Shown here: positions 1 through 64,000 of the stretch, piece by piece | Numbering within the stretch: the stretch's first letter is position 1 | How the letters are laid out: each line of letters begins with the position of its first letter | Virus record (IMG/VR): IMGVR_UViG_3300038465_000091 | Coordinates: 124,001 to 188,000 of that record | Strand: one strand, 5' to 3' | DNA: 64,000 bases | Translations under genes and position numbers: made by a program | Notes under the pieces: model-generated | What the model saw: the letters and a program-made list of their open reading frames with translations, nothing else | What the model was told of the DNA's origin: nothing | Databases searched by the model: none

Positions 1-1
1 T

Positions 2-529
2 GCCCCCAACGACGACATTCCAGAAAGCATCGCTCTGGCACAGGTCCGTAGCGATTTGGAAAGCGAGCCTGAGCTTTTCAATCAGGATTGGCTCCAAGGA
101 CACATCGACGAGGTGCGCCTCCGTGACCATCTGTACTCAGACACGGAGGAAATGATCCGTGATTCCCCCGACTCTTATGGGTGGGTGCCCGGAGGCGGCG
201 AAGAACTCGTCCGCTTTAACGCCGAGGGTGAAGAAGAGGATGACGGCGAGTACGATTCGGCTGGTGAGCCCATTGTAGAGGAGACCGAACCCTCCGACGA
301 CTGGCTTGAAGAGAAGACCAATGAACTCCTCCGCTATCCCGTGCAATACCTGACGGACATGTTAGGCGAAGAGGACGGCATCAAACAGGCGATATCGATT
401 GCTGGGATCGACATTAACGCAGCGGCAGAAGAAGCGGTTGCAGCCGATGGCTGGCAGCACTTCCTGTCCCGTTATGACGGAAACTCGTACGATCTCGCTT
501 CTGGCGGGGTTTATTGGCGAGAAAATTAA
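2..529 (+). CDS. Hypothetical acidic phage protein, 5'-truncated by the window edge
   Basis: The frame of ORF 56..529 stays open back to position 2; its stop abuts the next ATG at 530. Confidence 0.7.
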   Translation, partial: APNDDIPESIALAQVRSDLESEPELFNQDWLQGHIDEVRLRDHLYSDTEEMIRDSPDSYGWVPGGGEELVRFNAEGEEEDDGEYDSAGEPIVEETEPSDDWLEEKTNELLRYPVQYLTDMLGEEDGIKQAISIAGIDINAAAEEAVAADGWQHFLSRYDGNSYDLASGGVYWREN

Positions 530-737
530 CATGAGCCAAATCAGTCCCGTCTACCACGTAAATCGTCATGGTGGTGCGGCCTGTGAGCACTGTTTGGGTA
601 TTGTCCGCTGCGCCTCGTGGTGCCTCACCAAGAACACTGAAATTTTCTACGCCTACGACATCCTTGTCCATCCAGAAACCCTGACCGAACAAGATAGAAT
701 TACTCTTCACGCTCTCGGCGTGCTTTGGACTAACTAA
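530..737 (+). CDS. Small hypothetical protein with CxxC motifs
   Basis: ATG at 530 directly after the upstream TAA, within track ORF 399..737; CEHC...C...C pattern. Confidence 0.6.
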
Positions 738-751
738 AATCCTCAAAAAGC

Positions 752-759
752 GGTATTAT
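752..759 (+). promoter_or_regulatory. Putative extended -10 element (GGTATTAT) upstream of the structured RNA at 764-1009
   Basis: The same GGTATTAT/GGTATAAT motif recurs at 3073, 6675, 7650, 10224 and 17847 in intergenic positions. Confidence 0.55.
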
Positions 760-763
760 CTAA

Positions 764-1009
764 TAGCTCCGGTGACCGTGGGCAGCAGCCGTTTCTGATT
801 CCGAAAGTATTCCCACGGGTGTATCTGACTTTGCCATGGGCAAAAGGGTTGCTGGTGCCCTCCGTGGTCGGTTCGCAAACACACCGTAAGCACCGCGATG
901 GGTCGAAAGCGAACTAGGCCCTCCTTGGTTTCAGGAATAGGCTGAGGCGTCGGCGGTGGTCAGGCGGTTGAGCCATGGTGACCGAGACGGAACTCCATGG
1001 CCGGAGCTA
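764..1009 (+). ncRNA. Putative structured non-coding RNA (~245 nt), class unknown
   Basis: Ends pair (TAGCTCCGG 764-772 / CCGGAGCTA 1001-1009). Internal stems: CCGTGGG/CCCACGG, GGTGC/GCACC, CCATGG/CCATGG. It starts just after a -10 box and has no credible ORF. Confidence 0.55.
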
Positions 1010-1024
1010 ATTTTAGGAGAAAGC

Positions 1025-1801
1025 ATGAATCTCAAGTTTTGGGAGTGGTTTAAGAAAAAACAGGAGACCGATCCAACTCTCCTCGATCCTTTCGAAGGCA
1101 GCGTACTCAAAGAGTATCAGGATGCCGTAGGAATACGGCGTATCCCGATGCAGGTCACTGATCGCCACGATCTCACCACGAGTGAAGTCGCCAACCCCGA
1201 CCTCGGTAAAGATGATGCCGAGACTCTCAAGAAGAAACTCAAGTCCGGCATCCACCAGTCTGTTATGACTGGTCCCGATACGCACAGAGTCAGCGGCGTG
1301 CGAGTAATATCGGAAGAGGGCGGCACTGTCGAGGTCATCAAAAAGATCGACAAGTCCAAGCTGTACGAACTTGGCTATGACATTACGGAAGAAAATGAAA
1401 CTTTCGTGAAGAACCTTGGATTAGAGCCTGAACCTTCGCTTTTCCTCGGACTCTCTCAAATACGGAAAAACGTGGAAGGTACGTCAGAGGAAGAGCGACT
1501 TCATTCAGAAGGCGTTGACTTCCATCACTACTCAGGTAAGCCTGCAAATCGTCCTTCGGAAATGCAGCCCAATGAACTAATGGGGGGTTCGGAGCCAGCC
1601 GAATCGTATCCGACTGCCGTGGCTGAACTTGTTGTGCCTGAACTGGAAGAAAGCATCAAGGCCAGAATTGAGGCATTCCACGCTGGAGCCAAGAATCATG
1701 ACCCCTCGTGCCCATGCTACGAGCATTGCATGGAGCATATCGACAAGTTGGGTCAGGAGTACGACTGCTTCCACGTCTGTAACTGCAAAGGGAAACAATG
1801 A
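1025..1801 (+). CDS. Hypothetical protein with C-terminal Cys/His cluster
   Basis: AGGAGA RBS at 1015-1020, ATG at 1025 in frame with track ORF 956..1801. Confidence 0.7.
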   Translation: MNLKFWEWFKKKQETDPTLLDPFEGSVLKEYQDAVGIRRIPMQVTDRHDLTTSEVANPDLGKDDAETLKKKLKSGIHQSVMTGPDTHRVSGVRVISEEGGTVEVIKKIDKSKLYELGYDITEENETFVKNLGLEPEPSLFLGLSQIRKNVEGTSEEERLHSEGVDFHHYSGKPANRPSEMQPNELMGGSEPAESYPTAVAELVVPELEESIKARIEAFHAGAKNHDPSCPCYEHCMEHIDKLGQEYDCFHVCNCKGKQ

Positions 1802-2175
1802 CGATCAAGGGGACCTTGCACTTGTATAGCGAGACGGGAACCGAAGGCGGCTATTGGGCGATTCAGGATGAGCGGTTCATTCAACCGCCGACCGAGGAAT
1901 GGCCGCATGAGCGGTGGTCCTACGACGGTCTACATGCTCTCAACGACGGCGACCACCTGAAAATTTTCCATCCTGACGGCACGCTCCTGTGGGAAGGTGA
2001 AATCAAACTGAAAAAGTATCCCGCCTTTACGGAAGCGGTAGATATCCACGATGAAAGCGCGAACGTAAACCTCGGGCTGTGGATTCACGCCGATCAAATT
2101 GGAATGAGCCGCCACGATTGGGCGTATCCATTCTTGAAGCAGTATCAAGGGGAGTTAACGGAACATGGAAAATGA
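1798..2175 (+). CDS. Hypothetical phage protein
   Basis: ATGA overlap with the upstream gene; 125 aa. Confidence 0.7.
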   Translation: MTIKGTLHLYSETGTEGGYWAIQDERFIQPPTEEWPHERWSYDGLHALNDGDHLKIFHPDGTLLWEGEIKLKKYPAFTEAVDIHDESANVNLGLWIHADQIGMSRHDWAYPFLKQYQGELTEHGK

Positions 2176-2314
2176 CGGCTACGATCCGATGGGTTCTTGT
2201 TTCCTGTTCGACTACGATCCCGTTGCCGCAGGATTGAACGTGGTGCCCTACGTCGAGAAGCCCGCAGAATTTACTGAGAAGGACAAGCAATGGCTCAACG
2301 ACACGCTGAAGTGA
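2165..2314 (+). CDS. Small hypothetical protein (49 aa, MENDGYDP...DTLK)
   Basis: Translated by hand; fills the gap between flanking genes with short overlaps. Confidence 0.45.
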   Translation: MENDGYDPMGSCFLFDYDPVAAGLNVVPYVEKPAEFTEKDKQWLNDTLK

Positions 2315-2568
2315 AAAAACAAAAACTGGTCACTGTAGAGCAATACGTCACTCATCATCTGGGGCGTCCCAGCATGACATACGACCGTCCGAAGACGTAT
2401 GCCCAAGTCCGCAAGATGAGGCGGGAGCTTGCCAAACATAACATAGCGGTTAGCTGCGGGCGACGTTATGTCTACGTCAGTCCGCTGGACTGGGAGGGCC
2501 TCATTCCCCGTAATTTTACTAGCGTTGCCGATCAGATCGTGTTCGATAATGGTGGAGGTTGTCAGTGA
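2311..2568 (+). CDS. Hypothetical basic protein
   Basis: GTG at 2311 overlaps the upstream TGA; within track ORF 2290..2568. Confidence 0.55.
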   Translation: MKKQKLVTVEQYVTHHLGRPSMTYDRPKTYAQVRKMRRELAKHNIAVSCGRRYVYVSPLDWEGLIPRNFTSVADQIVFDNGGGCQ

Positions 2569-2825
2569 TGCACGCATGGCTGGTAATTCGACACAACGAG
2601 TCCGAGTACATCGAGAAGTTCAGACTGTTTTCGGACAGCAAGACCGCGTATGCATTCGCACGTTTCTGGGGATACGAAGACCCGTTTGGAATGGGCGATG
2701 ATGATCGCCCGGGAATGATGAACACTTATCAGGCGGGCGACGTACACATCGGCGTCATCCATTTGGAGACCACGCCACGCCATATTCCTGCGGAGGAACG
2801 GCATGAAAAATTCTGGGCTAAGTAG
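2565..2825 (+). CDS. Hypothetical protein
   Basis: GGAGG RBS at 2554-2558; GTG/ATG at 2565/2568; ends in TAG. Confidence 0.6.
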   Translation: MMHAWLVIRHNESEYIEKFRLFSDSKTAYAFARFWGYEDPFGMGDDDRPGMMNTYQAGDVHIGVIHLETTPRHIPAEERHEKFWAK

Positions 2826-2953
2826 AGCATTGTGGTTGGCGTGGCACCCGCTTGAGCTTCTGCATCTCATCCTCGGCTCGATTATCATTCTCTTGATGAT
2901 TGTGATTTCCTATGTGAGAGAGGCCATCGACGAGGCTAAGAAATGACTTTCTG

Positions 2954-3032
2954 TTGCAGCGGTTTCGAGTACCCCGATACGTGCATTGACTGCGGCAACC
3001 CCGGCGGCAACCAAAGGTCGAAACCGCCGCAA
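2954..3032. repeat. 15-bp inverted repeat (one mismatch) upstream of the Pth-like gene promoter
   Basis: TTGCAGCGGTTTCGA (2954-2968) versus TCGAAACCGCCGCAA (3018-3032). Confidence 0.7.
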
Positions 3033-3052
3033 AATAATTAGAAAAATAGTTG

Positions 3053-3080
3053 TTGCAAATTTCTCAACTACTGGTATTAT
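3053..3080 (+). promoter_or_regulatory. Sigma70-like promoter
   Basis: TTGCAA (3053-3058), 16-nt spacer, TATTAT (3075-3080); AGGAG RBS at 3087-3091. Confidence 0.6.
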
Positions 3081-3099
3081 GTCTTTAGGAGCTACTCAA

Positions 3100-3540
3100 A
3101 TGCGTAAGATCGATGAAGGCAACATCACGGGTCTCTAGGTTTCACAGCAGCAACCAGCGTACTTCTTCCTTTTCGTCCGTCAAGACATCTCCCTAGCACA
3201 GCAATTAGTCCAAAGCAACCACGCCACGTTTGAAATGGCGAAGCGTTTGCCGTCCGATTACGATCAAACCCCAAATCTCATCCTTGTCGGCGTGCCCGAT
3301 AAGTCAGCTTTATTCCGTGTTATCAACAAGTTAAATGACAATGCCATCGGCCATGAAGTGTTCTATGAGCCCGATGACAACCTCGGGTTGACCGCAGTCG
3401 CGACCTACCCGCTCACGCAGGAGCAGCGTCGTGCGCTTTCCAACTATCGGTTGTGGAAGTCCGACGTTGCCCCTGCACCACAAACCATCGTGCCGCAATT
3501 CAAAGAACAATTCAAGGAGGCATCAGCCTGTGAAATCTAA
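3100..3540 (+). CDS. Peptidyl-tRNA hydrolase (Pth2-like) with an in-frame amber (TAG) at codon 13
   Basis: RBS + ATG 3100: MRKIDEGNITGL-TAG(3136-3138)-VSQQQPAYFFLFVRQDISLAQQLVQSNHATFEMAKRL... in frame with track ORF 3235..3540. The FVRQD...Q..HA, LILVGVPD and TAVA segments match the PTH2 fold pattern. Confidence 0.75.
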
Positions 3541-4174
3541 AGAACTAATTCGGCTTTTGCAAGAGGAAGACCCGACTGGCGAAACAGAAGTCAGCGTCGG
3601 CAACCACGATATTTTCGAGCTTCGCACGGAGCCCGCATACTGGGACGGCAAGCTGCAACTTTTGATTCGTGATCCAGCGAAAGCTCCGTATTACGACATA
3701 GTGGGCGGCAAGTATTGCACGGCAGGCAGCAAGATCGTCATCAACGCCATGAGCATCAGCGATGTGCTGTGGCAGGACCCTGACGCCACTGTGGACTACT
3801 CGGAACTTGGGCAGTACGCCGACAAGTACCGCGAGGCCGATGAGAAGACACGGCGGGCATCCCGTGACGTGACGCTCAAGGTAGGGATGGACGCCTTCTA
3901 TCGTTGGGTAAAGTCGAAGGCGGAAGCGATTCGCCCGGGTGACACGGATTGCCGCAGCGGAGCGGATTACTTCTTCGAAAAGCATTTGCATGTGGACGAC
4001 CCATTGAAGGAATTGCCGAAACAGAAGCACGTAGATTCGACTGGCAAGGAATACGAATGTTGGCCGAGCGTTAACGACCGCCGTGAGTCAGGTTGGGATG
4101 ATCGCATCGAGGTCTACTGGCGTGGCGGCTGGGGTATCAAGATGAAAGACGGCTCCGCTGTCGAAGGGGAATAA
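3530..4174 (+). CDS. Hypothetical phage protein
   Basis: AGGAGG RBS at 3515-3520, GTG at 3530, in track ORF 3431..4174. Confidence 0.75.
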   Translation: MKSKELIRLLQEEDPTGETEVSVGNHDIFELRTEPAYWDGKLQLLIRDPAKAPYYDIVGGKYCTAGSKIVINAMSISDVLWQDPDATVDYSELGQYADKYREADEKTRRASRDVTLKVGMDAFYRWVKSKAEAIRPGDTDCRSGADYFFEKHLHVDDPLKELPKQKHVDSTGKEYECWPSVNDRRESGWDDRIEVYWRGGWGIKMKDGSAVEGE

Positions 4175-4180
4175 GTTTGC

Positions 4181-4270
4181 GGGCGATAAAAGGCGTCGAG
4201 ATCGTGCTTGCTGGATTGCTACGGCGAGCGTGATTGAAGTGCTGGGTGCTGAAAGGTGCCACGCCCACCA
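4181..4270 (+). ncRNA. CCA-ended tRNA-like RNA A (90 nt; acceptor-like stem, long hairpin, GAAA-capped stem)
   Basis: GGGCG/CGCCC-A-CCA ends; internal hairpin ATCGTGCTTGCT...GGCGAGCGTGAT; 3' half homologous to RNA B (5158-5207). Confidence 0.55.
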
Positions 4271-4271
4271 T

Positions 4272-4353
4272 ACGCGGGTAGCTCAGGTGGAGTTTCAGAG
4301 CGTCGGGACGCAAGTCTCGAAGGTCGGTGGTTCGAGTCCGCCCCCGCGTACCA
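4272..4353 (+). tRNA. tRNA-like RNA T1 whose anticodon loop is replaced by a GCAA tetraloop
   Basis: Acceptor ACGCGGG/CCCGCGT-A-CCA, D stem GCTC/GAGC, T arm GGTGG-TTCGAGT-CCGCC; anticodon arm TCGGGAC-GCAA-GTCTCGA. Confidence 0.8.
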
Positions 4354-4381
4354 AGTTTGCTCTTGAGAGCACTAGCGTTTG

Positions 4382-4389
4382 AGTATTAG
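4382..4389 (+). promoter_or_regulatory. AGTATTAG motif, candidate phage-specific promoter element
   Basis: Identical octamer at 4382, 5559, 9139 and 26745, each a short distance upstream of an ORF start. Confidence 0.4.
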
Positions 4390-4394
4390 ATTGT

Positions 4395-5033
4395 ATGACA
4401 AGAAATTTACTGATTACTGCACCGCCGTTCAAAGTGGAAGCATCAATGAAACAACTGGGTTCCAACTTACGTACAGCACGAATTCGACGCGAACTGACGA
4501 TAAAGCAGGTCGCTGAAAGTATAGGGACAGGACCACGCGCCGTCATGGATGCCGAAAAAGGAAAATCCACCACGGGATTAGTTGTTTACACCGCACTTCT
4601 TTGGAAGTATCTACTATTGGATAAAATGCACGAATTAGCCGATCCCCTTCGAGATGAAATCGGGCTTATCTGTGCCTCTAAGCGGGAACCAAAGCGTGCA
4701 ACACGTGCACGTGGAGTTGAAGAGGTGGGTGTCCCGAGCGTGTATTTTATAGGCGACACAAAGCGAGGCATTGTTAAAATTGGAAAATCCAATAAGCCCG
4801 TCAACCGTTTTGAAAGTCTTCAAGCGGCCAATGCGGGGCCGTTGCAACTATTGGCTGAGCTACCCTTTGAAACGGATCATGCCGCTTGGACCGCCGAAAG
4901 CGAACTGCACGCCAAATACAAATACCTCAATACCCACGGTGAGTGGTTTCGATTGGATTCGAGCCTGAACGAGGAAATTCTGGGTATTCGAGCGCGGAGT
5001 TTAAGGAGAGCAGATTTTGTAAGGCCCGAGTAG
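4395..5033 (+). CDS. XRE-type HTH fused to a T5orf172/MUG113-like GIY-YIG nuclease domain
   Basis: N-terminal LRTARIRRELTIKQVAESIG HTH; C-terminal VYFIG...VKIGKS..P..R...LQ......LQLL...E..LH......HGEWF. Its TAG stop lies inside T2. Confidence 0.75.
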   Translation: MTRNLLITAPPFKVEASMKQLGSNLRTARIRRELTIKQVAESIGTGPRAVMDAEKGKSTTGLVVYTALLWKYLLLDKMHELADPLRDEIGLICASKREPKRATRARGVEEVGVPSVYFIGDTKRGIVKIGKSNKPVNRFESLQAANAGPLQLLAELPFETDHAAWTAESELHAKYKYLNTHGEWFRLDSSLNEEILGIRARSLRRADFVRPE

Positions 5034-5114
5034 CTCAGTGTTAGAGCGCCTGTGCAACGCCCGCAAGGGCTACGCCACAGGAGGTCGGTGGTTCGATTCC
5101 ATCCTCGGGTACCA
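5024..5114 (+). tRNA. tRNA-like RNA T2 with a 21-nt hairpin-containing insert in place of the anticodon loop
   Basis: Acceptor GCCCGAG/CTCGGGT-A-CCA with normal D and T arms; stem CCTGTG/CACAGG encloses CAAC-GCCC-GCAA-GGGC-TACGC. Confidence 0.8.
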
Positions 5115-5157
5115 AGTTTGTATGGCGTAGAAGACGAATGTCTTTTATAAAATACAC

Positions 5158-5207
5158 GGGCGGTAGAGCAGCGCAAGCTGGGTGCCGCAAGGCATCACCG
5201 CCCACCA
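5158..5207 (+). ncRNA. 50-nt CCA-ended tRNA minihelix-like RNA B
   Basis: Perfect 7-bp GGGCGGT/ACCGCCC + ACCA; GGTGCC-GCAA-GGCATC stem at the T-arm position; small GC-GCAA-GC hairpin. Confidence 0.65.
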
Positions 5208-5212
5208 AGTTT

Positions 5213-5361
5213 GGGGAGTTCGCTAGGCGAAAACTTAGTAGGTGATATCGCCGAACGGTCAGTAACCGATAGGTGTGAGGCCAGCGGCGTAGTCGCCTTT
5301 AGCGAGGCTTGGCTGAAAAGCGACGAGACTGCGAGGGGTTCGAATCCTCTACTCCCCACCA
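5213..5361 (+). ncRNA. 149-nt tRNA-like RNA C with an expanded central domain
   Basis: Acceptor GGGGAGT/ACTCCCC-A-CCA; T arm AGGGG-TTCGAAT-CCTCT; internal stems CGGT/ACCG and GTCGC/GCGAC; no 7-nt anticodon loop found. Confidence 0.7.
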
Positions 5362-5384
5362 ATTTTTGTGGTAGAATACATTAT

Positions 5385-5460
5385 GCGCCCGTAGCTTAGC
5401 GGTTAAAAGCAGTCGTCTCTAAAACGATGATCGTCGGTTCGAATCCGACTGGGCGCACCA
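5385..5460 (+). tRNA. Amber suppressor tRNA (anticodon CTA)
   Basis: Canonical 76-nt cloverleaf: GCGCCCG/TGGGCGC-A-CCA; anticodon arm GTCGT-CT-CTA-AA-ACGAT (CTA at 5419-5421); T arm GTCGG-TTCGAAT-CCGAC. Confidence 0.85.
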
Positions 5461-5463
5461 AAT

Positions 5464-5543
5464 GGGCGAGTAGCTCAGTGAAAGAGCGGCTTCCGTTCTA
5501 GAACGGAAGAGGGTCGGTGGTTTAAGTCCATCCTCGCCCACCA
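5464..5543 (+). tRNA. tRNA-like RNA T3 with an extended palindromic anticodon arm
   Basis: Acceptor GGGCGAG/CTCGCCC-A-CCA; the anticodon arm is the perfect 20-nt palindrome CTTCCGTTCTAGAACGGAAG; T loop TTTAAGT. Confidence 0.75.
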
Positions 5544-5622
5544 ATTTCCCCAAACCTCAGTATTAGGTAAGAGCGACCCTAACGGGCGTGTATCAATTTT
5601 CAAGAAACTGAGGAAACGTTCC

Positions 5623-6201
5623 ATGAAAATCCTAAGCTGTGCCCAAGGCTGTCTTAATGGCCTCGACAGACTTGCTCTCGCCTTTGGCTATCTAGCCGAA
5701 CCACCAACCAACAACTCAATTCAAAGCCAGACTGTTTATGAAGTTCATCGCCTCTCCTGTGATGAGTGTGATTCAATTGAACGTAACGTGGGGGGCAACT
5801 GTGAACGCTGCGAAGAAGGTAAAATCCTTGTTCGTCAAGCAGATAACTCGGCTAAGAAAGATCGAGTCAAATATCCGCACTCCGACGAACCTTCAGTGCG
5901 CGGCGAAGTCTGTCAATACGTACTTTTCAATCCGCAAGATTTCTACTACTATCTGTACAACTATGGCAAAGGCTTCTTAAATCATTTTGATCGGGAGACT
6001 CAACAAAAACTTGTTCGTCGGGGCGTCGTCGGATACTTGTGGGGAGCGACCGTGCTGCTGGATCGTGGTGTTCCTCGGGGGTACATCTGCCTCTCACCGG
6101 ACATCCGCGAGAAAGCCCTAACCTCGAAGCAGTCGATCCTGATTGACGGCGGCTTCATAGAACTGAAAAGCATGAAATATACGCTTGAAGATTATGCCTA
6201 A
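5623..6201 (+). CDS. Cys-rich N-terminus fused to a fragment paralogous to the major capsid protein
   Basis: LFNPQD...FDRETQQKLVRRGVVGYLWGATVLLDRGVPRGYICLSPD aligns by eye with FFNPRD...IDRETQRKLLKTGVMGYLWGATLLQSRKVGYGCIYILAD in 46489..47448. Confidence 0.8.
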   Translation: MKILSCAQGCLNGLDRLALAFGYLAEPPTNNSIQSQTVYEVHRLSCDECDSIERNVGGNCERCEEGKILVRQADNSAKKDRVKYPHSDEPSVRGEVCQYVLFNPQDFYYYLYNYGKGFLNHFDRETQQKLVRRGVVGYLWGATVLLDRGVPRGYICLSPDIREKALTSKQSILIDGGFIELKSMKYTLEDYA

Positions 6202-6363
6202 GAAGCCGACATTCGGACAGCAGATGGAAGCGATGCTCGTGCTGGGCTGCGTGGTCTGGCTCGTCATCGGGATCGCCAGTGACGTTTTGAATTTCATCAT
6301 GCGTCACTGGACGATTTTCTCGCCTCTTTCCATTCTCCTTGATTTGGTGGTATATTAAACGAG

Positions 6364-6621
6364 ATGGCAAAAATCAATAAGAAGACCAAGACCTGCGGTA
6401 GCACCACCTGCGTCGGCTGCCTGCCGCCGAAGAAGTTCGTATTCAAGATTGAGGGGAGCTTTGAGCTTCCAGCTTTCTGGACTGCGGACGCCGCCGAAGT
6501 GATACTGACAAAGGCTCTCGATCAGGGGTTGAACCTCATCGTCGAGGGGCGTTGCAGTAATAGCATCGAATACGCCGCTTACGTTTTCGAGGACAAAGAT
6601 GCCGACTCCAGCTTCCGTTGA
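6364..6621 (+). CDS. Hypothetical protein
   Basis: 85-aa ORF; ATG 7 nt after a TATATT box, possibly leaderless. Confidence 0.6.
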   Translation: MAKINKKTKTCGSTTCVGCLPPKKFVFKIEGSFELPAFWTADAAEVILTKALDQGLNLIVEGRCSNSIEYAAYVFEDKDADSSFR

Positions 6622-6713
6622 GATAATGCAGTACGCATAGTCCAAAATTCCTATCGATTCTGATCCATTTTTGGGTATAATAGTCTTTCAGGCTCTTCTA
6701 TAGGGGATACCTT

Positions 6714-7109
6714 ATGCATGGAACTGGCGATGTCTTAGGCGATCTGCTCAAGATCGCGGCAATGAACAAGGCGCAGATCGAGAAGCTCCTTGAACATTGG
6801 CAGATGGTGCAGCAAAAGAACCCCCCATCATCTGGGGAATGGCAAGACGCCTCAAAGCGAATCCACGAATTGGCCGAAATTCAACGACTCGTCACCGATG
6901 CGCTCAAGAACCCTTTTGGGAAGCCCGACTACAAGTTCGTCAACCTCGAAGAGGTCTCCGCTCTTTTCAAGCGTCAGATCGAGCGGCTGGGTTGCACCGA
7001 TGTCAAAATAGCGGCCACTTTGAATCACGACGCTATTGACATCGAAGCTCGCTTTACACCCCCGCCATCCCCAATTGTTATCAGTTTCACGGTTGAACCG
7101 AAGGAGTAA
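6714..7109 (+). CDS. Hypothetical protein
   Basis: 131-aa ORF downstream of a GGTATAAT box at ~6675. Confidence 0.65.
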   Translation: MHGTGDVLGDLLKIAAMNKAQIEKLLEHWQMVQQKNPPSSGEWQDASKRIHELAEIQRLVTDALKNPFGKPDYKFVNLEEVSALFKRQIERLGCTDVKIAATLNHDAIDIEARFTPPPSPIVISFTVEPKE

Positions 7110-7112
7110 CCC

Positions 7113-7325
7113 TTGGTTGAACACCACCACGAACGTTGCCACAGTTGCCATAAGCCGTTCGATCATGAATTGCTGGATTTCTTGTCCTGCGAATTGAATG
7201 AGTGCTACCGCTGCACTATGATCGACGAAAAAGACGCCTTCCGCCGTCTGCGGGAGTTGCGGCGTCGGATAATCGTCGGCAACCTGATGGATAGCGTGCC
7301 GATGGCGACGAAAGCGATCCAATGA
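7113..7325 (+). CDS. Small Cys/His-rich hypothetical protein
   Basis: AAGGAG RBS, TTG start; CxxC...CxxxxCxxC. Confidence 0.55.
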   Translation: MVEHHHERCHSCHKPFDHELLDFLSCELNECYRCTMIDEKDAFRRLRELRRRIIVGNLMDSVPMATKAIQ

Positions 7326-7615
7326 AACCCGATTGGACTCAAATCACCTTCGGCCCGCGTGCTCGCTGGGAACGCCGCGATGGGGCGATTGTGAGATACG
7401 ATGAGTCATCGCCATATCCCAACCCAGCCGTGTCCTCGGCAAAGATGTTCACGGCATGGGAGCCCGATCCTTCCGAGCGGGCGTTATCGATGGAGCGAGG
7501 CCACTGGCGAGTAGCTCAGGACGGGCACAGATTCAAGTTTTCGTTTCCTCGGCGATGGAAGACGGCAGAAGCAGCGATGCGGGCGGTGAACAAAGAATTC
7601 CCCTTTCAAAAATAA
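7322..7615 (+). CDS. Hypothetical protein
   Basis: ATGA overlap; 97 aa. Confidence 0.65.
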   Translation: MKPDWTQITFGPRARWERRDGAIVRYDESSPYPNPAVSSAKMFTAWEPDPSERALSMERGHWRVAQDGHRFKFSFPRRWKTAEAAMRAVNKEFPFQK

Positions 7616-7649
7616 TTTTCAAATTTCTATCGAAAATCTCGACTTCCAT

Positions 7650-7657
7650 GGTATTAT
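7650..7657 (+). promoter_or_regulatory. Extended -10 promoter of the tRNA operon (probably leaderless transcript)
   Basis: TG-G-TATTAT ends at 7657; the leader ATG is 7 nt downstream at 7665 with no SD sequence. Confidence 0.6.
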
Positions 7658-7664
7658 AGTAGAC

Positions 7665-7754
7665 ATGAAGCAGACACTCCAAACTCGAACTACAACGCAA
7701 CAAATTACAATTACGTGCGTGCGGGTCGGCGTGTCTGGTACTCAGGGTGAGTAA
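7665..7754 (+). CDS. Attenuator leader peptide MKQTLQTRTTTQQITITCVRVGVSGTQGE
   Basis: Translated by hand; codons 3-17 contain 7 Thr, 4 Gln and 2 Ile, matching the downstream tRNA species. Confidence 0.8.
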   Translation: MKQTLQTRTTTQQITITCVRVGVSGTQGE

Positions 7755-7785
7755 CCCCTAGAAAAATCAGAGACTTCCGAGCCGC
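7721..7785 (+). promoter_or_regulatory. Putative antiterminator helix
   Basis: GCGGGTCGG (7721-7729) pairs 8/9 with CCGAGCCGC (7777-7785), and GTGTCTGGT (7731-7739) pairs 8/9 with 7766-7774; this would sequester the 5' strand of the terminator. Confidence 0.7.
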
Positions 7786-7807
7786 CCACGGGCGGCTTTT
7801 GTATTTT
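7780..7807 (+). terminator. Intrinsic terminator (attenuator) immediately before the first tRNA
   Basis: AGCCGCC-CACG-GGCGGCT followed by TTTGTATTTT. Confidence 0.8.
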
Positions 7808-7883
7808 GGCGGGTAGCTCAACTGGCTAGAGCACTGAACTGATAATTCAGAGGTTGGGGGTTCAAGTCCCTCTCCGCCAACCA
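7807..7883 (+). tRNA. trnI: tRNA-Ile(GAT)
   Basis: Cloverleaf; anticodon arm CTGAA-CT-GAT-AA-TTCAG; encoded CCA. Confidence 0.9.
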
Positions 7884-7902
7884 AATTTTAGAGGAGGTAG
7901 TC

Positions 7903-8040
7903 ATGGCTGAGACCTTGGAACAAGAGGATTACTCGACGTGGACTTCGTGCCAGATGTACGGGCACAATTACGTGACTGATGAAGATCAGCCGAACTATCA
8001 CTTCTGTACCGACTGTGACGAAGCTTACTTTGACGAGTGA
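7903..8040 (+). CDS. Small Zn-finger-like protein (45 aa) within the tRNA array
   Basis: GAGGAGG RBS; MAETLEQEDYSTWTSCQMYGHNY...HFCTDCDEAYFDE. Confidence 0.6.
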   Translation: MAETLEQEDYSTWTSCQMYGHNYVTDEDQPNYHFCTDCDEAYFDE

Positions 8041-8050
8041 GTTTCGTTGT

Positions 8051-8124
8051 GGACCCGTCTTCCAATGGCAGGATCGGCGACCGATTATCGCTCAATGGTG
8101 GTTCGAATCCATCTGGGTCTACCA
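8051..8124 (+). tRNA. Atypical tRNA-Ile(GAT) (C33, U37)
   Basis: GGACCCG/TGGGTCT-A-CCA; anticodon arm GGCGA-CC-GAT-TA-TCGCT; T loop TTCGAAT. Confidence 0.65.
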
Positions 8125-8132
8125 AGTTCAAT

Positions 8133-8354
8133 GTGGCATATCGTACCCATACAGGGGCCGATTAGGGGAGTATAAGCCGCCTTATGGGTACAACGGACGA
8201 GCGACCATGCGAGGCGTGCGGAGTCAAGGCGGGTGGGAACCTGCGGATGCATGAGAAGGATTGTGCGTTGATCGCGAGTTATTGTGAAAGGTTTCCCGGG
8301 GGCAAGAACTCGCCGCAGTGGGAACGTAAAGGCCCTCGGATGAATGCGAAACAC
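8133..8354 (+). ncRNA. Putative structured RNA (~220 nt) inside the tRNA array, class unknown
   Basis: Stems GTACCCATA/TATGGGTAC, GCGGGT-GGGA-ACCTGC and GCGAGTT/AACTCGC; flanked by tRNAs; no RBS-led ORF. Confidence 0.45.
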
Positions 8355-8368
8355 TAAAATTTAGAAAT

Positions 8369-8450
8369 GCTAGCGTGGCACAGTGGCGACTGCAATGGTT
8401 CCGTAAACCATCATACAACACCGGGGGTTCGAGTCCCTTCGCTAGCTCCA
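8369..8450 (+). tRNA. trnT: tRNA-Thr(CGT), with C33 and an enlarged variable loop
   Basis: GCTAGCG/CGCTAGC-T-CCA; ATGGT-TC-CGT-AA-ACCAT. Confidence 0.8.
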
Positions 8451-8455
8451 GATTT

Positions 8456-8531
8456 GCAGACGTAACACAATTGGCAGTGTACTTTCTTGGTAAGAAAGAG
8501 GTTGTGGGTTCGACTCCCATCGTCTGCTCCA
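8456..8531 (+). tRNA. trnT: tRNA-Thr(GGT)
   Basis: GCAGACG/CGTCTGC-T-CCA; CTTTC-TT-GGT-AA-GAAAG. Confidence 0.9.
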
Positions 8532-8547
8532 TTTTTAGGAGAACAGC

Positions 8548-8844
8548 ATGTACAACTGTGAGATGTGCAACACGTCGTTCGAGGAAAAGGCGGACTTTCT
8601 CGCCCATCCTCATATCATCCAGAAGAAGCTACCAGTCGGTAGGGTGGAAGTGATGCACAGTTGCGGACACGTGGAAGTAGTCCGCAGTTTCGACGACCCG
8701 ATGTATTCGGAAGAGCGAATCGCAAAGCTCGGGAAGACGAAGGAACAGTTCGTAAAGGAACAGATTGAATGGTACGCGAGCGTGCCCTGTCCCGGCTGCT
8801 ACGTTCCTCGACACGGATATGCGATGAACGGGCCGTGTTGCTAG
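8548..8844 (+). CDS. Zn-finger hypothetical protein
   Basis: AGGAGA RBS; CxxC...H...H, HSCGH and CPGC motifs. Confidence 0.7.
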   Translation: MYNCEMCNTSFEEKADFLAHPHIIQKKLPVGRVEVMHSCGHVEVVRSFDDPMYSEERIAKLGKTKEQFVKEQIEWYASVPCPGCYVPRHGYAMNGPCC

Positions 8845-8886
8845 GCGGGTAAGCGCCTAAGAAAAGTTTAGGCGGAAAGACGCCTA
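8842..8886. repeat. Tandem pair of TAGGCG-N6-CGCCTA hairpins
   Basis: 8842-8859 and 8869-8886. Confidence 0.7.
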
Positions 8887-8895
8887 CAAAAATTT

Positions 8896-8980
8896 GCTAC
8901 TGTGGCTCAGCGGCGACAGCACCGCACCTGTAATGCGGCGGGGAAACCCCACGGGAGTTCGAGTCTCCCCGGTAGCTCCA
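8896..8980 (+). tRNA. trnT: tRNA-Thr(TGT), with C33 and a GGGG-AAA-CCCC variable arm
   Basis: GCTACTG/CGGTAGC-T-CCA; CCGCA-CC-TGT-AA-TGCGG. Confidence 0.8.
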
Positions 8981-9065
8981 AGTTCGATTGATTCGTATGC
9001 CAGAAAGTGACTTATACGTCGCTTTTCAGCTACGGATCGATCTAAAGTGACGTAGAAATCACATT

Positions 9066-9139
9066 TGGGAGATCGTTCAACGGCAGGACGACAGACTTTG
9101 AATCTGTCTATCTAGGTTCGAATCCTAGTCTCCCAGCCA
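9066..9139 (+). tRNA. trnQ: tRNA-Gln(TTG)
   Basis: TGGGAGA/TCTCCCA-G-CCA; ACAGA-CT-TTG-AA-TCTGT. Confidence 0.9.
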
Positions 9140-9151
9140 GTATTAGCCCTT

Positions 9152-9484
9152 ATGGGCTACAAAAACAAAACGGATCAACTAGCAAGCCAACGACGTTGGT
9201 ACAGCAACCATAAAGTTGAAGAGGTCGAACGAGTTCTTCAACGCCGACGTGATTTATACGACTGGCTCCGCAAATTAAAGAGAACTCTTAAGTGCAATCG
9301 GTGTCCCGAGAGTTTTTGGGTATGTTTGGATTTTCATCATACCGATCCAACTGAGAAGGACATGAGTGTGGCGCAGGCTGTTCGCAACGGTTGGAGCAAG
9401 AAACGCATCTTGGCTGAAATTGCCAAATGCGAGGTTCTTTGCAAGAACTGCCACGCGAAAGAGCACGCCAAAATTGGGAAGTAG
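9152..9484 (+). CDS. HNH homing endonuclease between two tRNA-Gln genes
   Basis: CNRC...LDFHH.DP..K......E..KC.VLC.NCH..EH pattern; its TAG stop lies in the following tRNA. Confidence 0.85.
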   Translation: MGYKNKTDQLASQRRWYSNHKVEEVERVLQRRRDLYDWLRKLKRTLKCNRCPESFWVCLDFHHTDPTEKDMSVAQAVRNGWSKKRILAEIAKCEVLCKNCHAKEHAKIGK

Positions 9485-9551
9485 CTCAATTGCGTAGAGC
9501 AACTGCCTTTGAAGCAGAAGGTTGGGGGTTCGAGTCCCTCCTTCCCAGCCA
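9475..9551 (+). tRNA. trnQ: tRNA-Gln(TTG), second divergent copy
   Basis: TGGGAAG/CTTCCCA-G-CCA; CTGC-CT-TTG-AA-GCAG. Confidence 0.85.
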
Positions 9552-9558
9552 AATTCTC

Positions 9559-10002
9559 ATGACTACCCATTTCATGGGTATGGACATCCTTCACAAATTC
9601 ATTCTGGGCGGTGAAATCTACCTCGCCGCCGCTTCAGGACTCGTTGTCGTTAGTGCGTTGTTCCGTAGCTGGCATCACCTTCGCGGCACATCGAACACCA
9701 TGCCAATGAACCCCGCGAACATCGCTATCGCTATGGCGAAGTCCAATAACGAAAGCCGCATCCACCGCTGGCTAGACGCGTTCGATATTTTCTTGAATGT
9801 CAGTTTTATGAACGGGTCCAACGATGAAACGATGTCCGCGCACGCATGGCGAGCATCCGTCGAAGGTCATCTGTGGGGCAAGGCGATGAACTGGTGGTTA
9901 AGTGGCTTCCAGCCGAACCACGGGTATCAAGCCGCTTGCGGCGATCTCCAGCGGGCGCTGAATCGCATGGCTGTTGAGAAGAAGGCGCTCGGCCTTCAGT
10001 AG
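9559..10002 (+). CDS. Hypothetical membrane protein
   Basis: ATG at 9559 in track ORF 9427..10002; one hydrophobic segment. Confidence 0.6.
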   Translation: MTTHFMGMDILHKFILGGEIYLAAASGLVVVSALFRSWHHLRGTSNTMPMNPANIAIAMAKSNNESRIHRWLDAFDIFLNVSFMNGSNDETMSAHAWRASVEGHLWGKAMNWWLSGFQPNHGYQAACGDLQRALNRMAVEKKALGLQ

Positions 10003-10178
10003 TTACGCCGTGCTGGTGCCTGTTCTTTGGTCCTTGCCTGTAAAAATTCCGCAGCTTTAATCAGCAATGCGGGGTCATCCGAGAAGCACCCCATACCCTT
10101 TGTTGTGCCAAACCAGTGCAATTTTGAGCATTTTGTGATAGACTTTTGAATGTGACTGACACTACCATTTTCAGTCAT
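9996..10178 (-). pseudogene. Possible remnant of an endonuclease VII-type gene
   Basis: C-terminal KGMGCFSDDPALLIKAAEFL resembles the G.G.F.D....L..A..YL tail of Endonuclease_7; the CxxC/HDH motifs are absent. Confidence 0.35.
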
Positions 10179-10244
10179 AAATCAAGTTTCAAAATTCCTA
10201 GCCAAAACGCAACCCCTTCGGTATAATGGGGACGAGGAGAATAC

Positions 10245-10607
10245 ATGGGAACAACTTGTCCATTGAATGATCTCGGGTTACATTTTTGTCAATGTAAGGA
10301 TGAGCCAGTTCGGTCGATCAACTCGAAAGAAGAGTTTACCCGCGCACTGACTCGCCTTGTCCTCACGCTAGCCGCTAAACTCGATCTGACGCCAACCGAT
10401 CTATACGGTGTGGTTGTTCGACTTAGTGACATCGATTCCGAGATCGTCACGAAATTCACCGAAGCACATGCGGGGCAGACTTTTGGTACCGCCGTTGAAG
10501 CGGGGCAGCGTAGCATGGAATTTCGCCGCGAATACCTCACCGCCCTTCTGGAAAATGAATCAAATATCTCAAACGAGGAACAGAACAATGAACTCACTAC
10601 TGACTAA
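10245..10607 (+). CDS. Hypothetical protein
   Basis: GGTATAAT box and GAGGAG RBS upstream. Confidence 0.65.
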   Translation: MGTTCPLNDLGLHFCQCKDEPVRSINSKEEFTRALTRLVLTLAAKLDLTPTDLYGVVVRLSDIDSEIVTKFTEAHAGQTFGTAVEAGQRSMEFRREYLTALLENESNISNEEQNNELTTD

Positions 10608-11373
10608 GGTTCGATCTCTTTCCGCTGGCGTGGTTGCCGTAGTTGTTGGTCTCTTCACACCAGCGACCATGCCCGCCCAAACCCCCACACCCACGTTTCA
10701 GGACACTTTTGTCGGCGGAAATTTCGATCCGTCGCTTTGGACCGTGGCCACTGGCCCAGCCGCTGGCGGCGGCGTGTATCTCGCGCAAAACGTGGACTCC
10801 TCCGAGGGACATTTGCGCCTGAAGCTCTCGCAGCGCAGAGAAGGCGCGGTTCTCATCTCCGAGGGCAGTGAAATCATGTCCAAGGGACTCTACGGATACG
10901 GCACCTACACCTACGTGATGCGGATGTCGTCAACCGCCGCCTCGCATAAACTTTCGGGCAAGTCTGTATCGGGTAGTGTGTCGGCTGGGTGGAATTACCT
11001 CCCGGGATCGGAGACCGAGATTGATTTCGAATTTCGTGCGGATAAGCCGAACGGCGTCCAAGTGGGTTGTTTCACGAATCGCGACCCATCGCGACAAGAG
11101 ACCCGCATCCATATCAGTTCGATGAGTAGGAACTCTAACTTAGAGCAAAGCTTCCACACATACACCTTTATATGGACTCCAAAGTCCATCGTTTGGTACG
11201 TAGATGGGAAAAAGTCTTGGCAGACGAACAGCAACGTGCCGACGAAGCCAGCCCAGATTCGCATCAACCACTGGGGCATCGACAATCCGAAGTTCGGCGG
11301 CTCAGCTACCGTGAACGTGGATCGGTACATGTACGTGAAGAGCGTGAGTTTCGCGCCCCTCGCGGGAAAGTAG
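10588..11373 (+). CDS. Secreted glycoside hydrolase family 16
   Basis: Signal-peptide-like N-terminus; catalytic ExDxE motif (EIDFEF); YGYGTY, FHTYTFIWTP and WYVDG segments typical of GH16. Confidence 0.85.
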   Translation: MNSLLTKVRSLSAGVVAVVVGLFTPATMPAQTPTPTFQDTFVGGNFDPSLWTVATGPAAGGGVYLAQNVDSSEGHLRLKLSQRREGAVLISEGSEIMSKGLYGYGTYTYVMRMSSTAASHKLSGKSVSGSVSAGWNYLPGSETEIDFEFRADKPNGVQVGCFTNRDPSRQETRIHISSMSRNSNLEQSFHTYTFIWTPKSIVWYVDGKKSWQTNSNVPTKPAQIRINHWGIDNPKFGGSATVNVDRYMYVKSVSFAPLAGK

Positions 11374-11379
11374 GGGACT

Positions 11380-11460
11380 GTGAACATCTACATCTACGTC
11401 GTTGCCCTTTTAGCGGTCATCATTGGCGTGCTTAAAAAGGCATATCGGAAAGAAAGCTGA
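11380..11460 (+). CDS. 26-aa single-pass membrane peptide coupled to the synthase
   Basis: GTG...MNIYIYVVALLAVIIGVLKKAYRKES; its TGA overlaps the ATG at 11460. Confidence 0.4.
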   Translation: MNIYIYVVALLAVIIGVLKKAYRKES

Positions 11461-12731
11461 TGCCTATGAAACACTATCTAACGCCCGAGTTCCTGATGGT
11501 CATAACGGTGTTGATGCCCGTGATCTACTTGGTCTTCAGGGCGATCTACATGGCTTTCTCCGAGACCATTCACCCGAAGAAGGCGCAGGTCCAGAAAGAC
11601 GTGAACCACACGCCCTCCGTGGCCGTGGTCATTCCGTGCTACAACGAAGGGAAGGGCGTCTACGACTGCATCAAGCATATCTGGGAGAGCGACTACCCGA
11701 AAGACATGCTCAAGATTTACCCGCAGGACGACGGCTCAGTGGACGACAGTTGGGAGTGGATGCTCAAGGCGGCGAAGGATTTTGATCGGGTGTACCCGGA
11801 AAGAAACGGCGGCGACGTACCGAAAAACAAAGGCAAGACGGACACGTACCTCAGGGCGATGGAACGTGCGGAGCCTTCCGAGATTCTCGTGAACGTGGAT
11901 TCCGACACTCTCGTCGGCACGGACACCATCAGAAAGATGTTGCAATGTTTCGCGGACCAACGTATCGGCGTCGTCGGCGCACCAGCGGGCATCATCAACG
12001 CGAACGACAGCATATTGACCGCGTTGCAGGCGTACAACTGGACATTCTACAACCAATTCCTCGTCAACCTTGAGAGCACCTACAGGGCCAATCAGGTGTG
12101 CGGCGGGTGGAGCCTCGCGGTCAGGCGGCACATCCTCGAAGAGATAGCCCCCGAAATTTTGGGTCGGCACTGGTTCGGCTGCTCCACCAAGGACGGGGAA
12201 GATCGTTTCATCACGCATCTGGCGCTTCTCCGAGGCTGGGACAGCTACGTAGTGCAGAACACGTGCAGCAAGACCCACGCAATGGAGAACTGGACGCGGT
12301 ATTGGGGACAGCAAGTACGATGGCGCAGAAGCACTTACCGAAGCTTCTGGTGGGTGCTGCGGAAACTGTGGTACCACACGGGGCGCATGAACCCTGCGGC
12401 TCTGTGGGCTATTCTCTCGCAGGGCTTCATGTTCTTCGCGCTCGTAATAATCATCGTCCACTTCGCCCTTACGATGCCCTTTGCCCTCCTGAGCCCTGTC
12501 AAGGTAGCTATTTTTCTTGGCATTTCTTCTGCCTTGATGATACTATGGGACAGGAAGATGAACTGGCAAAAACTCAGGAATCCGTTCAAAACCATATTGG
12601 TGATCCCGTGGGCCATCACCAGCATGTTCTATCTCGCCATCGTATGCCTGCTCTCGCTGGATCAGGATGCATGGGGAAACAGGATTAAAACAACGCCAAC
12701 ACCACCGACTTCGAAGGAGTTATCACAATGA
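11460..12731 (+). CDS. Processive GT2 polysaccharide synthase (hyaluronan synthase / NodC-like)
   Basis: IPCYNE, DDGS, VDSD, GEDR and QQVRW (QxxRW) motifs; N- and C-terminal TM helices. Confidence 0.85.
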   Translation: MPMKHYLTPEFLMVITVLMPVIYLVFRAIYMAFSETIHPKKAQVQKDVNHTPSVAVVIPCYNEGKGVYDCIKHIWESDYPKDMLKIYPQDDGSVDDSWEWMLKAAKDFDRVYPERNGGDVPKNKGKTDTYLRAMERAEPSEILVNVDSDTLVGTDTIRKMLQCFADQRIGVVGAPAGIINANDSILTALQAYNWTFYNQFLVNLESTYRANQVCGGWSLAVRRHILEEIAPEILGRHWFGCSTKDGEDRFITHLALLRGWDSYVVQNTCSKTHAMENWTRYWGQQVRWRRSTYRSFWWVLRKLWYHTGRMNPAALWAILSQGFMFFALVIIIVHFALTMPFALLSPVKVAIFLGISSALMILWDRKMNWQKLRNPFKTILVIPWAITSMFYLAIVCLLSLDQDAWGNRIKTTPTPPTSKELSQ

Positions 12732-13780
12732 AGTTTTTCGGGTTCGACAGAATCAATTTGATGCGGAAGGGCGTCTTGTCTGTCTACCGCGTCTTCTCAC
12801 TCGTCACGCTGTACAGCATCCTTTTCTGCATTTTGGCCTATGCGGGTGCCTTGCTGTTCTATTCGGCAAGCACGTCGTGGATCGTGCCATTCATGGTCAC
12901 CAAGTCCGACATTTCCGTGCTCGCGATAGGCGGTCAGTTGGCTACGTCCACTCAGGCCGTCAACGCGCTTCAACTGGACTACGACAAGACCGTCAAGACG
13001 CTGATCGAGGCAAAGGCGCAGGAGAAAAGCCTCGGTGCCCTCAACCGTCAGATTGACCGCACCATCACGGCACAGAAAAAGGTGTGGGCTGGTCCTACCG
13101 TCGAACTGAAGGATTACGAAACGCAAAAGAAAACCAACAACGCGGTCCTGACGCAAGACACCCTCACGGGCAAGGACCTGCGCCGTATCATCCAAAAAGA
13201 CTTGGCAGAAGGGATTATCACGAAGGCGGACGCCGAGACGGAATTGCTTCAGTTGGACTCGTTTGACAACGCCGCCACGGACAGCAAGATCGCCACGACC
13301 CTGCTGAACGATAGCGTCCGCCAGCACCAGATGGTTGACATCAGCGGACTCGATGTTCTGGCGCAGAAGGCCCAACTAGAAGTCCTGATAAGCCAAGTAC
13401 GTGTGGTGGTCGAGACTGCCGAAGAGGAATTGAGTCTTGACCGAGCGTCCATCAAGGTCATTGACGAGGTTGTCAAGACCGCGACGGGCAGCCCGTTCTA
13501 CTCGGTGATTGATGCGGCTAAGCCAGTTTCATTGGCAATCGTGCCGTACAACCTTGACACTCCGCGTTTGCCACAGGGGGCTCAGGTGTTCGACTGCTTC
13601 TTTGGCATGGTGATATGCCGTAAAGCGGGCACGATCAAAGCGGTGTACACGAATGAGCAATTGTTCGAGCACCCCATCCTTCACATCAACATGCGCGGGT
13701 ACATCGTGGCAATCGACGTGGATGACGATGCCGCCAAGTCGAAAACCCTCATCGTGGGACGCAAGCCATTCTTATTCTAG
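12728..13780 (+). CDS. Membrane-anchored coiled-coil protein, possibly a membrane-fusion/adaptor export component
   Basis: N-terminal TM helix, long heptad helical region, beta-rich C-terminus; translationally coupled to the GT2 gene. Confidence 0.45.
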   Translation: MKFFGFDRINLMRKGVLSVYRVFSLVTLYSILFCILAYAGALLFYSASTSWIVPFMVTKSDISVLAIGGQLATSTQAVNALQLDYDKTVKTLIEAKAQEKSLGALNRQIDRTITAQKKVWAGPTVELKDYETQKKTNNAVLTQDTLTGKDLRRIIQKDLAEGIITKADAETELLQLDSFDNAATDSKIATTLLNDSVRQHQMVDISGLDVLAQKAQLEVLISQVRVVVETAEEELSLDRASIKVIDEVVKTATGSPFYSVIDAAKPVSLAIVPYNLDTPRLPQGAQVFDCFFGMVICRKAGTIKAVYTNEQLFEHPILHINMRGYIVAIDVDDDAAKSKTLIVGRKPFLF

Positions 13781-13788
13781 GGAGAAAT

Positions 13789-14862
13789 ATGAAAACGCTG
13801 GTTATTATCGCTGCTCTACTCCTCACGGGAGTCTCCCAAGCGCAAATCGCGCTTGACCAGAAGGACCATTGCGATGCTATGATGGAGCAGGCGAGGGGTC
13901 TCGCGGCCCAGCTTCGCATCCCCAGTCTCGTCGTTGGGGGCACCGCACCAGCCGCAGGCACAGCACCCCAGATTTATACGGGCCTGCAAAACAGCCTTGC
14001 CAGCGATAGGAAGGCTGCCGACGCGATCCAACTCGCTATCCGCACGTGTTCGCTGTACAACACCACGGAGGATGCCACGTTGCGGTTGTTTTACGCCGCT
14101 CCCAGCTTGCAGAAAACCGCACTGGATCACCGCGCCATCATCGACAGCATAGCGGAGACCCAGTTGAACACCATAATCGCGGACGCACAGAAAAGGGTCG
14201 AAGCACAAAACTTGCCACGGCCCGCGCTCTACCTGTTGCAATCCTCTCGGGCTAGGCTGGAATTGGACAGGGCATCGTCTGCGGCGACCGCCGTGGCTTT
14301 CTATATTCCCGAGGGAATGAACCCCGCGCCCATCAGCCAGTTGCTCAGCATCAAGCAGCAAGAGGAAATCATCGTACAGAAAGCCACGGAAAAGTATGCC
14401 CGAGCGGCTAATTGGGACGTGCTGTTTGAGGGTGGTATGCATCACCAGCTAACATCCACTAGCACTCCGGGGACGCCCGTCAGCAGTTCGACAGGTGCTT
14501 ATGGCGGAGCGACTCTCACTTGGGGTCTCGGCACCCAAAAGGCCGACAAGCATTTCGACAAGGCTGTGACGGCATACGGCAAGTGGAAAGAGACGCAGGA
14601 AGGCGATGTCATCCGTACCGCCATCGCCCTCAGAAAGACGCTCACGGACAGCATCACCGTGCTCGGGAGCAACCTGAAGATGCTACAAGATCAGGGAGAC
14701 GCAATCGACGCCAATCTCGAACTGGTCAAGGACGCCGACACCAGCGCGTCCCTCGCTTTCAAGATGCAGTTGCAGGCCGACAGATTGCTGCTTAGGGTTG
14801 AAGTCGAGGACACGCAGTTCCGCCTCGATGCCTTGCAGACGTACCTAGCGGACAACTTTTAA
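13789..14862 (+). CDS. Secreted helical protein, possibly outer-membrane efflux (TolC-like)
   Basis: Signal peptide; helical repeats alternating with beta segments (WDVLFEGGMHHQL, YGGATLTWGLG); operon context. Confidence 0.4.
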   Translation: MKTLVIIAALLLTGVSQAQIALDQKDHCDAMMEQARGLAAQLRIPSLVVGGTAPAAGTAPQIYTGLQNSLASDRKAADAIQLAIRTCSLYNTTEDATLRLFYAAPSLQKTALDHRAIIDSIAETQLNTIIADAQKRVEAQNLPRPALYLLQSSRARLELDRASSAATAVAFYIPEGMNPAPISQLLSIKQQEEIIVQKATEKYARAANWDVLFEGGMHHQLTSTSTPGTPVSSSTGAYGGATLTWGLGTQKADKHFDKAVTAYGKWKETQEGDVIRTAIALRKTLTDSITVLGSNLKMLQDQGDAIDANLELVKDADTSASLAFKMQLQADRLLLRVEVEDTQFRLDALQTYLADNF

Positions 14863-14868
14863 GGGGAT

Positions 14869-16243
14869 ATGATGAAGATCGCGATTGTGGGTAGCGGATA
14901 CGTGGGGCTCGTGGCAGGCGCTTGTTTCGCCGAAATCGGGCACGATGTCGTGCTGGTGGACAACGACCCCAAGAAGTTAGCGGTGCTCAGGGCGGGGCAG
15001 TGCCCCATTCACGAAGAACAATTGCCAGAATTGTTGAAGAAACATTTGGGGCGTAAGCTCACGTTTACTGACAACCTTCATCAGGCGGTGAGCGCAAGCA
15101 AGGCTATTTTCATTGCTGTAGGTACGCCAGACGGTGGTGATGGTAAGGCCGACTTGTCCTATGTCGAAGCTGTAGTCCGATCCATCGCGGGGGCGATTAA
15201 CGACTATAAGGTGATCGTGGAAAAATCCACGGTGCCTGTATTGACAAGTGAAGCCATTCGCCAAACCCTCCTGCTTAACGGAGCGGACCCCACCAAATTT
15301 GACGTAGCGTCGAATCCCGAATTTTTGAAAGAGGGTACGGCGGTCGCCGATTTCCTTCGCCCAGATCGGATTGTGATTGGCACCGACAGTGAGCGAGCCA
15401 TCGGTGTCTTACGGGAAATTTATGCCCCCATGGTCGCCAGTGGCTATCGTTTGATCGAAACCAGCACCAAAAGCGCCGAACTCATCAAGCACGCATCCAA
15501 CGCTTTCCTTGCGATGAAAATCAGTTTCGTCAACGCTGTCGCTTCGGTGTGTGAGCAAGTGGGGGCAGACGTGACGGAAGTTGCCGAGGGCGTTGGCGCG
15601 GATAGTCGTATTGGACCGCAATTCCTCAAGCCGGGTATCGGCTACGGGGGTTCTTGTTTTCCCAAGGACTTGATGGCATTCAAAGCTGTCGCGGAACAGA
15701 ACCATTACAAGATCAGGCTGTTGGAAGAAGTCAGCCATATCAACGGCGATCAACAAAAACGGTTCATGAGCAAAATTCGTGAAGCTCTCTGGACGTTGCG
15801 TGGGAAACGGTTGGCGGTTCTGGGGCCTCGCATTCAAGGGAGGCACGGATGACATCCGTGAATCCCCCGCGATCTCGATCATCCAAACGCTCTTGAAGGA
15901 AGGTTGCCACATCGTGGCGTACGACCCCGCCGCCATGGATAATGCTCGCAAGGCGTTTAATGAGTGCTCGACCACGTGTCCTCATAAATGTGATGGGACT
16001 ATCGAGTACGCAACAGACTCATACGCGGCGGCTCGGAACGCAGACGCTTTGTTGATACTGACGGATTGGCCTGAATTTGTGGAATTGAATTTGGACCAAC
16101 TTGAGTTAAAAAACCCTTTGGTGATCGATGGGCGCAACCTGTACGATCCGAAGGTTATGGCGAATCTTGGGTTTACCTACTACAGCGTAGGTCGCCCCAT
16201 AGTGCGCGGCAAGACACCCGAAAAATTGGCAGCAACCGAATAA
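14869..16243 (+). CDS. ugd: UDP-glucose 6-dehydrogenase, split by a one-base frameshift at the G-run 15822-15825
   Basis: GSGYVG Rossmann motif, VEKSTVP, SNPEFLKEG and GYGGSCFPKD in 14869..15852; (L)GLAFKGGTDDIRES and DGRN in 15779..16243. Removing one G joins them. Confidence 0.9.
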
Positions 16244-16353
16244 CGGGTTGTGTCCACCCCACTAACGTGCTATAGTGGTAATACACCACCAGTGGTAACA
16301 TTTTCATTGTAGCAAGTAACTTGACTTCACCAAGAAAAGGAAAAGAGAAAAAT

Positions 16354-17793
16354 ATGAATTTCAAACGTACGTTGTTTTTGGCAGTAATGGCGATGGCTCT
16401 ATCATGTACGGCTTTCGCGTGGAATTGTTCCGATCCTCTGGCATCGCGTGTTGACGTAGGACCAGTCAATCCGGGCGGCTCCGCAGGCGACGGCGACGGC
16501 CAGTGGTTCCTCGGCACAGGTTCCGAAGGCACCAAGGGTGACTACTACGTCTGCGAAGTTCCCAAGAAGTCCACAGGCGGCGGGTCTTCGACCACGAACA
16601 CGAATTCCAACACCAACAATAACTCCAACCAGCAAGGTCAGCAACAAGGTCAGCAACAGGGCCAACAGCAAGGACAGACCGCGAACGGCGGCTCCTCGTC
16701 CAGCACCGCTACGGGCGGCAACGCCACGGGTGGTAATGCGACAGCCACAGGCGGACAGGGCGGAAGCTCTTCGTCCAAGTCTGGCGTAACCAACAGCGGC
16801 AACTCTTCCGCGACAGGTGGTGCGGGTGGGGCTGGCGGTGCAGGTGGTGCAGGCGGTTCAGTGAGTGGTTCAGGTAACTCCACGAACACGAACAACGTGA
16901 ACACGACCGTGGCTCCCGTTATCACTTCGACGAACAAGCTGAGCAACAGCGGCAACTCGTCCAACACGAACAACAACACCGCGAACGGCGGCACGTCGAA
17001 TGCCAACGGCAACGGCTCGAACAACACGACTTCGGCTTCGTCCAACCAGACGCAATCGAACTCTTCGACCAATGCCAATCAGTCGTCAGCTTCTAACCAA
17101 GCGAACGGCAACGGCAGCAACTCGAATAACACCGTCAACAACTCAGTAGTGGAAGCTCCGAAAATTCCGGTTAACACTGCTTACGCTCCGACAACCATCC
17201 CAACGTCACCCTGTCTCAAGTCTTACAGCGGCGGCGGGCAGGGTTCAAGCTTCGGTTTGAGCTTCGGCGGAAGTAAGTCAGACAAGAACTGCCAACTGCT
17301 TGAGCTTGCACGATCCTTTGATTCCATGAACGAGCGTCTGGCAGGCTGCAAGATTAAGGTTGAAGCTGCCAAGAAGATCGCCAAGGATGCCGATGTCACA
17401 GTGGAAGACTGCATGATGCATGAGATGGTCGCCGTTCCAGTTCCTACGGCGCTATTAGCACCTATTGCTGCACCTGCCCCACAGGTGATCGTGGTTCAAG
17501 TGCCAGCGGTCGCGCCCGCTCCCGTCGCTCCAGTCGTCTCGAATGTCATTTCGTCCTTCCAAGGCTTCTACACGCAATTCAACAACGTGGCGAAGGCGCG
17601 GTTCGACGGAACGATTCTCTTGATGAAGAACAACCTCGATGGTCATCTTCGCCTTCGTTTCAACCCCGCAACTGCGGCGGTCGTTGATAGCATTCAAGCG
17701 TACCTGATTGCTAACGGCATTGACCGTGAGCGCATCGAAGCGCGTGATGACGGCCATGAAAAGGGCGTCGAAGTGCTCTTCATCGCTCAGTAG
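16354..17793 (+). CDS. Secreted low-complexity (N/S/G/Q-rich) protein with a Cys-containing domain and a degenerate OmpA-like C-terminus
   Basis: Signal peptide; QQGQ repeats and N/S/G tracts; C-terminal ...IQAYLIANGIDRERIEAR. Confidence 0.65.
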   Translation: MNFKRTLFLAVMAMALSCTAFAWNCSDPLASRVDVGPVNPGGSAGDGDGQWFLGTGSEGTKGDYYVCEVPKKSTGGGSSTTNTNSNTNNNSNQQGQQQGQQQGQQQGQTANGGSSSSTATGGNATGGNATATGGQGGSSSSKSGVTNSGNSSATGGAGGAGGAGGAGGSVSGSGNSTNTNNVNTTVAPVITSTNKLSNSGNSSNTNNNTANGGTSNANGNGSNNTTSASSNQTQSNSSTNANQSSASNQANGNGSNSNNTVNNSVVEAPKIPVNTAYAPTTIPTSPCLKSYSGGGQGSSFGLSFGGSKSDKNCQLLELARSFDSMNERLAGCKIKVEAAKKIAKDADVTVEDCMMHEMVAVPVPTALLAPIAAPAPQVIVVQVPAVAPAPVAPVVSNVISSFQGFYTQFNNVAKARFDGTILLMKNNLDGHLRLRFNPATAAVVDSIQAYLIANGIDRERIEARDDGHEKGVEVLFIAQ

Positions 17794-17810
17794 TCCAGCC
17801 CCTCCCCACG

Positions 17811-17843
17811 ACCCCTCGCCGATCCTTGGCGGGGGGTTTTCTT
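17811..17843 (+). terminator. Intrinsic terminator
   Basis: CCCCTCGCC...GGCGGGGGG followed by TTTTCTTT. Confidence 0.75.
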
Positions 17844-17859
17844 TGTGGTATTATAGGAT

Positions 17860-18132
17860 ATGCAACGACACGACCTGAAAACATGGCCGAAGCAGTTCCG
17901 TGCCATCCTCGCAGGTAGCAAGCGGTATGAACTTCGAGTCAACGACCGCAACTTTCAAGAAGGCGACGAGTTGATGCTGCTGGAATGGGACCCCAAGGCA
18001 GAGAAGTACACGGGGCGGCACATCCTGACGACCGTGACGTACATGACCCGAGGCGGTGAGTTTGGGCTTCCAGAAAATTTGGTGGTAATGTCGCTTGCGA
18101 TTCAGTATTGGAATACGGGGAATGCTGCGTGA
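17860..18132 (+). CDS. ASCH/PUA-like protein (DUF3850 type)
   Basis: HDLKTWP..F.AI..G.K.YELR.NDR.FQ.GD.L.L.EW pattern. Confidence 0.8.
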   Translation: MQRHDLKTWPKQFRAILAGSKRYELRVNDRNFQEGDELMLLEWDPKAEKYTGRHILTTVTYMTRGGEFGLPENLVVMSLAIQYWNTGNAA

Positions 18133-18587
18133 TTCGAAAATGCAAATACGGGCATGAATTGACGCCCGAGAATCTAACTGGAAGAAAGCGGAAACAGTGT
18201 AAACTATGCCGTCGTGCCAGTTGCAAGAAATGGCGTGACGCCCATCTAGACGAACAACACGCTCGAACGTCGGCGTGGAACCGTGCGAATCGTAAAAGGT
18301 GCAACGCCGCCAGTTTGCGTTCCCGACGAAAGAAACGATGCGATTTGACCCCTCAACAGTGGGAACGGACTTTGAGACGCCAGAAGGGTAAATGTGCGAA
18401 TACGGGCTGCCCAAATCCCGCTTCACACGCAGACCATGACCATTTGACGAGGAAATTTCGTGGTGGGCTATGCAATACTTGTAATCTGGCTCTCGGGCAC
18501 CTAAAAGACAGTATTAAACGAATAAGGGGTTTAGCAAACTACCTGCGGAGGCACCTTGCGAAGAACAAAAGCCGGGTTCGTTCTTGA
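18129..18587 (+). CDS. Endonuclease VII-type HNH homing endonuclease
   Basis: CKYGH...CKLC N-terminus; QKGKC...C...DHDH...RGGLCNTCNLALG. Confidence 0.85.
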   Translation: MIRKCKYGHELTPENLTGRKRKQCKLCRRASCKKWRDAHLDEQHARTSAWNRANRKRCNAASLRSRRKKRCDLTPQQWERTLRRQKGKCANTGCPNPASHADHDHLTRKFRGGLCNTCNLALGHLKDSIKRIRGLANYLRRHLAKNKSRVRS

Positions 18588-19122
18588 AAAACTTTTGCAT
18601 GGCATGAAGTACCGTTATATTCTTTGCTGGTCAGGCAATGAAGCCGACATGGAATGGGGCGGGGCTTATGATTGCGCTTGTTGCATCACCTATATAGGCG
18701 AGGACGCTGCCGTAGCGGGCTGTGGCTGCATCTGTCATCAGCGCATTGAAAAGATTGTCCAAAATCCAGACCTACGGATGTTCTTGCTGGCCCTAAGTAG
18801 CTCCGAGGAAATGCCATTCGTCCCCAAGGATTATCCCGACTGGATGACGTACAATCGCAAGCTCAAGCGGGAGCACGATGTCTGGCGCAAAGAAGGTAGT
18901 CCCAACGCTGGCACCTTTGAAGACATCTCCAAGTGCTGCGAAGCCTGTAAGATGGTTGCTGAGATGGAAGTCCGCTTCCAAGAACACCAGAAAGACCCCA
19001 AGAACCAGTGCGGCAAGCCGTGCCACGTCTGTGACGAGGCTAATGCCGCTCACGCAGTCGAGCTAAAGGAGATCAAACTCATCTCCAAGAAGTTTGCCAG
19101 CAAGAAGAAAAAGAGAGACTAA
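18556..19122 (+). CDS. Cys-rich hypothetical protein (true start may be 18604)
   Basis: Multiple CxC/CxxC motifs. Confidence 0.6.
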   Translation: MRRTKAGFVLEKLLHGMKYRYILCWSGNEADMEWGGAYDCACCITYIGEDAAVAGCGCICHQRIEKIVQNPDLRMFLLALSSSEEMPFVPKDYPDWMTYNRKLKREHDVWRKEGSPNAGTFEDISKCCEACKMVAEMEVRFQEHQKDPKNQCGKPCHVCDEANAAHAVELKEIKLISKKFASKKKKRD

Positions 19123-19916
19123 TGAGCAAGCGTAAGAGCAAGCAGGCGGTTAGCCGCCCCATGGTGTTGACGGGTGCCACGAATAAGGGGATGCGGAGCT
19201 ATCAGGAAGACCGACATCTGATGATCTCCGCTGAAGAAGGCTTGATTATGGTCGTCATGGATGGTCATGGCGATGCGGGCTGTGCTCTCCTCTTAGAGAA
19301 GAAATTCTGCGAGGTTTGGGACTCTGTTTTCTCCCCCGAGAAGAGCCCCGACATTCTCTTCAAGGAACTCTTCGATAAGTTCGATATGCTCACTTCATTC
19401 ATGGGCTGCGGGTCCACCATGAGTGTCGCCTTCATCCCGAAAGCTAACACAGGGAAAGAGACTAAAGTTCATGTCGCCATCCTCGGCGACTCCCCGGTGA
19501 TCGTGCAGCAACCAGATGGGACATTCCATGTCAGCCCCGAACATAACGTCCGCACCAACATGGCGGAACGTGCAGCGGCTCAGGCACGCGGCGGCTACTA
19601 CTCCTCGAACGGCTATATTTGCTACGGCCCAGAAGGGCATGGGTTGCAGATGAGTCGAGCTTTCGGCGACCGCGATCTGGGAAAAATCCTTTCCCGCATT
19701 CCCGAGGTCTACACGGTTGAATTGGGTGACTGGGTTCTGGTGGGATCGGACGGACTTCTATCCCCCGGCCACGATGAATCGGGAGTGCAGATGCTTCTTG
19801 ACATCGTGAAGATGATCGAGGAGCAGGATGTCAACGCCGAGGAACTCGTTGATTACGCTGCTAACGTGGTAAAAACAGGGGACAACGTAACGGCGATTTT
19901 GTGGAGGAGATCATGA
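19122..19916 (+). CDS. PP2C-family Ser/Thr protein phosphatase
   Basis: QEDR, MDGHG, GST, GDS, SRAFGD, SDGL and GDNVT motifs in the canonical order. Confidence 0.9.
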   Translation: MSKRKSKQAVSRPMVLTGATNKGMRSYQEDRHLMISAEEGLIMVVMDGHGDAGCALLLEKKFCEVWDSVFSPEKSPDILFKELFDKFDMLTSFMGCGSTMSVAFIPKANTGKETKVHVAILGDSPVIVQQPDGTFHVSPEHNVRTNMAERAAAQARGGYYSSNGYICYGPEGHGLQMSRAFGDRDLGKILSRIPEVYTVELGDWVLVGSDGLLSPGHDESGVQMLLDIVKMIEEQDVNAEELVDYAANVVKTGDNVTAILWRRS

Positions 19917-20137
19917 GTAAGATTGTAAAACGCGAAATGTTCGATGAGGATATGGACAATATAGTTTTGGAGTGTGGTCATGGTCTCATTGCCCACACAA
20001 TCCCGAACCCAATGGTAATTGCCGCAGGATTTCCAGATGCTTCCGTTCCAAAGGATGCTATCGAAATTTCATGTCCCGTCTGTGAATGCAACCCCAGCGA
20101 GCTTTATAACCCTCATCCAGTCCTTAAATGCAGTTAA
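19913..20137 (+). CDS. Small Zn-ribbon hypothetical protein
   Basis: GGAGGAG RBS; LECGH...CPVC. Confidence 0.6.
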   Translation: MSKIVKREMFDEDMDNIVLECGHGLIAHTIPNPMVIAAGFPDASVPKDAIEISCPVCECNPSELYNPHPVLKCS

Positions 20138-22098
20138 ATGAAGAACAGACGCTCGCGGTTGAACACCCGCTCGACGAACCCGCCTGCCTCATCGCAGGCG
20201 CGGGCAGTGGCAAGACCGCTACTATGACCGCCCGAGTCAAATGGCTAATAGCTCATGGCGTCAAGCCCCGCCGTATAGCGGTTATTACGTTCACTAATCG
20301 TGCAGCGGGGGAGCTTGTAGCGCGTATAGGCGTGACCGATCCTCATTCCCCCGATTCTCCGCGTGTTAGCACCATCCACAGCTTGGCCTTATCCGCAATC
20401 CGCAAAAACCCCCTCGGTTTTGGTCTTCAAGAGAGAGTCTCTCCGCTGGATGATTACGATCAGAGTCAGATGATGAAGAAGATCATCGAGCGAGAGAAAA
20501 TTACCGACACAAATCCGTATGCCGTTTTGGAAAAGATTCAGTTTCATCGTGCTCGTGGCGTTGGATTTGTGGTGGACTATACCGAAGAAGTCGCCGAAGA
20601 AGCTGAGCGTATGTACAGTGGGTACCACCTGATGTCGGACACGGATTTGAAGCTTTGGGGATTATACCAAACCGAAAAAACACGAACGAACGTGCTCGAC
20701 TTCGATGACATGATTTTGTTGTGTAATAGGCGGTTTGCAACAGATGAGGATTGGAAACGGCGCATACAAGCGATGTGGGATCATGTGCTTGTCGATGAGG
20801 TTCAAGATATATCGAAGATTCAGTGGCAGTTCATCGAAGGTCTACTCGCACCCGACAACTTTAACCTATTCGTTGTTGGGGATTTGAACCAAAGTATCTA
20901 CTCATTTACCGGGGCGGCACCGTATCTCCTCAAACAATACAGCGAGAACTGGCGAAGTGTAGTTCCTCGCATGTACAAAATCGTCCGCAATCACCGCAGC
21001 GTACCTGAAATCGTTCGATTGGCTAACGTTATTCAATCTAAAATGGGCGAGGGTTCTATTCCGCTAAAAATGGAAAGCTGGCGTGGTGGAAATGGAGAAA
21101 GCGGCAAAATAGAAATCCTCAAAGGGGTCATGGCGTCAGAGATCGCCGCCGATATCGCTGTTGAGATTTTCAAAGACAACGAAAAGTTCCTGCGTGATGA
21201 ACGTACACGTGCCGAAGGTGGGACACCCCGAGAGTCACAAGCGAAACCGATCTCCTATCGAGAAAATTTCATTCTGGTAAGAGCCGCAATCCAGATTCGT
21301 GATATTGAAACTGAGCTAGTAAGGCGCAGAATTCCATACGTCGTGCGAGGAGGTCGGGGCTTACTCCAAACTGAAGAAGTTAGAGATGTACTAGCGTACA
21401 TGCGGTTGGCTACGAACCATAAAGATTTTATGGCTTTCGTTCGAGCCGCTCAGGTGCCTCGACGCGGGTGTGGCGAGGTTGCTTTGGAGAAAATCCGCGC
21501 CATAGCCAATGGTAAATACGACGGTGATCTAATCGCCGCCGCTGAGGGGGATAAAAATGCGAAGATCGCGTCCTTTGGCGGCGTTGTCAGACTCGTCACC
21601 CAATTTAGTGAGAACCCCGTTGCTATGCTTGAACGAACGCTTGCCTTGACCCAGTACACAACTTACATCAGCGACAAGTACAAAAGAGATAGTGGTAAAG
21701 TCAAAACCAAACTTGAGAATCTTGATCGTTTCGGTTCACTCATTGATGGGCTGGTTGCTGACGGCGCGATGACCGCTGAGGACATGATTTTCCAACTCAC
21801 GCTTGATCGTCCGAAAGATGACGATGAGTCGGGAGCCGTCACGATCAGCACAATTCATAGCGCCAAGGGACTAGAGGCCAAAAGAGTCTATGTTAATAAT
21901 GTAACAGAGGGCAGCCTCCCTCACAAATTTTCGTCTGGAAATGAAGAAGAAATTCGCGAAGAGAGGCGTTTGTTTTACGTCGCCTGCACACGAGCACGAG
22001 ATTATCTGATCCTGTGTATTCCTGCCCTGCTTCAGCAGGGTCCCAATGTTACTAACCTTCGGCCATCCCGTTTCTTGATAGAAATCGGCGTTGCCTAG
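20128..22098 (+). CDS. UvrD/PcrA/Rep SF1 DNA helicase
   Basis: AGAGSGKT, ITFTNRAA, DEVQD, VGDLNQSIY, NHRS, TIHSAKGLE and EERRLFYVACTRAR. Confidence 0.95.
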   Translation: MQLNEEQTLAVEHPLDEPACLIAGAGSGKTATMTARVKWLIAHGVKPRRIAVITFTNRAAGELVARIGVTDPHSPDSPRVSTIHSLALSAIRKNPLGFGLQERVSPLDDYDQSQMMKKIIEREKITDTNPYAVLEKIQFHRARGVGFVVDYTEEVAEEAERMYSGYHLMSDTDLKLWGLYQTEKTRTNVLDFDDMILLCNRRFATDEDWKRRIQAMWDHVLVDEVQDISKIQWQFIEGLLAPDNFNLFVVGDLNQSIYSFTGAAPYLLKQYSENWRSVVPRMYKIVRNHRSVPEIVRLANVIQSKMGEGSIPLKMESWRGGNGESGKIEILKGVMASEIAADIAVEIFKDNEKFLRDERTRAEGGTPRESQAKPISYRENFILVRAAIQIRDIETELVRRRIPYVVRGGRGLLQTEEVRDVLAYMRLATNHKDFMAFVRAAQVPRRGCGEVALEKIRAIANGKYDGDLIAAAEGDKNAKIASFGGVVRLVTQFSENPVAMLERTLALTQYTTYISDKYKRDSGKVKTKLENLDRFGSLIDGLVADGAMTAEDMIFQLTLDRPKDDDESGAVTISTIHSAKGLEAKRVYVNNVTEGSLPHKFSSGNEEEIREERRLFYVACTRARDYLILCIPALLQQGPNVTNLRPSRFLIEIGVA

Positions 22099-22163
22099 CT
22101 TTTTGAGTGTACTTTTTAGCCGAAATCAGTGTACACTAGGTAGAATAGCCGCTGGAGGCGAGA

Positions 22164-22427
22164 ATGAGACAGGCTGAGAATAAACAAAAAACCGCCCAGA
22201 TTGAACGACTAAAGCGCAATGCGAAACCAAATGTCAGTCCCGCTGAATTTGCTGGCACCCAGATGGCGAATTTTCTGGAGTTGCTCTCCAAGCAATCCTA
22301 CATACCCGAGTGGTATCGTCGCGATGCCAAGAAACTCTACGAACGGTGGGACTCCATCTGCTCATTCCGCCTGAACAACCCTATCGTGGCGTCGGAACTG
22401 GAAAAGGAACTTTTCCCCAATGGCTAA
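22164..22427 (+). CDS. Hypothetical protein
   Basis: TAGAAT box and GGAGG RBS upstream. Confidence 0.65.
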   Translation: MRQAENKQKTAQIERLKRNAKPNVSPAEFAGTQMANFLELLSKQSYIPEWYRRDAKKLYERWDSICSFRLNNPIVASELEKELFPNG

Positions 22428-22623
22428 GGATTACACGCAAGCCGAGCAGGTCATGGACACCGAACGGTGGACGACCGAGTTTTACATGGACACGCCAGAC
22501 GGTAGAATGAGCGTGAGAATGCCGAATTTTCTATCGAACGTCGAGCAGCAACGCCGCATGAAAGTGATTGAGGGCGCACTCAATGGAAGCGAAAGTACCA
22601 AACCGAAGTCTCTATATGGTTAG
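22420..22623 (+). CDS. Hypothetical protein
   Basis: Overlapping 67-aa ORF. Confidence 0.55.
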   Translation: MAKDYTQAEQVMDTERWTTEFYMDTPDGRMSVRMPNFLSNVEQQRRMKVIEGALNGSESTKPKSLYG

Positions 22624-23044
22624 AGAATTCATCGCCGCCCTACTACTCTCGGTGGTCGCTCAGGCCACACCCACTGTCCAGCATGTTCAGGAACGGGAAC
22701 CCGATTGGGGGTTCGTCCTTCGTGTGGAGGAGTACAAAGCGGTAGCCAACACCAACTACGGCGACACCAACGGTAGAGACCCCTTTCTCCCAGCTTGTGC
22801 CCATACGGTCGATCCGAGACCGGCAAACACACCGAGTCCAACGCTGAGCGATGGTGCTAACGTGGCGGTGAGCTTCATAATAGGTACGGACGGTCGAGTA
22901 TATAGCGTGTTCACGTTAAACGACGCCGACAACAGCCCTAATGCCCAAATCGTGATTAGAACGGTGGAAAGATGGAGATTTCATCCCGGCACATGCAACG
23001 AAGTGCCCGTTGATTCAGAGGGTTTGGTGCTGTTTAAGCGGTAA
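22616..23044 (+). CDS. Secreted protein with a TonB C-terminal-like domain
   Basis: Signal peptide; V.VSFIIGTDGRV......A..V..WRF.PG.C...PV pattern. Confidence 0.7.
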   Translation: MVREFIAALLLSVVAQATPTVQHVQEREPDWGFVLRVEEYKAVANTNYGDTNGRDPFLPACAHTVDPRPANTPSPTLSDGANVAVSFIIGTDGRVYSVFTLNDADNSPNAQIVIRTVERWRFHPGTCNEVPVDSEGLVLFKR

Positions 23045-23045
23045 C

Positions 23046-23336
23046 CTAATTGTCAAAGTAGAAGTCCCACCCAGTCAGAGCGCCTTTTATGTCTTCGTCA
23101 TACTGATCGTCGTAGGGCATCCTGACGTGCCTTTTGGGGTTTTCCAGCAGATCGGCTTTAAGGGCAGCTTCATACTTACGCCAAGCAGTATTGCAAGCGA
23201 TCAAGTATTTGCCGCTCGCTGTCTCAAGGCTTTTCCAGAATTCTTCATCCAGATGTTGCTGCTTCCTACCCTCAGGTTCTACGGGATTGACCACGGCAAG
23301 AGCGGTGGATGGGGTTTGTGCTTTTTTCTTCGCCAT
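23046..23336 (-). CDS. Hypothetical protein
   Basis: 96-aa minus-strand ORF filling the intergenic space. Confidence 0.55.
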   Translation of the reverse strand: MAKKKAQTPSTALAVVNPVEPEGRKQQHLDEEFWKSLETASGKYLIACNTAWRKYEAALKADLLENPKRHVRMPYDDQYDEDIKGALTGWDFYFDN

Positions 23337-23374
23337 GCTACTGTTTAATACCCAAACCGCAGTATTTATAGTAC

Positions 23375-24151
23375 ATGAATAACAATTTTAAGGGCTCTCC
23401 CTTCTGGCAAGAAGTTCGCACTGGTCTCTTTGTGATACGCGATTACGAGTGGCGTAAAGCACTCCTGACACTCCCCGAAATGCTCGATACGGAGTTGGTC
23501 GTCAGGGGACTTCAGACCAATCAGCAGATACTTAGTTCGGGCTTTACTGGACATGCAATTATCCGTGGCCTTCCCGTCGATACCACCCCCAACGCCGATA
23601 TTCTCGCCGCCGCATTGATGCCTGACGGCTACTACAATCAAGAAGCGTTGTTCCTCCAATGGATGTACCACTACTACATTCTCGAAGGCGTGGGCGATGG
23701 CTTCCGCGAGACCCCGCTCGCACAGTGGTCAAAAGGGATGCTCCAAATGATCGAACAAACGCTACATTTCATGGTGTTTGTTTCGGCGGTGATGTGCTTG
23801 CTTGAGGATGGTGTAATCAAGGGAGCCCCGACCAAAGATGGTATGGCCGCTCTTTTGCCGATGGTGCAGTTAAAGATCGAAAAAATCACAGAGACTCTTT
23901 TATCTAAGACCGCCGACTACGGCGAAAGCTTCCGCCGCCACGGGCTACAGGGCACCGTTCCTCGCATCTGGGATAAAATGGCCCGCTACGCCCAACTGAG
24001 TGCTCTAGGCAGAACGGCAAACTACGAACCGAAGGCGGATGCGATCAAGGATTTGCTGGGCTATTGTGTAATTGCATGGAGCCTCGTTTTGGAAGTTTCT
24101 CTTCCCGAAGATTTGCCAGTGGCTCCTACTACTGGTACAATACAAGCATGA
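23375..24151 (+). CDS. Protein with a C-terminal DUF1599-like (nucleotide-modification-associated) domain
   Basis: K..DYG.SF...G..G...RI.DK..R......E...D...DL.GY. Confidence 0.65.
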   Translation: MNNNFKGSPFWQEVRTGLFVIRDYEWRKALLTLPEMLDTELVVRGLQTNQQILSSGFTGHAIIRGLPVDTTPNADILAAALMPDGYYNQEALFLQWMYHYYILEGVGDGFRETPLAQWSKGMLQMIEQTLHFMVFVSAVMCLLEDGVIKGAPTKDGMAALLPMVQLKIEKITETLLSKTADYGESFRRHGLQGTVPRIWDKMARYAQLSALGRTANYEPKADAIKDLLGYCVIAWSLVLEVSLPEDLPVAPTTGTIQA

Positions 24152-24453
24152 GAAAACTCACAAAGAAACGAGACACATTGCTTCGCCAAGCCGCAGCCGC
24201 ACTTCGCAAATCCCTCGATCCCGATCTCAAGATCGTTGCCAAACACCTGAAAGGCGGGCTTGAAGCCGTCAACTATCTTTTCGAGGCGACCGACGCCGCC
24301 CGCAAGAAGGTCCCCACACAATTCGAGATCGAACCCATCACCATTACCAGCACCAACAAGAAAACAACGGGCGACCTTTTGGCCGCAAGGTGGTTGATCG
24401 CTATTGTTTCGGAGCACGCCAGATATGTCATCGAAAATCAAGCTGCCATCTGA
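24148..24453 (+). CDS. Hypothetical protein
   Basis: ATG 6 nt after TACAAT, possibly leaderless. Confidence 0.55.
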   Translation: MRKLTKKRDTLLRQAAAALRKSLDPDLKIVAKHLKGGLEAVNYLFEATDAARKKVPTQFEIEPITITSTNKKTTGDLLAARWLIAIVSEHARYVIENQAAI

Positions 24454-24796
24454 GGAATTTCTCCCACCAGTCACGAAGTACTGCGATACAGTGGGACATC
24501 TCATGTCGGAACTCAGGAGTAGGTTCCCGCTTGATGAACACCACGAGTCGGGCTTGGCTCGGTCGCTCGGTGTTTTCTTGGGGTATTGCTATGGAAAAGT
24601 GGTAGCGGACCTAGAAGCCATCAAACCCTCCCCTGTTTTGACTCGCGAAGAGTGGGATGTAGCCTCGGAGGAAATAAAACGAGTACATCTGCGCTGGCAA
24701 TCGAATTTGAAATACATTAAGCAGAGGAACCGCCACTACGTTGAGATGGTCGGTTATCGGGGACTATCGAATGACAATGCCGAACTGGAGACGTAA
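24425..24796 (+). CDS. Hypothetical protein
   Basis: In track ORF 24404..24796. Confidence 0.55.
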   Translation: MSSKIKLPSEEFLPPVTKYCDTVGHLMSELRSRFPLDEHHESGLARSLGVFLGYCYGKVVADLEAIKPSPVLTREEWDVASEEIKRVHLRWQSNLKYIKQRNRHYVEMVGYRGLSNDNAELET

Positions 24797-25160
24797 GTAC
24801 AGGATGGGGCTGGTGCTCCATGATGGCTACTTCTGCTACGGCTGGAAACACGGTTGGATTCCGTGGGCACCCGAGTGGTTTAAGCACGCCGTCGTTCACG
24901 TGTGGAATTCCATCTACTGCATGAGGCAGGGGCACGATACCACGCTGGTTGATCTGTACAAGGCGCTTCTAGCAGAAGGCGAAGACCCCGAACCGCCCAA
25001 CTGCTCTCGTTGTCTCACCGAACTCCCCGTTGACGGAAAGTACGTTACCCCTGTGAAGGAGCCTTGGTGGAAGAAACCGCCGACGAAGGAAGAGATTGCC
25101 GAGTGGAAAGAACTAGCTGAACAGCCCGATCCCCCAGAAGACTTTCCTGATCCCAGTTAA
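24771..25160 (+). CDS. Hypothetical protein
   Basis: In track ORF 24741..25160. Confidence 0.55.
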   Translation: MTMPNWRRKYRMGLVLHDGYFCYGWKHGWIPWAPEWFKHAVVHVWNSIYCMRQGHDTTLVDLYKALLAEGEDPEPPNCSRCLTELPVDGKYVTPVKEPWWKKPPTKEEIAEWKELAEQPDPPEDFPDPS

Positions 25161-25631
25161 CCTCTAACCAAAAATTTCCGATTAGGTCACGAACGGTCAC
25201 GTCTAGAGCCCGAGCGTCCGCCTCTGTCCGCTGCGTACGAGATTCAGGATCGTAACTTCTGGCCGTGGGTGGATGAAAACATTATAGGTGTCAAAGGAAG
25301 GTTCGATATCTTGAATAACCGCCTTGAGGTTCTGGTAGTACGGGTGGTTTTGGCAATAGAGAAGACACTGAGCAATCGGTGAATCGCTGACAGCTACCTC
25401 GACACCATGTCGTTTAAGTCGCAACACCCGCTCATAGGTCTCTCCGACCATGAGAATCTGGTTGTCGAGAAGTTGTGGCGGGACCGTGTTGGGTACGCCG
25501 CCGTAGATGAGGTCGCGGCTCGGTTCGTATAGCAAATCTGCCCTAACCCCCGCTTTTTCAGCCTATACGCCAGATAGTAGCTAAAAGTGGTTTTACCCGC
25601 CCCGTCCGCCGCACAGGTTGAAAAGTACCAT
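25045..25631 (-). pseudogene. NadR/AAA_28-type P-loop kinase broken by three single-base frameshifts
   Basis: MVLFNLCGG | GAGKTTFSYYLAYRLKKRGL | ADLLYEPSRDLIY...VSDSPI...FDTYNVFIHPRP | SYDPESRTQRTEADARALD, with the pieces in successive frames. Confidence 0.7.
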
Positions 25632-25686
25632 TCGCCGATCCCTCTAATTATTGATACTGGATTCTTAAGCAGGGGCACCCACTTTT

Positions 25687-26715
25687 ATGGTCACTTTTAC
25701 CCAAGGAATGACATTAGGGCCGAGCAATCTCAGCATCTTAGTACGGGATGCAACTGGGGCTCTAGTTGACCCCGTTCTCATCAACTATACCATCTTTCAC
25801 GTTACCGACCAACTCCCGTTGAAAATTACGCAGGCGTATGAATGGGATTTGCACCAACCGCAAAATATGACGGGTGGACCTCCGTTGCCGAACGAAGACG
25901 TGCAGTTGGCTGGACCTCCTCAACAGGTTCCTACTCGTGTGTCGCAGGGGGCTTACTATGTAAACCAATTTATTCCGACCACGTGGAAGGGCGTCTACCG
26001 TTTGGTGTGGAACATTCAGATGTACTCTTCTGAATGTCCAGTGGACACCATAGTTGAGGTATTCGTAGTTCAAAGCATCGACCCGCTTAATCCGAGTTTT
26101 GAAGCACCCTCGGTGATCGTCGCCGTTCCAGACTCCATCGCCAATTCAGGGATGACCACTCCCGCCATGTTCGCCAAGGCTGTAATGTACGTTCGTGAGC
26201 TTCTGTCGGATACGAACCCCGACCGTAACTACCATTTCCGCCCACCGACACCGGGCCGCGTGGTCGCTGGGTATAACACTCGCGTAGGCTACATTTGGTT
26301 GGATGCGTCGATCCTGATGCATCTGGATATGAGTATCAGCATGTTGAATCTCTACAACCCAATGAATCTCTACAACTGGACGCTGGACACCATTCCGAGA
26401 GATTGGGGTCGCATTGCCGCACTCGGAGCAGCCGCGTTTTGCCTTAAGCAGGAAGGCAATCGCTGGGCAGCCGATCAATTCAGCTATTCGTTGAATGGTG
26501 TGAGCTTGGACATCAACAAGGCCGACTTGTATAGTGGCTTGGGCGAAACGTACATGCAGCAATTTAATACCATGGCACCGCTTGTGACGGCAAATCGTCC
26601 GATGAGTGTGGGATTAAGACAACAAAGATGGCTTTTGGGAGCTTTAATCCCTTTCCCGTTTATTTGGCCGCAACTTGTTCAGATGTTTCACATTATTCAT
26701 CATTTGGTGCGATAA
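25687..26715 (+). CDS. Virion structural protein, possibly head-tail adaptor/neck
   Basis: First gene of the structural block; helical C-terminal domain ending ADQFSYSLNGVSLDINK, as in connector proteins; position-based call. Confidence 0.5.
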   Translation: MVTFTQGMTLGPSNLSILVRDATGALVDPVLINYTIFHVTDQLPLKITQAYEWDLHQPQNMTGGPPLPNEDVQLAGPPQQVPTRVSQGAYYVNQFIPTTWKGVYRLVWNIQMYSSECPVDTIVEVFVVQSIDPLNPSFEAPSVIVAVPDSIANSGMTTPAMFAKAVMYVRELLSDTNPDRNYHFRPPTPGRVVAGYNTRVGYIWLDASILMHLDMSISMLNLYNPMNLYNWTLDTIPRDWGRIAALGAAAFCLKQEGNRWAADQFSYSLNGVSLDINKADLYSGLGETYMQQFNTMAPLVTANRPMSVGLRQQRWLLGALIPFPFIWPQLVQMFHIIHHLVR

Positions 26716-26766
26716 CTTAGCGGCTTACATTTTCCGACTTCTTCAGTATTAGATAGAGAGGTCGAA

Positions 26767-27495
26767 ATGTTCATCTACCTAATCGTCAACCACATCACAG
26801 GCAAATATTACGTCGGACAGCACAAGGGTGATGACCTACAGCATTACCTTCAACAGAAATTTTATGAGGCGGAACGCCACTTAAAAGGCCGATCTTACCT
26901 TTATCATTCCATCCGCAAGCATGGGCGAGAGGCTTTCACTATCCACGCCCTCCTATCCGACATTCAAACTCGACCCGAGCTTGACGCCTATGAACGAGAC
27001 TTCATCGCCTTCCTCAGAAGTCAGGACTCAGAATATGGCTACAATATTTGCCGTGGTGGTGAAGGATTTACTGGACCGCACACAGAAGAGACAAAAAGGA
27101 AGAACACTGAAAACTCCTTAGCAACGTGGCAGGACCCAGTAATCCGAGCGCGAAGGGTGAAGAACCAAAAACAAGTGCGTGACGCTCGTGGCGGCTCTTT
27201 TCTTACAGCGGAATCGGTCACGAAAATCAAAGCCGCCCGTGCTGTTCAAGACGAAACTCCACGAATTGCGGGCTGTCAAAAGTACGCAGAGGAACACAAA
27301 GAGGAAATGTCCACACGCCTGTCCCACGAAGCCCACGTGCTGGGCGGCAAGGCTGGATCACGTGAAGCCAAACAACGAGCCGCTAGAATTAGTGTGCAGA
27401 ATGGCAGCTACGCTAAGGCTCAACATCAGCGTTGGCACGTCAACCGTGGGCGAACGAACTCATTCTGCGCGTTTTGCCGCCCGTCAGCCGACTAG
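26767..27495 (+). mobile_element. Free-standing GIY-YIG homing endonuclease
   Basis: MFIYLIVN..TGKYYVGQ, YLY.SIRK.G.E.F, E..FI.......GYNI..GGEG, NUMOD3-like HTEETK. Confidence 0.9.
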
Positions 27496-27622
27496 CGATT
27501 TATTACTTAGGGAAGGAAGGTATGAAACCCATTTGGTTCAAAAAAGAATGGATATGCCCAAAGTGCCGAGTCAAGGCTATATGGATTCACAATCATTGGG
27601 TGTGTGATTGTAAGGGACAAAC

Positions 27623-28960
27623 ATGGTAACTAATCTGTTGGTGATGAATTCGAGCTACGTCGGCAGCCGTGACCTCTGGTGGGTTGAGGACCCAGAAGCA
27701 AAGAAAGGTTACAATGTCTACCGAGCTTTTGACCATCCAAGCAACTGGCATAAAATCAACCCCTATCCATGGGTGGGGCACTTCTATCGAGATCAGTCGG
27801 CTCTCGAAGATGTTCTTTACACCGTAGAAGATAAAGACTGGCTCGAACGCGGTAACGGTCTTGGTCGCTGGGGCTTCCGCATTCCAGACTTCCCGTACTC
27901 CGATGTGGTGCAGGGCCGCCCCGTGCTGGCGAACAGCCCATACGGTGTTAACGGCTCCATCATCGTCACCGTCATTTTAGACGGACAACCTTTCTTACCC
28001 ATCAAGGTCTCGGGGCTCGACAAGAGCATCTGGCTGCAAATGGACAACACTGTGCCTCTGGGCGGTGCCGTGAGTGCCTACCCCATAAAATCAAACGGAA
28101 CGGTGTGGCAAGCCGACTATTCCGGCGTGCAGAAATTCCAAGTCCAGTACAAGAAGCTCCACAACTTTGTCGAGATTTACGAGTCGATGGTCAGAACCTT
28201 CTATACGGTCGTGCCCGTGGGAACGGATGGTGAACTCCACAAGCCGGGAGCGAAAGACACGATGATCGTCAACACGATGGAGGTTGATAAGATCACATGG
28301 GAATATCAGGAGATGATCCGCCGCAACCAGTGGATTTTTGAGGAAGTGGGCGAGCCCGCGTACCTGATGTTCAAGAAGACTCGCGGGAAACTTTGCGGTT
28401 GCTCCGATACGGGGCTGGGCCAAGCTCGCAGTACATGTCCCTCCTGCTTTGGCGTTGGTATCGTGGGCGGCTATTACGGTCCATACGATTTCATTTTTGT
28501 TGACCCCGACACTGCCTTGAGCGTGGAACTTAACGAAGGCGGCAGGAAAGTGACTCGTGGTTCTCAAAGTTACCTCGGTCCTACGCCCATCATTCAGGCT
28601 GGCGACTTGATTATTCGCCGTAACGCCGAGCGTCTAGTGATAGGGCCAGTGGTCTATAAGCAACCTCGCGGTGTCCTTCTTCAGCAGGATTTCACCGCAA
28701 CCTTGATAGATGAGGGGGATACGCGGTACTTGATCCCGATCAATACAGGCTTGCCTACGATCCACAATCCAGTTGTTCGCCCCAATCCAAACGACGGCGA
28801 GTCGGGACCGTTTGTCGGAGGTAAGGGGCCTTCTGGCGGACCAAATCCCACGGGCAGTGGGGAGCCCATTTTCGATCCCCGCACGGTTCCCGGCAAGGAT
28901 TGGGAGAATCGAAACATACCAATCGGTCGTTCCGTTACTTTTGGCAAAATCCAAACGTAA
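27623..28960 (+). CDS. Virion structural protein (neck/head-closure candidate) with a Zn-binding insert
   Basis: C.C......C..CFG.G..GGY motif; structural context. Confidence 0.5.
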   Translation: MVTNLLVMNSSYVGSRDLWWVEDPEAKKGYNVYRAFDHPSNWHKINPYPWVGHFYRDQSALEDVLYTVEDKDWLERGNGLGRWGFRIPDFPYSDVVQGRPVLANSPYGVNGSIIVTVILDGQPFLPIKVSGLDKSIWLQMDNTVPLGGAVSAYPIKSNGTVWQADYSGVQKFQVQYKKLHNFVEIYESMVRTFYTVVPVGTDGELHKPGAKDTMIVNTMEVDKITWEYQEMIRRNQWIFEEVGEPAYLMFKKTRGKLCGCSDTGLGQARSTCPSCFGVGIVGGYYGPYDFIFVDPDTALSVELNEGGRKVTRGSQSYLGPTPIIQAGDLIIRRNAERLVIGPVVYKQPRGVLLQQDFTATLIDEGDTRYLIPINTGLPTIHNPVVRPNPNDGESGPFVGGKGPSGGPNPTGSGEPIFDPRTVPGKDWENRNIPIGRSVTFGKIQT

Positions 28961-28991
28961 ACCAACTTTCGGAGACCTATTTAGAGGACGT

Positions 28992-29861
28992 ATGCGCGTA
29001 GTCCAAGACGATTTATGGCTGTGTAGCGACTGCCTTTTTGCGGCGGTCAACGACGATTATAGCGGATTGGACTATTACTACAGTCCTGAAGACGCTGAAA
29101 AAAGAATGCAGGAAATTCAGGCTGGGTTGCAGGAGTTAGGACCGAATCTCGTCTACAACGCCGATTCCGAGACGGGGGAAGGCGTAGATGAATTTTCTTC
29201 TCGCCGATGCGATTGCTGCGGATCGAATTTGGCTGGGAGTAGGGAAAGATTTGCTATTCTCGGCCCCGACGAAGACTTTGAGGTAGGCGAGCAAGAAGCT
29301 CCCGTACCGACTCACACCGAACCAAAGGCAGGTAACACTATGGATGCACAGACACTAGCAAGCGCGGTCAGCAAGACCGCTCGTATTCTGACTGAAGAAG
29401 ACCTGCCAAACGGGAATCCCGAACTTCAGAAGATGGTCGGCGATCCCGACGACTTCCGCACTTCCACTTTTGCCCAGTTCGCTCCGAATCCGGGCAACCT
29501 CCTCCTACCCAATCCCCTATCGCCAGTTGAAGGCGACGAGGTTTTCTTCGCCTACATGATGCCGGGCGCGATCTTCCAAGCGCACGATGGCAGCCAATGG
29601 TGGATTCTGGGCTACGACTACCGTGGTCAGGTTGAGATCGAGAATCGCTGGTATCCGCGTATTCATGCTCAGGTGAGCGTTTATGACGTTCGTCGTTCCA
29701 TCGACCAGTGGGTCGAGCCTATTCAGCAGACGGTTCCACCGCCTCCTCCGGGCGTCAACTACGACGCACAGCCAGTTGTCATTGTCGATAACGAGGACTT
29801 CGGTGCCGTGGACGATCTGGCTACAGGCCATCCGAATCGTGGCGGCTCGGGCGGTTGGTAA
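28992..29861 (+). CDS. Two-domain protein: Cys-rich accessory-like N-terminus plus a virion-associated C-terminus
   Basis: GAGGA RBS, ATG 28992; CSDC...CDCCGSNLAG.R N-terminus, KTAR linker, Pro-rich C-terminus. Confidence 0.6.
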   Translation: MRVVQDDLWLCSDCLFAAVNDDYSGLDYYYSPEDAEKRMQEIQAGLQELGPNLVYNADSETGEGVDEFSSRRCDCCGSNLAGSRERFAILGPDEDFEVGEQEAPVPTHTEPKAGNTMDAQTLASAVSKTARILTEEDLPNGNPELQKMVGDPDDFRTSTFAQFAPNPGNLLLPNPLSPVEGDEVFFAYMMPGAIFQAHDGSQWWILGYDYRGQVEIENRWYPRIHAQVSVYDVRRSIDQWVEPIQQTVPPPPPGVNYDAQPVVIVDNEDFGAVDDLATGHPNRGGSGGW

Positions 29862-29894
29862 AACGGACTTTCTGTTGCAATAACAGAGGGTCAG

Positions 29895-30617
29895 ATGGTC
29901 GTATATCGCAGAACCAATACGAAAAACGGTAAGGTCTACATTGGAAAGACTACGCGAACCGCAGAAGAGCGGTGGATTGACCTACTCGCCGAAGTAAAGC
30001 GAGGAAGCACCAACCCTGTCCATAATGCTATCCGCAAGTACGGCTCCGAGGTTTTTACGACCGAGATTCTGCACGTCGCGAAAACCTTCGAAGAACTGAA
30101 TGCGATGGAAACCTTCTTCATCATTCTGCACCAATCTCACAAACCTGAAAACGGTTATAACCTAACTTTAGGTGGCGATGGTGCGGCACCGGGGGAATTG
30201 AATCCTATGTGGGGGAAGACGCACACGGATGAAGTGAAGGCTGTGCTGCGAGCACTTCGGTTAGGCACTATCAATAGCCCTGAGTCGAACGAAAAACGTC
30301 GTCAATCCGAATCAGGTGAGAAAAATCCCGCTTATGGGAAAGTCTACATGAACGACAGGGCGGTAGAGGGTCGTAGAAAAGGCGGGTTTTCTCACCTCGG
30401 CAAGAAACGTAGTGCCGCGACTCGGGCAAAAATGAGTCAGTCAGCGAAAGGTAAAAAGTTTAGTACGGAACACTGCTTACATATCAGTCAGGCGAAGTTC
30501 GGTCAGGGCCTCGGTCGAAAGCACACGCCTGAAGCAATTGAGTGTATGCGTGAAATTAAGCGCCAATGGTGGGCGCATCGAAAAGGGGGTATGGACTTAA
30601 GTCCTTTGTTATCATAG
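29895..30617 (+). mobile_element. Free-standing GIY-YIG homing endonuclease with NUMOD3 repeats
   Basis: VVYR.TN.KNGKVYIGKT, AIRKYG, NGYNLTLGGDG, NPMWGKTHTDE. Confidence 0.9.
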
Positions 30618-32392
30618 ATTTAACGGGGGCCAATTTAGTTGCGTATCTGCAACGACTCATCCGTCCAATTGTTGAGAAGAACCCGAGGTTTCGCAATGCT
30701 CTGGGCAACGTGACTTTCCCCGCCAATAGCAATCCAACCACAGCCTTGCGTTGGAAAGACCTCCAAGTAATCGTCAAGAATGTTAGCGGGAGTGGCAATC
30801 GTTTATCCCCAGATTATTATATGTGTACCCAGCGCGGTCGAGCCATCCTTTGTAAGGTAGCCGACAAGGAAGGTCTTTTTGTCGAATGGACAAAAGAGAT
30901 TGACCCCACCCAAACAACTCCCGATGCGGGCGTCTACTACATGAACATTGACTACGTAAGCGAGGAGACACGCGACGTTGGTCTGACGGTTCAAAAGTAC
31001 AAGTGGGTCGAAGGTAAGGGTCAAGCTGGAGGCGCGGTCGGCTCCGTTGTCACATTTCGTCCTAACATCATTGACCCGAGTACGGGTAAACCCGTAGACC
31101 TGAACACGCTGATAGCGACAGACCCATCAGTGGGCACTCCCGTGGTCTTTAACGCCATGAACTCATCGTTTGGCGGTACGATGAGCCTCGTCACCCCGTG
31201 TGCTAAACTTTGGCTCACTTTTTCGAATGGCACCGCACTCGTTCCCAACACCGATTATTGGTATGAGCGGTCAGTCACCGAACTGATTTGCCAATCCACT
31301 GTTGGCGGGGCAGAGGTTCTTGGTATCTCGGGTGCGTATGTGACTGCTACTTTCACCGACCAGAATGGTTACCAGCTTCGCCCAGAAATCGATTATCGTT
31401 TTTATGGCAGTCCCCAGTTTATCCAGCTTTCCACTCAGTCGCCGCCGGGGAGCACCATCACAGTAAACATGTTAGCGAAACTCAATCCGTACACGACATC
31501 GCCGACCAACCCAGAGAACGTCATCAACATCGGGATGTTGCCGAGCCAGAGTTTGGCAACGAATCAAGTATTCATCCACACAACGTCGGGCGACTACACC
31601 AACCCTACCGTGAACTCCGATGGTACGATCACGCTCCCAGTCCTACTTCAGCCCGGGGAGTGGTATCGATACGACATTCGCATCAACGCAGGCCAATTCA
31701 AAGCTATCGCCAAGAAGTGGGAAATCAACAGTTTAGTGATCGTTGACCCCGCCACGATTGAATGGGCGAAGCCCGATCCGAATCAACAAGGCAAATGGGA
31801 GCCCGTATCCGCAGCTTGGGTAGCGTCCGCTGATCCGAGCCAACTGGTGGGGGTCGTTCAGACCTCGGCTGGTAAGCCGCTGCTAGACCAGAGCGGTAAT
31901 CGGAGCTATGTTTTTCCCGGATTGTGGTTGGCATTTGGTGACATAGTTGTCGTCGGCGATCAGGCGGCAATCATAATAAGTCCCTCACTTACAGAGACTT
32001 ACCAAGTATACGGCTCGAAAGAGAACCTGACTTTCACGTTGGAAATCAAGTCCAATGATCTCCAGACCTCCTCCGATCTGACCGAGATGATTAAGCAACA
32101 CCTCCTCATCACAAGTCGCAAGAACGTGGAGGCAGACGGATTGACGATTTTCGAGATGACTCACGATTTTATAGGTGAGTCTCGTGACCCATCGGGCACG
32201 GCGTCGAACTACATTTTCAACGTGACTGTGACAGCTTCCGCAGACTGGAAGCTGTACAAGCCACTAGTGACGCGGCTGGTCAGTTTCGAAATTACCAATA
32301 GACCTGTGACAGGCAACTTCGCGGGAAACCTTCAAGCTACATCAAGAATGGCGGTATACGGCACGACGATGTTTATTCCAGCGTACAGCTAG
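30566..32392 (+). CDS. Virion structural protein, possibly tail terminator/completion; start uncertain
   Basis: 608 aa, beta-rich, upstream of the sheath; C-terminal LTFTLEIKSND...DLTEMIKQHL resembles tail-terminator folds. Confidence 0.45.
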   Translation: MVGASKRGYGLKSFVIIDLTGANLVAYLQRLIRPIVEKNPRFRNALGNVTFPANSNPTTALRWKDLQVIVKNVSGSGNRLSPDYYMCTQRGRAILCKVADKEGLFVEWTKEIDPTQTTPDAGVYYMNIDYVSEETRDVGLTVQKYKWVEGKGQAGGAVGSVVTFRPNIIDPSTGKPVDLNTLIATDPSVGTPVVFNAMNSSFGGTMSLVTPCAKLWLTFSNGTALVPNTDYWYERSVTELICQSTVGGAEVLGISGAYVTATFTDQNGYQLRPEIDYRFYGSPQFIQLSTQSPPGSTITVNMLAKLNPYTTSPTNPENVINIGMLPSQSLATNQVFIHTTSGDYTNPTVNSDGTITLPVLLQPGEWYRYDIRINAGQFKAIAKKWEINSLVIVDPATIEWAKPDPNQQGKWEPVSAAWVASADPSQLVGVVQTSAGKPLLDQSGNRSYVFPGLWLAFGDIVVVGDQAAIIISPSLTETYQVYGSKENLTFTLEIKSNDLQTSSDLTEMIKQHLLITSRKNVEADGLTIFEMTHDFIGESRDPSGTASNYIFNVTVTASADWKLYKPLVTRLVSFEITNRPVTGNFAGNLQATSRMAVYGTTMFIPAYS

Positions 32393-32462
32393 TTGCGGAT
32401 AACGGTGAATGACATTTAGGACTTTAGAAGCCACAATCAGAGACGTTTTCTGGGGGTTTTCA

Positions 32463-32801
32463 ATGACTTATGAATTCAAATGCCATGACTGTAACCTTGT
32501 TCTGGAGCATCTTTGCCCGATAGGGGAGCAGCCGAGCTACAAGAAATGTCCGAAGTGTGGCAAGCGGTGCGAGCAAACAATTTTCGCGCCAGCGGTTCAA
32601 ACTGGCGGAATGAGCAACTCTTCTCTGGATGTCGCAATTGGGCGTGATGCCGAGAAACGGTGGGATCGCATCCACAAGCGACAAGAAGTTCGCGACAAGG
32701 TTCGCAAGGAAAGCGGTAAACCCGCACTGACGAAAGTTGGACAGGACGAGTACAAAGCTCACAATAGGCCACTCGATTTTGTTCCGACAAATGGAAAGTA
32801 A
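32463..32801 (+). CDS. FmdB-family zinc-ribbon protein
   Basis: MTYEFKC.DC....E........CPKCG pattern. Confidence 0.75.
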   Translation: MTYEFKCHDCNLVLEHLCPIGEQPSYKKCPKCGKRCEQTIFAPAVQTGGMSNSSLDVAIGRDAEKRWDRIHKRQEVRDKVRKESGKPALTKVGQDEYKAHNRPLDFVPTNGK

Positions 32802-32879
32802 GGGCTGAAAATCTTAGATTTACGAGAGAAATCGACTTCCAGTTTCCTAGATTGAAGTCAATTTTAAGAGGGAAAACCC

Positions 32880-35800
32880 ATGGCACTGTTCACATCCTAC
32901 GCACCACCGGGCGTCTACACGCAAGTAATTCTGCAAACCAACTCGGCCCCCACGCTGGGGACTGCCCGTATTCCCGTAATCATCGGTGAAGGTCAACAGT
33001 TTTTCAGTAACAACAACGTTGAGTTGTTCCGTGGTTCCTCCTCAGTTCAGGATGACCAGTCGGTCAGTGAAAACATCTCGAACCAAGTCACAGGGTTGAC
33101 TCGCACTTTCAACACGAGCTTCTATCCAGTCACAGACGGTACTGGCAAGGGCGTGATCTCAAACAACCCCACTGACGTTCAAGTCGAATCGATTGACCAG
33201 AGTGGCAACGTTGTTCCCGTAACAGTGATCTCACTGAACGGTGCAACGGGCGTATTCACAACGCAACTCATCATCCCCACGGGCTTCGAGCTTCTCATCA
33301 CCTACTTCTTCAAGCGCGGTGACACGTTCATCGGCATCGGTGGTGTGACTCCGTACAACGTCCCAGAAAACCTTCTGTCACAGATTCCGAGCACGGCATC
33401 CCTGACAGTGGACGACAGCGGCGGCTCACCTCCGGGAACTCAGTCGGTTGTGTTGGGTCTCTCGACTCCCGGTCAGACGGGTAATCTCGTCACCCTCCAG
33501 TTCGTTGCAGGTGCAGCGGTTCCAGATGCTCAGGCGGTTGGCGGTGCAGGCACAGACGCCATCTCGATCAACATCACAGGTCCGAGCGCAACACGTACCC
33601 TCGCTGATCTCGTCAGCCTCGTCAACGCTGGTATTCCAACGCTCGACGGCGGATACCTGACGGTCACAACGACCACGGGCGCACTCAATGCTCCCCTGAC
33701 GGTAAGCTCTGGTGCACAGCCTTTCACGGGCGGCAGCGGCGGCAACAGTAACACGGTATTCAAAGTCGCCCACACCCCAATCGTAGACGGCACCAACGGT
33801 GGTGTGGTCACGACTGACGTGACGAAGGTGATCGTTCAGGTGAACGGCAACCCAGTCACAGTCGCATCGTTGAACGGTGCGGCAGGAACCTTCACGTTGG
33901 CTTCGCCTGTTTCCGCGCCAGTCGCGTTGGGCGGAACTACAACGTCCTTCACGATTCAATACTACTTCAACTCGTGGCAGAATACGTATGACTTGCTTCC
34001 CGGTCAGAACATTGCTTCGATCACTCAGGTCGGTCTCGGCCCTAATCGTGCAGACTTTGTTCAAGGAACGGATTACGTCCTCGGCAGCATCACTGCTCCC
34101 GATGGTTCCACAGTCCAGACCATCAATTGGGGTGCTTCGGTATCCTCAGCAATCGGACAGTCGGCTGCTGGTGAACTCGCCAACTTCACTCCCGCTGAAG
34201 TCACTACCGCACTAAGGGACGACCAAGTTTACCTCCAACCACTGACTGGCGCTGTAAATGGCAAGAACGTGGTCTTCTCGCTCCCAGATGTGCCGACTGA
34301 CGGAAGCGGTCTCTCTATTGCGACCGATAACCCCGCATTGGTTCAGGTCTACGTCGGCTCCGATCCTCTGGAAGCTTTCCTCAACGGCGCTGTACGTGTG
34401 GCTCAACTCTCTGGTGCAAACCAGCTTGTGACCCTGTACAACCCGCCAGCGTCGGGCAGCCTCGTGTACGCCTCGTACTATCGCAGCCAGTTGGCTGACC
34501 ATCAGTACAGCATCACGGTCGTCAACCCGGGCTACGCAGGCAACGGCACATTCATCATCACCGATGAGCTTGGCCGCGTTGCCCCCCTCGTGGAATTCAA
34601 CTTGGCTGCCAGCACCGTTGCTCAGAACGGGCCGTTCCAAGACACGGGTGTTGTTTACCCGAATGACTTCTCCGATGCACAGGCTCAGGCAGGCGCAGCG
34701 GTTGACGAAACAGTCACACTGACCTTCAACAACGACGGCAACACCACTATCGTCCTCGCCATCCAAGCAAGGCTGGCATTGACGTTCGGCGCTGGTACGC
34801 TGACGTTCCATGCGACGACTCCGGGCATCGGCGGCAACCTTGTCCAAATCGTGATTGACGCTACGGATTTGAACGCCGACCCAGTATCGATCAATGGTGA
34901 CATCGTTACCATCTACTCAAGCTGGGCAGGAACGGCATTGTCCCTCGCTCAGATCGCAGCCTTGTTCCCATCTGGCGAAACGATTGATGGTGGGCAGATT
35001 CTCTGCACCGCGTCGGGTACGACTTCAGGCAACGCCGCGACAACGGGTGCCACGAACCTGTCTGGTGGTGCAAACGCAATTACCACCCCCGTCACGCACA
35101 GCTATACGGTCTCTTCGACCAACTCGAAGGGTTCGGGCTCGCTGAACAACATCGGCTACCTTGACCAGACTTACGAGGACCTTGCAACTGGGTTCCGTGT
35201 GACGATTGTCAATCCCACCGACCACGCGGACTACGGTGTGCCGAACATTCCATCGGCTTACAACTTCGAACCCGGCGACAAACTCATCTTCAACGTGTAC
35301 GCCGATGCAACGGGTGCCAACGCAGCCGTCCGCAATGCGGGCACGCCGGGTATCGCTCCCGCACAGGCGAACAACCTGATCGCAATTCAAGGTCTCGACA
35401 CCACGGTCATCTCGAACTTCGGTTCGACCGCTGGCGACTCCGTGATTGTCAGCACATTCAACAAGTCGGGCAACAACCCCAACATCGGCGAGTTCTACTA
35501 TGTGTCGTTCACAACCGCAAAACAGGCGGCTGATTACGCGATCCATCTTTACACCGATCCAAAGGTTGCTTACGCGAACTATGGTCAGCCGAGCACAGTC
35601 AACCGCGTCTCTCTCGCCATCCAGTTGATGGCCGCTAACGGCGTGCAGACCTTCGGCGTCATCCAAGTCCCAGTGGTCCCGGGCACCAATCAGGGAACCT
35701 CGCAAGACTTCATGAACGCAATCCAAACTCTCACCATAGCCCTGCCCGGTTACACTACAAAGGCAAACATCATTTGCCCTCTGAGCACCGATCCTACAGT

Positions 35801-36542
35801 GCACCAGTTCTTGAGCCGTCAGTTGACGACTCAGGCGAACGTTCGTCAGAAGGGCGAGGCTATCGGCTTCGTCGGCTACGATCAGTTCCAGACACCCGCC
35901 ACGATGCGTGCAAACGCTCGTGGTTTGGCAAACAAGCGCATGATTGCAATCGGTGCCCCAGTCGCAGGTATCCTCATCACTGACCCGAACACGGGTGTGG
36001 CGGTGGAATACGCGGTAAGCGGCGAATTCATGGCAGCCGCCATGATGGGCTTGAACGCAAACCCCTCGAACGACGTGGCTCAGTCTCTCACGTTCCAGAA
36101 CTTGGTGGGCTTCAGCCGCTTGCTTGTGACCTACGACGACCCGACAATGGACTCGATGGCTGCGGATGGTCTGACCGACCTGTTGAACAACAACGGCGCT
36201 CTGCTCATCCGCCACTACAAGACCACTGACCCATCGAACCCGCTCACCAGCGAGCCGACAGTTACCACGATTACGGATTACGTTTCGCAGATATTCCGTA
36301 CAGACCTCAACCAATTCATCGGTCGCAAGCTGCTCGACTCGCTTGTTACCGACATTCAGGTGGTCTGCAACGCCCGCCTGTCGTCCTTGGTGAACCAGCA
36401 GATCATCAGCGGTTATCAGAACTTGTCGGTTGTGCAAGACTCGACCGATCCGACACAGGCCGACGTTACCGTCACCTTCAAGCCGATGTTCTGCTTGTTG
36501 TATGTACAGGTCACATTCATCGTCCAGACGCAATTGAGCTAA
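32880..36542 (+). CDS. Tail sheath protein (1220 aa, with inserted domains)
   Basis: Y..PGVYT N-terminus; C-terminal sheath domain (GEAIGFVG...LTFQNLVGF...IVQTQLS). Confidence 0.9.
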   Translation: MALFTSYAPPGVYTQVILQTNSAPTLGTARIPVIIGEGQQFFSNNNVELFRGSSSVQDDQSVSENISNQVTGLTRTFNTSFYPVTDGTGKGVISNNPTDVQVESIDQSGNVVPVTVISLNGATGVFTTQLIIPTGFELLITYFFKRGDTFIGIGGVTPYNVPENLLSQIPSTASLTVDDSGGSPPGTQSVVLGLSTPGQTGNLVTLQFVAGAAVPDAQAVGGAGTDAISINITGPSATRTLADLVSLVNAGIPTLDGGYLTVTTTTGALNAPLTVSSGAQPFTGGSGGNSNTVFKVAHTPIVDGTNGGVVTTDVTKVIVQVNGNPVTVASLNGAAGTFTLASPVSAPVALGGTTTSFTIQYYFNSWQNTYDLLPGQNIASITQVGLGPNRADFVQGTDYVLGSITAPDGSTVQTINWGASVSSAIGQSAAGELANFTPAEVTTALRDDQVYLQPLTGAVNGKNVVFSLPDVPTDGSGLSIATDNPALVQVYVGSDPLEAFLNGAVRVAQLSGANQLVTLYNPPASGSLVYASYYRSQLADHQYSITVVNPGYAGNGTFIITDELGRVAPLVEFNLAASTVAQNGPFQDTGVVYPNDFSDAQAQAGAAVDETVTLTFNNDGNTTIVLAIQARLALTFGAGTLTFHATTPGIGGNLVQIVIDATDLNADPVSINGDIVTIYSSWAGTALSLAQIAALFPSGETIDGGQILCTASGTTSGNAATTGATNLSGGANAITTPVTHSYTVSSTNSKGSGSLNNIGYLDQTYEDLATGFRVTIVNPTDHADYGVPNIPSAYNFEPGDKLIFNVYADATGANAAVRNAGTPGIAPAQANNLIAIQGLDTTVISNFGSTAGDSVIVSTFNKSGNNPNIGEFYYVSFTTAKQAADYAIHLYTDPKVAYANYGQPSTVNRVSLAIQLMAANGVQTFGVIQVPVVPGTNQGTSQDFMNAIQTLTIALPGYTTKANIICPLSTDPTVHQFLSRQLTTQANVRQKGEAIGFVGYDQFQTPATMRANARGLANKRMIAIGAPVAGILITDPNTGVAVEYAVSGEFMAAAMMGLNANPSNDVAQSLTFQNLVGFSRLLVTYDDPTMDSMAADGLTDLLNNNGALLIRHYKTTDPSNPLTSEPTVTTITDYVSQIFRTDLNQFIGRKLLDSLVTDIQVVCNARLSSLVNQQIISGYQNLSVVQDSTDPTQADVTVTFKPMFCLLYVQVTFIVQTQLS

Positions 36543-36558
36543 ACCGAGGGGTTAAGGA

Positions 36559-36993
36559 ATGCTGATAACACCACAGGTAACGCAGGCGAACGGGATCATT
36601 AAGTTGAAGCTTGTTGCCACGTTCGTCGGTGACCTGACTGATGCGAGCGACAAGGCGAATATCGCGGCTTTTGGCGATCCGCAAGTCAACATGGCGGGGT
36701 CGTTTCAAGACCCGCTCAATCCTGCCTTCACGTTTTTGTTTCCCGCCACTGATGTAATAGTGGGAATCACGACGCAGATGAGCACGAAGACGACACGTTT
36801 CATGCTGGCTTTGCCGAATGGACAGAATCCAAACCAGCCCGCCCCGATTCAGGGTGAGTTGGATTGCATCACGACGAACCCGAGTGAGGCGTGCGAGGCG
36901 TATTACACGGTCATGTGCCAGCGCATCACACAATCAATGTTGATCCTCCGACAGAAAATGTTGGTGCCACAGCTTCAAAACCAGACGATTTAA
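36559..36993 (+). CDS. Hypothetical virion-associated protein
   Basis: 144 aa, RBS-led, follows the sheath. Confidence 0.65.
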   Translation: MLITPQVTQANGIIKLKLVATFVGDLTDASDKANIAAFGDPQVNMAGSFQDPLNPAFTFLFPATDVIVGITTQMSTKTTRFMLALPNGQNPNQPAPIQGELDCITTNPSEACEAYYTVMCQRITQSMLILRQKMLVPQLQNQTI

Positions 36994-37001
36994 GAGGAAC
37001 G

Positions 37002-38453
37002 ATGAGCAAGTTGATGGAGCAACGCAAAGCGGCACGAACAAAGAAGTCAACGGTTCTTTTGTCCATCGATACGGCTAAGGATGCAGTCAATATCGGTAAG
37101 TCGCTGTTGAACGCAACCCAAGCTGAGGGTCAAAATGATCCGCAACTGGAACAAGCTGTAAGGCACTTGGAAGGGCTGTTAGCTAGTCAGCCAGATCAAA
37201 TGCAGTCAGAAGGGGCAGTGAACGTCGAAGATTATTTCGACGATACTATTTTGCCTGAAGTAGCACGTCAAGCCAAAAACGAGGTAGATATGATCGCACA
37301 AAAACGCAGGGAAGCACGTCCCGCACAAGGAACTCAGCAACAGCCAGCTTTGGCATCGGATGAGAAATCCGCAGCCACGGGCACCGATGCTTTCGTGACC
37401 GACCGCGACGAATCGGGTAACCCCAAGACCCCCGAAAAGGCCGAAGTTCCCCGTCTCGCAGCCAAGAAGAAAGAAGCACAGCCCGAAGCTGTGCCCCCAG
37501 TCCCTCCCGTCGCAGCCCCAGCCGTTGGTGGGGGTGGTGGTTCGCTCGACGCCCTCTTCGCCAAGCTGCCGTCTGACTTCCTCGCCGATCTGGTGAAGAA
37601 GCTGACCAGCCTCGAAGGTTTTGAACAGGACAAGGACGTACAGGCAGCCGTTGAGAATTTGGCTGGAAAACTCCAGCAACGTCCTGTTGAAGCGGCTCCC
37701 GTTCCCGGTGCTCCTGCCGCTGCTCCGACCGCCTCCGTAAAGAAGGGCGGCGACTTTGGCGGTAAGCAAGCTCCTCCGTTCGGTAAGAAAGACGATGACA
37801 AAAAGGACGACAAGAAAGCATCCGTTGCCCGTCTTGGTTTGAATTTTGTCGCAGCCGAAAAGGTTGCCGTAGCCCCTCCGGGTCGCGAAGATCAGGTGAA
37901 GGCACTCAAGAAAGAAGACGTAGATAACCCCTACGCCGTGGCATGGGCCAGCTACAACAAAGGCGACAAGCAGGGCGCTCTTCGGGCCGCTCATGCGGTG
38001 ATCGCGAAGTTCGCTGCCGCTGGTTTCTTCACGTGGGATCAGGCAACTGGCGACGTAACTGAGTCTGGCGGACGCACTCCAGAAGTTCAAGAAGCACACA
38101 GCAAGATTGATGAAGCTCCCGCCCATCTGGAACGTCCTGATACGACGCTCCCGATCAAATTAGCAGGCGAGATGACGGCTCAAAAAGCTGTAAAGGAGGC
38201 GGAAAGGCTAGGCAACGAGCTTAAAAAGACCTACCTTGACGCCAAATCAATCTGTACGGTGAACGATAGCCGTCCAGTACGTGAGTTTGTAGAGAGTATC
38301 TTCCGTGCGGGCGACATGGCTGATGAGGCGGTTAAGACCCTCAACAAGCAAGTCATGCAGGAAGAATCCGAAGAAGCGGCTGCAAAAGTCCGTGAGAAGA
38401 GCAATAAGAAGTCCGCTCTCAACGATTTAACGTTGGCAGCTTCGGCTGAGTAA
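37002..38453 (+). CDS. Low-complexity modular head/internal protein
   Basis: GAGGA RBS, ATG 37002; A/P/K/E-rich; shares the DAF.TDRDE.G.PK module with 62499..63653. Confidence 0.6.
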   Translation: MSKLMEQRKAARTKKSTVLLSIDTAKDAVNIGKSLLNATQAEGQNDPQLEQAVRHLEGLLASQPDQMQSEGAVNVEDYFDDTILPEVARQAKNEVDMIAQKRREARPAQGTQQQPALASDEKSAATGTDAFVTDRDESGNPKTPEKAEVPRLAAKKKEAQPEAVPPVPPVAAPAVGGGGGSLDALFAKLPSDFLADLVKKLTSLEGFEQDKDVQAAVENLAGKLQQRPVEAAPVPGAPAAAPTASVKKGGDFGGKQAPPFGKKDDDKKDDKKASVARLGLNFVAAEKVAVAPPGREDQVKALKKEDVDNPYAVAWASYNKGDKQGALRAAHAVIAKFAAAGFFTWDQATGDVTESGGRTPEVQEAHSKIDEAPAHLERPDTTLPIKLAGEMTAQKAVKEAERLGNELKKTYLDAKSICTVNDSRPVREFVESIFRAGDMADEAVKTLNKQVMQEESEEAAAKVREKSNKKSALNDLTLAASAE

Positions 38454-38456
38454 AGA

Positions 38457-38677
38457 TTGCGAGCATCCAGAAATCCCCCAAACCGGGCAACCGCAGAGGG
38501 GTCAGTACGGGATGAGCGGCAAATTGAATAGCCGCTTGTAAGCACCGAGGTGAATGCTCGGCTCGCAAAGATTCGGGGAACGAAAAACGCCGGGTCATCG
38601 TGTGGTGAATTTCACTGCCTTAGGTCCGTTAAGGTTACGAGCGATGAATTGGAACGAAGGTAGTAACGTTCCCCGAG
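38457..38677 (+). ncRNA. Putative two-domain structured RNA upstream of the tail tube gene
   Basis: Domain 1 closed by TTGCGAGC/GCTCGCAA (with AGCGGC/GCCGCT and CCGAG/CTCGG); domain 2 closed by the 11-bp TTCGGGGAACG/CGTTCCCCGAG (with TCATCG/CGATGA and CCTTA/TAAGG). Confidence 0.6.
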
Positions 38678-38745
38678 TAGTAATTTCAGTTTTCTGGATT
38701 TCGCAACTGTAGTGTAGAAACCCCTTTTATAGGTGGGAGGCAAAC

Positions 38746-39411
38746 ATGTCCGAAGGTGGATACGTATATCGACAGGGTACATCACCCAACACTGAGACTG
38801 TAATCTCGTCTCGGTTCAAAATCTTTACAGATGCCGTTGATGTCGGCAAGTTCGTAAAGCTGGGCGTAACCTCGTCCTTCACTTACTCAGAATCGAAGAC
38901 TGTCGATGCGGTTCGCGGCCTCGGCTACGGCGATCAGGTTGCGGAACTCGTTCCCGGCGTGACTCAGCCGCTCAGCATTTCGATCACCCGTACTTGTCTG
39001 TATCTGGCGAACCTCATGCAGGTTGTCGGCTACAAGGCAGGCGTGAGCGGTGCAGTCCGCTCTCTCAAGCACCACCGCTGGCCGTTCGACATCAAGCAGG
39101 AGATTGTATTCTCCCAGCTTGCTACCGAAGACCCGAACGTTGGTCAGGCAACTCTGGCTGACATCCCGAATGAAGGTGGTCTGAACAACCTTGGCAACCC
39201 CGGGCTGCTCGCAATCGCGACAGTGTACGAGGGCTGCTGGATGGAGTCTTACAACACGGCGTTCACGGTTGACACCGCCGCCGTCACCGAAGATTGCACC
39301 ATCACTGTCACCGACATTTTCGATGTCGCTGGCTCTGTCTACGGCGAGTTCCTTGACGCAGGTCTCAACACTGGGGATGCCACTGGACGTTCACTCCTCT
39401 ACAGCACCTAA
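38746..39411 (+). CDS. Tail tube protein
   Basis: Size (221 aa), position after the sheath, and the beta-rich ...SRFKIF...GV..SF.YSES...EGCWMESY...TVTDI pattern. Confidence 0.75.
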   Translation: MSEGGYVYRQGTSPNTETVISSRFKIFTDAVDVGKFVKLGVTSSFTYSESKTVDAVRGLGYGDQVAELVPGVTQPLSISITRTCLYLANLMQVVGYKAGVSGAVRSLKHHRWPFDIKQEIVFSQLATEDPNVGQATLADIPNEGGLNNLGNPGLLAIATVYEGCWMESYNTAFTVDTAAVTEDCTITVTDIFDVAGSVYGEFLDAGLNTGDATGRSLLYST

Positions 39412-39423
39412 CGAAACTAGGCT

Positions 39424-39456
39424 GAGGCGGGTACTGGTTATCCGCCTCTTCCTCTT
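39424..39456 (+). terminator. Possible terminator/processing hairpin after the tube gene
   Basis: GAGGCGG/CCGCCTC stem; weak pyrimidine tail. Confidence 0.4.
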
Positions 39457-39467
39457 GAGGACCGTGA

Positions 39468-41159
39468 ATGACGCCTAGAAACCCACTCCTACAAAAAAGA
39501 GCACTCGACGAAACCATGGTCATGTGGAACGACCCTGATTACGCCGAAAATCAACACCACTCCGATCCCAGCTACACCACTCAAAACGGCAAGGATTACG
39601 CGGGACGCGGCACCACTGAGAATGAAGAGGGTGCGCTTAAAGATGGCATCCCCGCAGGTCTCCTGTCGGTTGAACTCGGCAAAGAAGCCGCAGGCAGTAC
39701 GGACCCCGTTGACTTGTTAAGGCGAGCGGCGGATACCCTGCAAGGATATTGCGCCGAGGTCAATGGCGACATGAACGATAGCTTGGCGACGGAGATAGAG
39801 GAGTATCTCGCCCAACAGTCTCAACCCAAGCAAGCCGATACGGGCAACCCTCACGTCACTACGATGCCAAGTGCGCCAGCCCCAGTCGATCCCGATAACG
39901 CAACGTTCTTTAAGGAAAGTGAACCGAGTTCGCCGTTCACTGACGCTGAAGAAAAAATTAACGCCGCAGCCGCAGGTAGTGGTTTCCACTATGTGGGTCG
40001 CGTTACAGACGGGACTACACTGTGGTACAGGGGGAAAGACGAACGTTTGTCGTTTGACCCTAAGACTGGAAACGTCACGCACCTGAGGGACGGGAAAGTT
40101 GTATCGGAATGCCCCATTAACCAACTCGGACGTATTAAGTCTGCCGCCGATAGCTTTCATGCGGCCCTGAAGAAGGGACTTAAGCAGGGCGCAATCCGCC
40201 CATCTCCCCACACTGTGTTTGAAAACAAAGTTGACAATGCCACGGGGAAACAGCCCATCGCACCCACGGAACCTTCCGATGATGAGGTGATGAAAGCTCA
40301 AAAAACCCTCGAAAACGCTGGGGTTGGCGATCAAATTGGTGTCAACGCTTCGAAGACCGTCGAGGTTAAGGAGCTTGGAACCAAGATGAGCGGCTTCACT
40401 GGCGGCGGGCCGTTTAGCTGCATGGATTGCGTGCATCGTACTCCGCACTCTAAGAACGCCAAGGGCGAAGAAGTTGATTCGTGCAAGCATCCCGATGTGA
40501 TGGCCGATCCCGAGCTTGCAGATCGCAAACTCCCTGACGGAACTATCGAAGTTGACGCTGATGATTGCTGCCGTTTTGTAAGGCCGACGAAGAAAGAATC
40601 CGAGAAGGAAGCGGCGGTCACCAAGACCTACGGCACTGGCACACCTCCGGGCGGAACGCCCAATGATCCGAGTATCGACGATGAAGACGCGGACGAAGGG
40701 AAGACCTCTAGCCAAAAGCGAGCGGATGTTGATATTCACGAAACGCCGAAGTTCCTCCCGCCTCGCGATGACATTCGTCGGCACCTCGACAAGGATGTGC
40801 AGGATGAAATCACCGATGAGGTGATGGAAGGCGTGAAAGACGCATCGGAAGAGGGCGAATACTACTTGGATAAAGTTCGTGACATGAAGAACGAGGCCAA
40901 GGAAGCGTTCATGCAGGATGGTTCCATGCAACAAGAGGCTCAGGATGCGGGTATGAGCATGGAAGACCTGTGGAAAGAAATCGGTGGGGAGTTCACCGAG
41001 AACTACTATATTTCGGCCTACTCCAAGCAGGGGTCGATTGCGGTTGAAGAGGGGTTTAAGTGCCCTAACTGCAAGAGCCTGAAGGGGAAACCAGTCGAAG
41101 ATGGTTTGGACGACACGGTAAGCTTGCGAGAGTGTTTAACTTGCGGGAGCTTTTACTAA
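39468..41159 (+). CDS. Modular acidic head/internal protein
   Basis: 563 aa of short domains linked by KRA/KEA/KQA/KSA motifs. Confidence 0.6.
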   Translation: MTPRNPLLQKRALDETMVMWNDPDYAENQHHSDPSYTTQNGKDYAGRGTTENEEGALKDGIPAGLLSVELGKEAAGSTDPVDLLRRAADTLQGYCAEVNGDMNDSLATEIEEYLAQQSQPKQADTGNPHVTTMPSAPAPVDPDNATFFKESEPSSPFTDAEEKINAAAAGSGFHYVGRVTDGTTLWYRGKDERLSFDPKTGNVTHLRDGKVVSECPINQLGRIKSAADSFHAALKKGLKQGAIRPSPHTVFENKVDNATGKQPIAPTEPSDDEVMKAQKTLENAGVGDQIGVNASKTVEVKELGTKMSGFTGGGPFSCMDCVHRTPHSKNAKGEEVDSCKHPDVMADPELADRKLPDGTIEVDADDCCRFVRPTKKESEKEAAVTKTYGTGTPPGGTPNDPSIDDEDADEGKTSSQKRADVDIHETPKFLPPRDDIRRHLDKDVQDEITDEVMEGVKDASEEGEYYLDKVRDMKNEAKEAFMQDGSMQQEAQDAGMSMEDLWKEIGGEFTENYYISAYSKQGSIAVEEGFKCPNCKSLKGKPVEDGLDDTVSLRECLTCGSFY

Positions 41160-41187
41160 CTACAGCCCTCTTTAGATAGGGAACCCT

Positions 41188-42090
41188 ATGCCTTTTACGA
41201 AGATAGCTAACGCTGCGTTACAAGAACCAGTCATCGCACCCGAGGACTGGATCAAGCTGCATGGAAAGCACGTGTTCGGGCAGAAGTCCGCCTCGGGCTC
41301 CGCAGCCGCCGCTACCTTCAGGAAGTCCGCTGACACCTCGAAATACCTCTTGTCCCACTGCACCATTATGGCAAGTGTGATGGTCGAGGCCGACCCTTAC
41401 GATTACCTAATCAAGCCAGAATGCAGTCACCTCGTCAACAACAACGATGACGCATGGACGAACGAAGTTCTGAAGCTCAGCCACAGCAGCTTTGTTGGTG
41501 CTTTCAACTTCGTGGAACATTTCCAGAATTCCAAGTATGCGAAGGGTCACATTCTCGACGCCATTCTTCGCAAGATCAAGTTGAACGGCGATGGCTCTGT
41601 GTGGGTCTATTTCTGCGATATCCTTGTCGCCACGGACCTCGGACACGAGAAGCTGATTGACGACATCCGCAGCGAAAAGGTCAAGTACCTGAGTATGGGC
41701 TGCGTGACCGACCTCGTAATTTGCAGCTATTGCGGTGCTCGCGTCACCGATCAAAATACCTACTGCAACCATCTGTCGTATCAAAAGGGCATGTTCCTGA
41801 CCGACGACGATGGCATTGCACGTCGTGTCGCCGAGCTTTGTGGGCACAAGACAATGGAAAACGGCGGCGTGAAGTTTGTGGAAGCTTCGTGGGTTGCTAC
41901 ACCAGCATTCCCCGGGGCTGCAAAACGTAACACGGTCTCCGAAGAGTGGGAAGGACCCCGCACCAAGTACACCAAATCGTCCACCGCTGGGAAGATGGCA
42001 AAAATTGCCAGTGTGAATGATGAATTCGAAACCCTTAATCTAGGTGATGCGTTAATGAACGCGAATTTGCACGGAAGGTTGACTCGGTAA
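41188..42090 (+). CDS. Prohead protease-like protein
   Basis: NNNDDAW...FVGAFNFVEH...KG.ILDA...LSMGC...C..CG...C.HL...F.EAS.V..PAF..A; lies immediately before the scaffold/capsid genes. Confidence 0.6.
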   Translation: MPFTKIANAALQEPVIAPEDWIKLHGKHVFGQKSASGSAAAATFRKSADTSKYLLSHCTIMASVMVEADPYDYLIKPECSHLVNNNDDAWTNEVLKLSHSSFVGAFNFVEHFQNSKYAKGHILDAILRKIKLNGDGSVWVYFCDILVATDLGHEKLIDDIRSEKVKYLSMGCVTDLVICSYCGARVTDQNTYCNHLSYQKGMFLTDDDGIARRVAELCGHKTMENGGVKFVEASWVATPAFPGAAKRNTVSEEWEGPRTKYTKSSTAGKMAKIASVNDEFETLNLGDALMNANLHGRLTR

Positions 42091-44549
42091 TGGCCGATCA
42101 GAAGACAACGCACTACAATGGCTACACTCTGAGTTACGCCAGTCAGCATGAGTCAGTGATTATTAAGTTGGACGGCAAGAAAGTTAAAACAGCACCAAAC
42201 CTAGAAAAGGCGAAGGCGTGGGTGAATCAAGCGCCGGGAAGCTTTAGTAAGGGCGAGAAAAAGGCTGGTACGCTAATGGCAAAAGAAATAGTTCATTGCA
42301 CAAAGTGCGGCAACATGATCGAGTCGCTCAAGCCTGAAAAATGTGAGCATTGTGGTGGCAAAGCAAAAGTTAAGAAGGGCTCTATGAAATCAAAACTAGC
42401 AGCAGCAAAAGCGGCACTTGACCGCAAGCAGGCCGATTTGGACGCTATTGACGACCAGATCATGGGTCTGGACTCTGGTATCCCAATGGATGCCCCATCT
42501 ACCCCCGAATTTGACCTCCTCACTGCGAAGCGCGAAGAGCTTGAAGAAGAGATTCGCACGATGCGCGAAGGCGTTCAGTTTATCTCCGAGTGGGAAAAAT
42601 TGAAGGGCGGACAGTGGTCGGAAGGTATCAAATCCCAGTTGGACGGCCTCGACTCAGAAATCGCCAATATAGCTGGCAGCGAGGGTGCCGTTGAGTCGGG
42701 TATGGATATGGGAGCCCCGATGGGCGATCCCCTAGCCGCCCCGCCAGTTCCCGAAGCCCCAGTAGCACCAATGGGAGACGTGGCCCCTGAAGCCGCCCCA
42801 GCACCAGAAGTGGCACCCGATGCCGCCGCACCAGAAACACCCGCACCTGCCTTGGAACCTCCGATGGCGAGCGCAAAATCCGCAGTAAATAAGAAAAATA
42901 ACTATCAAACCTCTCAAAAGAGGGGCAATATTGCCTCTCCCCAGATGAAAAAGGAAGGCTCCAACATGGCAAATCCTACAGCTACCAAGCCCTCGAACTT
43001 GAAAGAGAAGCTTGCTGAACTGAAAACGAAGCGCGAGACGATCAAGAGGGAAGCACAGGTTCGCACCGCTGCGGCGTATACAATCGCCAACACGATGCTG
43101 CCGGGTGCCCCCGTCGAAAAGCGTCAGGCATTCGCCTCTTCGCTACTCCAAGGTAACGACACCAAAGCCCTCGTTGCTGCCCTCCGTCAAACCGCGATCA
43201 ACGCCCACTACTCCAAGGTCGCCGAACAATTCAAGGAAGTCCACAAAGTCGAACTCAATGATCTCCTCGAAGACCCGTCCGTTCTGAAGTCCGAGCGTTC
43301 GGCTGTCGAAAAGGAAATCAAGGGTGACGCGAAGTCGGCTACCTCGAAGAAGGCCGATGACCGCAAGGACGCAGGTCCGCAGACCGAGACGTACAACGAC
43401 GGTCGTGGTTGCGGCGGCGGGACTCACTCTGAGCCGAAGGAAATGGAAGCCTCGAAAGCTGGCGACCGTCCCGACGCTGGCGAGAAGCCCGGTCAGACCG
43501 TGAACCTCAGCGACGGCAAATCTGCCGCCGCAAAGAAGTCAACATGCAAGGACGGCGAGAAATGCGCGGGTTGCGAGAACTGCAAGTCCGCCGCCAAGAA
43601 AGCCGCCGAGAAGAAATGCGACAAGTGCAAGGGTGAATGTAAGTGCGCTTCCAAGGTCGTTGCCAAGGCAAAGAAGGCCGACGAGCCGCCGATGGACGCC
43701 CCCGCACCAGATGCAGGCGCACCGCCGATGGAAGACGAAATGGGCGATGCAGGTGCTCCGTTGGATGAAGTTCCTCCGATGGACGGTATGGAAGGTGAAG
43801 CTCCAGTCGATGACGCTGGCGCGATCCTTACCGACGAGAAGAAGATGGTCGTTCAGGAGGAAATCGACACCGTTAAGGATGCCGTTCAAGCTCTTGAGCA
43901 GGAACTTCTTGAAGAGAACGAAGAAGAGATTCCGCTTGCTCTTGAAGAAGGCGAACCCTCCGAAGAAGAGCTTGACCTTTCGTCCGTGTTCGATCAGGGC
44001 GAGATGGAAGACAAAGCCGCTTCGCTTGCCAACGAAGGTGAAGATCACACCGCTGGCGACGACGGCGATGGTAACTTCTTCGCCCCAACATCTGCCGCAG
44101 GCATGGAATCAGTGCTTGACGACAGCGGTATGCAGGTAGCCAGTATCGAGAGCTATTTCGATATGCAGGGCTCCGATGCCGACCCACTGTACAGCTTGAT
44201 CGCATCTGAAACCAAGGAAGCAGCATCCGTCGCTGGTTTTGACGTGCTTGAGTCCTTCACTGGTGAAGTGGCGAACAAGATGAAGCAGGACACCACTGGC
44301 GAAGCCCGCGACAACGAAGGCGACCACGACGAAGACCTCTTCGTCGAAGCAATGAAGGACATCAAGCCTGAGGAACAGGGTGCAAAGCGTACCCCGCAGG
44401 ATGCACGTCCCGAGTTGCAGGCTCCGAAGTCCGCAGCCGCAAAGACCGCAGCCAAGGCTCCCACAGGCAGCATCAAGCGTGTCCGCCCTGTCGTAGCCTC
44501 ACCGAAAGCCGTTGACATCGCTACCGCGTTGTTCGGCTCCGAAGAGTAA
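42090..44549 (+). CDS. Scaffold-like protein
   Basis: Highly acidic/Ala-Pro-rich coiled-coil protein between the protease and capsid genes. Confidence 0.6.
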   Translation: MADQKTTHYNGYTLSYASQHESVIIKLDGKKVKTAPNLEKAKAWVNQAPGSFSKGEKKAGTLMAKEIVHCTKCGNMIESLKPEKCEHCGGKAKVKKGSMKSKLAAAKAALDRKQADLDAIDDQIMGLDSGIPMDAPSTPEFDLLTAKREELEEEIRTMREGVQFISEWEKLKGGQWSEGIKSQLDGLDSEIANIAGSEGAVESGMDMGAPMGDPLAAPPVPEAPVAPMGDVAPEAAPAPEVAPDAAAPETPAPALEPPMASAKSAVNKKNNYQTSQKRGNIASPQMKKEGSNMANPTATKPSNLKEKLAELKTKRETIKREAQVRTAAAYTIANTMLPGAPVEKRQAFASSLLQGNDTKALVAALRQTAINAHYSKVAEQFKEVHKVELNDLLEDPSVLKSERSAVEKEIKGDAKSATSKKADDRKDAGPQTETYNDGRGCGGGTHSEPKEMEASKAGDRPDAGEKPGQTVNLSDGKSAAAKKSTCKDGEKCAGCENCKSAAKKAAEKKCDKCKGECKCASKVVAKAKKADEPPMDAPAPDAGAPPMEDEMGDAGAPLDEVPPMDGMEGEAPVDDAGAILTDEKKMVVQEEIDTVKDAVQALEQELLEENEEEIPLALEEGEPSEEELDLSSVFDQGEMEDKAASLANEGEDHTAGDDGDGNFFAPTSAAGMESVLDDSGMQVASIESYFDMQGSDADPLYSLIASETKEAASVAGFDVLESFTGEVANKMKQDTTGEARDNEGDHDEDLFVEAMKDIKPEEQGAKRTPQDARPELQAPKSAAAKTAAKAPTGSIKRVRPVVASPKAVDIATALFGSEE

Positions 44550-44575
44550 TCACGAGCTAAACCGTAACACCCAAC

Positions 44576-44607
44576 AGGGGTCGCCAAAAGCGGCCCCTTC
44601 ATTTTTT
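44576..44607 (+). terminator. Intrinsic terminator
   Basis: AGGGGTCGC-CAAAA-GCGGCCCCT followed by TCATTTTTT. Confidence 0.7.
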
Positions 44608-44795
44608 GGGGGCGTAGATGGTACCCAGATAGCCGAGCAAAACCCATTTCATTTTCTTCTCGTCGTATTCGTCGGATCGGAGTTCCATCTTCGGACAAAT
44701 CAAACCTATCGTGTGTGCAACCTTCATCTGCCCGCAATTGGCGCACCGTGGTTCAGTCATCTTCCCATTATATCACTACTACCCGAATCTTTTAT

Positions 44796-45320
44796 ATGAC
44801 GCCTCCAGCCAAAATTCTAGCAGTGCAACTCTCTACTCCTGAGCTTAACGTACAGCCTACGGGCGGGGTGGAGCAAATTGGATACAGATGCATTTTGGCC
44901 GTTGGTTCCATTTTAGCTAAGGTCCAAACCACGGTCCTGTTTGGCAGTGATCTGTTTGGCATCGGACGGATGAGCAATTTCTCTGAGGAAACCATATTCC
45001 CACGTTTTGTGAATTCATTCAAGGACAAACCTTGGAAATGGGCGCAGTTGAATGCGATTCCCAACCCCCCTATTCCGTATCCCCAATATCTAGCCGCCCC
45101 GCAGCCTCCAGTAGCGACTGGAATCTGCACGGTGCTGAACGCGGGTTGGGATGCCATGTACGGATACTGGGTTGAATTCAAGGGGAATTACTTCCTGCAT
45201 TTCCCGCTGTTCAAGGACTGGGCGAACATCGTCATTCGCGACGGCCCAGACTATAAGGGGTTCCAACGCTCTGCGTATTCGGGCTCGGGGTCGGGTTCAT
45301 CAGGCAATCGCAATTGCTAA
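44796..45320 (+). CDS. Hypothetical protein
   Basis: ATG 44796 in track ORF 44715..45320. Confidence 0.6.
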   Translation: MTPPAKILAVQLSTPELNVQPTGGVEQIGYRCILAVGSILAKVQTTVLFGSDLFGIGRMSNFSEETIFPRFVNSFKDKPWKWAQLNAIPNPPIPYPQYLAAPQPPVATGICTVLNAGWDAMYGYWVEFKGNYFLHFPLFKDWANIVIRDGPDYKGFQRSAYSGSGSGSSGNRNC

Positions 45321-45766
45321 ATCGGCGGTTCCATGTTGACCACTGCGTTGAGTAGGTCCTGAGATATTACGGTGTCTTTCTTTCGTTTCTTTTTAGGTAC
45401 GAATGGCGTGTAGGGGACCCACAGACTACCAATTTTGACCTGCCATTGCCCATCCACTTGACGACGCTCTTGTCGAGGTTCCGCCCATTTTCGCTTGATC
45501 CAATTGCAGTTGGCGCACAGAAGTTGGTACTTTTTTGTAAACTCGGGGTCTGAAAGCATTTTGTGGTATTTCCATCCCCCCATCCTTCGGGGCAGCGGGT
45601 CACCATCGCTTTGAATTATCTGTAGACAACGAATATCGGTACAACCCCGGCTTTTGTTCTCATTGATCCATTGACAATCGGGGGACTGACACTGCCCGCC
45701 TAAGCGTCGTATCGCCTCTTCTCTATTCCCCGCACAACGGTATTCCATAAAGCCATGATACCACAA
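45317..45766 (-). CDS. HNH-like endonuclease (degenerate)
   Basis: LGG.C..P.C......D.R.L.......YQLLCANCNWIK pattern. Confidence 0.6.
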   Translation of the reverse strand: MWYHGFMEYRCAGNREEAIRRLGGQCQSPDCQWINENKSRGCTDIRCLQIIQSDGDPLPRRMGGWKYHKMLSDPEFTKKYQLLCANCNWIKRKWAEPRQERRQVDGQWQVKIGSLWVPYTPFVPKKKRKKDTVISQDLLNAVVNMEPPI

Positions 45767-45902
45767 AAATCGCTAATGAACGAGTTTTCTTGATACCAAA
45801 CCCTTATTACGAACGCACTTTTCTATAGTCCTTCGCCCCCAAAAGGCCGGATTGGAATTGGGCAATCTGTTTCAAATTTGCTTCACAATTCTGGAGAACT
45901 AA

Positions 45903-46472
45903 ATGAGCGTAAAGCTTCATTATCTGGGTCAGAACGATTCCGTTAACTGCACCCCAGCTTTGTTCCTCACTGGCGATCCGGGAACTGACCAACAGACGTT
46001 AGCTGCTGGCGGGTATGTGGGCGGTGTGATTGTTGCCATCACTGGCGCGAGCACAAACGCAGCGTATCCAGTCCAGTCGGCGAACCAACCTGCTTTCGGC
46101 CTCATCGGTAATATCGTTCCGTGCGACACGGACGCTACGACCTATGGCTCGACGAATGGCGGCGTTCCCTTCGCGACACTACTCAATAACGGCGGCGAAT
46201 TCGCTGGCGCTATTGGTCCTTCCGGTTCCAAGAAAGCCCCCGTTGTCCGTGCCATGTGGCAGGGAATGGTGGGTAACTCGGACGGGAAGTGCTACGACAC
46301 GGCGGCAACATTCGTCCTCGGTGCATACCTGTACTGCGGCGGCTCAGCCCACACGAACGTCGGACAGTACACCGATGCGGCACACAGCAATGCGTCCGCG
46401 ATCAAAGTCGGCATCTGCACCCACGTTCCCACCACGACCGAAGCTTGGCTCGGCGTAGCGTCGTTACTGTAA
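45903..46472 (+). CDS. Capsid decoration/cement protein candidate
   Basis: 189-aa Gly/Ala-rich gene immediately before the major capsid gene. Confidence 0.6.
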   Translation: MSVKLHYLGQNDSVNCTPALFLTGDPGTDQQTLAAGGYVGGVIVAITGASTNAAYPVQSANQPAFGLIGNIVPCDTDATTYGSTNGGVPFATLLNNGGEFAGAIGPSGSKKAPVVRAMWQGMVGNSDGKCYDTAATFVLGAYLYCGGSAHTNVGQYTDAAHSNASAIKVGICTHVPTTTEAWLGVASLL

Positions 46473-46488
46473 AGGAGAATGAACTAAC

Positions 46489-47448
46489 ATGGCAAATCTT
46501 TCTCGTACACAACAGCAGACGGCTATGCTTGGACAGTTGCTCAAGACCGCAGGTGGTCGTCAAAAATTAGCGGCGTCGTTGGGACCGTCCCTCCGTCGTC
46601 GTCGTGACTATATGAGCATTGCTCGTAAGGCTCTTATGGTCGAAACTCTTCCCGATGGCGCACTCCCCATCTACGACAAGGAATTCGATGTTAGCGCGAT
46701 GACTGTGGGCTCGACCCCCGGCTCGTCTTTCGTTGAAGCCTTTGTGGTCGGTGAAGAAGGCGGCGACATTGTGCGTGTGACCAAGCCAAAGCGTGTCACG
46801 GTTCCGACGTTTGAAATCGTGTCCAACCCCATGATCCCGATCACCCAGATCAAGGAACGTCGTTTCGATCTCGTTGCTCGCTCACTCAACCTCGCAAAGG
46901 CTGAAGTAGGCGCGGCAGAAGATGGTTACGTGTTCAATCTGTTTGACGGTGTTGCGGCGGGCGCAGTCGGCCATGCACCAAACGATCCGGTTTACAACCC
47001 CGACATTCCAATCAACGCCCCCATCGACATCAACTCGCTGGCGGATGGATTTGGTCAGGTTGCACGCCACGATCTGTCGGTTGCTTTCATCTTCTTCAAT
47101 CCTCGCGATTACACGGATTTGTTGAAGTGGACGCAGCAAAACATCGACCGTGAAACACAGCGCAAGCTGTTGAAGACGGGCGTCATGGGCTATCTCTGGG
47201 GCGCAACGCTCCTCCAGTCTCGTAAGGTCGGCTACGGCTGCATCTATATTCTGGCGGACGCTGAGTTCCTCGGCGTAATCCCAGAACGTATTCCGTTGAC
47301 CGTGATGAGTGCCGACCGTCCTGATTTGAGGCAAATCGGATTCTCGATATTTGAGAATTTGGGCTTCCTCGTCTTCAATCCTTCAGGCGTTCAGCGGTTG
47401 ACCGTTAACGGTCGCTTCAACGCGGCTGCCAACTTCGGCGAGAACTAA
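46489..47448 (+). CDS. Major capsid protein (HK97-fold candidate)
   Basis: AAGGAG RBS; 319 aa; R..L.VE.LP.GA.P.YD, PTFEI.SNP.I....I..R.FD, GYLWGA; strong terminator follows. Confidence 0.85.
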   Translation: MANLSRTQQQTAMLGQLLKTAGGRQKLAASLGPSLRRRRDYMSIARKALMVETLPDGALPIYDKEFDVSAMTVGSTPGSSFVEAFVVGEEGGDIVRVTKPKRVTVPTFEIVSNPMIPITQIKERRFDLVARSLNLAKAEVGAAEDGYVFNLFDGVAAGAVGHAPNDPVYNPDIPINAPIDINSLADGFGQVARHDLSVAFIFFNPRDYTDLLKWTQQNIDRETQRKLLKTGVMGYLWGATLLQSRKVGYGCIYILADAEFLGVIPERIPLTVMSADRPDLRQIGFSIFENLGFLVFNPSGVQRLTVNGRFNAAANFGEN

Positions 47449-47473
47449 CCTTCTCGTTGTTTTGGTACAACTT

Positions 47474-47507
47474 AGGGGCACGGGAAACCGTGCCCCTTTT
47501 TCTTTTT
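47474..47507 (+). terminator. Intrinsic terminator
   Basis: AGGGGCACGG-GAAA-CCGTGCCCCT followed by TTTTCTTTTT. Confidence 0.9.
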
Positions 47508-47555
47508 CCCCAATATCCTTCTCTCTTTTGGGTATTAAACAGCTAGGGGTAAAGA

Positions 47556-48026
47556 ATGCAAAAAATTTATGTAGCCAAGTCCCCGATCAATTTTGTTCAA
47601 TTTAGCTTCCGAGTTAACGCGGGGGATATTCTCGTTCACGATACCGTCAATCAAAAGCTGACCGTGTTTCGCAATGGACAGATCGTCAAGACCCTGAAGC
47701 AATCTTCGCTAGGCATGAGTGCTCTCCTCAAGGACCATGCCGAGGAGGTGGTCACTAAGCCGACGCCCCAACCGATTGATCCCGCAGAGTGCCAGCGAAT
47801 GCTGAAGCTCTCGTTGCCAAAACTCAAGCCTGACCTACCAAAAACTCCATCAACACCGCAAAAACCGACACAGGAAGAGATTAAACAGAAGCGGAAGAAA
47901 GCCCAACCGACTGAAGTCTCTACCGATGACCCCGTGTTCCGCGAGCGGATGGGTCTCAAAGACGGTGAGGACCTCGAAGACCCGAAGGTGCGTAAGCGTC
48001 TCGGCCTCAAAGATAAGACGTTCTAA
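47556..48026 (+). CDS. Hypothetical protein
   Basis: 156 aa, RBS-led. Confidence 0.65.
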   Translation: MQKIYVAKSPINFVQFSFRVNAGDILVHDTVNQKLTVFRNGQIVKTLKQSSLGMSALLKDHAEEVVTKPTPQPIDPAECQRMLKLSLPKLKPDLPKTPSTPQKPTQEEIKQKRKKAQPTEVSTDDPVFRERMGLKDGEDLEDPKVRKRLGLKDKTF

Positions 48027-48196
48027 ATGCCAAACCGTAATAAGCCTACCAGCCTACAGACTGAGCCCGCATACCCAGACCATGAAACAGTGTGCTTCTG
48101 TATGGGTGCCCCCGATTTAACCTGTCATTCCGCATCAAGTCGTTGCCTCATTGAGGAGCCGCACCTGATCGTGGGATGTGGAGAATTTGACCATGA

Positions 48197-49135
48197 ATGA
48201 AGTTATTCATCTACCTAACCATTAGGTGGGGGCGTCTTGTGATTGTCTACCGCATAACCAACAAAATAAACGGCAAGGTTTATATCGGCAAGACCGTTAA
48301 GCCGCTTACCAGACGTTGGCAACACCACAAAAGAGATGCTCGTGGTGAGAGTCAAGTGTACTTTCATCGCGCTATCCGCAAACACGGTCCGGAATCTTTT
48401 ATAGTTGAGCCTGTCTATGTAGCCAAAACTGAGAAAGAGTTGGCTGCGATGGAGACGTTCTTCATTGTCCTGCATCAGTCTTACAAACCAGAAAATGGCT
48501 ACAACGGAACTCTTGGTGGGGATGGTATCGGACTTCTCACGGACGAAACCCGTCAACGGATGCGTGATGCTAAAACTCCAGAAATTAGGCGTCGTATGAG
48601 TGAGCGGATGATGGGTGTTCCTCTCTCCATAGAGCATTGTAGGCGCATCGGGGATTCGAAACGTGGTGAAAAAAACCCGCATTGGGGCAAACCACGTAGT
48701 GAAGAAACCCGTCGCAGGATTGGGAAGGCTCAATTAGGAAAGAAACTATCCCCCGAGCACCGCGAAAAAATAGGTAAAGCGCACCAAGGAAAGGCACTGT
48801 CAGAAGAACATCGTCTTGCCTTGAGTGAGGCCCATAAAGGGTTGGTGTTCTCCGATGAACACCGCAAAAATCTTAGTCAAGCTCTCTCGGGGGAGCGAAA
48901 CGTTGGGTACGGCACGAAGTGGGTATCCAAAGATTCCGAAACAATCAGGATTCCTTCCCATCTTCTCGATTCTTATGTAGAACAGGGCTGGACGGCGGGA
49001 AGGGCGTCTTTGTTGGGCAAGAAACCACCTAAAGAACGGATTGAGAAGGTGTTGGCGTACTGGACTCCCGAACGTCGAGCACAGCGGTCGGAGGACTATA
49101 CTATGCGACGGGAGAATCAAACACAATGTTCGTAA
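48197..49135 (+). mobile_element. Free-standing GIY-YIG homing endonuclease with NUMOD3 repeats (start probably GTG 48239)
   Basis: IVYRITN.INGKVYIGKT, AIRKHG, NGYN.TLGGDG, repeated H...I..A..G motifs. Confidence 0.9.
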
Positions 49136-50145
49136 CGATTCCCCTGTCAAAACTGCAACAAAAGTTCGGGGTAAAAACAGCCATCAGTCTTCCCGACTTG
49201 GTGCGTCAAACCAACAGTTTTTCTAAACGCTATAGGCCCGGGTGTACCCCGACTCTCCTTGATTCAAACCCCAAAGCCTTGTTTCTTCACTACAACGTGA
49301 AGTGCAACAAAGAAGATTCCGACCCGGCGGGACACGATGTGCGTGTTCAATTTGACACGACAAAGGTGCAGGAATCTAGCCAAGCGAAAGACCTCGACGT
49401 GCAAATTAGCTGCTCCTGCCCTGCGTTTTTGTATTGGGGTGCCCAGTGGAACCTCCACCAGCGAGATGGGCTGCTAGGGACGCCCAGACCGCAGCTACAG
49501 GCACCTACAGAGCGGCTTGACCTGCGGGGCAACTTCGTTATCTGCAAACACGTCCATTCGGTGTTCGAGCGCATCCTGCCGAGCGTGCAGCACAACATCG
49601 TGAAGATATTGCGTGAGCGGACGATGCAAGAGAAGAAGGACGAACTGGACAAGACGCCCGAGCGCCTCCAAGAGAAACAGGAGGAGATGAAGAAAAAGAA
49701 GGAACTGGAGAAGATCAGGAAGGTTAAGGACAAGGAGGTTCAGGACAAGCTGTACGAAGCCCTCCGCGAGCAAGAGGAAGCCCGCCTGATGCATGAAGAG
49801 GACTTGGAGGATCAGGTAGAGCCCGTGGTCGAGCGCGACAAGCCAGCGACCGCGCCTGCCGAGGAAAAGCCGAAGCCTGCTCCAGTGCCCGCACCAGCAC
49901 CAAAGCCTGCCCCGAATGGAGAAGAAGAGGCGATTCAGAACCTTTATCAGAACGAGCAGGAGAGTATTGAAGAGAAGCACCGTAAGGGCGAGCCTCATTT
50001 GCATCAAGGGCTGCCATACGAAGAAACAGAGGCAAAACCCGTGAAGGAAAAGAAGTCACCTGAGTACATGGAAAAACTTCGAAAGGTCTGGAAGTACGTT
50101 AAGGACCGCGCAAAAGAACTGGCTCTAAGCGAAGAGGGAAAGTAA
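49126..50145 (+). CDS. SWIM zinc-finger protein with a charged C-terminal tail
   Basis: CSCPAF.YWG...CKH. Confidence 0.7.
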   Translation: MFVTIPLSKLQQKFGVKTAISLPDLVRQTNSFSKRYRPGCTPTLLDSNPKALFLHYNVKCNKEDSDPAGHDVRVQFDTTKVQESSQAKDLDVQISCSCPAFLYWGAQWNLHQRDGLLGTPRPQLQAPTERLDLRGNFVICKHVHSVFERILPSVQHNIVKILRERTMQEKKDELDKTPERLQEKQEEMKKKKELEKIRKVKDKEVQDKLYEALREQEEARLMHEEDLEDQVEPVVERDKPATAPAEEKPKPAPVPAPAPKPAPNGEEEAIQNLYQNEQESIEEKHRKGEPHLHQGLPYEETEAKPVKEKKSPEYMEKLRKVWKYVKDRAKELALSEEGK

Positions 50146-50285
50146 TGTCTACGCCTTGGACTCGCGGCGATGTGCTCGATCTGCACATCTTCATCCTGCT
50201 GTTGATCTGGTTCACACTGGACCGAAGCAACATCTATTTCACAGATGTGATCGCATTTGCAAAGAGGCTGTTCAAGAGGAAGTAA
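50145..50285 (+). CDS. 46-aa membrane peptide
   Basis: MSTPWTRGDVLDLHIFILLLIWFTLD...KRLFKRK; overlaps both neighbours by one base. Confidence 0.45.
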   Translation: MSTPWTRGDVLDLHIFILLLIWFTLDRSNIYFTDVIAFAKRLFKRK

Positions 50286-51085
50286 TGCAAATCGTAACGG
50301 CATTCACGAATGGGGCGTACCCGAACAGAGTTCAGCTTGTGGTATCGCCGCCGTTTGTCGGCCCGTTTACACAGCCCGGACCTCTTGGTGCGTTCAACCC
50401 CGTTCGTGATCTGAGCATTTACGCGGATGGGGCGCTTCAGACCATCTCATCCTTCAGTTTCGATACGAATAACAGTCGGTACCTGATCTACTTGATTCAA
50501 GCTATCGATCCTCAGAGTTTTGTTCAGGTCGTCCACCACGTGCCTAATCCCCCCTTCATGGACTTGGTAGCTGGCAGTATCCCCGACTCCTTTGTGCTAC
50601 TAGAAGACGGCTCCATACTTCTTCTTGAGGATGGCGGGGTGGTTGAACTGGAATCGTCGGTCAGCGAATTGCCCAACGTGCCCGGATTTGCGCTGGTTGC
50701 TACCTTCATTCCAGCGGGAGACATCGTATCACCTGAAATGGCATTGACCCCCGTCCCGTCAACTGCCATCTTCGCTGGCGGTACAATAACGCCAAACGTC
50801 ATTGACCTGTTGTGGCTGACGGCGGGTGTGGCACAAGTCATTATAACGGGCACTAATGGGCTCGATACGGGGTTCTTGGGACCTTCGGGCGTCTATTTTT
50901 TAGACCTCACGGGCTCTGGCTCTGGGTGGGGTGTAAGTTGGGGGAATTTTTGGGGAGGGGGAACGCAAGGACCGGGTACCATCATTCTGACGATGACGGG
51001 GTACGATGCCGTGGGAAACCCGATTTTGGTGGGCTCGCCGCCAATCCTTTTGACGGTTACCGCAACTATAACCATAACCACGTAG
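50285..51085 (+). CDS. Virion structural protein (tail/baseplate-associated)
   Basis: ATG 50285 in track ORF 50156..51085; beta-rich; SFVLLEDGS.LLLEDG repeat. Confidence 0.55.
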   Translation: MQIVTAFTNGAYPNRVQLVVSPPFVGPFTQPGPLGAFNPVRDLSIYADGALQTISSFSFDTNNSRYLIYLIQAIDPQSFVQVVHHVPNPPFMDLVAGSIPDSFVLLEDGSILLLEDGGVVELESSVSELPNVPGFALVATFIPAGDIVSPEMALTPVPSTAIFAGGTITPNVIDLLWLTAGVAQVIITGTNGLDTGFLGPSGVYFLDLTGSGSGWGVSWGNFWGGGTQGPGTIILTMTGYDAVGNPILVGSPPILLTVTATITITT

Positions 51086-51179
51086 AGGGACTACAAATCC
51101 GTTATATAGGTGCCGATTAGAGCGGTTGGGAGAAAACAGATGGCTAACGAATTTTACACCTACCTGTGGGAGCATCATA

Positions 51180-54100
51180 ATGCCTAATGGAAAAATCAGT
51201 CAGCTTGCCTCAGGCATCCCCGCCCAAGGTGGAGACCTGCTCCTCATAACACGCATTGGCTCGCCCAATCAAAGCCTTTCCGTGTCGGCGGCGAGTGTCG
51301 CGGCTCTGGGCGGTGGATCGTTCACCAATCTTGCGACTGGCACCAACACCGCAGCCACATTTACGATAGGCAACGGAGCATCACTCACGTTTTCGGGTAT
51401 CACATCCCCAGTCATTACGCAATTAGCTACGGCGTCAGCTTACGCCATCCTCGGTGCATCAGCAGTCACGAACTCGGACGGTGCAAGCACCATAATCAGC
51501 GGCGGGAACATCGGCTCCTTCCCGACCAACACAATCACGCCGGGAAGCCCGCCATGGACTCTTTCGGGTGCAGCAGTGATTACGGCAGTTGCTCAAAACC
51601 AGACAGACTTGGCTACAGCAATCGCAACTTACCAAGCGATGGGGCCGGGAACCGCCCTTGGTGTGGCTCTCGACGGCCTAACCCTCACCCCCGGCGTTTA
51701 CAGCGGCGGCACTTTCACCATCAGCGGCGGAACACTAACTCTCAACGGCGCGGGCGTTTACGTTTTCCTCGCCTCAACTACGATTGGCTTGACGAGTGCT
51801 TCAACAATCATTCTGGCAGGTGGTGCAACAGCCGCGAACGTTGTTTTCGTTTGTGGCAGTTCATTCACCGCAGCCGCCAACGCTGGCACCGTGTTCAACG
51901 GCAACATTCTCGCACATACCTCCATTACAGTTGATGGCGGTATTTACAACGGTCGGTTACTTGCCAATATCGGAGCAGTCACCATTTCTACCGCTACCAC
52001 CATCGCTACACCAGTGGGCTCTTCTCTTGGCATAATCAATGCGAATGAAATTTTCGGCGTGGTTGTTAGCGGGATAGCCCCAACCGCAGGACAAGTTCTC
52101 ACAGCAACAAGTGCCACAACAGCGAATTGGCAAACTCCCAGCGGGGGCGGCGGTTCGGGAACAGTGACCTCAGGCACCGTGGGACAAATCGCTATTTATG
52201 CAGCCAGCGGCACTACGGTTAGCGGCTTTTCCAATGGCGTGTTTTACCCCGAGACGTATGGCGCGGTTGGCAACGGTATCCACGATGACACTACAGCCAT
52301 CCAAGCAGCAATCACAGCCGCTTCAGCGAGCGGTGGAACAGTTCAGTTTGGTGTCAAGACCTACCTTATCACTGCTACGCTTGTAATCACCTCCTCTAAT
52401 GTCGGCATGGCGGGATTGACCGCAGGTACTCCCGTTGGGGGAGGCGCTAGTGGAACCATAATCACTTGCAACAGCGCAACTGTCGATATGGTAAATGTCG
52501 GCAACGGCGGCACACAGGTTCACAGCAATCTTCTAAAAGACTTCTGCCTTGCACGATCCGTCACTCCCACCACTGGAAACGGACTCATACTGAACAGCGT
52601 GATCGATGCCAAGCTGGAAAACCTCTGGGTCTTCGACAGCATCTTCTGCTTCTATCACCAGAATGCCCAGCTTTGCACGTACACTAATTGCTTAGCTGAA
52701 TGGACGGCCCTCAGCAACGGCATCACGGGATACGGCTTTAAGATGGTGGGAACAAACACTACGGGGTTCTTCTCTACGCGAATGACGGACTGTATTGCCA
52801 TCAACAAAGCGTCCTCAGGAACTTTCCATGGAATGCACGTAAGCACTTCGGGGGCTGGAGTATCCGATCTTTTCACCGAGGGTTTCGAGACGGCCTCATG
52901 CACGTATGGAGTGTACATCGACGGAGCTTCATCTAACTTCAACGAAGATATTCATTTCTTAAGAACCATCCACGACGCTTCAACTGTGAGTGCTTTTTAT
53001 ATCACAGGTTTGAACGGGCACGACGCTTACGTAGAAATAAACGGCGGGTACACAGCTAATCTTGGGTCGGCACCCGCTATCGACATCGAGAACAGTTCTG
53101 GAGTTGTAGTTAACAATGTCAATTTCATCGGGCTCAACGCCGGTACTGGTCCGTGCGTCCTAATAAATGGTTCTAGCTCAAAAGGTAATATCGTTCAGTC
53201 GAACGTGATGTACTGTAGCTCTACGTCGCAGACCGTGATTAGCCTTACGGGGAGTGCCGCGAATAACAACGTCAGCAGCAACATCATAGTTGGAGCCGTG
53301 CACAGCTTCGCCGTTGGTATCGGTCTGGCTTCGTCGTCATACAACACGGTTGACGGAAACACGTTGTCAGGTACGGGCACAGTAGGAATTTCATTGGACA
53401 CTGGCAGTGGGCACAACGGTGGAGTCAACGTAGTCGATCCCACATCTATCACAACCCCTCTATTGGATCATGGCACGGGGAATTTCGTTACGATCACTGG
53501 AGGCGGCGGTTCGGGAACGGTCACTCACACGGGTTCGTTGACTTCAAATGCCATCATTCTTGGCAATGGCTCTGCGGATATTAAACCGGGGGTAGTTCTT
53601 CCCGGCAGCGTGACGGTCTATTATGACGGTACGGGAAATTTCAGCGTGCCGGGAGGTGGAGGGGGAAGTCCGGGCTCCCTATTTGCTAAAACGTGGTTTA
53701 CAACGGGGCTGGCGGGGCAGAGAGCAATAAATACTGTCTATCAGAACACCACGGGGCAACCCATCATAGTGTTTGGGTGGATGGTGGGAAATAACAACGA
53801 TCTTCAAGCCGTGACCGATGCATCTCCCACCCCGTCTACAGTAGTGTTAGACCAGTATGCCCAGTCGGGATTTGGCACCAATTTCTTTTTCATGGTGTCT
53901 AACAACGATTACTACGAACTCATCTGCGTTGGTGGTACTTCTGTAGCTTGGGTAGAGTTGGAGATTATCACAGGGAGCGTTACATTTTCAGGAGAATTGT
54001 CGGGCAGTCGTTCGCTAAGTACGGTTTACCAAAACACCAGCGGCGGAGCAATGCTGGTGCTGGTCGATCTTTCAAGCGTCGGTGGTGGTACAACCATCCA

Positions 54101-54608
54101 AGGTATAAGTGACGCTGGCGCTTCCCCCACAAACGTTGTTTGGCAGTCCGATGGGGTCTCCACGGGAAGCCAGACGATCTGGATGATGATTCCGAACAAT
54201 CATTACTACGAAGTGACTTGCTCGGGGGCGTCTGTTGGACATTGGAATGAGTATTCTCTGCCATTCAATGCTTCCAAGTCCATTGATTATTCGATTGCTC
54301 CAGTGCTGAGAAGTCTTCAAGCCATCGCGGGTTCCGCCCCATCAACCACAGGCGTTCAGATAGCGAGTGTGGGCAAAGATATGTTTGTATCGGTGTCATC
54401 CCTGCCTTCAACGACGGGAAATTTGATTATAAACTCCAGTTATTGTTCCCCTCCGGGAACTACTCCGTATGATACCACCACTATGTCGAACACCAATTCG
54501 CAACGTAGTGCGGGGGCACTGTTTGTATCACTTGGGGAATTCTATACCGCTCGACAAAACAGTGGTTCGCCCACGTTGGCTCACTGGTGGGAATATACAC
54601 TCGGGTAA
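51180..54608 (+). CDS. Tail fibre/spike: DUF3494 ice-binding-like domain, pectate-lyase-like beta-helix, triple C-terminal repeat
   Basis: AYAILGASAVTN...DLATA...LTLTPGVY...LTL.G.GVYVF...GGATAANVVF.CGSS...F.GNILA.TSIT...GRLLA..GAVT (~51410-52010); YGAVGNG.HDDT.AIQAAI (~52240); NTVYQNT repeats. Confidence 0.8.
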   Translation: MPNGKISQLASGIPAQGGDLLLITRIGSPNQSLSVSAASVAALGGGSFTNLATGTNTAATFTIGNGASLTFSGITSPVITQLATASAYAILGASAVTNSDGASTIISGGNIGSFPTNTITPGSPPWTLSGAAVITAVAQNQTDLATAIATYQAMGPGTALGVALDGLTLTPGVYSGGTFTISGGTLTLNGAGVYVFLASTTIGLTSASTIILAGGATAANVVFVCGSSFTAAANAGTVFNGNILAHTSITVDGGIYNGRLLANIGAVTISTATTIATPVGSSLGIINANEIFGVVVSGIAPTAGQVLTATSATTANWQTPSGGGGSGTVTSGTVGQIAIYAASGTTVSGFSNGVFYPETYGAVGNGIHDDTTAIQAAITAASASGGTVQFGVKTYLITATLVITSSNVGMAGLTAGTPVGGGASGTIITCNSATVDMVNVGNGGTQVHSNLLKDFCLARSVTPTTGNGLILNSVIDAKLENLWVFDSIFCFYHQNAQLCTYTNCLAEWTALSNGITGYGFKMVGTNTTGFFSTRMTDCIAINKASSGTFHGMHVSTSGAGVSDLFTEGFETASCTYGVYIDGASSNFNEDIHFLRTIHDASTVSAFYITGLNGHDAYVEINGGYTANLGSAPAIDIENSSGVVVNNVNFIGLNAGTGPCVLINGSSSKGNIVQSNVMYCSSTSQTVISLTGSAANNNVSSNIIVGAVHSFAVGIGLASSSYNTVDGNTLSGTGTVGISLDTGSGHNGGVNVVDPTSITTPLLDHGTGNFVTITGGGGSGTVTHTGSLTSNAIILGNGSADIKPGVVLPGSVTVYYDGTGNFSVPGGGGGSPGSLFAKTWFTTGLAGQRAINTVYQNTTGQPIIVFGWMVGNNNDLQAVTDASPTPSTVVLDQYAQSGFGTNFFFMVSNNDYYELICVGGTSVAWVELEIITGSVTFSGELSGSRSLSTVYQNTSGGAMLVLVDLSSVGGGTTIQGISDAGASPTNVVWQSDGVSTGSQTIWMMIPNNHYYEVTCSGASVGHWNEYSLPFNASKSIDYSIAPVLRSLQAIAGSAPSTTGVQIASVGKDMFVSVSSLPSTTGNLIINSSYCSPPGTTPYDTTTMSNTNSQRSAGALFVSLGEFYTARQNSGSPTLAHWWEYTLG

Positions 54609-54632
54609 GACCGTTAAGTAGGAGAAAAACAA

Positions 54633-55295
54633 ATGTCCGTTTCGTTTGGTCCTAAAATCCCGCAACTTTTCGTCAGCGCAGCCCTCGGTGATAACTACTA
54701 CACTGCGGGTGAGGCAATGCTTCGTAGTTTTCAAGCATTGATTCAGCCGAATGTCATCGGCGTCGGGCTGAACACACCGCCCGGCTCACCTGCCAACGGG
54801 GACTCCTACGTTGTTGGGACTGCTCCCACGGGTTTGTGGACAGGCCAAGCCAACAGTATCGCCTATTGGACTACGGATGATCCCACCAACATACCGGGCT
54901 ACTGGATGTTCTTTGTCCCTAAATCGGGATGGATTGTAGGGAGCGCAGGTCAAATCTATATCTTTGGCACATCGTGGGGGCTCATCTCCTCAGGAGTAGC
55001 GATCAATAATCAGACAGTCAACTACGTCGCCGCCTTGTCCGACAACAACAACATGACGGACATGAACATGGCTACACCCGGCACGTTCACGGTTCCACCG
55101 AACTCCAGCGTGGCTTTTCCGATTGGCGCGGTTCTGACCGTGGTTCAAGCGGGGATAGGTCAAATCACGTTTGTACAGGGCGCTGGTGTGACCATTAACA
55201 CCCCCGCATCGCTGGCAACCCGTACTCAGTTTTCAACAATTGCTGTGACTCAAACCGCCGCAAATGTTTGGCTGGCTAGTGGAGACCTCGCCTAA
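54633..55295 (+). CDS. DUF2793-like tail-associated protein
   Basis: TPPGSPANGDSYVVG..PTG.W.GQ...IA.W...W.F..P..GW. Confidence 0.75.
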   Translation: MSVSFGPKIPQLFVSAALGDNYYTAGEAMLRSFQALIQPNVIGVGLNTPPGSPANGDSYVVGTAPTGLWTGQANSIAYWTTDDPTNIPGYWMFFVPKSGWIVGSAGQIYIFGTSWGLISSGVAINNQTVNYVAALSDNNNMTDMNMATPGTFTVPPNSSVAFPIGAVLTVVQAGIGQITFVQGAGVTINTPASLATRTQFSTIAVTQTAANVWLASGDLA

Positions 55296-56219
55296 ATGAA
55301 TACGACGTTCAAACTATTTCCACACCGCCACAAATGGTTCTCCAAGTATAATTACATTCCGAGTCCGGGAGGTCGTGTTCTTAACACGGTTTATCAGAAC
55401 ACAAATGTGAAATCCCTCATCGTTATAGGAGCCGTTAGCGGAATCATGACTATCTTAAGTGATAGCTCTCCGACTCCAACCACTACAATTCTTCAAGGAC
55501 ATGGGTTTCTGAATCAATGGTTTCCCTTCACTGTCATCGTTCCTCCGGGTGACTACTATGAGATCGTGGGAACGCCTCCTAATTTGCAACTAGAAGCCGA
55601 GCTAACGGTCAACGGCAGCCCTGTCGTGTTTTCAGGTGATCTCGGTCCAGCAGGCGCAAACACTCGCGCAATGAACACCGTTTATCAAAACACGGCAAGC
55701 AAGGCAAAACTGATCGTGGCGAACATCGGCTCTTCCACTAGCGGTACCATTGGCTTGATCTGTGACGCTTCACCGACTCCAACGACAATAATCGGCGATT
55801 CCGTCATGTCCAACGGCAGCACATATCAGTTTCCGATGGTCATGATGGTGCCTCAAGGATACTATTACCAAGTAACGGGGTCAGCGACAGTTTCGAACTG
55901 GAATGAGTATACGCTTCCTTTTGGAGCAACGCAGTCGATTGATCTTGTCGGGAGCCGATCCTACGACACGCCCTACTCCGCAGGCGTGAAGGATATGTGG
56001 ATCACCGCTTCAGGTAATGTGACGGGTGCGGGTCAAGTCTCTTCTTCTGGCGCTGGTCAACCGGATCCAGTCGGGCAAACCGCATGGTCAACTTGGCTGG
56101 GACTGGATGCCATGTCTTGGGCACTCGTCCAGCCAAATGACGTGTATGTTCAGACAGCAGTTCAGACAGCAGGAGTGGACGGGACGTTAACACACTGGTT
56201 CGAGTACGTTTTGGGTTAA
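55296..56219 (+). CDS. Stand-alone paralog of the tail-fibre C-terminal triple repeat
   Basis: RVLNTVYQNT and RAMNTVYQNT units; ends LTHWFEYVLG versus LAHWWEYTLG in 51180..54608. Confidence 0.75.
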   Translation: MNTTFKLFPHRHKWFSKYNYIPSPGGRVLNTVYQNTNVKSLIVIGAVSGIMTILSDSSPTPTTTILQGHGFLNQWFPFTVIVPPGDYYEIVGTPPNLQLEAELTVNGSPVVFSGDLGPAGANTRAMNTVYQNTASKAKLIVANIGSSTSGTIGLICDASPTPTTIIGDSVMSNGSTYQFPMVMMVPQGYYYQVTGSATVSNWNEYTLPFGATQSIDLVGSRSYDTPYSAGVKDMWITASGNVTGAGQVSSSGAGQPDPVGQTAWSTWLGLDAMSWALVQPNDVYVQTAVQTAGVDGTLTHWFEYVLG

Positions 56220-56306
56220 GAGAGCTTTATTTATCAGTAGTTTACTGGATTATTTGACTTTAGTATTCAAAGATAGGGGACGATTTCCCTCCATGGAGAA
56301 TCAAAA

Positions 56307-56543
56307 ATGTCGAAAAAGATAGCAGCACAAGATGCCACAGCAATGAACAGCCTGTATGCTGGCGAACTCGGTCGCCTCGGCCTCAAGGTCGCACAGAAGG
56401 ACGCAAAGGACTCAGCCGCAGGGCAGTCTCACGACCCTCAGGCTTTCGCCGACCACCAAAATTATATGGATATCCTCGAATCGGTTCTGAAGGAAGACGA
56501 AAAGACGGACGGCGAAGCCGCTAACGACCCGATCACCGACTAA
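56307..56543 (+). CDS. Hypothetical protein
   Basis: GGAG RBS; 78 aa. Confidence 0.65.
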   Translation: MSKKIAAQDATAMNSLYAGELGRLGLKVAQKDAKDSAAGQSHDPQAFADHQNYMDILESVLKEDEKTDGEAANDPITD

Positions 56544-56552
56544 GGAGGAAAG

Positions 56553-59500
56553 ATGAAGCTGGACGCCACACAAGCGGCGGCTGCCAAGCTTTCCCACCTA
56601 ATCGAGCCCGGGCGAACCGTCTATTCCACAGACGGCCACGCCTATAGGGTCTTGTCAAAGATCGCCGCTGGCGGCTCCTTGAGCTTCCGACTTGCGAACC
56701 TTCAGGGACAGCCGGTTCCAATCCCCGCAGACTTCTCCCCGATTGACGGGGCTCGGATGCGTTTCGCGTCCTTCCTGAAGTTCGCATTCAACAAAGACCT
56801 CACTGCGATTGTCAACTCACTGATTGAACAGGCGGGGCTCCCCACTGACCCAGCGATGAACTGGGCTGGGTGGTTTCAAAAGGTCTATGGCGAAATCCTA
56901 GCATCTGTTACCCCCAACTTTGATCTCCAAGACGAGATCATGTACAACACCGTCATTAAGCTCCTGATGATGCGTAAGGACAAGGACGGAAAAACACTTC
57001 TGGAAAACGCTGCCGACAAAATTTCAGGTTTGTCCAGCGGCATTAACAAGATAAAGCGTCAACTTCGTGATCCGAACTTGACTCCAGACGAAAAGAAGAC
57101 GCTAGAGAATCGACTCCACTGGCAGGAAAAAGTTAAGGCTGATCCTGTGGAGAAACAAGTCAGCAGCCTCCTGAAGAAAACTTTCGAGTATTACGCACGA
57201 CATCATGCTCGTGTGGATGCGAAAAATTACGCCTATTCGGTGCATACCCCCAGCCATCGCCTCGAAACGGAAAATATCGAAGACGTTGCTATCGAACAAC
57301 CCACACCATCTGGAGAGGGAACGTATAATATCCTTGATACCGAGGAACACGGCGTGGCTCCGGGCGTCGGACTGGGCGAGTCCGAACGCGACATCATGCA
57401 GTTCATCGATCAATTCCAAGAGTGGGTGAGGGGCAAGGAGACCCCGAAATCCGCTCCTAACTATGCCGAATTGCTCAGGATTTACTGGGATCAGGCACAG
57501 CGAATTGACGATGTTAAGATCAGCGATCTGACTCAAGAGTGGATTCGCCGCACAGGTTTGAGCTTTGACTCCCTGAAGCAGTATCGGGATAAGCTCGGCA
57601 TCCTGATTCGAGATTTCGTCTACGAGAACAAAGTCCAACTGGGCAACTCCTACAAGTTCGTGGACTTGCTAAAGCACATGTTCCCGCCGCCAAAGCAAAA
57701 AGCACGTCCCGCCAAGGCTTCGTCCGACCACCATCACGACCGAACCGAATGCAGAAAGTGCGGCAATGTCCAGACTTGCCGTTGCCCTGCGACCAAGGTC
57801 ACGTCCTATGTGGCTTCCTGCGACAACTGCAAGACGGCGGATGGTTTGGAAGCACGAGTGCTTGATCCGAACTGTCCTGAATACAAAAAATACGCCGATG
57901 ATTTGATCCGTCGCTTCGGTCAGACATCGCAGGTCTCCGAGATGCTGGGACAATTCGAAGATGAGCATTTCCCCACTTGTGTACACTGCCAGCAATACAA
58001 TCAGGATTGGCGGGCAGGTAAGGTATCAGCGGCAAAACCCAAGTGCCCCCATTGTGGCTCTGACGATTACGGCTTGATGCCCACGGACTTCGAGACCGCC
58101 AAGTGCAATGGTTGCGGCAAGAACTGGAATCATGGCATCGTCAAGGGTATCAATGATCCGAAGGAAGCTGCTCGCACGGCGGATGATGAAGGAGGGGGTA
58201 AAACGTGCGAAAATTGTGGGAGTTATTACGGTGGGTATACATGTCTTAATTGTGGGCGAAAAAAGAAGCTGGAAGAAGAGGTAGATCGTACCAGCAAGGA
58301 ACTCAAGAAGTTCCCCAAGGGACCAACAGGCATGACGCCCGACGATGTGAAGGCTACTCCCGAATGGCAGGCGGCTAAACGTAATTACGGTCAAGCCTTC
58401 GCCAAGCTGCGAGAGTTCAATTCCAAAAAGTGTGCTGCCGATGATCCGACTCGTGACACCCTTGACGAGACGCTGAAGTATGACAACCCAGACAAGGACA
58501 CCAAGGGGTTCCACGACCCCGCCGACCTCGGTCAATGCGCCTGTGAGTGGGATGAATGTCCGCTGGGTCACCAAGCGGGTGGGTGCCAGAATCCCGCAGC
58601 CCACATGCTTGAAATCTATGGATACAAAACCCGCTACTGCCAGCCATGCACCGACGCAACTATCGAGTACATCCGATTGGAACAAGGCACTGGCGATCCC
58701 GATGACACGGTTAAGATTCTGTCCTCCGCACATACTGCTGGTGCCCCGTACTGCGACGGTTGTGATCGTCTGAAGGCAAACTGCATCTGCGAAGGCTGCG
58801 AGTGCCCAGAAAATAAAAACGCAGGCAAGTGGGGCGATAAAATCAAGAAGATGGAAGCTCGACGTGGCGAGTTCATCGAGAAAACTCTTAAGAATGCCGT
58901 AGGGCCAACGGAAGAGGATGATCTTGAGATGGCTAGGCGTGGTCCGATTCAATACGAGGAACTACCCGAAATGGAAACCCGAATTCGCCCACGAGAAGAA
59001 CAGTCGAAATTTCCGACTCCTCGACCTACTACACGGCGTAAGGAGGGGATGCTCGGTCATGATTTTGTGGATGCCGATCAGCAAGCGATTCGCCCCGACA
59101 TTACGCCGGGTGACACTGGGCGCTTACCTCATGGACGCACGCAGGGATCAGTTAAAGAATCTGCGGAACTTGCTGGTCGCGGCGGGGATAAAGATGACGT
59201 GCGCGGTGCGGGCGATCTGTGGCGTGAAGAGTTTTACCAAAGCGGCAATGCGCCCCCAAAGATTGCGACATCAGGTAAATGGAAAGTTCTTCTGCGGGAT
59301 TCCAAGGGGAATCAGCGTGAGCAGGAGGTTTCAGGCGTAAATTACGGCTCTGCCGAACGTGCTGTGAGAAAATATATGAAGAATGGTGAAAGGGTTGTGT
59401 CGATGACTATCGCAAGCAAGACGGCTGCCCCCGCTCCTGCGGCACCCGCACAGGCACAAGCACCAGCGCCCGCCCCAGCACCAGCAGCCACTCCCGCCCC

Positions 59501-62456
59501 TCCAGCGCAAGCGCCAAGCGCGAACACGGTAGTTGCCCCACCGCCCGGAACGCCGATTGCTCTTCCCTCGGGACAAGGAGAAGATACACCGGAAAAAAGA
59601 ACAGTTCCGCCAGAAATCCCGAACAGGAAGTACCACATGACAAGTAAAAATTCCGCACTTAAAACCGAACAGAATACGCCAGAGATGGAAGCTCAGGTAG
59701 CTCAACTGGCACAAACGAACCCGCTCACGGAGATTCACGAGAACTGCAACCCGTACTTCGAGCACGGGCAATGGTGGGTTGTCTGCGGGCCGTGCGGAGC
59801 CACTTGGTCGGTCGTTGATGTGGGTCAGTTCATCGGAGATGAGGGCGACATCGACCTTGAAGAGATTGATAACGGTGACGGTTCTTGTGCGGAGAATTTC
59901 CACGAGTCTGCCGATCACAGCAGCCCACGTCAGGGCTTCATCTATCAGGCGGAAATGTGGTGCCCGACTTGTGCGAAGGAGATCGCCGCCGACATTCAGA
60001 AGAACTACCCTAAGCAGGTCCCCGCCGATCCAACGGATGAGTATTCTTATGATTCCGACAGCTACCCGAAGGGACCGTTCTTCGAGGAAGAATCAGACGC
60101 TCCTGAGCACTGCGCGGGCTGCCACATTTTCCTTGAGAACCCTCTGACCACGCATGGTCAGGAGTACATGCAGTCGATGGTTGACGAAGCTCTGGCGAAG
60201 GGACGCGGCGAAGAGCCGCACATCAAGGAATGGATGGACTTTTACGGCTATCATCCTGACACTGAGGGAGCCGAAGACGAACATGAGGCGTCCGCCGCTT
60301 CCGACAGAATCAATGCGATGCCGCAGCGTGGCAAGCCAAAGACTCCCGAAGAGTTGGGGCTGGTTGAGAAATCCGATACGGAACTCCGTCTTGAGGGGAT
60401 TCCTCCGCGTCCTAAGAAAACCGCCGATGGCGCTTCGTTGCTTGAACCAGAAGTTAGCTTCGAAGATAAACCAGACCCCTTGCTCGACAACAGTAATAAT
60501 TTGCAAAACTACAGCTATGCACCGCAGAAAGACACAACAGATAGTAGGGACACGGCCACGCTGGACGACAACATCGAAATTTTGAAACGTTACGGCTATG
60601 CCCTTTTCAGTGGTGGAAAATCGGGTGGGAAACAATTCTGGAAAAGTCCCATTGGAACTGTAGTTATCATGTCCACCAGCGGTGAGTGGATGTTTGGTGC
60701 GGACGGTACCAGAGGAACGACCAGCACGGATTTAGACAGTAAGCTTTTGAAATACCACCACAAAATGGTCCCAAAAGCGGGGGCGTCCAAAACCGCCGAA
60801 ATTGATATGGGTCAGCTTGAGAGCGTGCAGGATCGAAAAGATCGCCTGAGCAAGCCCGACAAGAGTCCGATGTACGGCGTGACACTTCTTCGCGAACTTT
60901 CAGCCCCCGGCATTCCAAAGGGTGAAGTGATCGTGTTCGGTTATTACTACCCAGATGGGCAATGGGGCAAGCAGCAGCTTCAATGGTGGACAACGATGGC
61001 GAAGACCGAGTATGATAGCACCGTCACTCAGGTCAAACGTCGCAGTCGCGGTACGAATCAGGAAAAGTCAACGGCCCTGTACGAGTCGTTGAAAGGACGT
61101 GGTACGGCGGTTGAGCCGGGTACGTCGTCTGACGCTATCATCGAGCAATTCAAGACGCAGAAGGAATCATCCATGGAAAACAAACAGGCTGCAATCGCAC
61201 AACCCACGTCTGGCGAGGACGAAGGCTATTACGTCAAGGTCACCTACACTAAGGGCGGTATTGATCTGAGCCCGACTGAGAATCTTCTAAGGGAAGTCGC
61301 CGAGGAGCAAATGCAGGATGAAAGCGGCAACTCGACTTATGAGTTCGCCCACAACATTGAGCTTGACGACATCTGGGAAATGATGGAGGATTTCTTCACC
61401 AATGGCTGGGAGAAAGTAAATCCCGAGGATATTGGTGCGCTAACTGACGGAGAAATCTTCTCCGATCCCAACGGCAACGTCTACTGGCATGAGCGGTATC
61501 AGATCGAAAGCATGACCGATGAACTGAAGGCAGGCAACACGGTGTTCATGCAGTACGGCGGCAATCTGTTCGATGAGGAAGATGAAGAAACGCCTGCTCC
61601 CGATCCGAACCAGATGAACCTCCCACTCCAGTCTTCCAAGAAGGAAGCCACGGGCGAGATGAGTCAGTCCGAGGCTGATGACCGTGAGGCATGGCCGATG
61701 CACCACGCTATCGCTGACGCTCTGGGCGGCACGGTCAAGGCTTTTGACCAGTATCAAGGTCCGTACGTTCTTGTGGGCTCTGAGGCTCGCGGACAGGGCA
61801 CCTATGCTCCCGCAATCCCGATGAAGGGTACCGTGCGCCTCTGGGTACAGGCGGACGAGGGTAGTGACGGGGCATTCCTGACCGTCTACAACGAAGACAA
61901 CGATAAAGTTAGCGAGCCGTTCCATTGGGAAGACATGGAAGGCGCGGTCAATGCCGCCATGAGCGTAATGGGCGATGAGCCCGAGACAATCGAAGCCTCC
62001 ACCAAGCAGGCGGAACTTGACATCCCCAAACCGGACAGTTGGGGGTGTACTTGTTCAGATAAAGGAGCACGCGGACAACACAAGTCCAATTGTCCTAAGG
62101 CTCCGAAGCAACGTGGCGAGTACCACGGCGCGAGTAAGCAAGCAGCGCCCGGCGACGGTGGACTACAACGCGACGTGCAGAACCAGTACGAGAACCACCC
62201 CCTGATCGAAATGCTGTGGGGTTCCCTGAAACGTGACCCAGCGAACAAAGATCGCGTCCAGACGGCATGGGGCACCAAGACGAAGCAGGGTTTGGTGCTC
62301 AGTGTAGCTCGCGCCATGAAGGAAAGCCCCGTCTCGGGTAAAGAAAGCAGTCAGAAATGCAAATGCGGCAAACCGACAGCTAAAGGCGATCACCGCTGCG
62401 AGGACTGCCGCTCAAAACAGCATTCCGAGGCAGAAAAAGCGACTGGCGTAGAATAA
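56553..62456 (+). CDS. 1967-aa mosaic protein, candidate internal-head polyprotein
   Basis: AGGAGG RBS; many short Zn-ribbon and helical modules separated by K-x-A linkers. Confidence 0.7.
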   Translation: MKLDATQAAAAKLSHLIEPGRTVYSTDGHAYRVLSKIAAGGSLSFRLANLQGQPVPIPADFSPIDGARMRFASFLKFAFNKDLTAIVNSLIEQAGLPTDPAMNWAGWFQKVYGEILASVTPNFDLQDEIMYNTVIKLLMMRKDKDGKTLLENAADKISGLSSGINKIKRQLRDPNLTPDEKKTLENRLHWQEKVKADPVEKQVSSLLKKTFEYYARHHARVDAKNYAYSVHTPSHRLETENIEDVAIEQPTPSGEGTYNILDTEEHGVAPGVGLGESERDIMQFIDQFQEWVRGKETPKSAPNYAELLRIYWDQAQRIDDVKISDLTQEWIRRTGLSFDSLKQYRDKLGILIRDFVYENKVQLGNSYKFVDLLKHMFPPPKQKARPAKASSDHHHDRTECRKCGNVQTCRCPATKVTSYVASCDNCKTADGLEARVLDPNCPEYKKYADDLIRRFGQTSQVSEMLGQFEDEHFPTCVHCQQYNQDWRAGKVSAAKPKCPHCGSDDYGLMPTDFETAKCNGCGKNWNHGIVKGINDPKEAARTADDEGGGKTCENCGSYYGGYTCLNCGRKKKLEEEVDRTSKELKKFPKGPTGMTPDDVKATPEWQAAKRNYGQAFAKLREFNSKKCAADDPTRDTLDETLKYDNPDKDTKGFHDPADLGQCACEWDECPLGHQAGGCQNPAAHMLEIYGYKTRYCQPCTDATIEYIRLEQGTGDPDDTVKILSSAHTAGAPYCDGCDRLKANCICEGCECPENKNAGKWGDKIKKMEARRGEFIEKTLKNAVGPTEEDDLEMARRGPIQYEELPEMETRIRPREEQSKFPTPRPTTRRKEGMLGHDFVDADQQAIRPDITPGDTGRLPHGRTQGSVKESAELAGRGGDKDDVRGAGDLWREEFYQSGNAPPKIATSGKWKVLLRDSKGNQREQEVSGVNYGSAERAVRKYMKNGERVVSMTIASKTAAPAPAAPAQAQAPAPAPAPAATPAPPAQAPSANTVVAPPPGTPIALPSGQGEDTPEKRTVPPEIPNRKYHMTSKNSALKTEQNTPEMEAQVAQLAQTNPLTEIHENCNPYFEHGQWWVVCGPCGATWSVVDVGQFIGDEGDIDLEEIDNGDGSCAENFHESADHSSPRQGFIYQAEMWCPTCAKEIAADIQKNYPKQVPADPTDEYSYDSDSYPKGPFFEEESDAPEHCAGCHIFLENPLTTHGQEYMQSMVDEALAKGRGEEPHIKEWMDFYGYHPDTEGAEDEHEASAASDRINAMPQRGKPKTPEELGLVEKSDTELRLEGIPPRPKKTADGASLLEPEVSFEDKPDPLLDNSNNLQNYSYAPQKDTTDSRDTATLDDNIEILKRYGYALFSGGKSGGKQFWKSPIGTVVIMSTSGEWMFGADGTRGTTSTDLDSKLLKYHHKMVPKAGASKTAEIDMGQLESVQDRKDRLSKPDKSPMYGVTLLRELSAPGIPKGEVIVFGYYYPDGQWGKQQLQWWTTMAKTEYDSTVTQVKRRSRGTNQEKSTALYESLKGRGTAVEPGTSSDAIIEQFKTQKESSMENKQAAIAQPTSGEDEGYYVKVTYTKGGIDLSPTENLLREVAEEQMQDESGNSTYEFAHNIELDDIWEMMEDFFTNGWEKVNPEDIGALTDGEIFSDPNGNVYWHERYQIESMTDELKAGNTVFMQYGGNLFDEEDEETPAPDPNQMNLPLQSSKKEATGEMSQSEADDREAWPMHHAIADALGGTVKAFDQYQGPYVLVGSEARGQGTYAPAIPMKGTVRLWVQADEGSDGAFLTVYNEDNDKVSEPFHWEDMEGAVNAAMSVMGDEPETIEASTKQAELDIPKPDSWGCTCSDKGARGQHKSNCPKAPKQRGEYHGASKQAAPGDGGLQRDVQNQYENHPLIEMLWGSLKRDPANKDRVQTAWGTKTKQGLVLSVARAMKESPVSGKESSQKCKCGKPTAKGDHRCEDCRSKQHSEAEKATGVE

Positions 62457-62498
62457 CCAGTAAAATCCAACTTTTTGACTCATTAACAGGAGTACACC

Positions 62499-63653
62499 AT
62501 GGCAAACAAAGTGAAGAAGGCAAATCGTGAGACCGTCCGTAAGGCTATCGTAGCCCGTCGCGAAGCTCGCAAGCAGGAAAAAGCCGCGAATTATGCAAAA
62601 ATGCGCGAATGCGCGAAGTCTCCAGCGAAGTTCGCCAAGGCCCTTGACGAGCTTGTAGCGAAGACCGCACGTCAAGCCTACAGCATGGACGCCCTCCGCG
62701 AAAATCTCGGATTGGTGAAATTTGCCAAGGAAGTTCCCGCCAAGGTCCGCATCGCCGCCGCTAAGAATTACGGCAAGAAGTTTGTCCGTATCGCCGAAGA
62801 GCAGCCAGACATTCTGGCTGACGCCCTCCAGCAAGCCTACAAGGGCTTGGATGAGCAGGCAGCGGCCATGGAAATCGCCGCCGAAGCTCTGGGTATCGAT
62901 CTGGGTGCCTCGCCTGCTGAGAAGGCATTCACCGACGAAGGCAAGCACGAACTTGAGCTTGGCGAAGACAAGGGCGAAGAGAAAGCGACAGAAGAAGGTC
63001 CTGATTTCGGAGCCGAAGAAGAGACCGAAGCGGAAGAAGGGGCCGATAAATTTGTATCGGATTCTGAAGCGGAGGCCGAACCTTTGCCCGAGGAAGATAA
63101 AGAAGCCAGTGGTTCCGACGCTTTTAGCACCGACCGCGACGAAGGTGGGTCGCCGAAAGCACCACAAAAGACTCAGAGCCCACAGGCTCAGGGCGAAGCG
63201 GCAAAGCAGTCGGCAGCGCAAGGCGCTGGCAAATTCGTAAAGGAAATCCCGCAGGCTCAGGGAAAGACAGCGGTCACCGAAGCAAAGCATTGTCCCGAGT
63301 GTAAATACCCGGGGAGAACGGTTGAACCTGAGACTGGCAAATGCCGTCATTGCAAAAAGAAAGTGATGGAGCCGTTCGACAAGAAGGCCGCAATGGGCAA
63401 GAAAGATTTCATCGCCTTGGCGGATGCAATCAAGAACATGAGCGTTGGACCTGATGAGAAGCGAAATATCGCTGAAGGTCTGTGCGAGACGTTTCGCGCA
63501 TCCAACCCACGTTTCATGAAAGATCGTTTCATGGACTACGTTATGGGCCTCGGCGGTTCGAGTGGCGGTAAGGTGAAGCCGCAAGGAACGCCACGCCCGC
63601 GCAAGGGCGTCATTGATCCGTATGCTAGTGCTGGTGGGCATCCTTTGGAGTAA
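62499..63653 (+). CDS. Ala/Lys/Glu-rich head/internal protein
   Basis: AGGAG RBS; shares a module with 37002..38453. Confidence 0.65.
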   Translation: MANKVKKANRETVRKAIVARREARKQEKAANYAKMRECAKSPAKFAKALDELVAKTARQAYSMDALRENLGLVKFAKEVPAKVRIAAAKNYGKKFVRIAEEQPDILADALQQAYKGLDEQAAAMEIAAEALGIDLGASPAEKAFTDEGKHELELGEDKGEEKATEEGPDFGAEEETEAEEGADKFVSDSEAEAEPLPEEDKEASGSDAFSTDRDEGGSPKAPQKTQSPQAQGEAAKQSAAQGAGKFVKEIPQAQGKTAVTEAKHCPECKYPGRTVEPETGKCRHCKKKVMEPFDKKAAMGKKDFIALADAIKNMSVGPDEKRNIAEGLCETFRASNPRFMKDRFMDYVMGLGGSSGGKVKPQGTPRPRKGVIDPYASAGGHPLE

Positions 63654-63662
63654 TCATGTTTT

Positions 63663-64000
63663 ATGACCTCCAAGAAAAACGCTAAGTCGTCTCCCGCGCC
63701 ATCTGAACCGCTTCCCACCCCGACTAGTCCCGCACCTGTGGCGGTCGAAGAAAAGCTCGGGCTTCCGCACAGAATCATCAAGTTCATTGCCGCCGCATTC
63801 TCCGAAAAGGGGGAGCCTAGCAGCGCCCGCATTCTTAGTGGTTGGTTGAGTGTGTCCAGTATGGCGTTGATTTGGTTTATGGTGCGGCACATTTTCTACA
63901 CCGATAACCCAGAAAAGCTCATAACGTGGGTTGGCGGGATGCCAGCGATTATCTATGCTCTGGCGGCGTTTGCCATTAGCCCGTTTGGTCTGGCGAAGAT
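63663..64000 (+). CDS. Holin-like membrane protein, 3'-truncated
   Basis: MTSKK...AFSEKGEPSSARILSGWLSVSSMALIWF...GMPAIIYALAAFAISPFG; two TM segments; the frame is open to the window end. Confidence 0.5.
   Translation, partial: MTSKKNAKSSPAPSEPLPTPTSPAPVAVEEKLGLPHRIIKFIAAAFSEKGEPSSARILSGWLSVSSMALIWFMVRHIFYTDNPEKLITWVGGMPAIIYALAAFAISPFGLAK

Follow-up and report, generated by a model that had tools for sequence, protein, structure and literature searches.

Annotation of phage tRNA islands is usually limited to the genes that tRNA finders call. Our analysis indicates that these islands also hold conserved non-decoding RNAs with the shape of a tRNA, of which RNAs C and D of bacteriophage T4 are the only long-known example. 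T4 RNA C (species 1 RNA, rnaC; AF158101 70908-71046) is a 139-nt RNA encoded in the phage tRNA cluster, where it follows a tRNA-Arg gene and segB, the gene of a GIY-YIG homing endonuclease. It carries a T arm (GGUUCGAAUCC) near its 3′ end, has no anticodon loop, and forms two hairpins, one of them long, ahead of the T arm; it has no encoded CCA and its terminal stem is weak. As late as 2022, its function was described as unknown in the literature (PMC3014915, PMC9697503). Here, we describe a 149-nt element from the IMG/VR record of a peat-soil jumbo phage, for which T4 RNA C appears, as our best reading by analogy, to be the closest known analogue.

Other described RNAs share parts of this architecture. 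In tmRNA, including its permuted two-piece form, an acceptor stem, a T arm and a CCA end surround non-tRNA sequence, and the RNA can be phage-encoded; tmRNAs are longer than 300 nt and bear a G3-U70 pair, which is the identity element of AlaRS. Gammaherpesvirus-68 tRNA-like RNAs, mascRNA and the YrlA/Y RNAs are tRNA-shaped, processed by tRNA enzymes and non-decoding. The first two belong to eukaryotic systems, YrlA and Y RNAs are permuted and Ro-bound, and none of them is related in sequence to the element described here. Identity with a Y RNA or YrlA was rejected, since no TROVE/Ro protein (PF05731) is found in the record and the termini of the 149-mer form an acceptor stem.

The record (IMGVR_UViG_3300038465_000091) is 223.5 kb long with 53% G+C and is estimated to be 71% complete. 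The window, i.e. the whole 64,000-nt stretch that was analysed, corresponds to its bases 124001-188000, and positions below are those of the window unless the record or another genome is named. The record contains 36 ARAGORN-called tRNA genes, one of them with a 4-base anticodon, and the same DNA is present in many metagenomes of peat and permafrost. By its helicase, the nearest cultured relative of the phage is Tunturiibacter phage Tunturi_5 (309 kb; 49% amino acid identity), whose host we take to be an acidobacterium; an Acidobacteriota host is therefore a reasonable guess for the present phage. The element and its parts are the following.

5213-5361, + strand: the whole 149-nt element, GGGGAGU ... 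AGGGG-UUCGAAU-CCUCU-ACUCCCC-A-CCA
5213-5219, + strand: 5′ strand of the acceptor stem, GGGGAGU (nt 1-7), with 7/7 pairs to 5351-5357 (pair probability 0.78-1.0)
5222-5239, + strand: hairpin at the D position, GCUAGG-CGAAAA-CUUAGU (nt 10-27), from the minimum free energy (MFE) fold (pair probability about 0.57)
5240-5298, + strand: rod of 59 nt (nt 28-86) at the anticodon-arm position, identical in the MFE and centroid folds (pair probabilities 0.71-0.93)
5308-5327, + strand: GAAA-capped hairpin (nt 96-115), placed where class-II tRNAs have their variable arm, from the MFE fold (pair probability 0.54-0.62)
5334-5350, + strand: T arm, AGGGG-UUCGAAU-CCUCU (nt 122-138), from sequence reading, MFE fold and descriptor scan
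5351-5361, + strand: 3′ strand of the acceptor stem, ACUCCCC, followed by discriminator A and encoded CCA, from sequence reading

A sequence-only reading had drawn attention to tRNA-like termini enclosing a large core, and this description stands. Indeed, the 149-mer combines a 7-bp acceptor stem, Watson-Crick throughout, with a UUCRANY T arm that adjoins it as in a tRNA, a discriminator and a CCA end. It also shares with the neighbouring tRNA-like genes an ACCA tail followed by AGUUU or AUUUU. We cast this frame as a strict descriptor, in which a T stem of 5 bp with a TTCRA loop is directly adjoined by an acceptor stem of 7 bp and NCCA. The descriptor matched 27 times over the 223-kb record, 26 of the matches being tRNA-sized and the single long one being the 149-mer, and had no match in 30 shuffled genomes. 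ARAGORN made no tRNA or tmRNA call on the 149-mer at default, or in intron mode at default, and Rfam made none either, at gathering thresholds or at E<=10; the search against tmRNA and tRNA models that had been proposed as a check on the element was accordingly negative. The 149-mer is a real tRNA-derived RNA gene.

We tentatively read this gene as encoding a stable, processed, non-decoding tRNA mimic that derives from a Tyr-type (class II-like) tRNA, and we put the probability of this reading at about 0.45. It is proposed because the frame lies beyond chance, the predicted fold is stable, no default call is obtained, the acceptor is of the Tyr type, conserved sibling mimics lie nearby and T4 offers a parallel. 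With T4 RNA C, the 149-mer shares a size of about 140 nt, its location in a phage tRNA cluster, the T arm near the 3′ end, the lack of an anticodon loop and the succession of a long and a second hairpin ahead of the T arm; here too, a homing-endonuclease-type gene (T5orf172) and a tRNA-Arg-like gene precede it. It differs from RNA C by its perfect Tyr-type acceptor stem, its encoded CCA and its extra hairpin at the D position. Our model R1, run on rnaC with filters off, scored 4.5 bits (E = 1.3), i.e. no detectable homology, and the likeness is therefore one of kind and not of shared family.

The 149-mer is predicted to fold with an MFE of -60 kcal/mol (z = -3.26), in line with the several stems that had been noticed in its core. 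MFE and centroid structures concur in a cloverleaf-like layout, in which nt 1-7 pair with nt 139-145. The hairpin at the D position is as large as a D arm, but its CGAAAA loop lacks the G18G19 of the elbow contact; its sole GG would open the loop if the stem were shortened to 4 bp. The rod is the most stable portion of the fold and consists of four helices (7, 5, 4 and 3 bp), with internal loops of 2x2, 3x2 and 4x4 between them and a GAUA tetraloop of the GNRA type at the tip, and a 9-nt linker connects it to the GAAA-capped hairpin. No anticodon loop of 7 nt is displayed in the MFE structure, the centroid or the low-energy suboptimals inspected, which have the rod instead. A pseudoknot between GCCAG (5280-5284) and UUGGC (5309-5313) had been suggested and is rejected on energy: both 5-mers are present, their pair probability is 0.00, against 0.84-0.93 for the helices of the rod, and GCCAG belongs to helix c of the far more stable rod. 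We also set aside two other resemblances. A likeness of the rod to SRP helix 8 or to the sarcin-ricin loop is by eye, topological in the case of SRP helix 8, and finds no support in Rfam. A 21-nt identity to two Chloroflexi aptamers of the Moco riboswitch (RF01055), for which about 0.5 chance matches are expected, is treated as chance because the flanks are unrelated and RF01055 itself gives no match.

The same reading had proposed a minimal ribosome-rescue RNA, which in its fullest form would be a charged, tmRNA-like molecule with a VRPAA* tag translated in trans. The tRNA-like termini around a non-tRNA insert would fit this proposal, as would the presence of a tmRNA and of an ORF with a predicted Pth2 fold in the same region. 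A stop-terminated candidate for a tag frame, initially said to be missing, does exist as the five codons and stop GUG AGG CCA GCG GCG UAG (5275-5292); it ends in Ala-Ala and the G65A change of the one known variant of the 149-mer is synonymous in it. However, this frame lies base-paired inside the rod and is reported by the tmRNA mode of ARAGORN at -ps85 only. The program is silent on the 149-mer at default and at -ps90, and over the whole genome it makes 21 calls at -ps85, 20 of which are spurious, and 106 at -ps80. Furthermore, pair 3-70 is G-C, the absence of G3-U70 having been noted correctly, and the AlaRS identity element is thereby removed. Neither pseudoknots nor a resume/tag module are supported in the 149-mer, Rfam gives no tmRNA match to it at E<=10, and SmpB (PF01668) has no match in the phage record. 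Finally, the phage possesses a genuine permuted tmRNA at record positions 123104-123446, 6 kb upstream of the 149-mer (ARAGORN; Rfam RF04321, 69.7 bits against a threshold of 47 bits). On these grounds, we rejected tmRNA identity for the 149-mer, and a minimal rescue RNA of this type is highly improbable.

The reading as a non-decoding mimic draws on the island in which the 149-mer is embedded. On the + strand, this island comprises in order a minihelix, the tRNA-like gene TL2, a T5orf172 gene, the tRNA-like gene TL3, a 50-nt minihelix, the 149-mer and two tRNAs with a CUA anticodon.

4181-4270, + strand: CCA-ended minihelix directly before TL2 (MFE -38.3 kcal/mol, z = -2.65)
4272-4353, + strand: sibling TL2, a cloverleaf in which a 7-bp arm with a GCAA tetraloop replaces the anticodon loop
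4395-5033, + strand: T5orf172/MUG113 gene, preceding TL3
5024-5114, + strand: sibling TL3, tRNA-shaped, with an extended GCAA-capped hairpin as anticodon arm; labelled 'tRNA-Arg' by ARAGORN
5158-5207, + strand: 50-nt minihelix, 5 nt upstream of the 149-mer (MFE -28.6 kcal/mol, z = -3.75)
5385-5460 and 5464-5543, + strand: two CUA-anticodon tRNAs of the amber-suppressor type (ARAGORN, Rfam)

TL2 is found in four phages, with an invariant GCAA loop and compensatory changes at six pairs. The inner stem of TL3 reads GCCC/GGGC here and GGCC/GGCC in a relative (L099), which is again a compensatory change, and the anticodons that ARAGORN assigns to TL3 are inconsistent between orthologues. The 50-nt minihelix combines an acceptor stem of 7 bp with two hairpins capped by GCAA and an ACCA end, has no T loop, and is paralogous to the 3′ half of the minihelix at 4181-4270. 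The covariation in TL2, the compensatory change in TL3 and the minihelices together imply that non-decoding tRNA mimics are a conserved feature of the island and not a peculiarity of the 149-mer. Further downstream, tRNAs for Ile, Thr and Gln lie between small zinc-finger-like and HNH-like ORFs, as read from the sequence, the sole Pfam HNH match being weak.

The origin of the frame is indicated by its 3′ end. A metagenome scan with the 3′ 23-mer as query returned, among the matches listed, ordinary bacterial tRNA-Tyr and tRNA-Val genes and no new homologue. Loci bearing TTCGAATCCNNNACTCCCCACCA were tRNA-Tyr(GUA) in 97 and tRNA-Val in 6 of the 120 matches listed. By their sequence, the acceptor stem and A73 of the 149-mer are of the bacterial tRNA-Tyr(GUA) type. 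Bacterial class-II tRNA-Tyr and the suppressors derived from it resemble the 149-mer in this acceptor stem, in A73, in a long arm at the variable position and in a UUA arm that is latent here; the 149-mer differs from them in that it displays no 7-nt anticodon loop, lacks G18G19 and has 51-59 extra nucleotides. The latent arm is the following.

5292-5308, + strand: latent anticodon arm (nt 80-96) with loop CUUUAGC and anticodon UUA at 5299-5301, called by ARAGORN after in-silico deletion

This arm gives rise to the main rival of the mimic reading, an interrupted ochre-suppressor tRNA. The 149-mer would then be the precursor, or a form with an extra arm, of a Tyr-type tRNA of class II whose anticodon is UUA, comparable to ochre suppressors such as E. 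coli supC. Its insert of about 51 nt (nt 29-79), between the D arm and the anticodon stem, would be removed or tolerated, and the resulting tRNA would partner the two amber tRNAs. Indeed, once nt 29-79 are taken out in silico, the default run of ARAGORN recognizes the remaining 98 nt as a class-II tRNA that has the anticodon UUA together with U33 and G37, and draws the hairpin at the D position as a 4-bp D stem. In this respect, the case that had been named as a refutation of the rescue or decoy proposal, that of a normal tRNA from which an insert can be removed, stays the main rival. The latent arm is employed in 226 variants of a deletion scan, which is permissive, other expanded elements yielding many different anticodons. 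The acceptor and A73 also suit a suppressor of Tyr origin, and the C82U substitution of the known variant leaves the latent stem paired. The two CUA tRNAs lie within 25-100 nt downstream; the loop of the second (UUCUAGAA) comprises 8 nt, and the pair is kept in three relatives (L099, L101, L107), with at least one CUA tRNA in two others (L108, L109). Finally, an element at 4236-4366 of L244, a phage of 205 kb that is unrelated to the present one, combines this acceptor with an A-rich hairpin at the D position and with an insert that is likewise placed; its extra arm measures about 58 nt. It has an intact Tyr anticodon arm, AAUGC-CUGUAAA-GCGUU, formed in its MFE structure, to which the GAAA-capped hairpin of the 149-mer (nt 96-115) is identical at 12 of 14 aligned positions.

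Several observations nonetheless speak against a decoding product. The latent stem, GUCGC/GAGGC, consists of G-C, U.G and C-G pairs, a G.A mismatch and a C-G pair; its 5′ strand is sequestered in the basal 7-bp helix of the rod, and a penalty of at least 11.6 kcal/mol is incurred when the 149-mer is made to form the arm. No known splicing route would remove the insert. As in intron-containing tRNAs, a tRNA frame is interrupted by extra sequence that pairs with nucleotides of the anticodon arm, but here the interruption precedes the anticodon stem on its 5′ side and is not in the loop. Group I introns, which occur in bacteria and phages, are far longer than 51 nt, and bulge-helix-bulge introns are a feature of archaea. 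Rfam at E<=10 gives no intron match in the 149-mer, its predicted fold contains no bulge-helix-bulge geometry, and the ligase RtcB was not found in the phage record. Neither TL2 nor TL3 can be rescued into a decoding tRNA. Moreover, TAA, the codon that an ochre suppressor would read, is the commonest stop, ending 119 of the 262 long ORFs of the genome. TAG ends 58 of them, and we saw no sign of TAG recoding, the gains from read-through of TAG being the same as those for TAA. Altogether, we regard an interrupted suppressor tRNA as doubtful.

Mimics of the kind that we favour for the 149-mer may belong to a wider class. Three relatives contain long tRNA-framed RNAs with unrelated cores.

L106, 9181-9297: long tRNA-framed RNA of 117 nt, unrelated core
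L107, 9067-9221: long tRNA-framed RNA of 155 nt, unrelated core
L102, 9680-9815: long tRNA-framed RNA of 136 nt, unrelated core

When IMG/VR was scanned for genes that combine this acceptor and T loop with an interior of excess length, at least 12 further genes were obtained on phage contigs of 7-407 kb, and those inspected lie mostly within tRNA arrays. Expanded genes with the Tyr-type acceptor thus recur in unrelated phages of 70-400 kb. Four of the genes were run through ARAGORN and Rfam, and none (0/4) received a full-length call from the default tRNA finder. In one 119-nt family (L246, L248, L251-L253), the anticodon arm is extended, its inner stems covary and the loop at its apex, AUACUAGUUAC, is conserved.

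Such diversity of cores would be expected if the frame served as a scaffold for variable cargo, on the principle of engineered tRNA scaffolds, which operate by carrying cargo in a tRNA frame. The acceptor and T arm would then provide processing and stability, and the function would reside in the rod, the portion of greatest predicted stability, with its conserved internal loops and GNRA cap, for example as a protein-binding site or a regulatory RNA. Yet no Rfam family matches the rod at E<=10, and TL2, in which a 7-bp arm and a GCAA loop take the place of any cargo, implies that the frame itself must matter there. We therefore find a cargo scaffold unlikely.

Within IMG/VR, exact-pattern scans with four parts of the 149-mer recovered, among the matches listed, an identical copy (L003) and one variant (L002/L099). 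In this variant, G65A falls in the 4x4 loop and C82U turns a G-C pair into G.U, with the rod fold retained. Model R1 returned ordinary tRNAs only when applied to 18 records of related phages, to 10 syntenic loci, to T4 and to Tunturi_5, and blastn of the 149-mer against INPHARED found nothing. Reads of four peat and soil runs contained identical fragments only, with no variants, and the locus was found in no RNA run. With only two variants of the sequence known, neither the rod nor any other helix of the core has covariation support.

When the present phage is compared with L099, the 149-mer is 98.7% identical and the 50-nt minihelix matches at 49/50 positions, against 90% for TL3, 86% for the Pth2-like ORF, 83% for TL2, 77% for tRNA-Ile, 76% for the tmRNA and 61-66% for the CUA tRNAs. 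The minihelix and the 149-mer are thus co-conserved as a single block in both lineages, and genes of the homing-endonuclease type flank the block in both phages. This high identity may reflect strong constraint or, equally, a recent transfer beside the homing-endonuclease genes. Relatives in which the Pth2-fold ORF, taken as marker, is 53-74% identical keep the synteny and lack the 149-mer, which is therefore dispensable for the clade.

These data bear on a further explanation, in which the 149-mer is a decaying or hitch-hiking remnant, i.e. a tRNA-Tyr-like gene broken by an insertion and lately spread with homing-endonuclease genes. Its restriction to two phage lineages, the contrast between a block that is 98-99% identical and flanks at 61-90%, and the adjacent T5orf172 and HNH genes are consistent with such a history. 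On the other hand, the acceptor stem, T arm and CCA are intact and the fold keeps its z of -3.26, the three substitutions across the block are all structure-neutral (GCAA to GUAA, by which a GNRA loop is kept, G65A, and G-C to G.U), and the neighbouring mimics are conserved with covariation. We hold a remnant to be very unlikely; a recently transferred remnant would be of modest interest.

If the 149-mer is, as we prefer, a non-decoding tRNA mimic, it would be co-transcribed with its neighbours, cut at its 5′ end by RNase P and trimmed at its 3′ end to CCA as a tRNA is. The processed RNA would act through proteins or RNAs that sense the shape of a tRNA and not through codon reading, and its most likely role would be that of a decoy or sponge in a phage-host conflict over tRNAs. 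Candidate targets would be defence enzymes that cut or modify tRNAs, a synthetase, or another enzyme that acts on the acceptor end; the phage record holds no pointer to a particular target. We infer this role from the island context and from published tRNA-directed defences, since tRNA-targeting systems and phage counter-measures are documented (PMC10264068, PMC11555353, PMC13056530). A decoy function had also been suggested from the sequence, and it is compatible with a tRNA mimic that has no anticodon loop and lies among similar mimics.

In a more specific and speculative version, which we rate as improbable, the 149-mer, its anticodon-less siblings and the CCA-ended minihelices would together form an RNA counter-defence that floods the cell with uncleavable tRNA mimics. 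These mimics, here with a Tyr-type acceptor end, might then soak up a host enzyme that senses the shape or the acceptor end of tRNAs, such as a nuclease of tRNA-Tyr, of the retron PtuAB kind, or a toxin that modifies acceptor ends, and T4 RNA C would gain a plausible job. Whether as decoys for tRNA-directed immunity or as a new interrupted suppressor tRNA, these RNAs would open a testable chapter in the conflict between phage and host over tRNAs.

A neighbouring peptidyl-tRNA hydrolase had been proposed as a partner of the 149-mer. The Pfam models Pth (PF01195) and PTH2 (PF01981) have no match in the record; the structural prediction for an ORF 1.7 kb upstream of the 149-mer does point to such a protein.

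3139-3540, + strand: ORF of 133 amino acids with a predicted Pth2 fold (AlphaFold2 pLDDT 72, >80 for residues 11-100)

Foldseek matched the model of this ORF to PDB structures with probability 1.0 and TM of 0.56-0.69 for the best 12 matches; four of these carry peptidyl-tRNA hydrolase or Bit1 in their title, and the remainder are structural-genomics entries, which we take to belong to the Pth2 family. According to its predicted structure, the ORF folds as Pth2. It encodes the best-conserved protein of the neighbourhood, and in all relatives the ORF is syntenic with the tmRNA and the tRNA island; the succession of tmRNA, Pth2-fold ORF, tRNA-like genes and CUA tRNAs is kept among relatives. By proximity, the Pth2-fold gene may be functionally linked to the 149-mer and is a candidate partner. 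A CCA-adding enzyme and TyrRS were not found in the present phage record. Homologues of the Pth2-fold ORF occur in many cultured jumbo phages, one of them being annotated as a peptidyl-tRNA hydrolase, and in Acinetobacter phage ME3 the homologue adjoins a CUA tRNA, a T5orf172 gene and a CCA-adding enzyme.

We identified a conserved tRNA-shaped RNA, TL2, a sibling of the 149-mer (the tRNA-like RNA gene at window 5213-5361), in four phages:
Window 4272-4353, TL2
L099 (phage carrying a variant 149-mer) 9055-9136, TL2
L102 (related phage locus) 9043-9124, TL2
L101 (related phage locus) 8552-8627, TL2
In TL2, the anticodon loop is replaced by a 7-bp stem with a GCAA tetraloop that is invariant in the four phages, and comparison of these phages revealed compensatory changes at six pairs. 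ARAGORN gives either no call or a '4-base anticodon gcaa'. The L102 locus carries a further tRNA-like RNA:
L102 9680-9815, 136-nt RNA with canonical D and T arms
In place of an anticodon arm it has a three-way junction with two loops, in which UCUAGA/ACUAGA occur. No CUA tRNA was found by ARAGORN in the examined 16-kb locus of L102.

The tRNA island also holds the window 3139-3540 ORF (133 aa), which is predicted to have a peptidyl-tRNA hydrolase 2 (Pth2) fold, while a Pfam search gave no match. Its homologues are present in many cultured jumbo phages, with 34-42% identity, and are mostly annotated as hypothetical. The ORF is adjoined by one or two CUA-anticodon tRNAs, an arrangement that is conserved in relatives and in Acinetobacter phage ME3:
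Window 5385-5460, CUA tRNA
Window 5464-5543, CUA tRNA with an 8-nt loop, UUCUAGAA
L241 (Acinetobacter phage ME3) 8483-8556, CUA tRNA
L099, L101, L107, L108 and L109 (relatives), CUA tRNAs
Despite these conserved CUA tRNAs, the genome shows no sign of TAG recoding, TAG being the stop of 58/262 long ORFs.

We also detected CCA-ended minihelices, built of an acceptor-like stem and GNRA-capped hairpins without a T loop:
Window 5158-5207, minihelix
Window 4181-4270, minihelix
L102 9006-9042, minihelix
L002 (variant 149-mer phage) about 5833-5897, minihelix
A tRNA-like gene begins 1-5 nt downstream of both window minihelices and of that of L102; the L002 minihelix is positioned after the 149-mer of this phage. 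These elements may be leader by-products or small acceptor-end mimics.

The island is also occupied by a protein gene:
Window 4395-5033, T5orf172/MUG113 (GIY-YIG-like) gene
At this site, L002 and L102 have tRNA-Lys(UUU) together with an approximately 128-nt tRNA-like RNA, and the gene looks like a homing-endonuclease replacement. The stop of the gene falls in TL3, another tRNA-shaped RNA (window 5024-5114), overlapping its first 10 nt.

tRNA-like genes, expanded to 115-145 nt and sharing the Tyr-type acceptor of the 149-mer, were found in unrelated phage contigs (7-407 kb):
L242 698-840(-)
L243 126-258
L244 4236-4366
L245 5196-5337
L246-L253
Those of L242-L244 are enclosed by tRNA arrays, and one family in the set, of 119 nt, shows covariation in its inner stems. 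None of the four run (L242-L245) was called a full tRNA by ARAGORN or Rfam at default.

At the apex of the rod, the 59-nt part of the 149-mer at window 5240-5298, a stretch of 21 nt recurs unchanged within Moco riboswitch aptamers from two Chloroflexi MAGs:
Window 5260-5280, rod apex
L233 1006-1026, aptamer
L234 4108-4128, aptamer
About 0.5 chance matches are expected and, because the flanks of the match are unrelated, the identity is probably a coincidence.

Other tRNAs of the window were noted:
Window 8369-8450, tRNA-Thr (CGU)
Window 8896-8980, tRNA-Thr (UGU)
Window 8051-8124, 'tRNA-Ile GAU'
In both tRNA-Thr, the variable region is enlarged and position 33 is C rather than U; the 'tRNA-Ile', with the loop CCGAUUA, scores under the Rfam tRNA threshold. 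Outside the window, uncalled structured sequences that are CCA-ended or bear a T arm adjoin the phage's two remaining tRNA clusters:
Genome 19355-19491(-)
Genome 20027-20116(-)
Genome 63776-63902(-)

Follow-up and report, generated by a model that had tools for sequence, protein, structure and literature searches.

A probable stand-alone A-domain of the major capsid protein, encoded among the tRNA genes of a huge soil phage

What is a small gene resembling the major capsid protein (MCP) doing inside a block of tRNA genes, 41 kb upstream of the MCP gene and the head module? The question is raised by a locus in the 64,000-nucleotide stretch of DNA analysed here (the window), which comprises bases 124001-188000 of a 223.5-kb IMG/VR viral record. 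Since the record is estimated to be about 71% complete, it comes from a huge phage with a genome of roughly 300 kb. The gene (5623..6201, plus strand) is an intact ORF of 192 aa, its product being denoted P0001, and its leader (5559-5622) contains a Shine-Dalgarno-like GAGGAAA site.

Similarity to the major capsid protein and domain anatomy

The MCP itself (P0002, 46489..47448, plus strand, 319 aa) represents the parent family of P0001. Its matches include phrog_2522 'major head protein' (E 1e-42) and the capsid structure 6WKK of phage G gp27 (E 2e-52). With the major head protein of Tunturiibacter phage Tunturi_5, which has a genome of 309 kb and a host from Acidobacteriota, it shares 71% identity. 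From this identity and from the peat origin of the sequence we infer that the host of the present phage also belongs to Acidobacteriota. MCPs of this phage clade are about 87-100% identical to each other and their A-domain is nearly invariant. The gene directly upstream (45903..46472) does not resemble the gp26 decoration protein of phage G in sequence (E 0.52), and a putative decoration role follows from its position and co-transcription only.

A sequence-only reading of the locus had noticed that residues ~99-160 of P0001 match the capsid gene 41 kb away. This similarity lies far beyond chance. BLASTP aligned residues 97-157 of P0001 with residues 198-252 of the MCP (28/61 identical, 46%, E 1e-13), and when all six frames of the entire 223.5-kb genome were searched with the MCP as query, two places only were returned, the MCP gene and ORF 5623..6201 (E 1.8e-10). 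The core of the match was thus placed correctly, yet the homology is wider, as both profiles and structure alignments against the MCP run contiguously from the N-terminal helix of P0001 to about residue 178. The counterpart in the MCP is confined to residues ~183-290 (47035..47358, plus strand, with the BLAST core at 47080-47244), the N-arm, E-loop and P-domain being absent from P0001. At the DNA level, the two genes agree at 61% of positions in the common segment, the longest shared word does not exceed 10 nt, and GC3 amounts to 0.49 in P0001 versus 0.61 in the MCP. P0001 is therefore an old and diverged copy.

The protein begins with a strand (residues 2-4) and a helix (residues 13-24, DRLALAFG), encoded at 5626..5694 of the plus strand and equivalent to the MCP helix at ~183-190. 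This equivalence is based on family alignments, on the secondary structure of two AlphaFold2 models (P0001 and a 95-aa relative, P0148) and on the contiguous profile match to MCPs. A Cys-rich stretch follows (residues ~25-96; 5695..5910, plus strand), located between the first helix and the first strand of the A-domain. It carries two CxxC pairs (C46 and C49, C60 and C63; 5758-5811) in a zinc-ribbon-like arrangement, so that zinc may be bound here. The Cys-rich part had been regarded as an unrelated domain to which the capsid part was fused. Since the N-terminal helix also aligns with the MCP, it has to be seen instead as an internal, lineage-specific insert within a capsid-derived domain. The insert is present in P0001 and in its variant P0005 (86% identical), degenerate in P0128 and in the orthologue from locus L006 (48% identical), and absent from P0006, P0007 and all members of 95-140 aa. 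The remainder is the conserved A-domain core (residues 97-178; 5911..6156, plus strand), consisting of the strand YVLFNP, a helix, DRETQQKL, a hairpin GVVGYLWGATVLL and further strands. It is the most conserved part both across the family and in comparison with MCPs.

The AlphaFold2 model of P0001 has a mean pLDDT of 77, with low values in the insert and values above 90 (91-97) in the core, whereas P0148, a minimal member of the family, is modelled at pLDDT 93. In an exhaustive structural comparison of both models, almost all of the top 50 matches were A-domains of HK97-fold capsid or encapsulin proteins, for example lambda gpE (Z 8.9) and residues 240-383 of HK97 gp5 (Z 7.7). Structural Z-scores of 5-9, obtained with predicted models, are middling when taken alone; combined with the sequence homology they make the A-domain assignment secure. 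Foldseek matches in the PDB had weak E-values (0.05-0.2), yet they were nearly all HK97 capsids, and a search of the ESM Atlas gave sub-threshold leads only (0.88), pointing to viral hypothetical and capsid clusters. We also considered a lipoprotein or signal peptide at the N-terminus (MKILSC) and rejected it: the segment is too short and differs from one orthologue to the next, and in the model it forms a strand of the domain.

Compared with complete gp27-type MCPs (6WKK, PF25209 Phage_capsid_4, phrog_2522), which consist of N-arm, E-loop, P-domain and A-domain and measure about 280-330 aa, P0001 is homologous in its A-domain only. Within it, the motif FNP.D(Y/F) ... DRETQ.KL...G.(V/M)GYLWGAT is common to both, and the nearly invariant MCP signature DRETQ..L...G.VGYLWGA is kept in P0001. 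The differences lie in length (192 aa vs 319 aa), in the loss of the three other elements, in the Cys-rich insert and in the position of the gene outside the head module, with which it is not expressed. General capsid models do not recognise the protein: P0001 had no Pfam match at E up to 1 and none to phrog_2522, and reached phrog_544 at E 0.07 only. Very probably, P0001 is a complete stand-alone axial (A) domain derived from the phage's own phage-G-type HK97-fold MCP, and a member of a rare phage family. The expression 'stand-alone fragment', used in the sequence-only reading, was right as to its independence and MCP origin; what was called a fragment would be a whole domain with relatives in other phages.

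A rare phage family and its cellular analogues

Exhaustive profile search among 1.84 billion representative proteins gave 25 matches. About 20 of them are complete small ORFs of 95-190 aa, and those that were checked sit inside their contigs. These short proteins (hereafter minis) share the pattern of a helix LA.AFG, a strand V.FNP.D[FY], the DRETQ..L...G.VGYLWGA signature and subsequent strands; the minimal members have 95-111 aa. A word-index search for short members, with the 95-aa sequence placed first in the alignment, returned mostly MCPs. The family is rare, with about 25 clusters against more than 1400 clusters of MCPs, and its sources are viral contigs from peat and permafrost. Neither P0001 nor the family belongs to any family covered by Pfam, PHROG and PADLOC scans (the Pfam scan of the family comprised 25 aligned sequences, namely 23 short proteins and two MCP segments), and among 185,579 species-representative cellular genomes scanned for the motif, none was found to contain a relative of the minis. 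No earlier description of phage-encoded stand-alone A-domains was found in the literature, coverage of which was incomplete, and the family is apparently undescribed so far.

In a maximum-likelihood tree of the shared region (24 short proteins plus MCPs, 136 columns, long-branch artefacts being possible), 23 of the 24 short proteins form one clade with support 100/99. The clade has a long stem and stands beside the MCPs of Tunturi_5 and the window, while MCPs of phage G and LR745208 fall outside. Terminal branches of minis are 10-50 times longer than those of MCPs. The one short protein outside the clade, P0150, may be an independent truncation. Judging from this topology, the minis appear to have branched from within the phage-G-type MCP lineage.

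Complete related genomes differ in having the gene, which is thus accessory. G004 (456 kb) carries a 165-aa mini in addition to its MCP and a second, divergent full-length MCP paralogue, whereas G003 (463 kb) and G005 (332 kb) possess the MCP only; complete relatives of this latter type have MCPs that are 93-95% identical. Two weak A-domain-like genes (gp219 and gp310) occur in Tunturi_5.

The closest known architecture is found in Family 4 'A-domain encapsulins' (PF08967/DUF1884; P. furiosus PF0899, PDB 2PK8), proteins of about 100 aa that consist of the HK97 A-domain only (Andreas & Giessen 2021, PMC8346489). These analogues are cellular, being encoded by thermophilic archaea or Bacteroidota (Thermococcales, Rhodothermus), and lie in two-component operons downstream of an enzyme gene for hydrogenase, OsmC, GAPDH or DeoC; their biochemical role is likewise not known (PMC8346489). 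Minis resemble them in their A-domain-only character and in size, and the structure 2PK8 aligned with the model of P0001 at Z 6.7 (82/94 residues) and with that of the 95-aa member at Z 5.3. At the sequence level, by contrast, no match to PF08967 was obtained at E up to 0.1 among the 25 aligned sequences (23 short proteins and two MCP segments). Likewise, the family profile run against PDB sequences did not find 2PK8 at E up to 10, while it did find 6WKK, the gp27 sequence of phage G (E 1.4e-12). Minis further differ in being viral, derived from an MCP (P0001 is 46% identical to that of its own phage) and situated beside tRNAs and small ORFans. In them the A-domain-only architecture has arisen independently and in viruses, and the parent MCP lineage can still be identified.

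Genomic neighbourhood, selection and expression

Directly upstream of the P0001 gene are two tRNAs of the plus strand, both found by ARAGORN and Rfam: one with the anticodon CUA (5385-5460) and one with an unusual 8-nt anticodon loop UUCUAGAA (5464-5543). The same pair precedes the orthologues in loci L001, L005 and L009; in L006 two CUA tRNAs stand before the orthologue instead, and the distant 95-aa member in L013 is preceded by tRNA-CUA, tRNA-Pro and tmRNA. Suppressor-type tRNAs raised the possibility of TAG recoding, which was rejected as code 11 yields long intact ORFs: TAG is the stop codon in 58 out of 262 long ORFs, and reading TAG as open brings no greater gain than doing so with TAA.

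Downstream, the stop codon of the P0001 gene overlaps with the ATG (ATGCCTAA) of a gene for a predicted membrane protein of 54 aa (6194..6358, plus strand), an arrangement that suggests translational coupling of the two. The overlap is also present in L001, L002, L006 and L009, that is, in five loci including the window, where the membrane protein is 76-78% identical and its orthologues measure 54-61 aa; the gene is missing beside the minis of G004 and L013. The third member of this block of small genes is an 85-aa CxxC-containing ORF (6364..6621, plus strand), syntenic in L001 and L006 with 62-65% identity and free of family matches; the membrane protein likewise had none in Pfam, PHROGs and PADLOC. 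The order of CUA tRNA, unusual tRNA, mini, membrane protein, 85-aa CxxC protein and small ORFs is common to the window, L001, L006 and L009. Domain scans of ten neighbours with the same three collections gave nothing informative except for ORF 4395..5033, which contains HTH and MUG113/T5orf172 domains. P0001 is accordingly surrounded by tRNAs, a homing-endonuclease-like gene and small ORFans, and a terminator-like hairpin (7779-7798) closes this accessory block.

Comparison of P0001 with its natural variant in L009 gave a dN/dS of 0.059 overall (dS 1.5) and of 0.017 for residues 97-160, the capsid-like core. In a second orthologue pair the ratio was ~0.2, with dS near saturation. At least six diverged orthologues have kept both an intact reading frame and the synteny. 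Evidently, the gene is maintained by strong purifying selection, which agrees with the earlier view that an intact and diverged frame of this kind is no fresh duplication. At the same time, P0001 is only 44-48% identical between the window and L006/L001, whereas neighbouring genes are 57-91% identical. The gene is accessory, patchy and fast-evolving, yet constrained. An identical copy is present on another IMG/VR contig, and in peat and permafrost metagenomes collected from 2018 to 2025, 89-100% of the words of this region are present.

Exact contigs of this phage were found in three independent peat metatranscriptomes. Assembler depth reached 40-200 over the block 45824-47439, which contains the MCP gene and the gene upstream of it, and dropped to 0-6 in the flanks. 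Because the MCP peak has sharp edges, the signal in these libraries comes from RNA and not from carry-over of DNA, and the phage was active in situ. From the accessory block, one run yielded an exact piece of 142 nt (5585-5726, depth 3.7) covering the leader and the start of the P0001 gene. Transcription of this gene is detectable but low in bulk samples, at most ~2% of that of the MCP, contig depths being a crude measure and bulk metatranscriptomes carrying no timing information. ORFs at 6714-7325 were present in all three runs at depths of 2-22. Both the 5' edge of the MCP transcript and the position 18 nt before ORF 6714 carry the 8-mer TTCTATAG, and from these two occurrences one may weakly infer that ORF 6714 has its own promoter.

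Possible functions

Capsid proteins are a signal by which infected bacteria recognise phages, CapRel-SJ46 and Lit being two capsid-sensing defences. MCP-sensing immunity of bacteria further includes Avs7, Avs8, Avs10 and Dsr1, the three Avs proteins binding the capsomer-forming face of the MCP A-domain (PMC13581612). All of these are host sensors, not relatives of P0001, and are its possible targets. Without the E-loop, N-arm and P-domain, P0001 can make no inter-subunit or capsomer contacts of the usual kind and can at most occupy surfaces that bind A-domains. With every shell-linking element of the HK97 fold absent and the most conserved motif of the A-domain retained, it would be unable to polymerise and would imitate, in soluble form, the face of the MCP that forms capsomers. 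Such a mimic could occupy host immune receptors which read that face, be it STAND sensors of the Avs7/8/10 type or CapRel- or Lit-like capsid sensors. Two routes are conceivable. The sensor might be bound unproductively by a free A-domain with a bulky insert, without the P-domain and E-loop contacts needed for switching it on, or the sensors might be titrated before the MCP builds up.

We tentatively prefer this explanation, P0001 as a decoy for MCP-sensing host immunity, to a modulator of capsid assembly, though it stays plausible rather than probable. A capsid decoy, an exclusion factor and an assembly modulator had all been proposed in the sequence-only reading, and the first of these gains its rationale from the fact that Avs7, Avs8 and Avs10 bind the very face of the A-domain that forms capsomers. 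An accessory, patchy and fast-evolving gene in a variable region of tRNAs and homing endonucleases fits anti-defence genes, for which these traits are typical, not specific; such phage regions are documented anti-defence loci (PMC13096335). The P0001 family had no match to PADLOC or anti-defence families, a PADLOC match not being expected for an anti-defence protein in the first place. Several points count against a decoy. RNA of the P0001 gene is very scarce (depth 3.7 vs 40-200 for the MCP), while a titrating decoy is expected to be abundant unless it acts early and transiently. An isolated A-domain might trigger a sensor instead of blocking it. Finally, a cytosolic decoy leaves the overlapping membrane-protein gene unexplained.

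The capsomer axis of HK97-type shells is surrounded by packed A-domains. P0001 could regulate assembly of the phage's own capsid, its free A-domain docking onto the corresponding face of MCP monomers or of incomplete capsomers, and this we consider possible, if somewhat doubtful. It could conceivably act as a chaperone or cap against premature or aberrant capsomers, or enter the particle as a minor component at special positions. Retention of the A-domain fold together with the MCP-invariant motif would suit such docking, and MCP paralogy recurs in the clade (the full-length paralogue of G004, gp219 and gp310 of Tunturi_5). MCP homologues that redirect assembly are known, SaPIbov5 Ccm being one of them. 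Among the structural matches of the P0001 and P0148 models we found both 7RWZ, this size-redirecting protein, and 1YUE, the vertex protein gp24 of T4. Both are HK97-fold proteins, duplicated or diverged, whose interactions are with the lattice of the main MCP; they are functional analogies only, as they are complete folds which enter the shell, unlike P0001 with its single A-domain and no inter-capsomer contacts. A role in assembly is weakened by dispensability, since complete relatives with 93-95% identical MCPs lack the mini, by the distance of 41 kb from the head module and by an RNA level of at most ~2% of the MCP's. It also sits poorly with the rate at which the mini evolves, far faster than its almost invariant MCP partner. 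A complex prediction of the MCP with the mini scored 0.00, was run without controls and counts neither way.

Similarly uncertain, to be taken as one option among several, is that the A-domain has been exapted as a scaffold for a job unrelated to capsids, forming small oligomers or a platform for partners in the manner of the cellular Family 4 proteins. Candidate partners would be the membrane protein translated together with it or whatever the Cys-rich loop may bind, for instance nucleic acid or factors connected with tRNAs. Cellular stand-alone A-domains are reported in complexes with enzymes (PMC8346489), and the fold similarity to PF0899/2PK8 (Z 6.7 and 5.3) points in the same direction. 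So does the overlap with a well-conserved small membrane-protein gene that is held in five loci, as do the variable inserts, which suggest changing partners, and the tRNA-adjacent position even of the distant 95-aa member. On the other hand, sequence membership in PF08967 and an enzyme neighbour are both lacking, the presumed membrane-protein partner is missing beside the members from G004 and L013, and adjacency to tRNAs may merely mirror a shared genome layout.

A weapon against co-infecting related phages, that is, a dominant-negative subunit which poisons assembly of rival capsids (superinfection exclusion), is unlikely. A non-polymerising mimic of an interface is the classical dominant-negative design, the gene is accessory and fast-evolving, and the adjoining small membrane protein recalls those of exclusion modules. 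Nevertheless, A-domains of unrelated phages are too different to be targeted, and a poisonous subunit could not tell self from rival within the clade, because MCPs there share 87-100% identity overall and their A-domain hardly varies. That the gene is a non-functional remnant of an old partial duplication, or its similarity to the MCP due to chance, is effectively refuted: the very low RNA signal and the rarity of the family in databases (~25 vs >1400 MCP clusters) would be in line with it, but the E-value of 1e-13 to the MCP, a confidently predicted fold, frames and synteny preserved in six or more diverged orthologues, dN/dS of 0.06 (0.017 in the core) and near-identical sequences from peat and permafrost sampled between 2018 and 2025 all speak against it.

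HK97-fold capsid proteins represent the most abundant protein fold in the biosphere. Their A-domain is the surface read by several families of bacterial immune receptors, and exactly this domain has been copied by the phage, kept under selection and diversified. Extended from P0001 to the whole family, the decoy explanation would make minis phage 'PAMP mimics', free A-domains which blind Avs7/8/10-like and CapRel-like receptors in huge soil phages; this generalisation is rather improbable as things stand. No phage-encoded A-domain decoy was found in the literature searched. If minis do act in this way, they would to our knowledge be the first case of anti-defence by a protein that a phage has copied from the very part of its capsid protein which is sensed. 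Should P0001 turn out to be only a minor assembly helper, it would add one modest entry to the known capsid paralogues. In either case, minis bear on the question of how domain-only derivatives of capsid proteins, such as the archaeal Family 4 'encapsulins', arise, here inside a virus. With 95-192 aa, they are clonable candidates for asking whether a decoy can jam capsid sensing and whether free A-domains can control capsomer assembly.

Suppressor-type tRNAs and neighbouring genes

In the window, a tRNA of amber-suppressor type with anticodon CUA (5385-5460) is followed by a second tRNA (5464-5543), whose 8-nt anticodon loop, UUCUAGAA, is read by ARAGORN as containing the four-base anticodon CUAG. 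The two tRNAs form a pair that is near-identical in three diverged phages. Corresponding tRNA regions were identified in related viral loci bearing genes for stand-alone A-domain proteins of the major capsid protein (MCP): L001 (512-672), L009 (512-670), L005 (5763-5921), L006 (5032-5203) and L013, which encodes a distant 95-aa member (3559-3635). In L006, two ordinary CUA tRNAs occupy the place of the pair. The window phage genome itself reads normally with code 11, and opening TAG in it brought no extra gain. A further tRNA-like sequence lies at about 4270-4345 and displays acceptor and T-arm features together with a CCA end; it was called neither by ARAGORN nor by Rfam at gathering threshold.

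Homing-endonuclease-like genes occur in the tRNA array as well as among the head genes. In the window, the array contains an ORF with HTH and MUG113/T5orf172 (GIY-YIG-like) domains (4395-5033), instead of which the L006 array carries, in a comparable spot, an HNH-like ORF (L006 4172-5041). In the head module there is a GIY-YIG-type ORF (48197-49135), with about 750 nt between it and the MCP gene upstream.

Among the short genes downstream of the window's stand-alone A-domain gene, the best conserved is a 70-aa ORF (7113-7325), which shares 87-90% identity with its counterparts in L001 and L006 and has many Cys and His residues (HHHERCHSCH...CELNECYRC). A search for a family match to this ORF found none.

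MCP-like genes in related phages

The complete 456-kb genome of a related huge phage, G004, encodes a second MCP paralogue (L109 880-1977), full-length but divergent, with 44% identity to the window's MCP. G004 possesses a normal MCP, a 165-aa stand-alone A-domain protein and this paralogue. Translated from its first in-frame start, the paralogue acquires an N-terminal extension that includes RRNFLRGLL and is reminiscent of twin-arginine signals; this extension may be no more than the product of a mis-set start.

The nearest cultured relative, the Acidobacteriota phage Tunturi_5 (PP885688.1), has two weakly A-domain-like genes (loci L023 and L024). Of these, gp219 (158431-158778; 116 aa) lies close to the portal gene and has an hhalign probability of 89%. 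The other, gp310 (254083-254943; 287 aa), resembles the A-domain core in its N-terminal part (probability 72%) and carries a Walker-A-like motif, GHGRRQTGKT, in its C-terminal part.

Transcription of the MCP block

In three peat metatranscriptomes, the MCP gene and the gene upstream of it (45903..46472) are covered as one block (45824-47439). No similarity between the upstream gene and phage G gp26 was detectable. The motif TTCTATAG lies at the block's 5´ edge and occurs a second time at 6696, before the ORF at 6714. Coverage of the block is high and its bounds are sharp; we therefore conclude that the phage was actively infecting in those samples.

What the first reader, a model, noticed from the sequence alone, without database searches (positions are those of the whole stretch)
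7650..9551. Phage tRNA operon controlled by a ribosome-stalling attenuator whose leader codons match its own tRNAs
Seen in sequence: a -10 box (7652-7657) and a 29-codon ORF at 7665-7754 (MKQTLQTRTTTQQITITCVRVGVSGTQGE). Codons 3-17 are 13/15 Thr (ACA, ACT, ACG), Gln (CAA, CAG) or Ile (ATT). A GC-rich terminator follows (7780-7807), with its U-tract abutting the first tRNA. The leader's 3' half (7721-7739) can pair with 7766-7785 and sequester the terminator's 5' strand. The seven tRNAs downstream are exactly Ile(GAT) x2, Thr(CGT, GGT, TGT) and Gln(TTG) x2, which read those codons. Established knowledge: this is the architecture of thr/ilv/his leader-peptide attenuators, which normally control amino-acid biosynthesis or synthetase genes. 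Inference: the phage uses a ribosome to sense shortage of charged or intact Thr/Gln/Ile tRNA (starvation, or cleavage by host anticodon nucleases) and transcribes replacement tRNAs only on demand. I know of no described attenuator controlling a phage tRNA array.
Basis: partly seen in the sequence, partly recalled or inferred. Interest (0 to 1): 0.95.

Follow-up and report, generated by a model that had tools for sequence, protein, structure and literature searches.

The report
Leader-peptide attenuator controlling phage tRNA genes
A huge phage places a tiny gene full of Thr, Gln and Ile codons plus a stop-or-go RNA switch in front of its Thr, Gln and Ile tRNA genes, and related phages use the same device with other codons in front of other tRNA sets, so these phages appear to make each group of tRNAs only when ribosomes run short of them.

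Summary

**In the window**
- An extended -10 promoter lies at 7649-7657.
- A 29-codon ORF (7665-7754) follows, and 13 of its codons 3-17 are Thr, Gln or Ile.
- An intrinsic terminator (7779-7806) abuts the first of seven Ile, Thr and Gln tRNAs.

**In related contigs**
- I found 19 such units in about 16 uncultured large-phage contigs.
- They fall into six codon classes:
  - T/Q/I precedes Ile, Thr and Gln tRNAs.
  - L/Y precedes Tyr and Leu tRNAs.
  - S plus TTA precedes Ser tRNAs and Leu(TAA).
  - P/M precedes Pro and Met tRNAs.
  - N/M/I/V/K/R precedes those six tRNA kinds.
  - A nine-amino-acid leader precedes exactly those nine tRNA kinds.
- Each leader is most enriched for codons read by its own array.
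- In every unit the last 8-10 codons pair with the terminator's 5' strand, and the stop codon sits at or near the hairpin apex. The two arms co-vary.
- Substitutions between homologues keep the codon class.

No Rfam leader or T-box family matched, and eight literature searches found no precedent.

**Best reading:** ribosome-mediated transcription attenuation that gives feedback control of tRNA supply. Translation and regulation are untested, leaders mostly lack a Shine-Dalgarno motif, and some related arrays have no leader.

The parts
7609..7620 (+). A/T-rich UP-like element (AAAATAATTTTC) upstream of the leader promoter. It overlaps the stop codon of the upstream 97-aa gene.
   Evidence: It occurs only once in the window. 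The same element lies upstream of the L006, L013 and L048 leaders. Its function as an UP element is inferred.
7630..7657 (+). Sigma-70-type promoter: -35 TCGAAA, 16-nt spacer, extended -10 TGgTATTAT.
   Evidence: Consensus scan. The sequence is identical in L013. No other + strand promoter-like site occurs between it and 10199.
7665..7754 (+). Leader ORF of 29 codons ending in TAA. It has no SD motif and is probably leaderless, because the ATG lies 7 nt after the -10 box.
   Evidence: The ORF is conserved in nine other contigs, with length changes in whole codons only.
7671..7715 (+). Sensor run, codons 3-17: 13 Thr/Gln/Ile codons (ACA ACT ACG CAA CAG ATT), plus CGA and CTC.
   Evidence: A ribosome mask with the A site at codons 6-16 leaves the antiterminator intact; from codon 17 on the mask destroys it.
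7667..7737 (+). Anti-antiterminator (1:2) hairpin. The start of the ORF, including CAGACAC at 7671-7677, pairs with 7716-7737, including GTGTCTG at 7731-7737.
   Evidence: This is the full-length MFE without a ribosome. It is present in W, L013, L006, L017, L027 and L029 but absent from several other units.
7715..7789 (+). Antiterminator hairpin. The 5' arm is codons 18-26. The apex holds the TAA stop (7752-7754). The 3' arm includes CAGAGAC (7768-7774) and the terminator's 5' strand (7781-7789).
   Evidence: The energy is -29.6 kcal/mol, z -3.5. The same design occurs in all 19 units.
7779..7806 (+). Intrinsic terminator: an 8-bp G+C-rich stem, a 4-nt loop and the tract TTTTGTATTTT, ending one base before the tRNA.
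   Evidence: The GCCGCC..GGCGGC-TTT motif occurs in the first 49 fetched loci (L001-L049) only inside leader units.
7807..7883 (+). tRNA-Ile (GAT)
   Evidence: 67 bits.
7903..8040 (+). 45-aa Cys-rich ORF with a strong SD, embedded in the array.
   Evidence: It is conserved in relatives (L009, L017, L022, L027).
8051..8124 (+). tRNA-Ile (GAT)
   Evidence: 37 bits.
8184..8357 (+). 57-aa ORF embedded in the array.
   Evidence: A homologue is present in L009.
8369..8450 (+). tRNA-Thr (CGT)
8456..8531 (+). tRNA-Thr (GGT)
8548..8844 (+). 98-aa Cys-rich ORF embedded in the array.
8896..8980 (+). tRNA-Thr (TGT)
9066..9139 (+). tRNA-Gln (TTG)
9152..9484 (+). 110-aa ORF with HNH-like Cys/His motifs, lying between the two Gln tRNAs. 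It has no Pfam hit.
   Evidence: The HNH resemblance comes from reading the sequence and was not tested.
9475..9551 (+). tRNA-Gln (TTG)

Best explanation
This is a ribosome-mediated (leader-peptide) transcription attenuator that places a phage tRNA sub-array under feedback control by the tRNAs it encodes.

Proposed mechanism:
1. A strong promoter starts a transcript at or next to the AUG of a 29-codon ORF.
2. Codons 3-17 are almost all Thr, Gln or Ile codons.
3. If the matching charged tRNAs are plentiful, the ribosome runs to the TAA stop, which sits at the apex of a long hairpin. In doing so it unzips the hairpin's 5' arm (codons 18-26).
4. That frees the 3' arm, which contains the terminator's 5' strand. 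The terminator (7779-7806) forms and transcription stops one base before tRNA-Ile.
5. If any of these tRNAs is scarce, uncharged or damaged, the ribosome stalls in the sensor run, upstream of the hairpin. The antiterminator (7715-7789) persists and RNA polymerase reads through into Ile, Ile, Thr, Thr, Thr, Gln, Gln and the small ORFs among them.
6. RNase P and other processing would then release the tRNAs.

Shown here: the anatomy, its conservation, the co-variation of the hairpin arms, and the match between leader codons and downstream tRNAs in six classes.

Inferred: translation of the ORF, the sign and size of the response, and the natural trigger.
For: (1) Anatomy in the window.

(2) Homologous T/Q/I leaders in nine other contigs:
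- They keep the ATG, the TAA stop and a length of 24-31 codons, with indels in whole codons only.
- The cognate-codon fraction in the sensor zone is 0.53-0.67, against a background of 0.16.
- W versus L022: 17 of 42 nt differ in codons 3-16, yet 8 of the 10 changed codons stay cognate (P<1e-4).

(3) Co-variation of leader codons with tRNA identity:
- Tyr/Leu leaders: L048, L049, L170, L171.
- Ser leader using all six Ser codons plus TTA, ahead of four Ser tRNAs and Leu(TAA): L051.
- Pro/Met leaders: L170, L171.
- L177 unit A with N/M/I/V/K/R codons, and L177 unit B with nine amino acids that equal the nine tRNA identities of its sub-array.
- L006 and L048 lie on the same 332-kb contig, so one phage carries two specificities.
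- In the 18 x 6 matrix every leader scores highest on its own array, and the true assignment ranks first of 720.

(4) Structure:
- In all 19 units the ORF's last codons pair with the terminator's 5' strand, and the stop codon lies at or near the apex.
- Hairpin z-scores run from -1.4 to -6.6.
- Cognate arms average -26.5 kcal/mol against -17.7 for swapped arms. The cognate arm is the best partner in 12 of 19 units and in the top three in 18 of 19.

(5) Register: the predicted change from 'stall keeps the antiterminator' to 'ribosome melts the antiterminator' falls at codons 14-17. That is where the sensor run ends in most units.

(6) No other promoter-like site lies between the leader and the end of the array.
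Against: - Nothing here shows translation or regulated termination.
- Only 2 of 19 leaders have a GGAG/GAGG/AGGA motif, against 22 of 39 window genes. Initiation must therefore be leaderless or weak, and the host is unknown.
- At equilibrium a clear terminator-to-antiterminator switch is predicted only for the window's own unit. In the others the terminator stays favoured. From memory, this is also true of the E. coli trp attenuator, which works kinetically.
- The 1:2 anti-antiterminator is not conserved in all units.
- In L022, L049 and L051 most of the upper hairpin can coexist with the terminator. Only 4-7 basal pairs compete.
- L177 unit B has a poor T tract.
- The L009 group has the same Ile-Thr-Gln order without any leader. 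Other tRNA clusters in these phages also lack one.
- Making more tRNA would not relieve stalling caused by amino-acid starvation.
Confidence: 0.8

Rival explanations
1. This is an RNA-only switch. The alternative hairpins respond to something other than a translating ribosome, for example direct binding of tRNA as in a T-box, a protein or a small ligand. The ORF would then be incidental.
For: - The two mutually exclusive, co-varying structures are well supported without reference to the ORF.
- Most leaders lack an SD motif.
Against: - The ATG, the in-frame stop and whole-codon indels are conserved across very divergent leaders.
- Substitutions preserve codon class in one frame only.
- The stop codon holds a fixed place at the hairpin apex in all classes.
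- There is no T-box or other Rfam hit at E<=1.
- A run of up to nine different codon types has no known RNA-only reader.
Confidence: 0.06
2. This is an independent small gene or small RNA. The promoter, ORF and terminator form a self-contained unit that always terminates and acts in trans as a peptide or as a ~140-nt RNA. The tRNAs would be transcribed by other means, such as a phage RNA polymerase or promoters the scan cannot see.
For: - The terminator is strong and is favoured at equilibrium in most units.
- Attenuator-derived RNAs and peptides with trans functions are known in Sinorhizobium (abstracts of PMC6614838 and PMC7298713).
- Large phages can use non-sigma-70 promoters, which would miss.
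Against: - It does not explain why codon content tracks the downstream tRNA set in six classes.
- It does not explain why a conserved hairpin sequesters the terminator's 5' strand.
- It does not explain why the unit always sits directly upstream of a tRNA array.
Confidence: 0.06
3. This is a ribosome-dependent attenuator that reports general translation capacity or infection stage, acting as a timer, rather than the supply of particular tRNAs.
For: - Any slowing of the ribosome in the ORF would favour read-through.
- The leaderless start and the conserved slow CGA codon fit a general sensor.
Against: A general sensor needs no class-specific codons. Yet each array has its own codon set, maintained under divergence.
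Confidence: 0.06
4. The match is a chance low-complexity ORF next to tRNAs.
For: A/C-rich DNA readily encodes Thr and Gln.
Against: - It is the top window of about 128,000.
- It is conserved in nine other contigs, and five other classes repeat the rule.
Confidence: 0.01

Closest known systems
E. coli thr operon attenuator (thrL leader, Rfam Thr_leader) and the other amino-acid operon leader-peptide attenuators (trp, his, leu, ilv, pheA)
   Same: - A short promoter-proximal ORF with a run of regulatory codons. From memory, thrL also mixes Thr and Ile codons.
- An intrinsic terminator before the regulated genes.
- An antiterminator that competes with the terminator and is melted by a ribosome reaching the stop codon.
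- A 1:2 hairpin in some units.
   Different: - The regulated genes are tRNAs, plus small embedded ORFs, not biosynthetic enzymes. The output therefore feeds back directly on the sensed molecule.
- No sequence or structure match to any Rfam leader family.
- The stop codon sits at the apex of the antiterminator.
- Many units look leaderless.
- The sensor can poll up to nine amino acids.
- The units are phage-encoded and form a modular paralogous family.
pheST (pheM leader) attenuator of E. coli
   Same: From memory, it is a leader-peptide attenuator that controls a component of the translation apparatus in response to charged tRNA.
   Different: It controls an aminoacyl-tRNA synthetase rather than tRNA genes, senses a single amino acid, and is bacterial.
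T-box riboswitches
   Same: They sense the status of a specific tRNA and choose between a terminator and an antiterminator upstream of genes for aminoacylation and amino-acid supply.
   Different: A T-box binds uncharged tRNA directly through one specifier codon and a conserved T-box sequence, with no ORF and no ribosome. No T-box hit was found here, and the element here has a conserved translated-looking ORF.
Phage tRNA arrays (T4, T5, large and huge phages)
   Same: They are clusters of tRNA genes interspersed with small ORFs and homing-endonuclease-like genes.
   Different: I know of no leader-peptide control described for them, and none turned up in eight full-text searches.

Membership tests
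Ribosome-mediated (leader-peptide) transcription attenuator | Short ORF immediately downstream of a promoter and upstream of the regulated genes | tested here: met
   ORF at 7665-7754 after the promoter at 7630-7657. The ORF is conserved in 19 units.
Ribosome-mediated (leader-peptide) transcription attenuator | Run of codons for the regulatory amino acid(s) inside the ORF | tested here: met
   13/15 Thr/Gln/Ile codons, the top of 128,000 windows. The codon class is preserved under divergence.
Ribosome-mediated (leader-peptide) transcription attenuator | Intrinsic terminator between the leader ORF and the regulated genes | tested here: met
   Stem at 7779-7798 plus a T tract. Present in all units, though the T tract is weak in L177 unit B.
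Ribosome-mediated (leader-peptide) transcription attenuator | Antiterminator that shares a strand with the terminator and overlaps the end of the ORF, so that ribosome position decides which structure forms | tested here: met
   Predicted in all 19 units. The arms co-vary. This is prediction only, with no structure probing.
Ribosome-mediated (leader-peptide) transcription attenuator | Anti-antiterminator or pause hairpin (1:2) that couples transcription to translation | tested here: inconclusive
   Predicted in W, L013, L006, L017, L027 and L029. Not predicted in L022, L048, L049 or L051.
Ribosome-mediated (leader-peptide) transcription attenuator | Leader is translated, and read-through rises when the cognate charged tRNA is limiting | not testable with these tools
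   No expression data are available. An SD motif is absent in 17 of 19 leaders, and a leaderless start is plausible.
Rfam amino-acid leader families (Thr_leader, Leu_leader, His_leader, Trp_leader and others) | Match to the family covariance model | tested here: not met
   Only tRNA, tmRNA and chance hits at E<=1 over the window at 4500-10500 and over five loci that carry T/Q/I, L/Y and S units.
T-box riboswitch | Match to the T-box model (specifier loop and conserved T-box antiterminator bulge) | tested here: not met
   No hit at E<=1.

The most novel reading that the evidence does not exclude
Large and huge phages carry a modular family of tRNA-supply homeostats. Each tRNA sub-array is preceded by a leader peptide that polls exactly the tRNAs it controls, from one to nine amino-acid identities. 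Transcription of each tRNA group is therefore set by how well ribosomes are currently decoding its codons. This would be the first case of tRNA gene transcription under feedback from decoding itself. It would also be a built-in sensor that replaces tRNAs lost to host shut-off or to anticodon-nuclease defences.
Probability: 0.7. Interest if true: 0.95.

Novelty: new variant of a known kind. Interest (0 to 1): 0.9.

Why it matters
Leader-peptide attenuation is a textbook mechanism. As far as I know, and as far as eight full-text searches show, it has been described only for amino-acid biosynthesis, transport and synthetase genes, never for tRNA genes and never in a phage tRNA array.

- **A closed loop.** Here the output (tRNA) is the molecule being sensed. 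The circuit would be a direct supply-and-demand loop for individual tRNA groups.
- **An answer to an open question.** It offers a testable account of how phages with dozens of tRNAs regulate them. It also suggests why their arrays are grouped by amino acid.
- **A link to defence.** It points to a sensor for tRNA-targeting host defences.
- **A possible tool.** The units are short and modular, and their codons are reprogrammed in nature. That makes them candidates for biosensors of tRNA status.
- **An annotation rule.** A short ORF whose composition mirrors the tRNAs downstream marks the start of a regulated tRNA operon.

Tried and rejected
- **INPHARED phages.** blastn found only tRNA-sized matches and no related isolate.
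- **Rfam at E<=1.** No leader, T-box or other cis-regulatory family matched.
- **RNAalifold on a MAFFT alignment of ten antiterminators.** It gave no structure because indels in the apical hairpin misalign the arms. I replaced it with per-sequence folds and an arm-swap test.
- **Equilibrium terminator probability under a ribosome mask.** It gives a clean switch only for the window's unit. I therefore also folded transcripts cut before the terminator's 3' strand.
- **Metagenome scan with the terminator motif.** 117 of the 120 stretches have no tRNA within 700 nt downstream. Of the three that do, only L051 belongs.
- **Structure-anchored scan of viral contigs.** Sixteen of 21 hits were chance. 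One (L029) was new.
- **L009-L012 group.** It has the same tRNA order but no leader.
- **Arg/suppressor cluster in the window and Lys/suppressor clusters in L006 and L013.** They follow protein genes directly, with no leader.
- **L176 60-aa Phe-rich ORF before tRNA-Phe.** It lacks the terminator and antiterminator design and is probably a membrane peptide.
- **L177 unit C.** It is an L/S/Y-rich ORF before Leu, Ser and Tyr tRNAs, but it runs into the first tRNA and has no clean terminator. I count it as suggestive only.
- **In-frame TAG recoding in the window.** I found no clear sign of it; TAG ends 12 of 63 long ORFs. My merge test was crude.
- **Walking along L170.** One look-up found no record.
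Full report
**What is in the window.**
- An A/T-rich element lies at 7609-7620.
- A sigma-70-type promoter has TCGAAA at 7630 and an extended -10, TGgTATTAT, at 7649-7657.
- A 29-codon ORF lies at 7665-7754. Its codons 3-17 comprise 13 Thr, Gln or Ile codons plus one CTC and one CGA.
- A G+C-rich terminator stem lies at 7779-7798, with a T tract ending at 7806.
- tRNA-Ile starts at 7807.
- ARAGORN and Rfam agree on Ile(GAT) x2, Thr(CGT), Thr(GGT), Thr(TGT) and Gln(TTG) x2 up to 9551. Small Cys-rich ORFs lie between them.

The window is phage-like. It encodes a helicase and a tail sheath, nearly all genes are on one strand, and it is part of a 223.5-kb IMG/VR contig.

**Is the codon run more than chance?** The 13/15 window is the single best of about 128,000 fifteen-codon windows in all six frames. 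The runner-up elsewhere in the window scores 11. Against the window's own codon usage, 12 of 14 cognate codons in positions 3-16 has a binomial tail of 2e-8.

**Structure in the window.**
- The MFE of 7660-7810 is a long hairpin that pairs 7714-7740 with 7766-7795. The centroid is a 5' hairpin (7669-7700 with 7716-7739) plus the terminator.
- With no ribosome, the transcript ending at the terminator stem folds as 1:2 plus terminator, with terminator probability 0.91.
- Masking a ribosome footprint with the A site at codons 6-13 drops that probability to about 0.
- With the A site at codon 14 or later, the probability returns to about 1.

This is the four-segment logic of classical attenuators.

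**Homologues.** No isolate phage is related. Anchoring on neighbouring proteins and on conserved DNA boxes recovered nine other T/Q/I leaders on different contigs of 48 to 463 kb: L013, L006, L017, L022, L027, L029, L173, L178 and L179.
- All start with ATG and end with TAA. They are 24-31 codons long and differ by whole-codon indels only.
- Eight of the nine are followed by Ile, Thr and Gln tRNAs, at 0-430 nt. In some a small ORF lies between the terminator and the first tRNA. The L029 locus is too short to show what follows its terminator.
- Sequence identity in the sensor run is low, but the cognate fraction stays at 0.53-0.67 against a background of 0.16.
- W and L022 differ at 17 of 42 nt in codons 3-16. 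Ten codons changed and eight of those are still cognate. Random substitution would leave 4.4 of 14 codons cognate (P<1e-4). Selection therefore acts on codon class in this frame, not on the peptide sequence.

**The co-variation test.** An ORF that recurs inside the arrays (DUF6915-like) led to other arrays in the same phage group.
- *Tyr/Leu class.* On the same 332-kb contig as L006, L048 has a nearly identical promoter. It is followed by a 25-codon leader rich in CTA, CTG, TTG, CTT and TAT, the same type of terminator, and then Tyr(GTA) x3 and Leu(CAG, GAG, TAG, CAA). L049, L170 and L171/L172 repeat this.
- *Ser class.* L051 has a window-like promoter. Its leader uses all six Ser codons plus one TTA, ahead of Ser(GCT, GGA, CGA, TGA) and Leu(TAA).
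- *Pro/Met class.* L170 and L171 also carry a leader with four Pro codons and three or four internal Met codons. It precedes Pro(TGG, CGG, GGG) and Met(CAT) and uses a different terminator sequence.
- *Two mixed classes.* A different 102-kb phage contig (L177) has 32 tRNAs in consecutive sub-arrays. Unit A's leader is built from Asn, Met, Val, Ile (including ATA), Lys and Arg codons. It precedes Asn, Met, Ile(TAT), Val, Ile, Lys x2 and Arg x4. Unit B's leader holds Asp, Cys, Pro, Thr, Gln, Ala, Gly, Trp and Glu codons. It precedes tRNAs for exactly those nine amino acids.

In an 18-leader by 6-array matrix every leader scores highest on its own array. With one representative per class, the true assignment ranks first of 720.

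**Structure across the family.**
- In all 19 units, the transcript cut before the terminator's 3' strand folds into one hairpin. Its 5' arm is the last 8-10 codons of the ORF and its 3' arm ends in the terminator's 5' strand. The stop codon lies in the apical loop or next to it.
- The middle and apical helices differ in sequence between units but stay complementary. For example, the middle helix reads UCGG/CCGA, GUUGAC/GUUAAC, GUGAGC/GUUCAC and GGCUUC/GAAGCC.
- Swapping arms between units costs about 9 kcal/mol on average. The cognate 3' arm is the best partner for 12 of 19 5' arms and in the top three for 18 of 19. Hairpin z-scores range from -1.4 to -6.6.
- The footprint model places the change from 'antiterminator survives' to 'antiterminator melted' at codons 14-17. 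The sensor run ends there in most units.

**Mechanism proposed.**
- With ample charged tRNA, the ribosome reaches the stop at the hairpin apex. The 5' arm is then inside the ribosome, the terminator forms, and transcription ends before the first tRNA.
- When a cognate tRNA is scarce, the ribosome waits in the sensor run. The antiterminator holds, and the array is transcribed and processed.
- The product relieves the stall, so the loop is negative feedback on the supply of each tRNA group.
- No other promoter-like site lies between the leader and the end of the array.
- The steps from 'ORF is translated' onward are inference.

**Weak points.**
- Only 2 of 19 leaders have an SD-like motif, against 22 of 39 window genes.
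- In W, L013, L017, L049 and L177 unit B the -10 box sits 6-10 nt before the ATG. That suggests leaderless mRNAs, but this is not shown and the host is unknown.
- At equilibrium most units still favour the terminator, so the device must work kinetically.
- The 1:2 hairpin is not universal.
- In a few units only the basal 4-7 pairs compete with the terminator.
- L177 unit B has a poor T tract.
- The L009 group and several other tRNA clusters have no leader.

**Comparison with known systems.** By design the unit works like the thr, his, trp and leu leader-peptide attenuators and the pheST attenuator.
- It matches no Rfam leader family or T-box.
- It differs in its target (tRNA genes), in its carrier (phages) and in placing the stop codon at the antiterminator apex.
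- Its starts often look leaderless, it is modular, and it can poll up to nine amino acids.
- Eight full-text searches found no report of an attenuator upstream of tRNA genes or phage tRNA arrays. That library does not cover all journals.

**Verdict.**
- This is a new variant of a known mechanism, with high interest.
- Confidence that the conserved unit exists and tracks tRNA identity is about 0.95.
- Confidence that it acts as a ribosome-mediated attenuator is about 0.8.

Noticed in passing
window 5024-5543: A second tRNA cluster without a leader: Arg(ACG), an amber-suppressor-type tRNA (anticodon CTA) and a tRNA that ARAGORN reads with a four-base anticodon CTAG. Relatives carry two or three CTA tRNAs (L006, L013, L017, L179). 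L176 10824-11369 encodes an RF1/PCRF-domain protein of only 181 aa. TAG still ends 12 of 63 long ORFs in the window, so I saw no clear recoding.
   Followed up: partly
window 4395-5033: A 212-aa protein with HTH and T5orf172/MUG113 domains. Its 3' end overlaps the start of tRNA-Arg by 10 nt.
   Followed up: no
L006 1703-1862; L006 1940-2060; L009 6621-6757; L013 5290-5440: tRNA-like genes with intact acceptor and T arms, interrupted by insertions of about 60-120 nt. They are intron-like or permuted, and ARAGORN missed them.
   Followed up: no
window 7903-8040, 8184-8357, 8548-8844, 9152-9484; L022 5522-5899: Small Cys-rich ORFs with strong SD motifs are conserved between the tRNAs. One looks HNH-like. 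A DUF6915-like 126-aa ORF recurs inside both T/Q/I and Tyr/Leu arrays. None has a known function.
   Followed up: partly
L180, L181, L182 (match at 10001-10240): DUF6915 homologues of 51-55% identity lie on chromosomal contigs of Terriglobales and Acidobacteriaceae MAGs, not next to tRNA arrays. This is a weak hint that Acidobacteriota are the hosts.
   Followed up: partly
L177 4700-13450: A 102-kb phage contig has 32 tRNAs in about 9 kb, split into consecutive sub-arrays, each with its own promoter and leader. A third candidate leader at 12644 is rich in Leu, Ser and Tyr codons and precedes Leu, Ser and Tyr tRNAs. It runs into the first tRNA and has no clean terminator.
   Followed up: partly
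window codon 8 of the leader (7686-7688), and the same position in relatives: An Arg CGA codon is kept at leader codon 8 in eight of the ten T/Q/I leaders. Three have a second Arg codon at position 14 (CGA in L013 and L006, CGT in L017). CGA is read only through inosine wobble by tRNA-Arg(ACG), which these phages encode outside this operon. It may be a built-in slow step or a further input.
   Followed up: no
L027 672-1001: A permuted tmRNA gene lies on a phage contig (Rfam tmRNA_permuted, 53.6 bits).
   Followed up: no
L172 / L176: The same Tyr/Leu and Pro/Met units lie on an 894-kb JGI contig and on a 97-kb ENA contig. The 894-kb record is either an exceptionally large phage genome or a chimeric assembly.
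   Followed up: no
L009 4160-4250: A promoter of the same type (A/T-rich element, TTGCAA, 16-nt spacer, TGgTATTAT) is followed by an 8-codon ORF and no tRNA. This promoter class is therefore not restricted to leader units.
   Followed up: no
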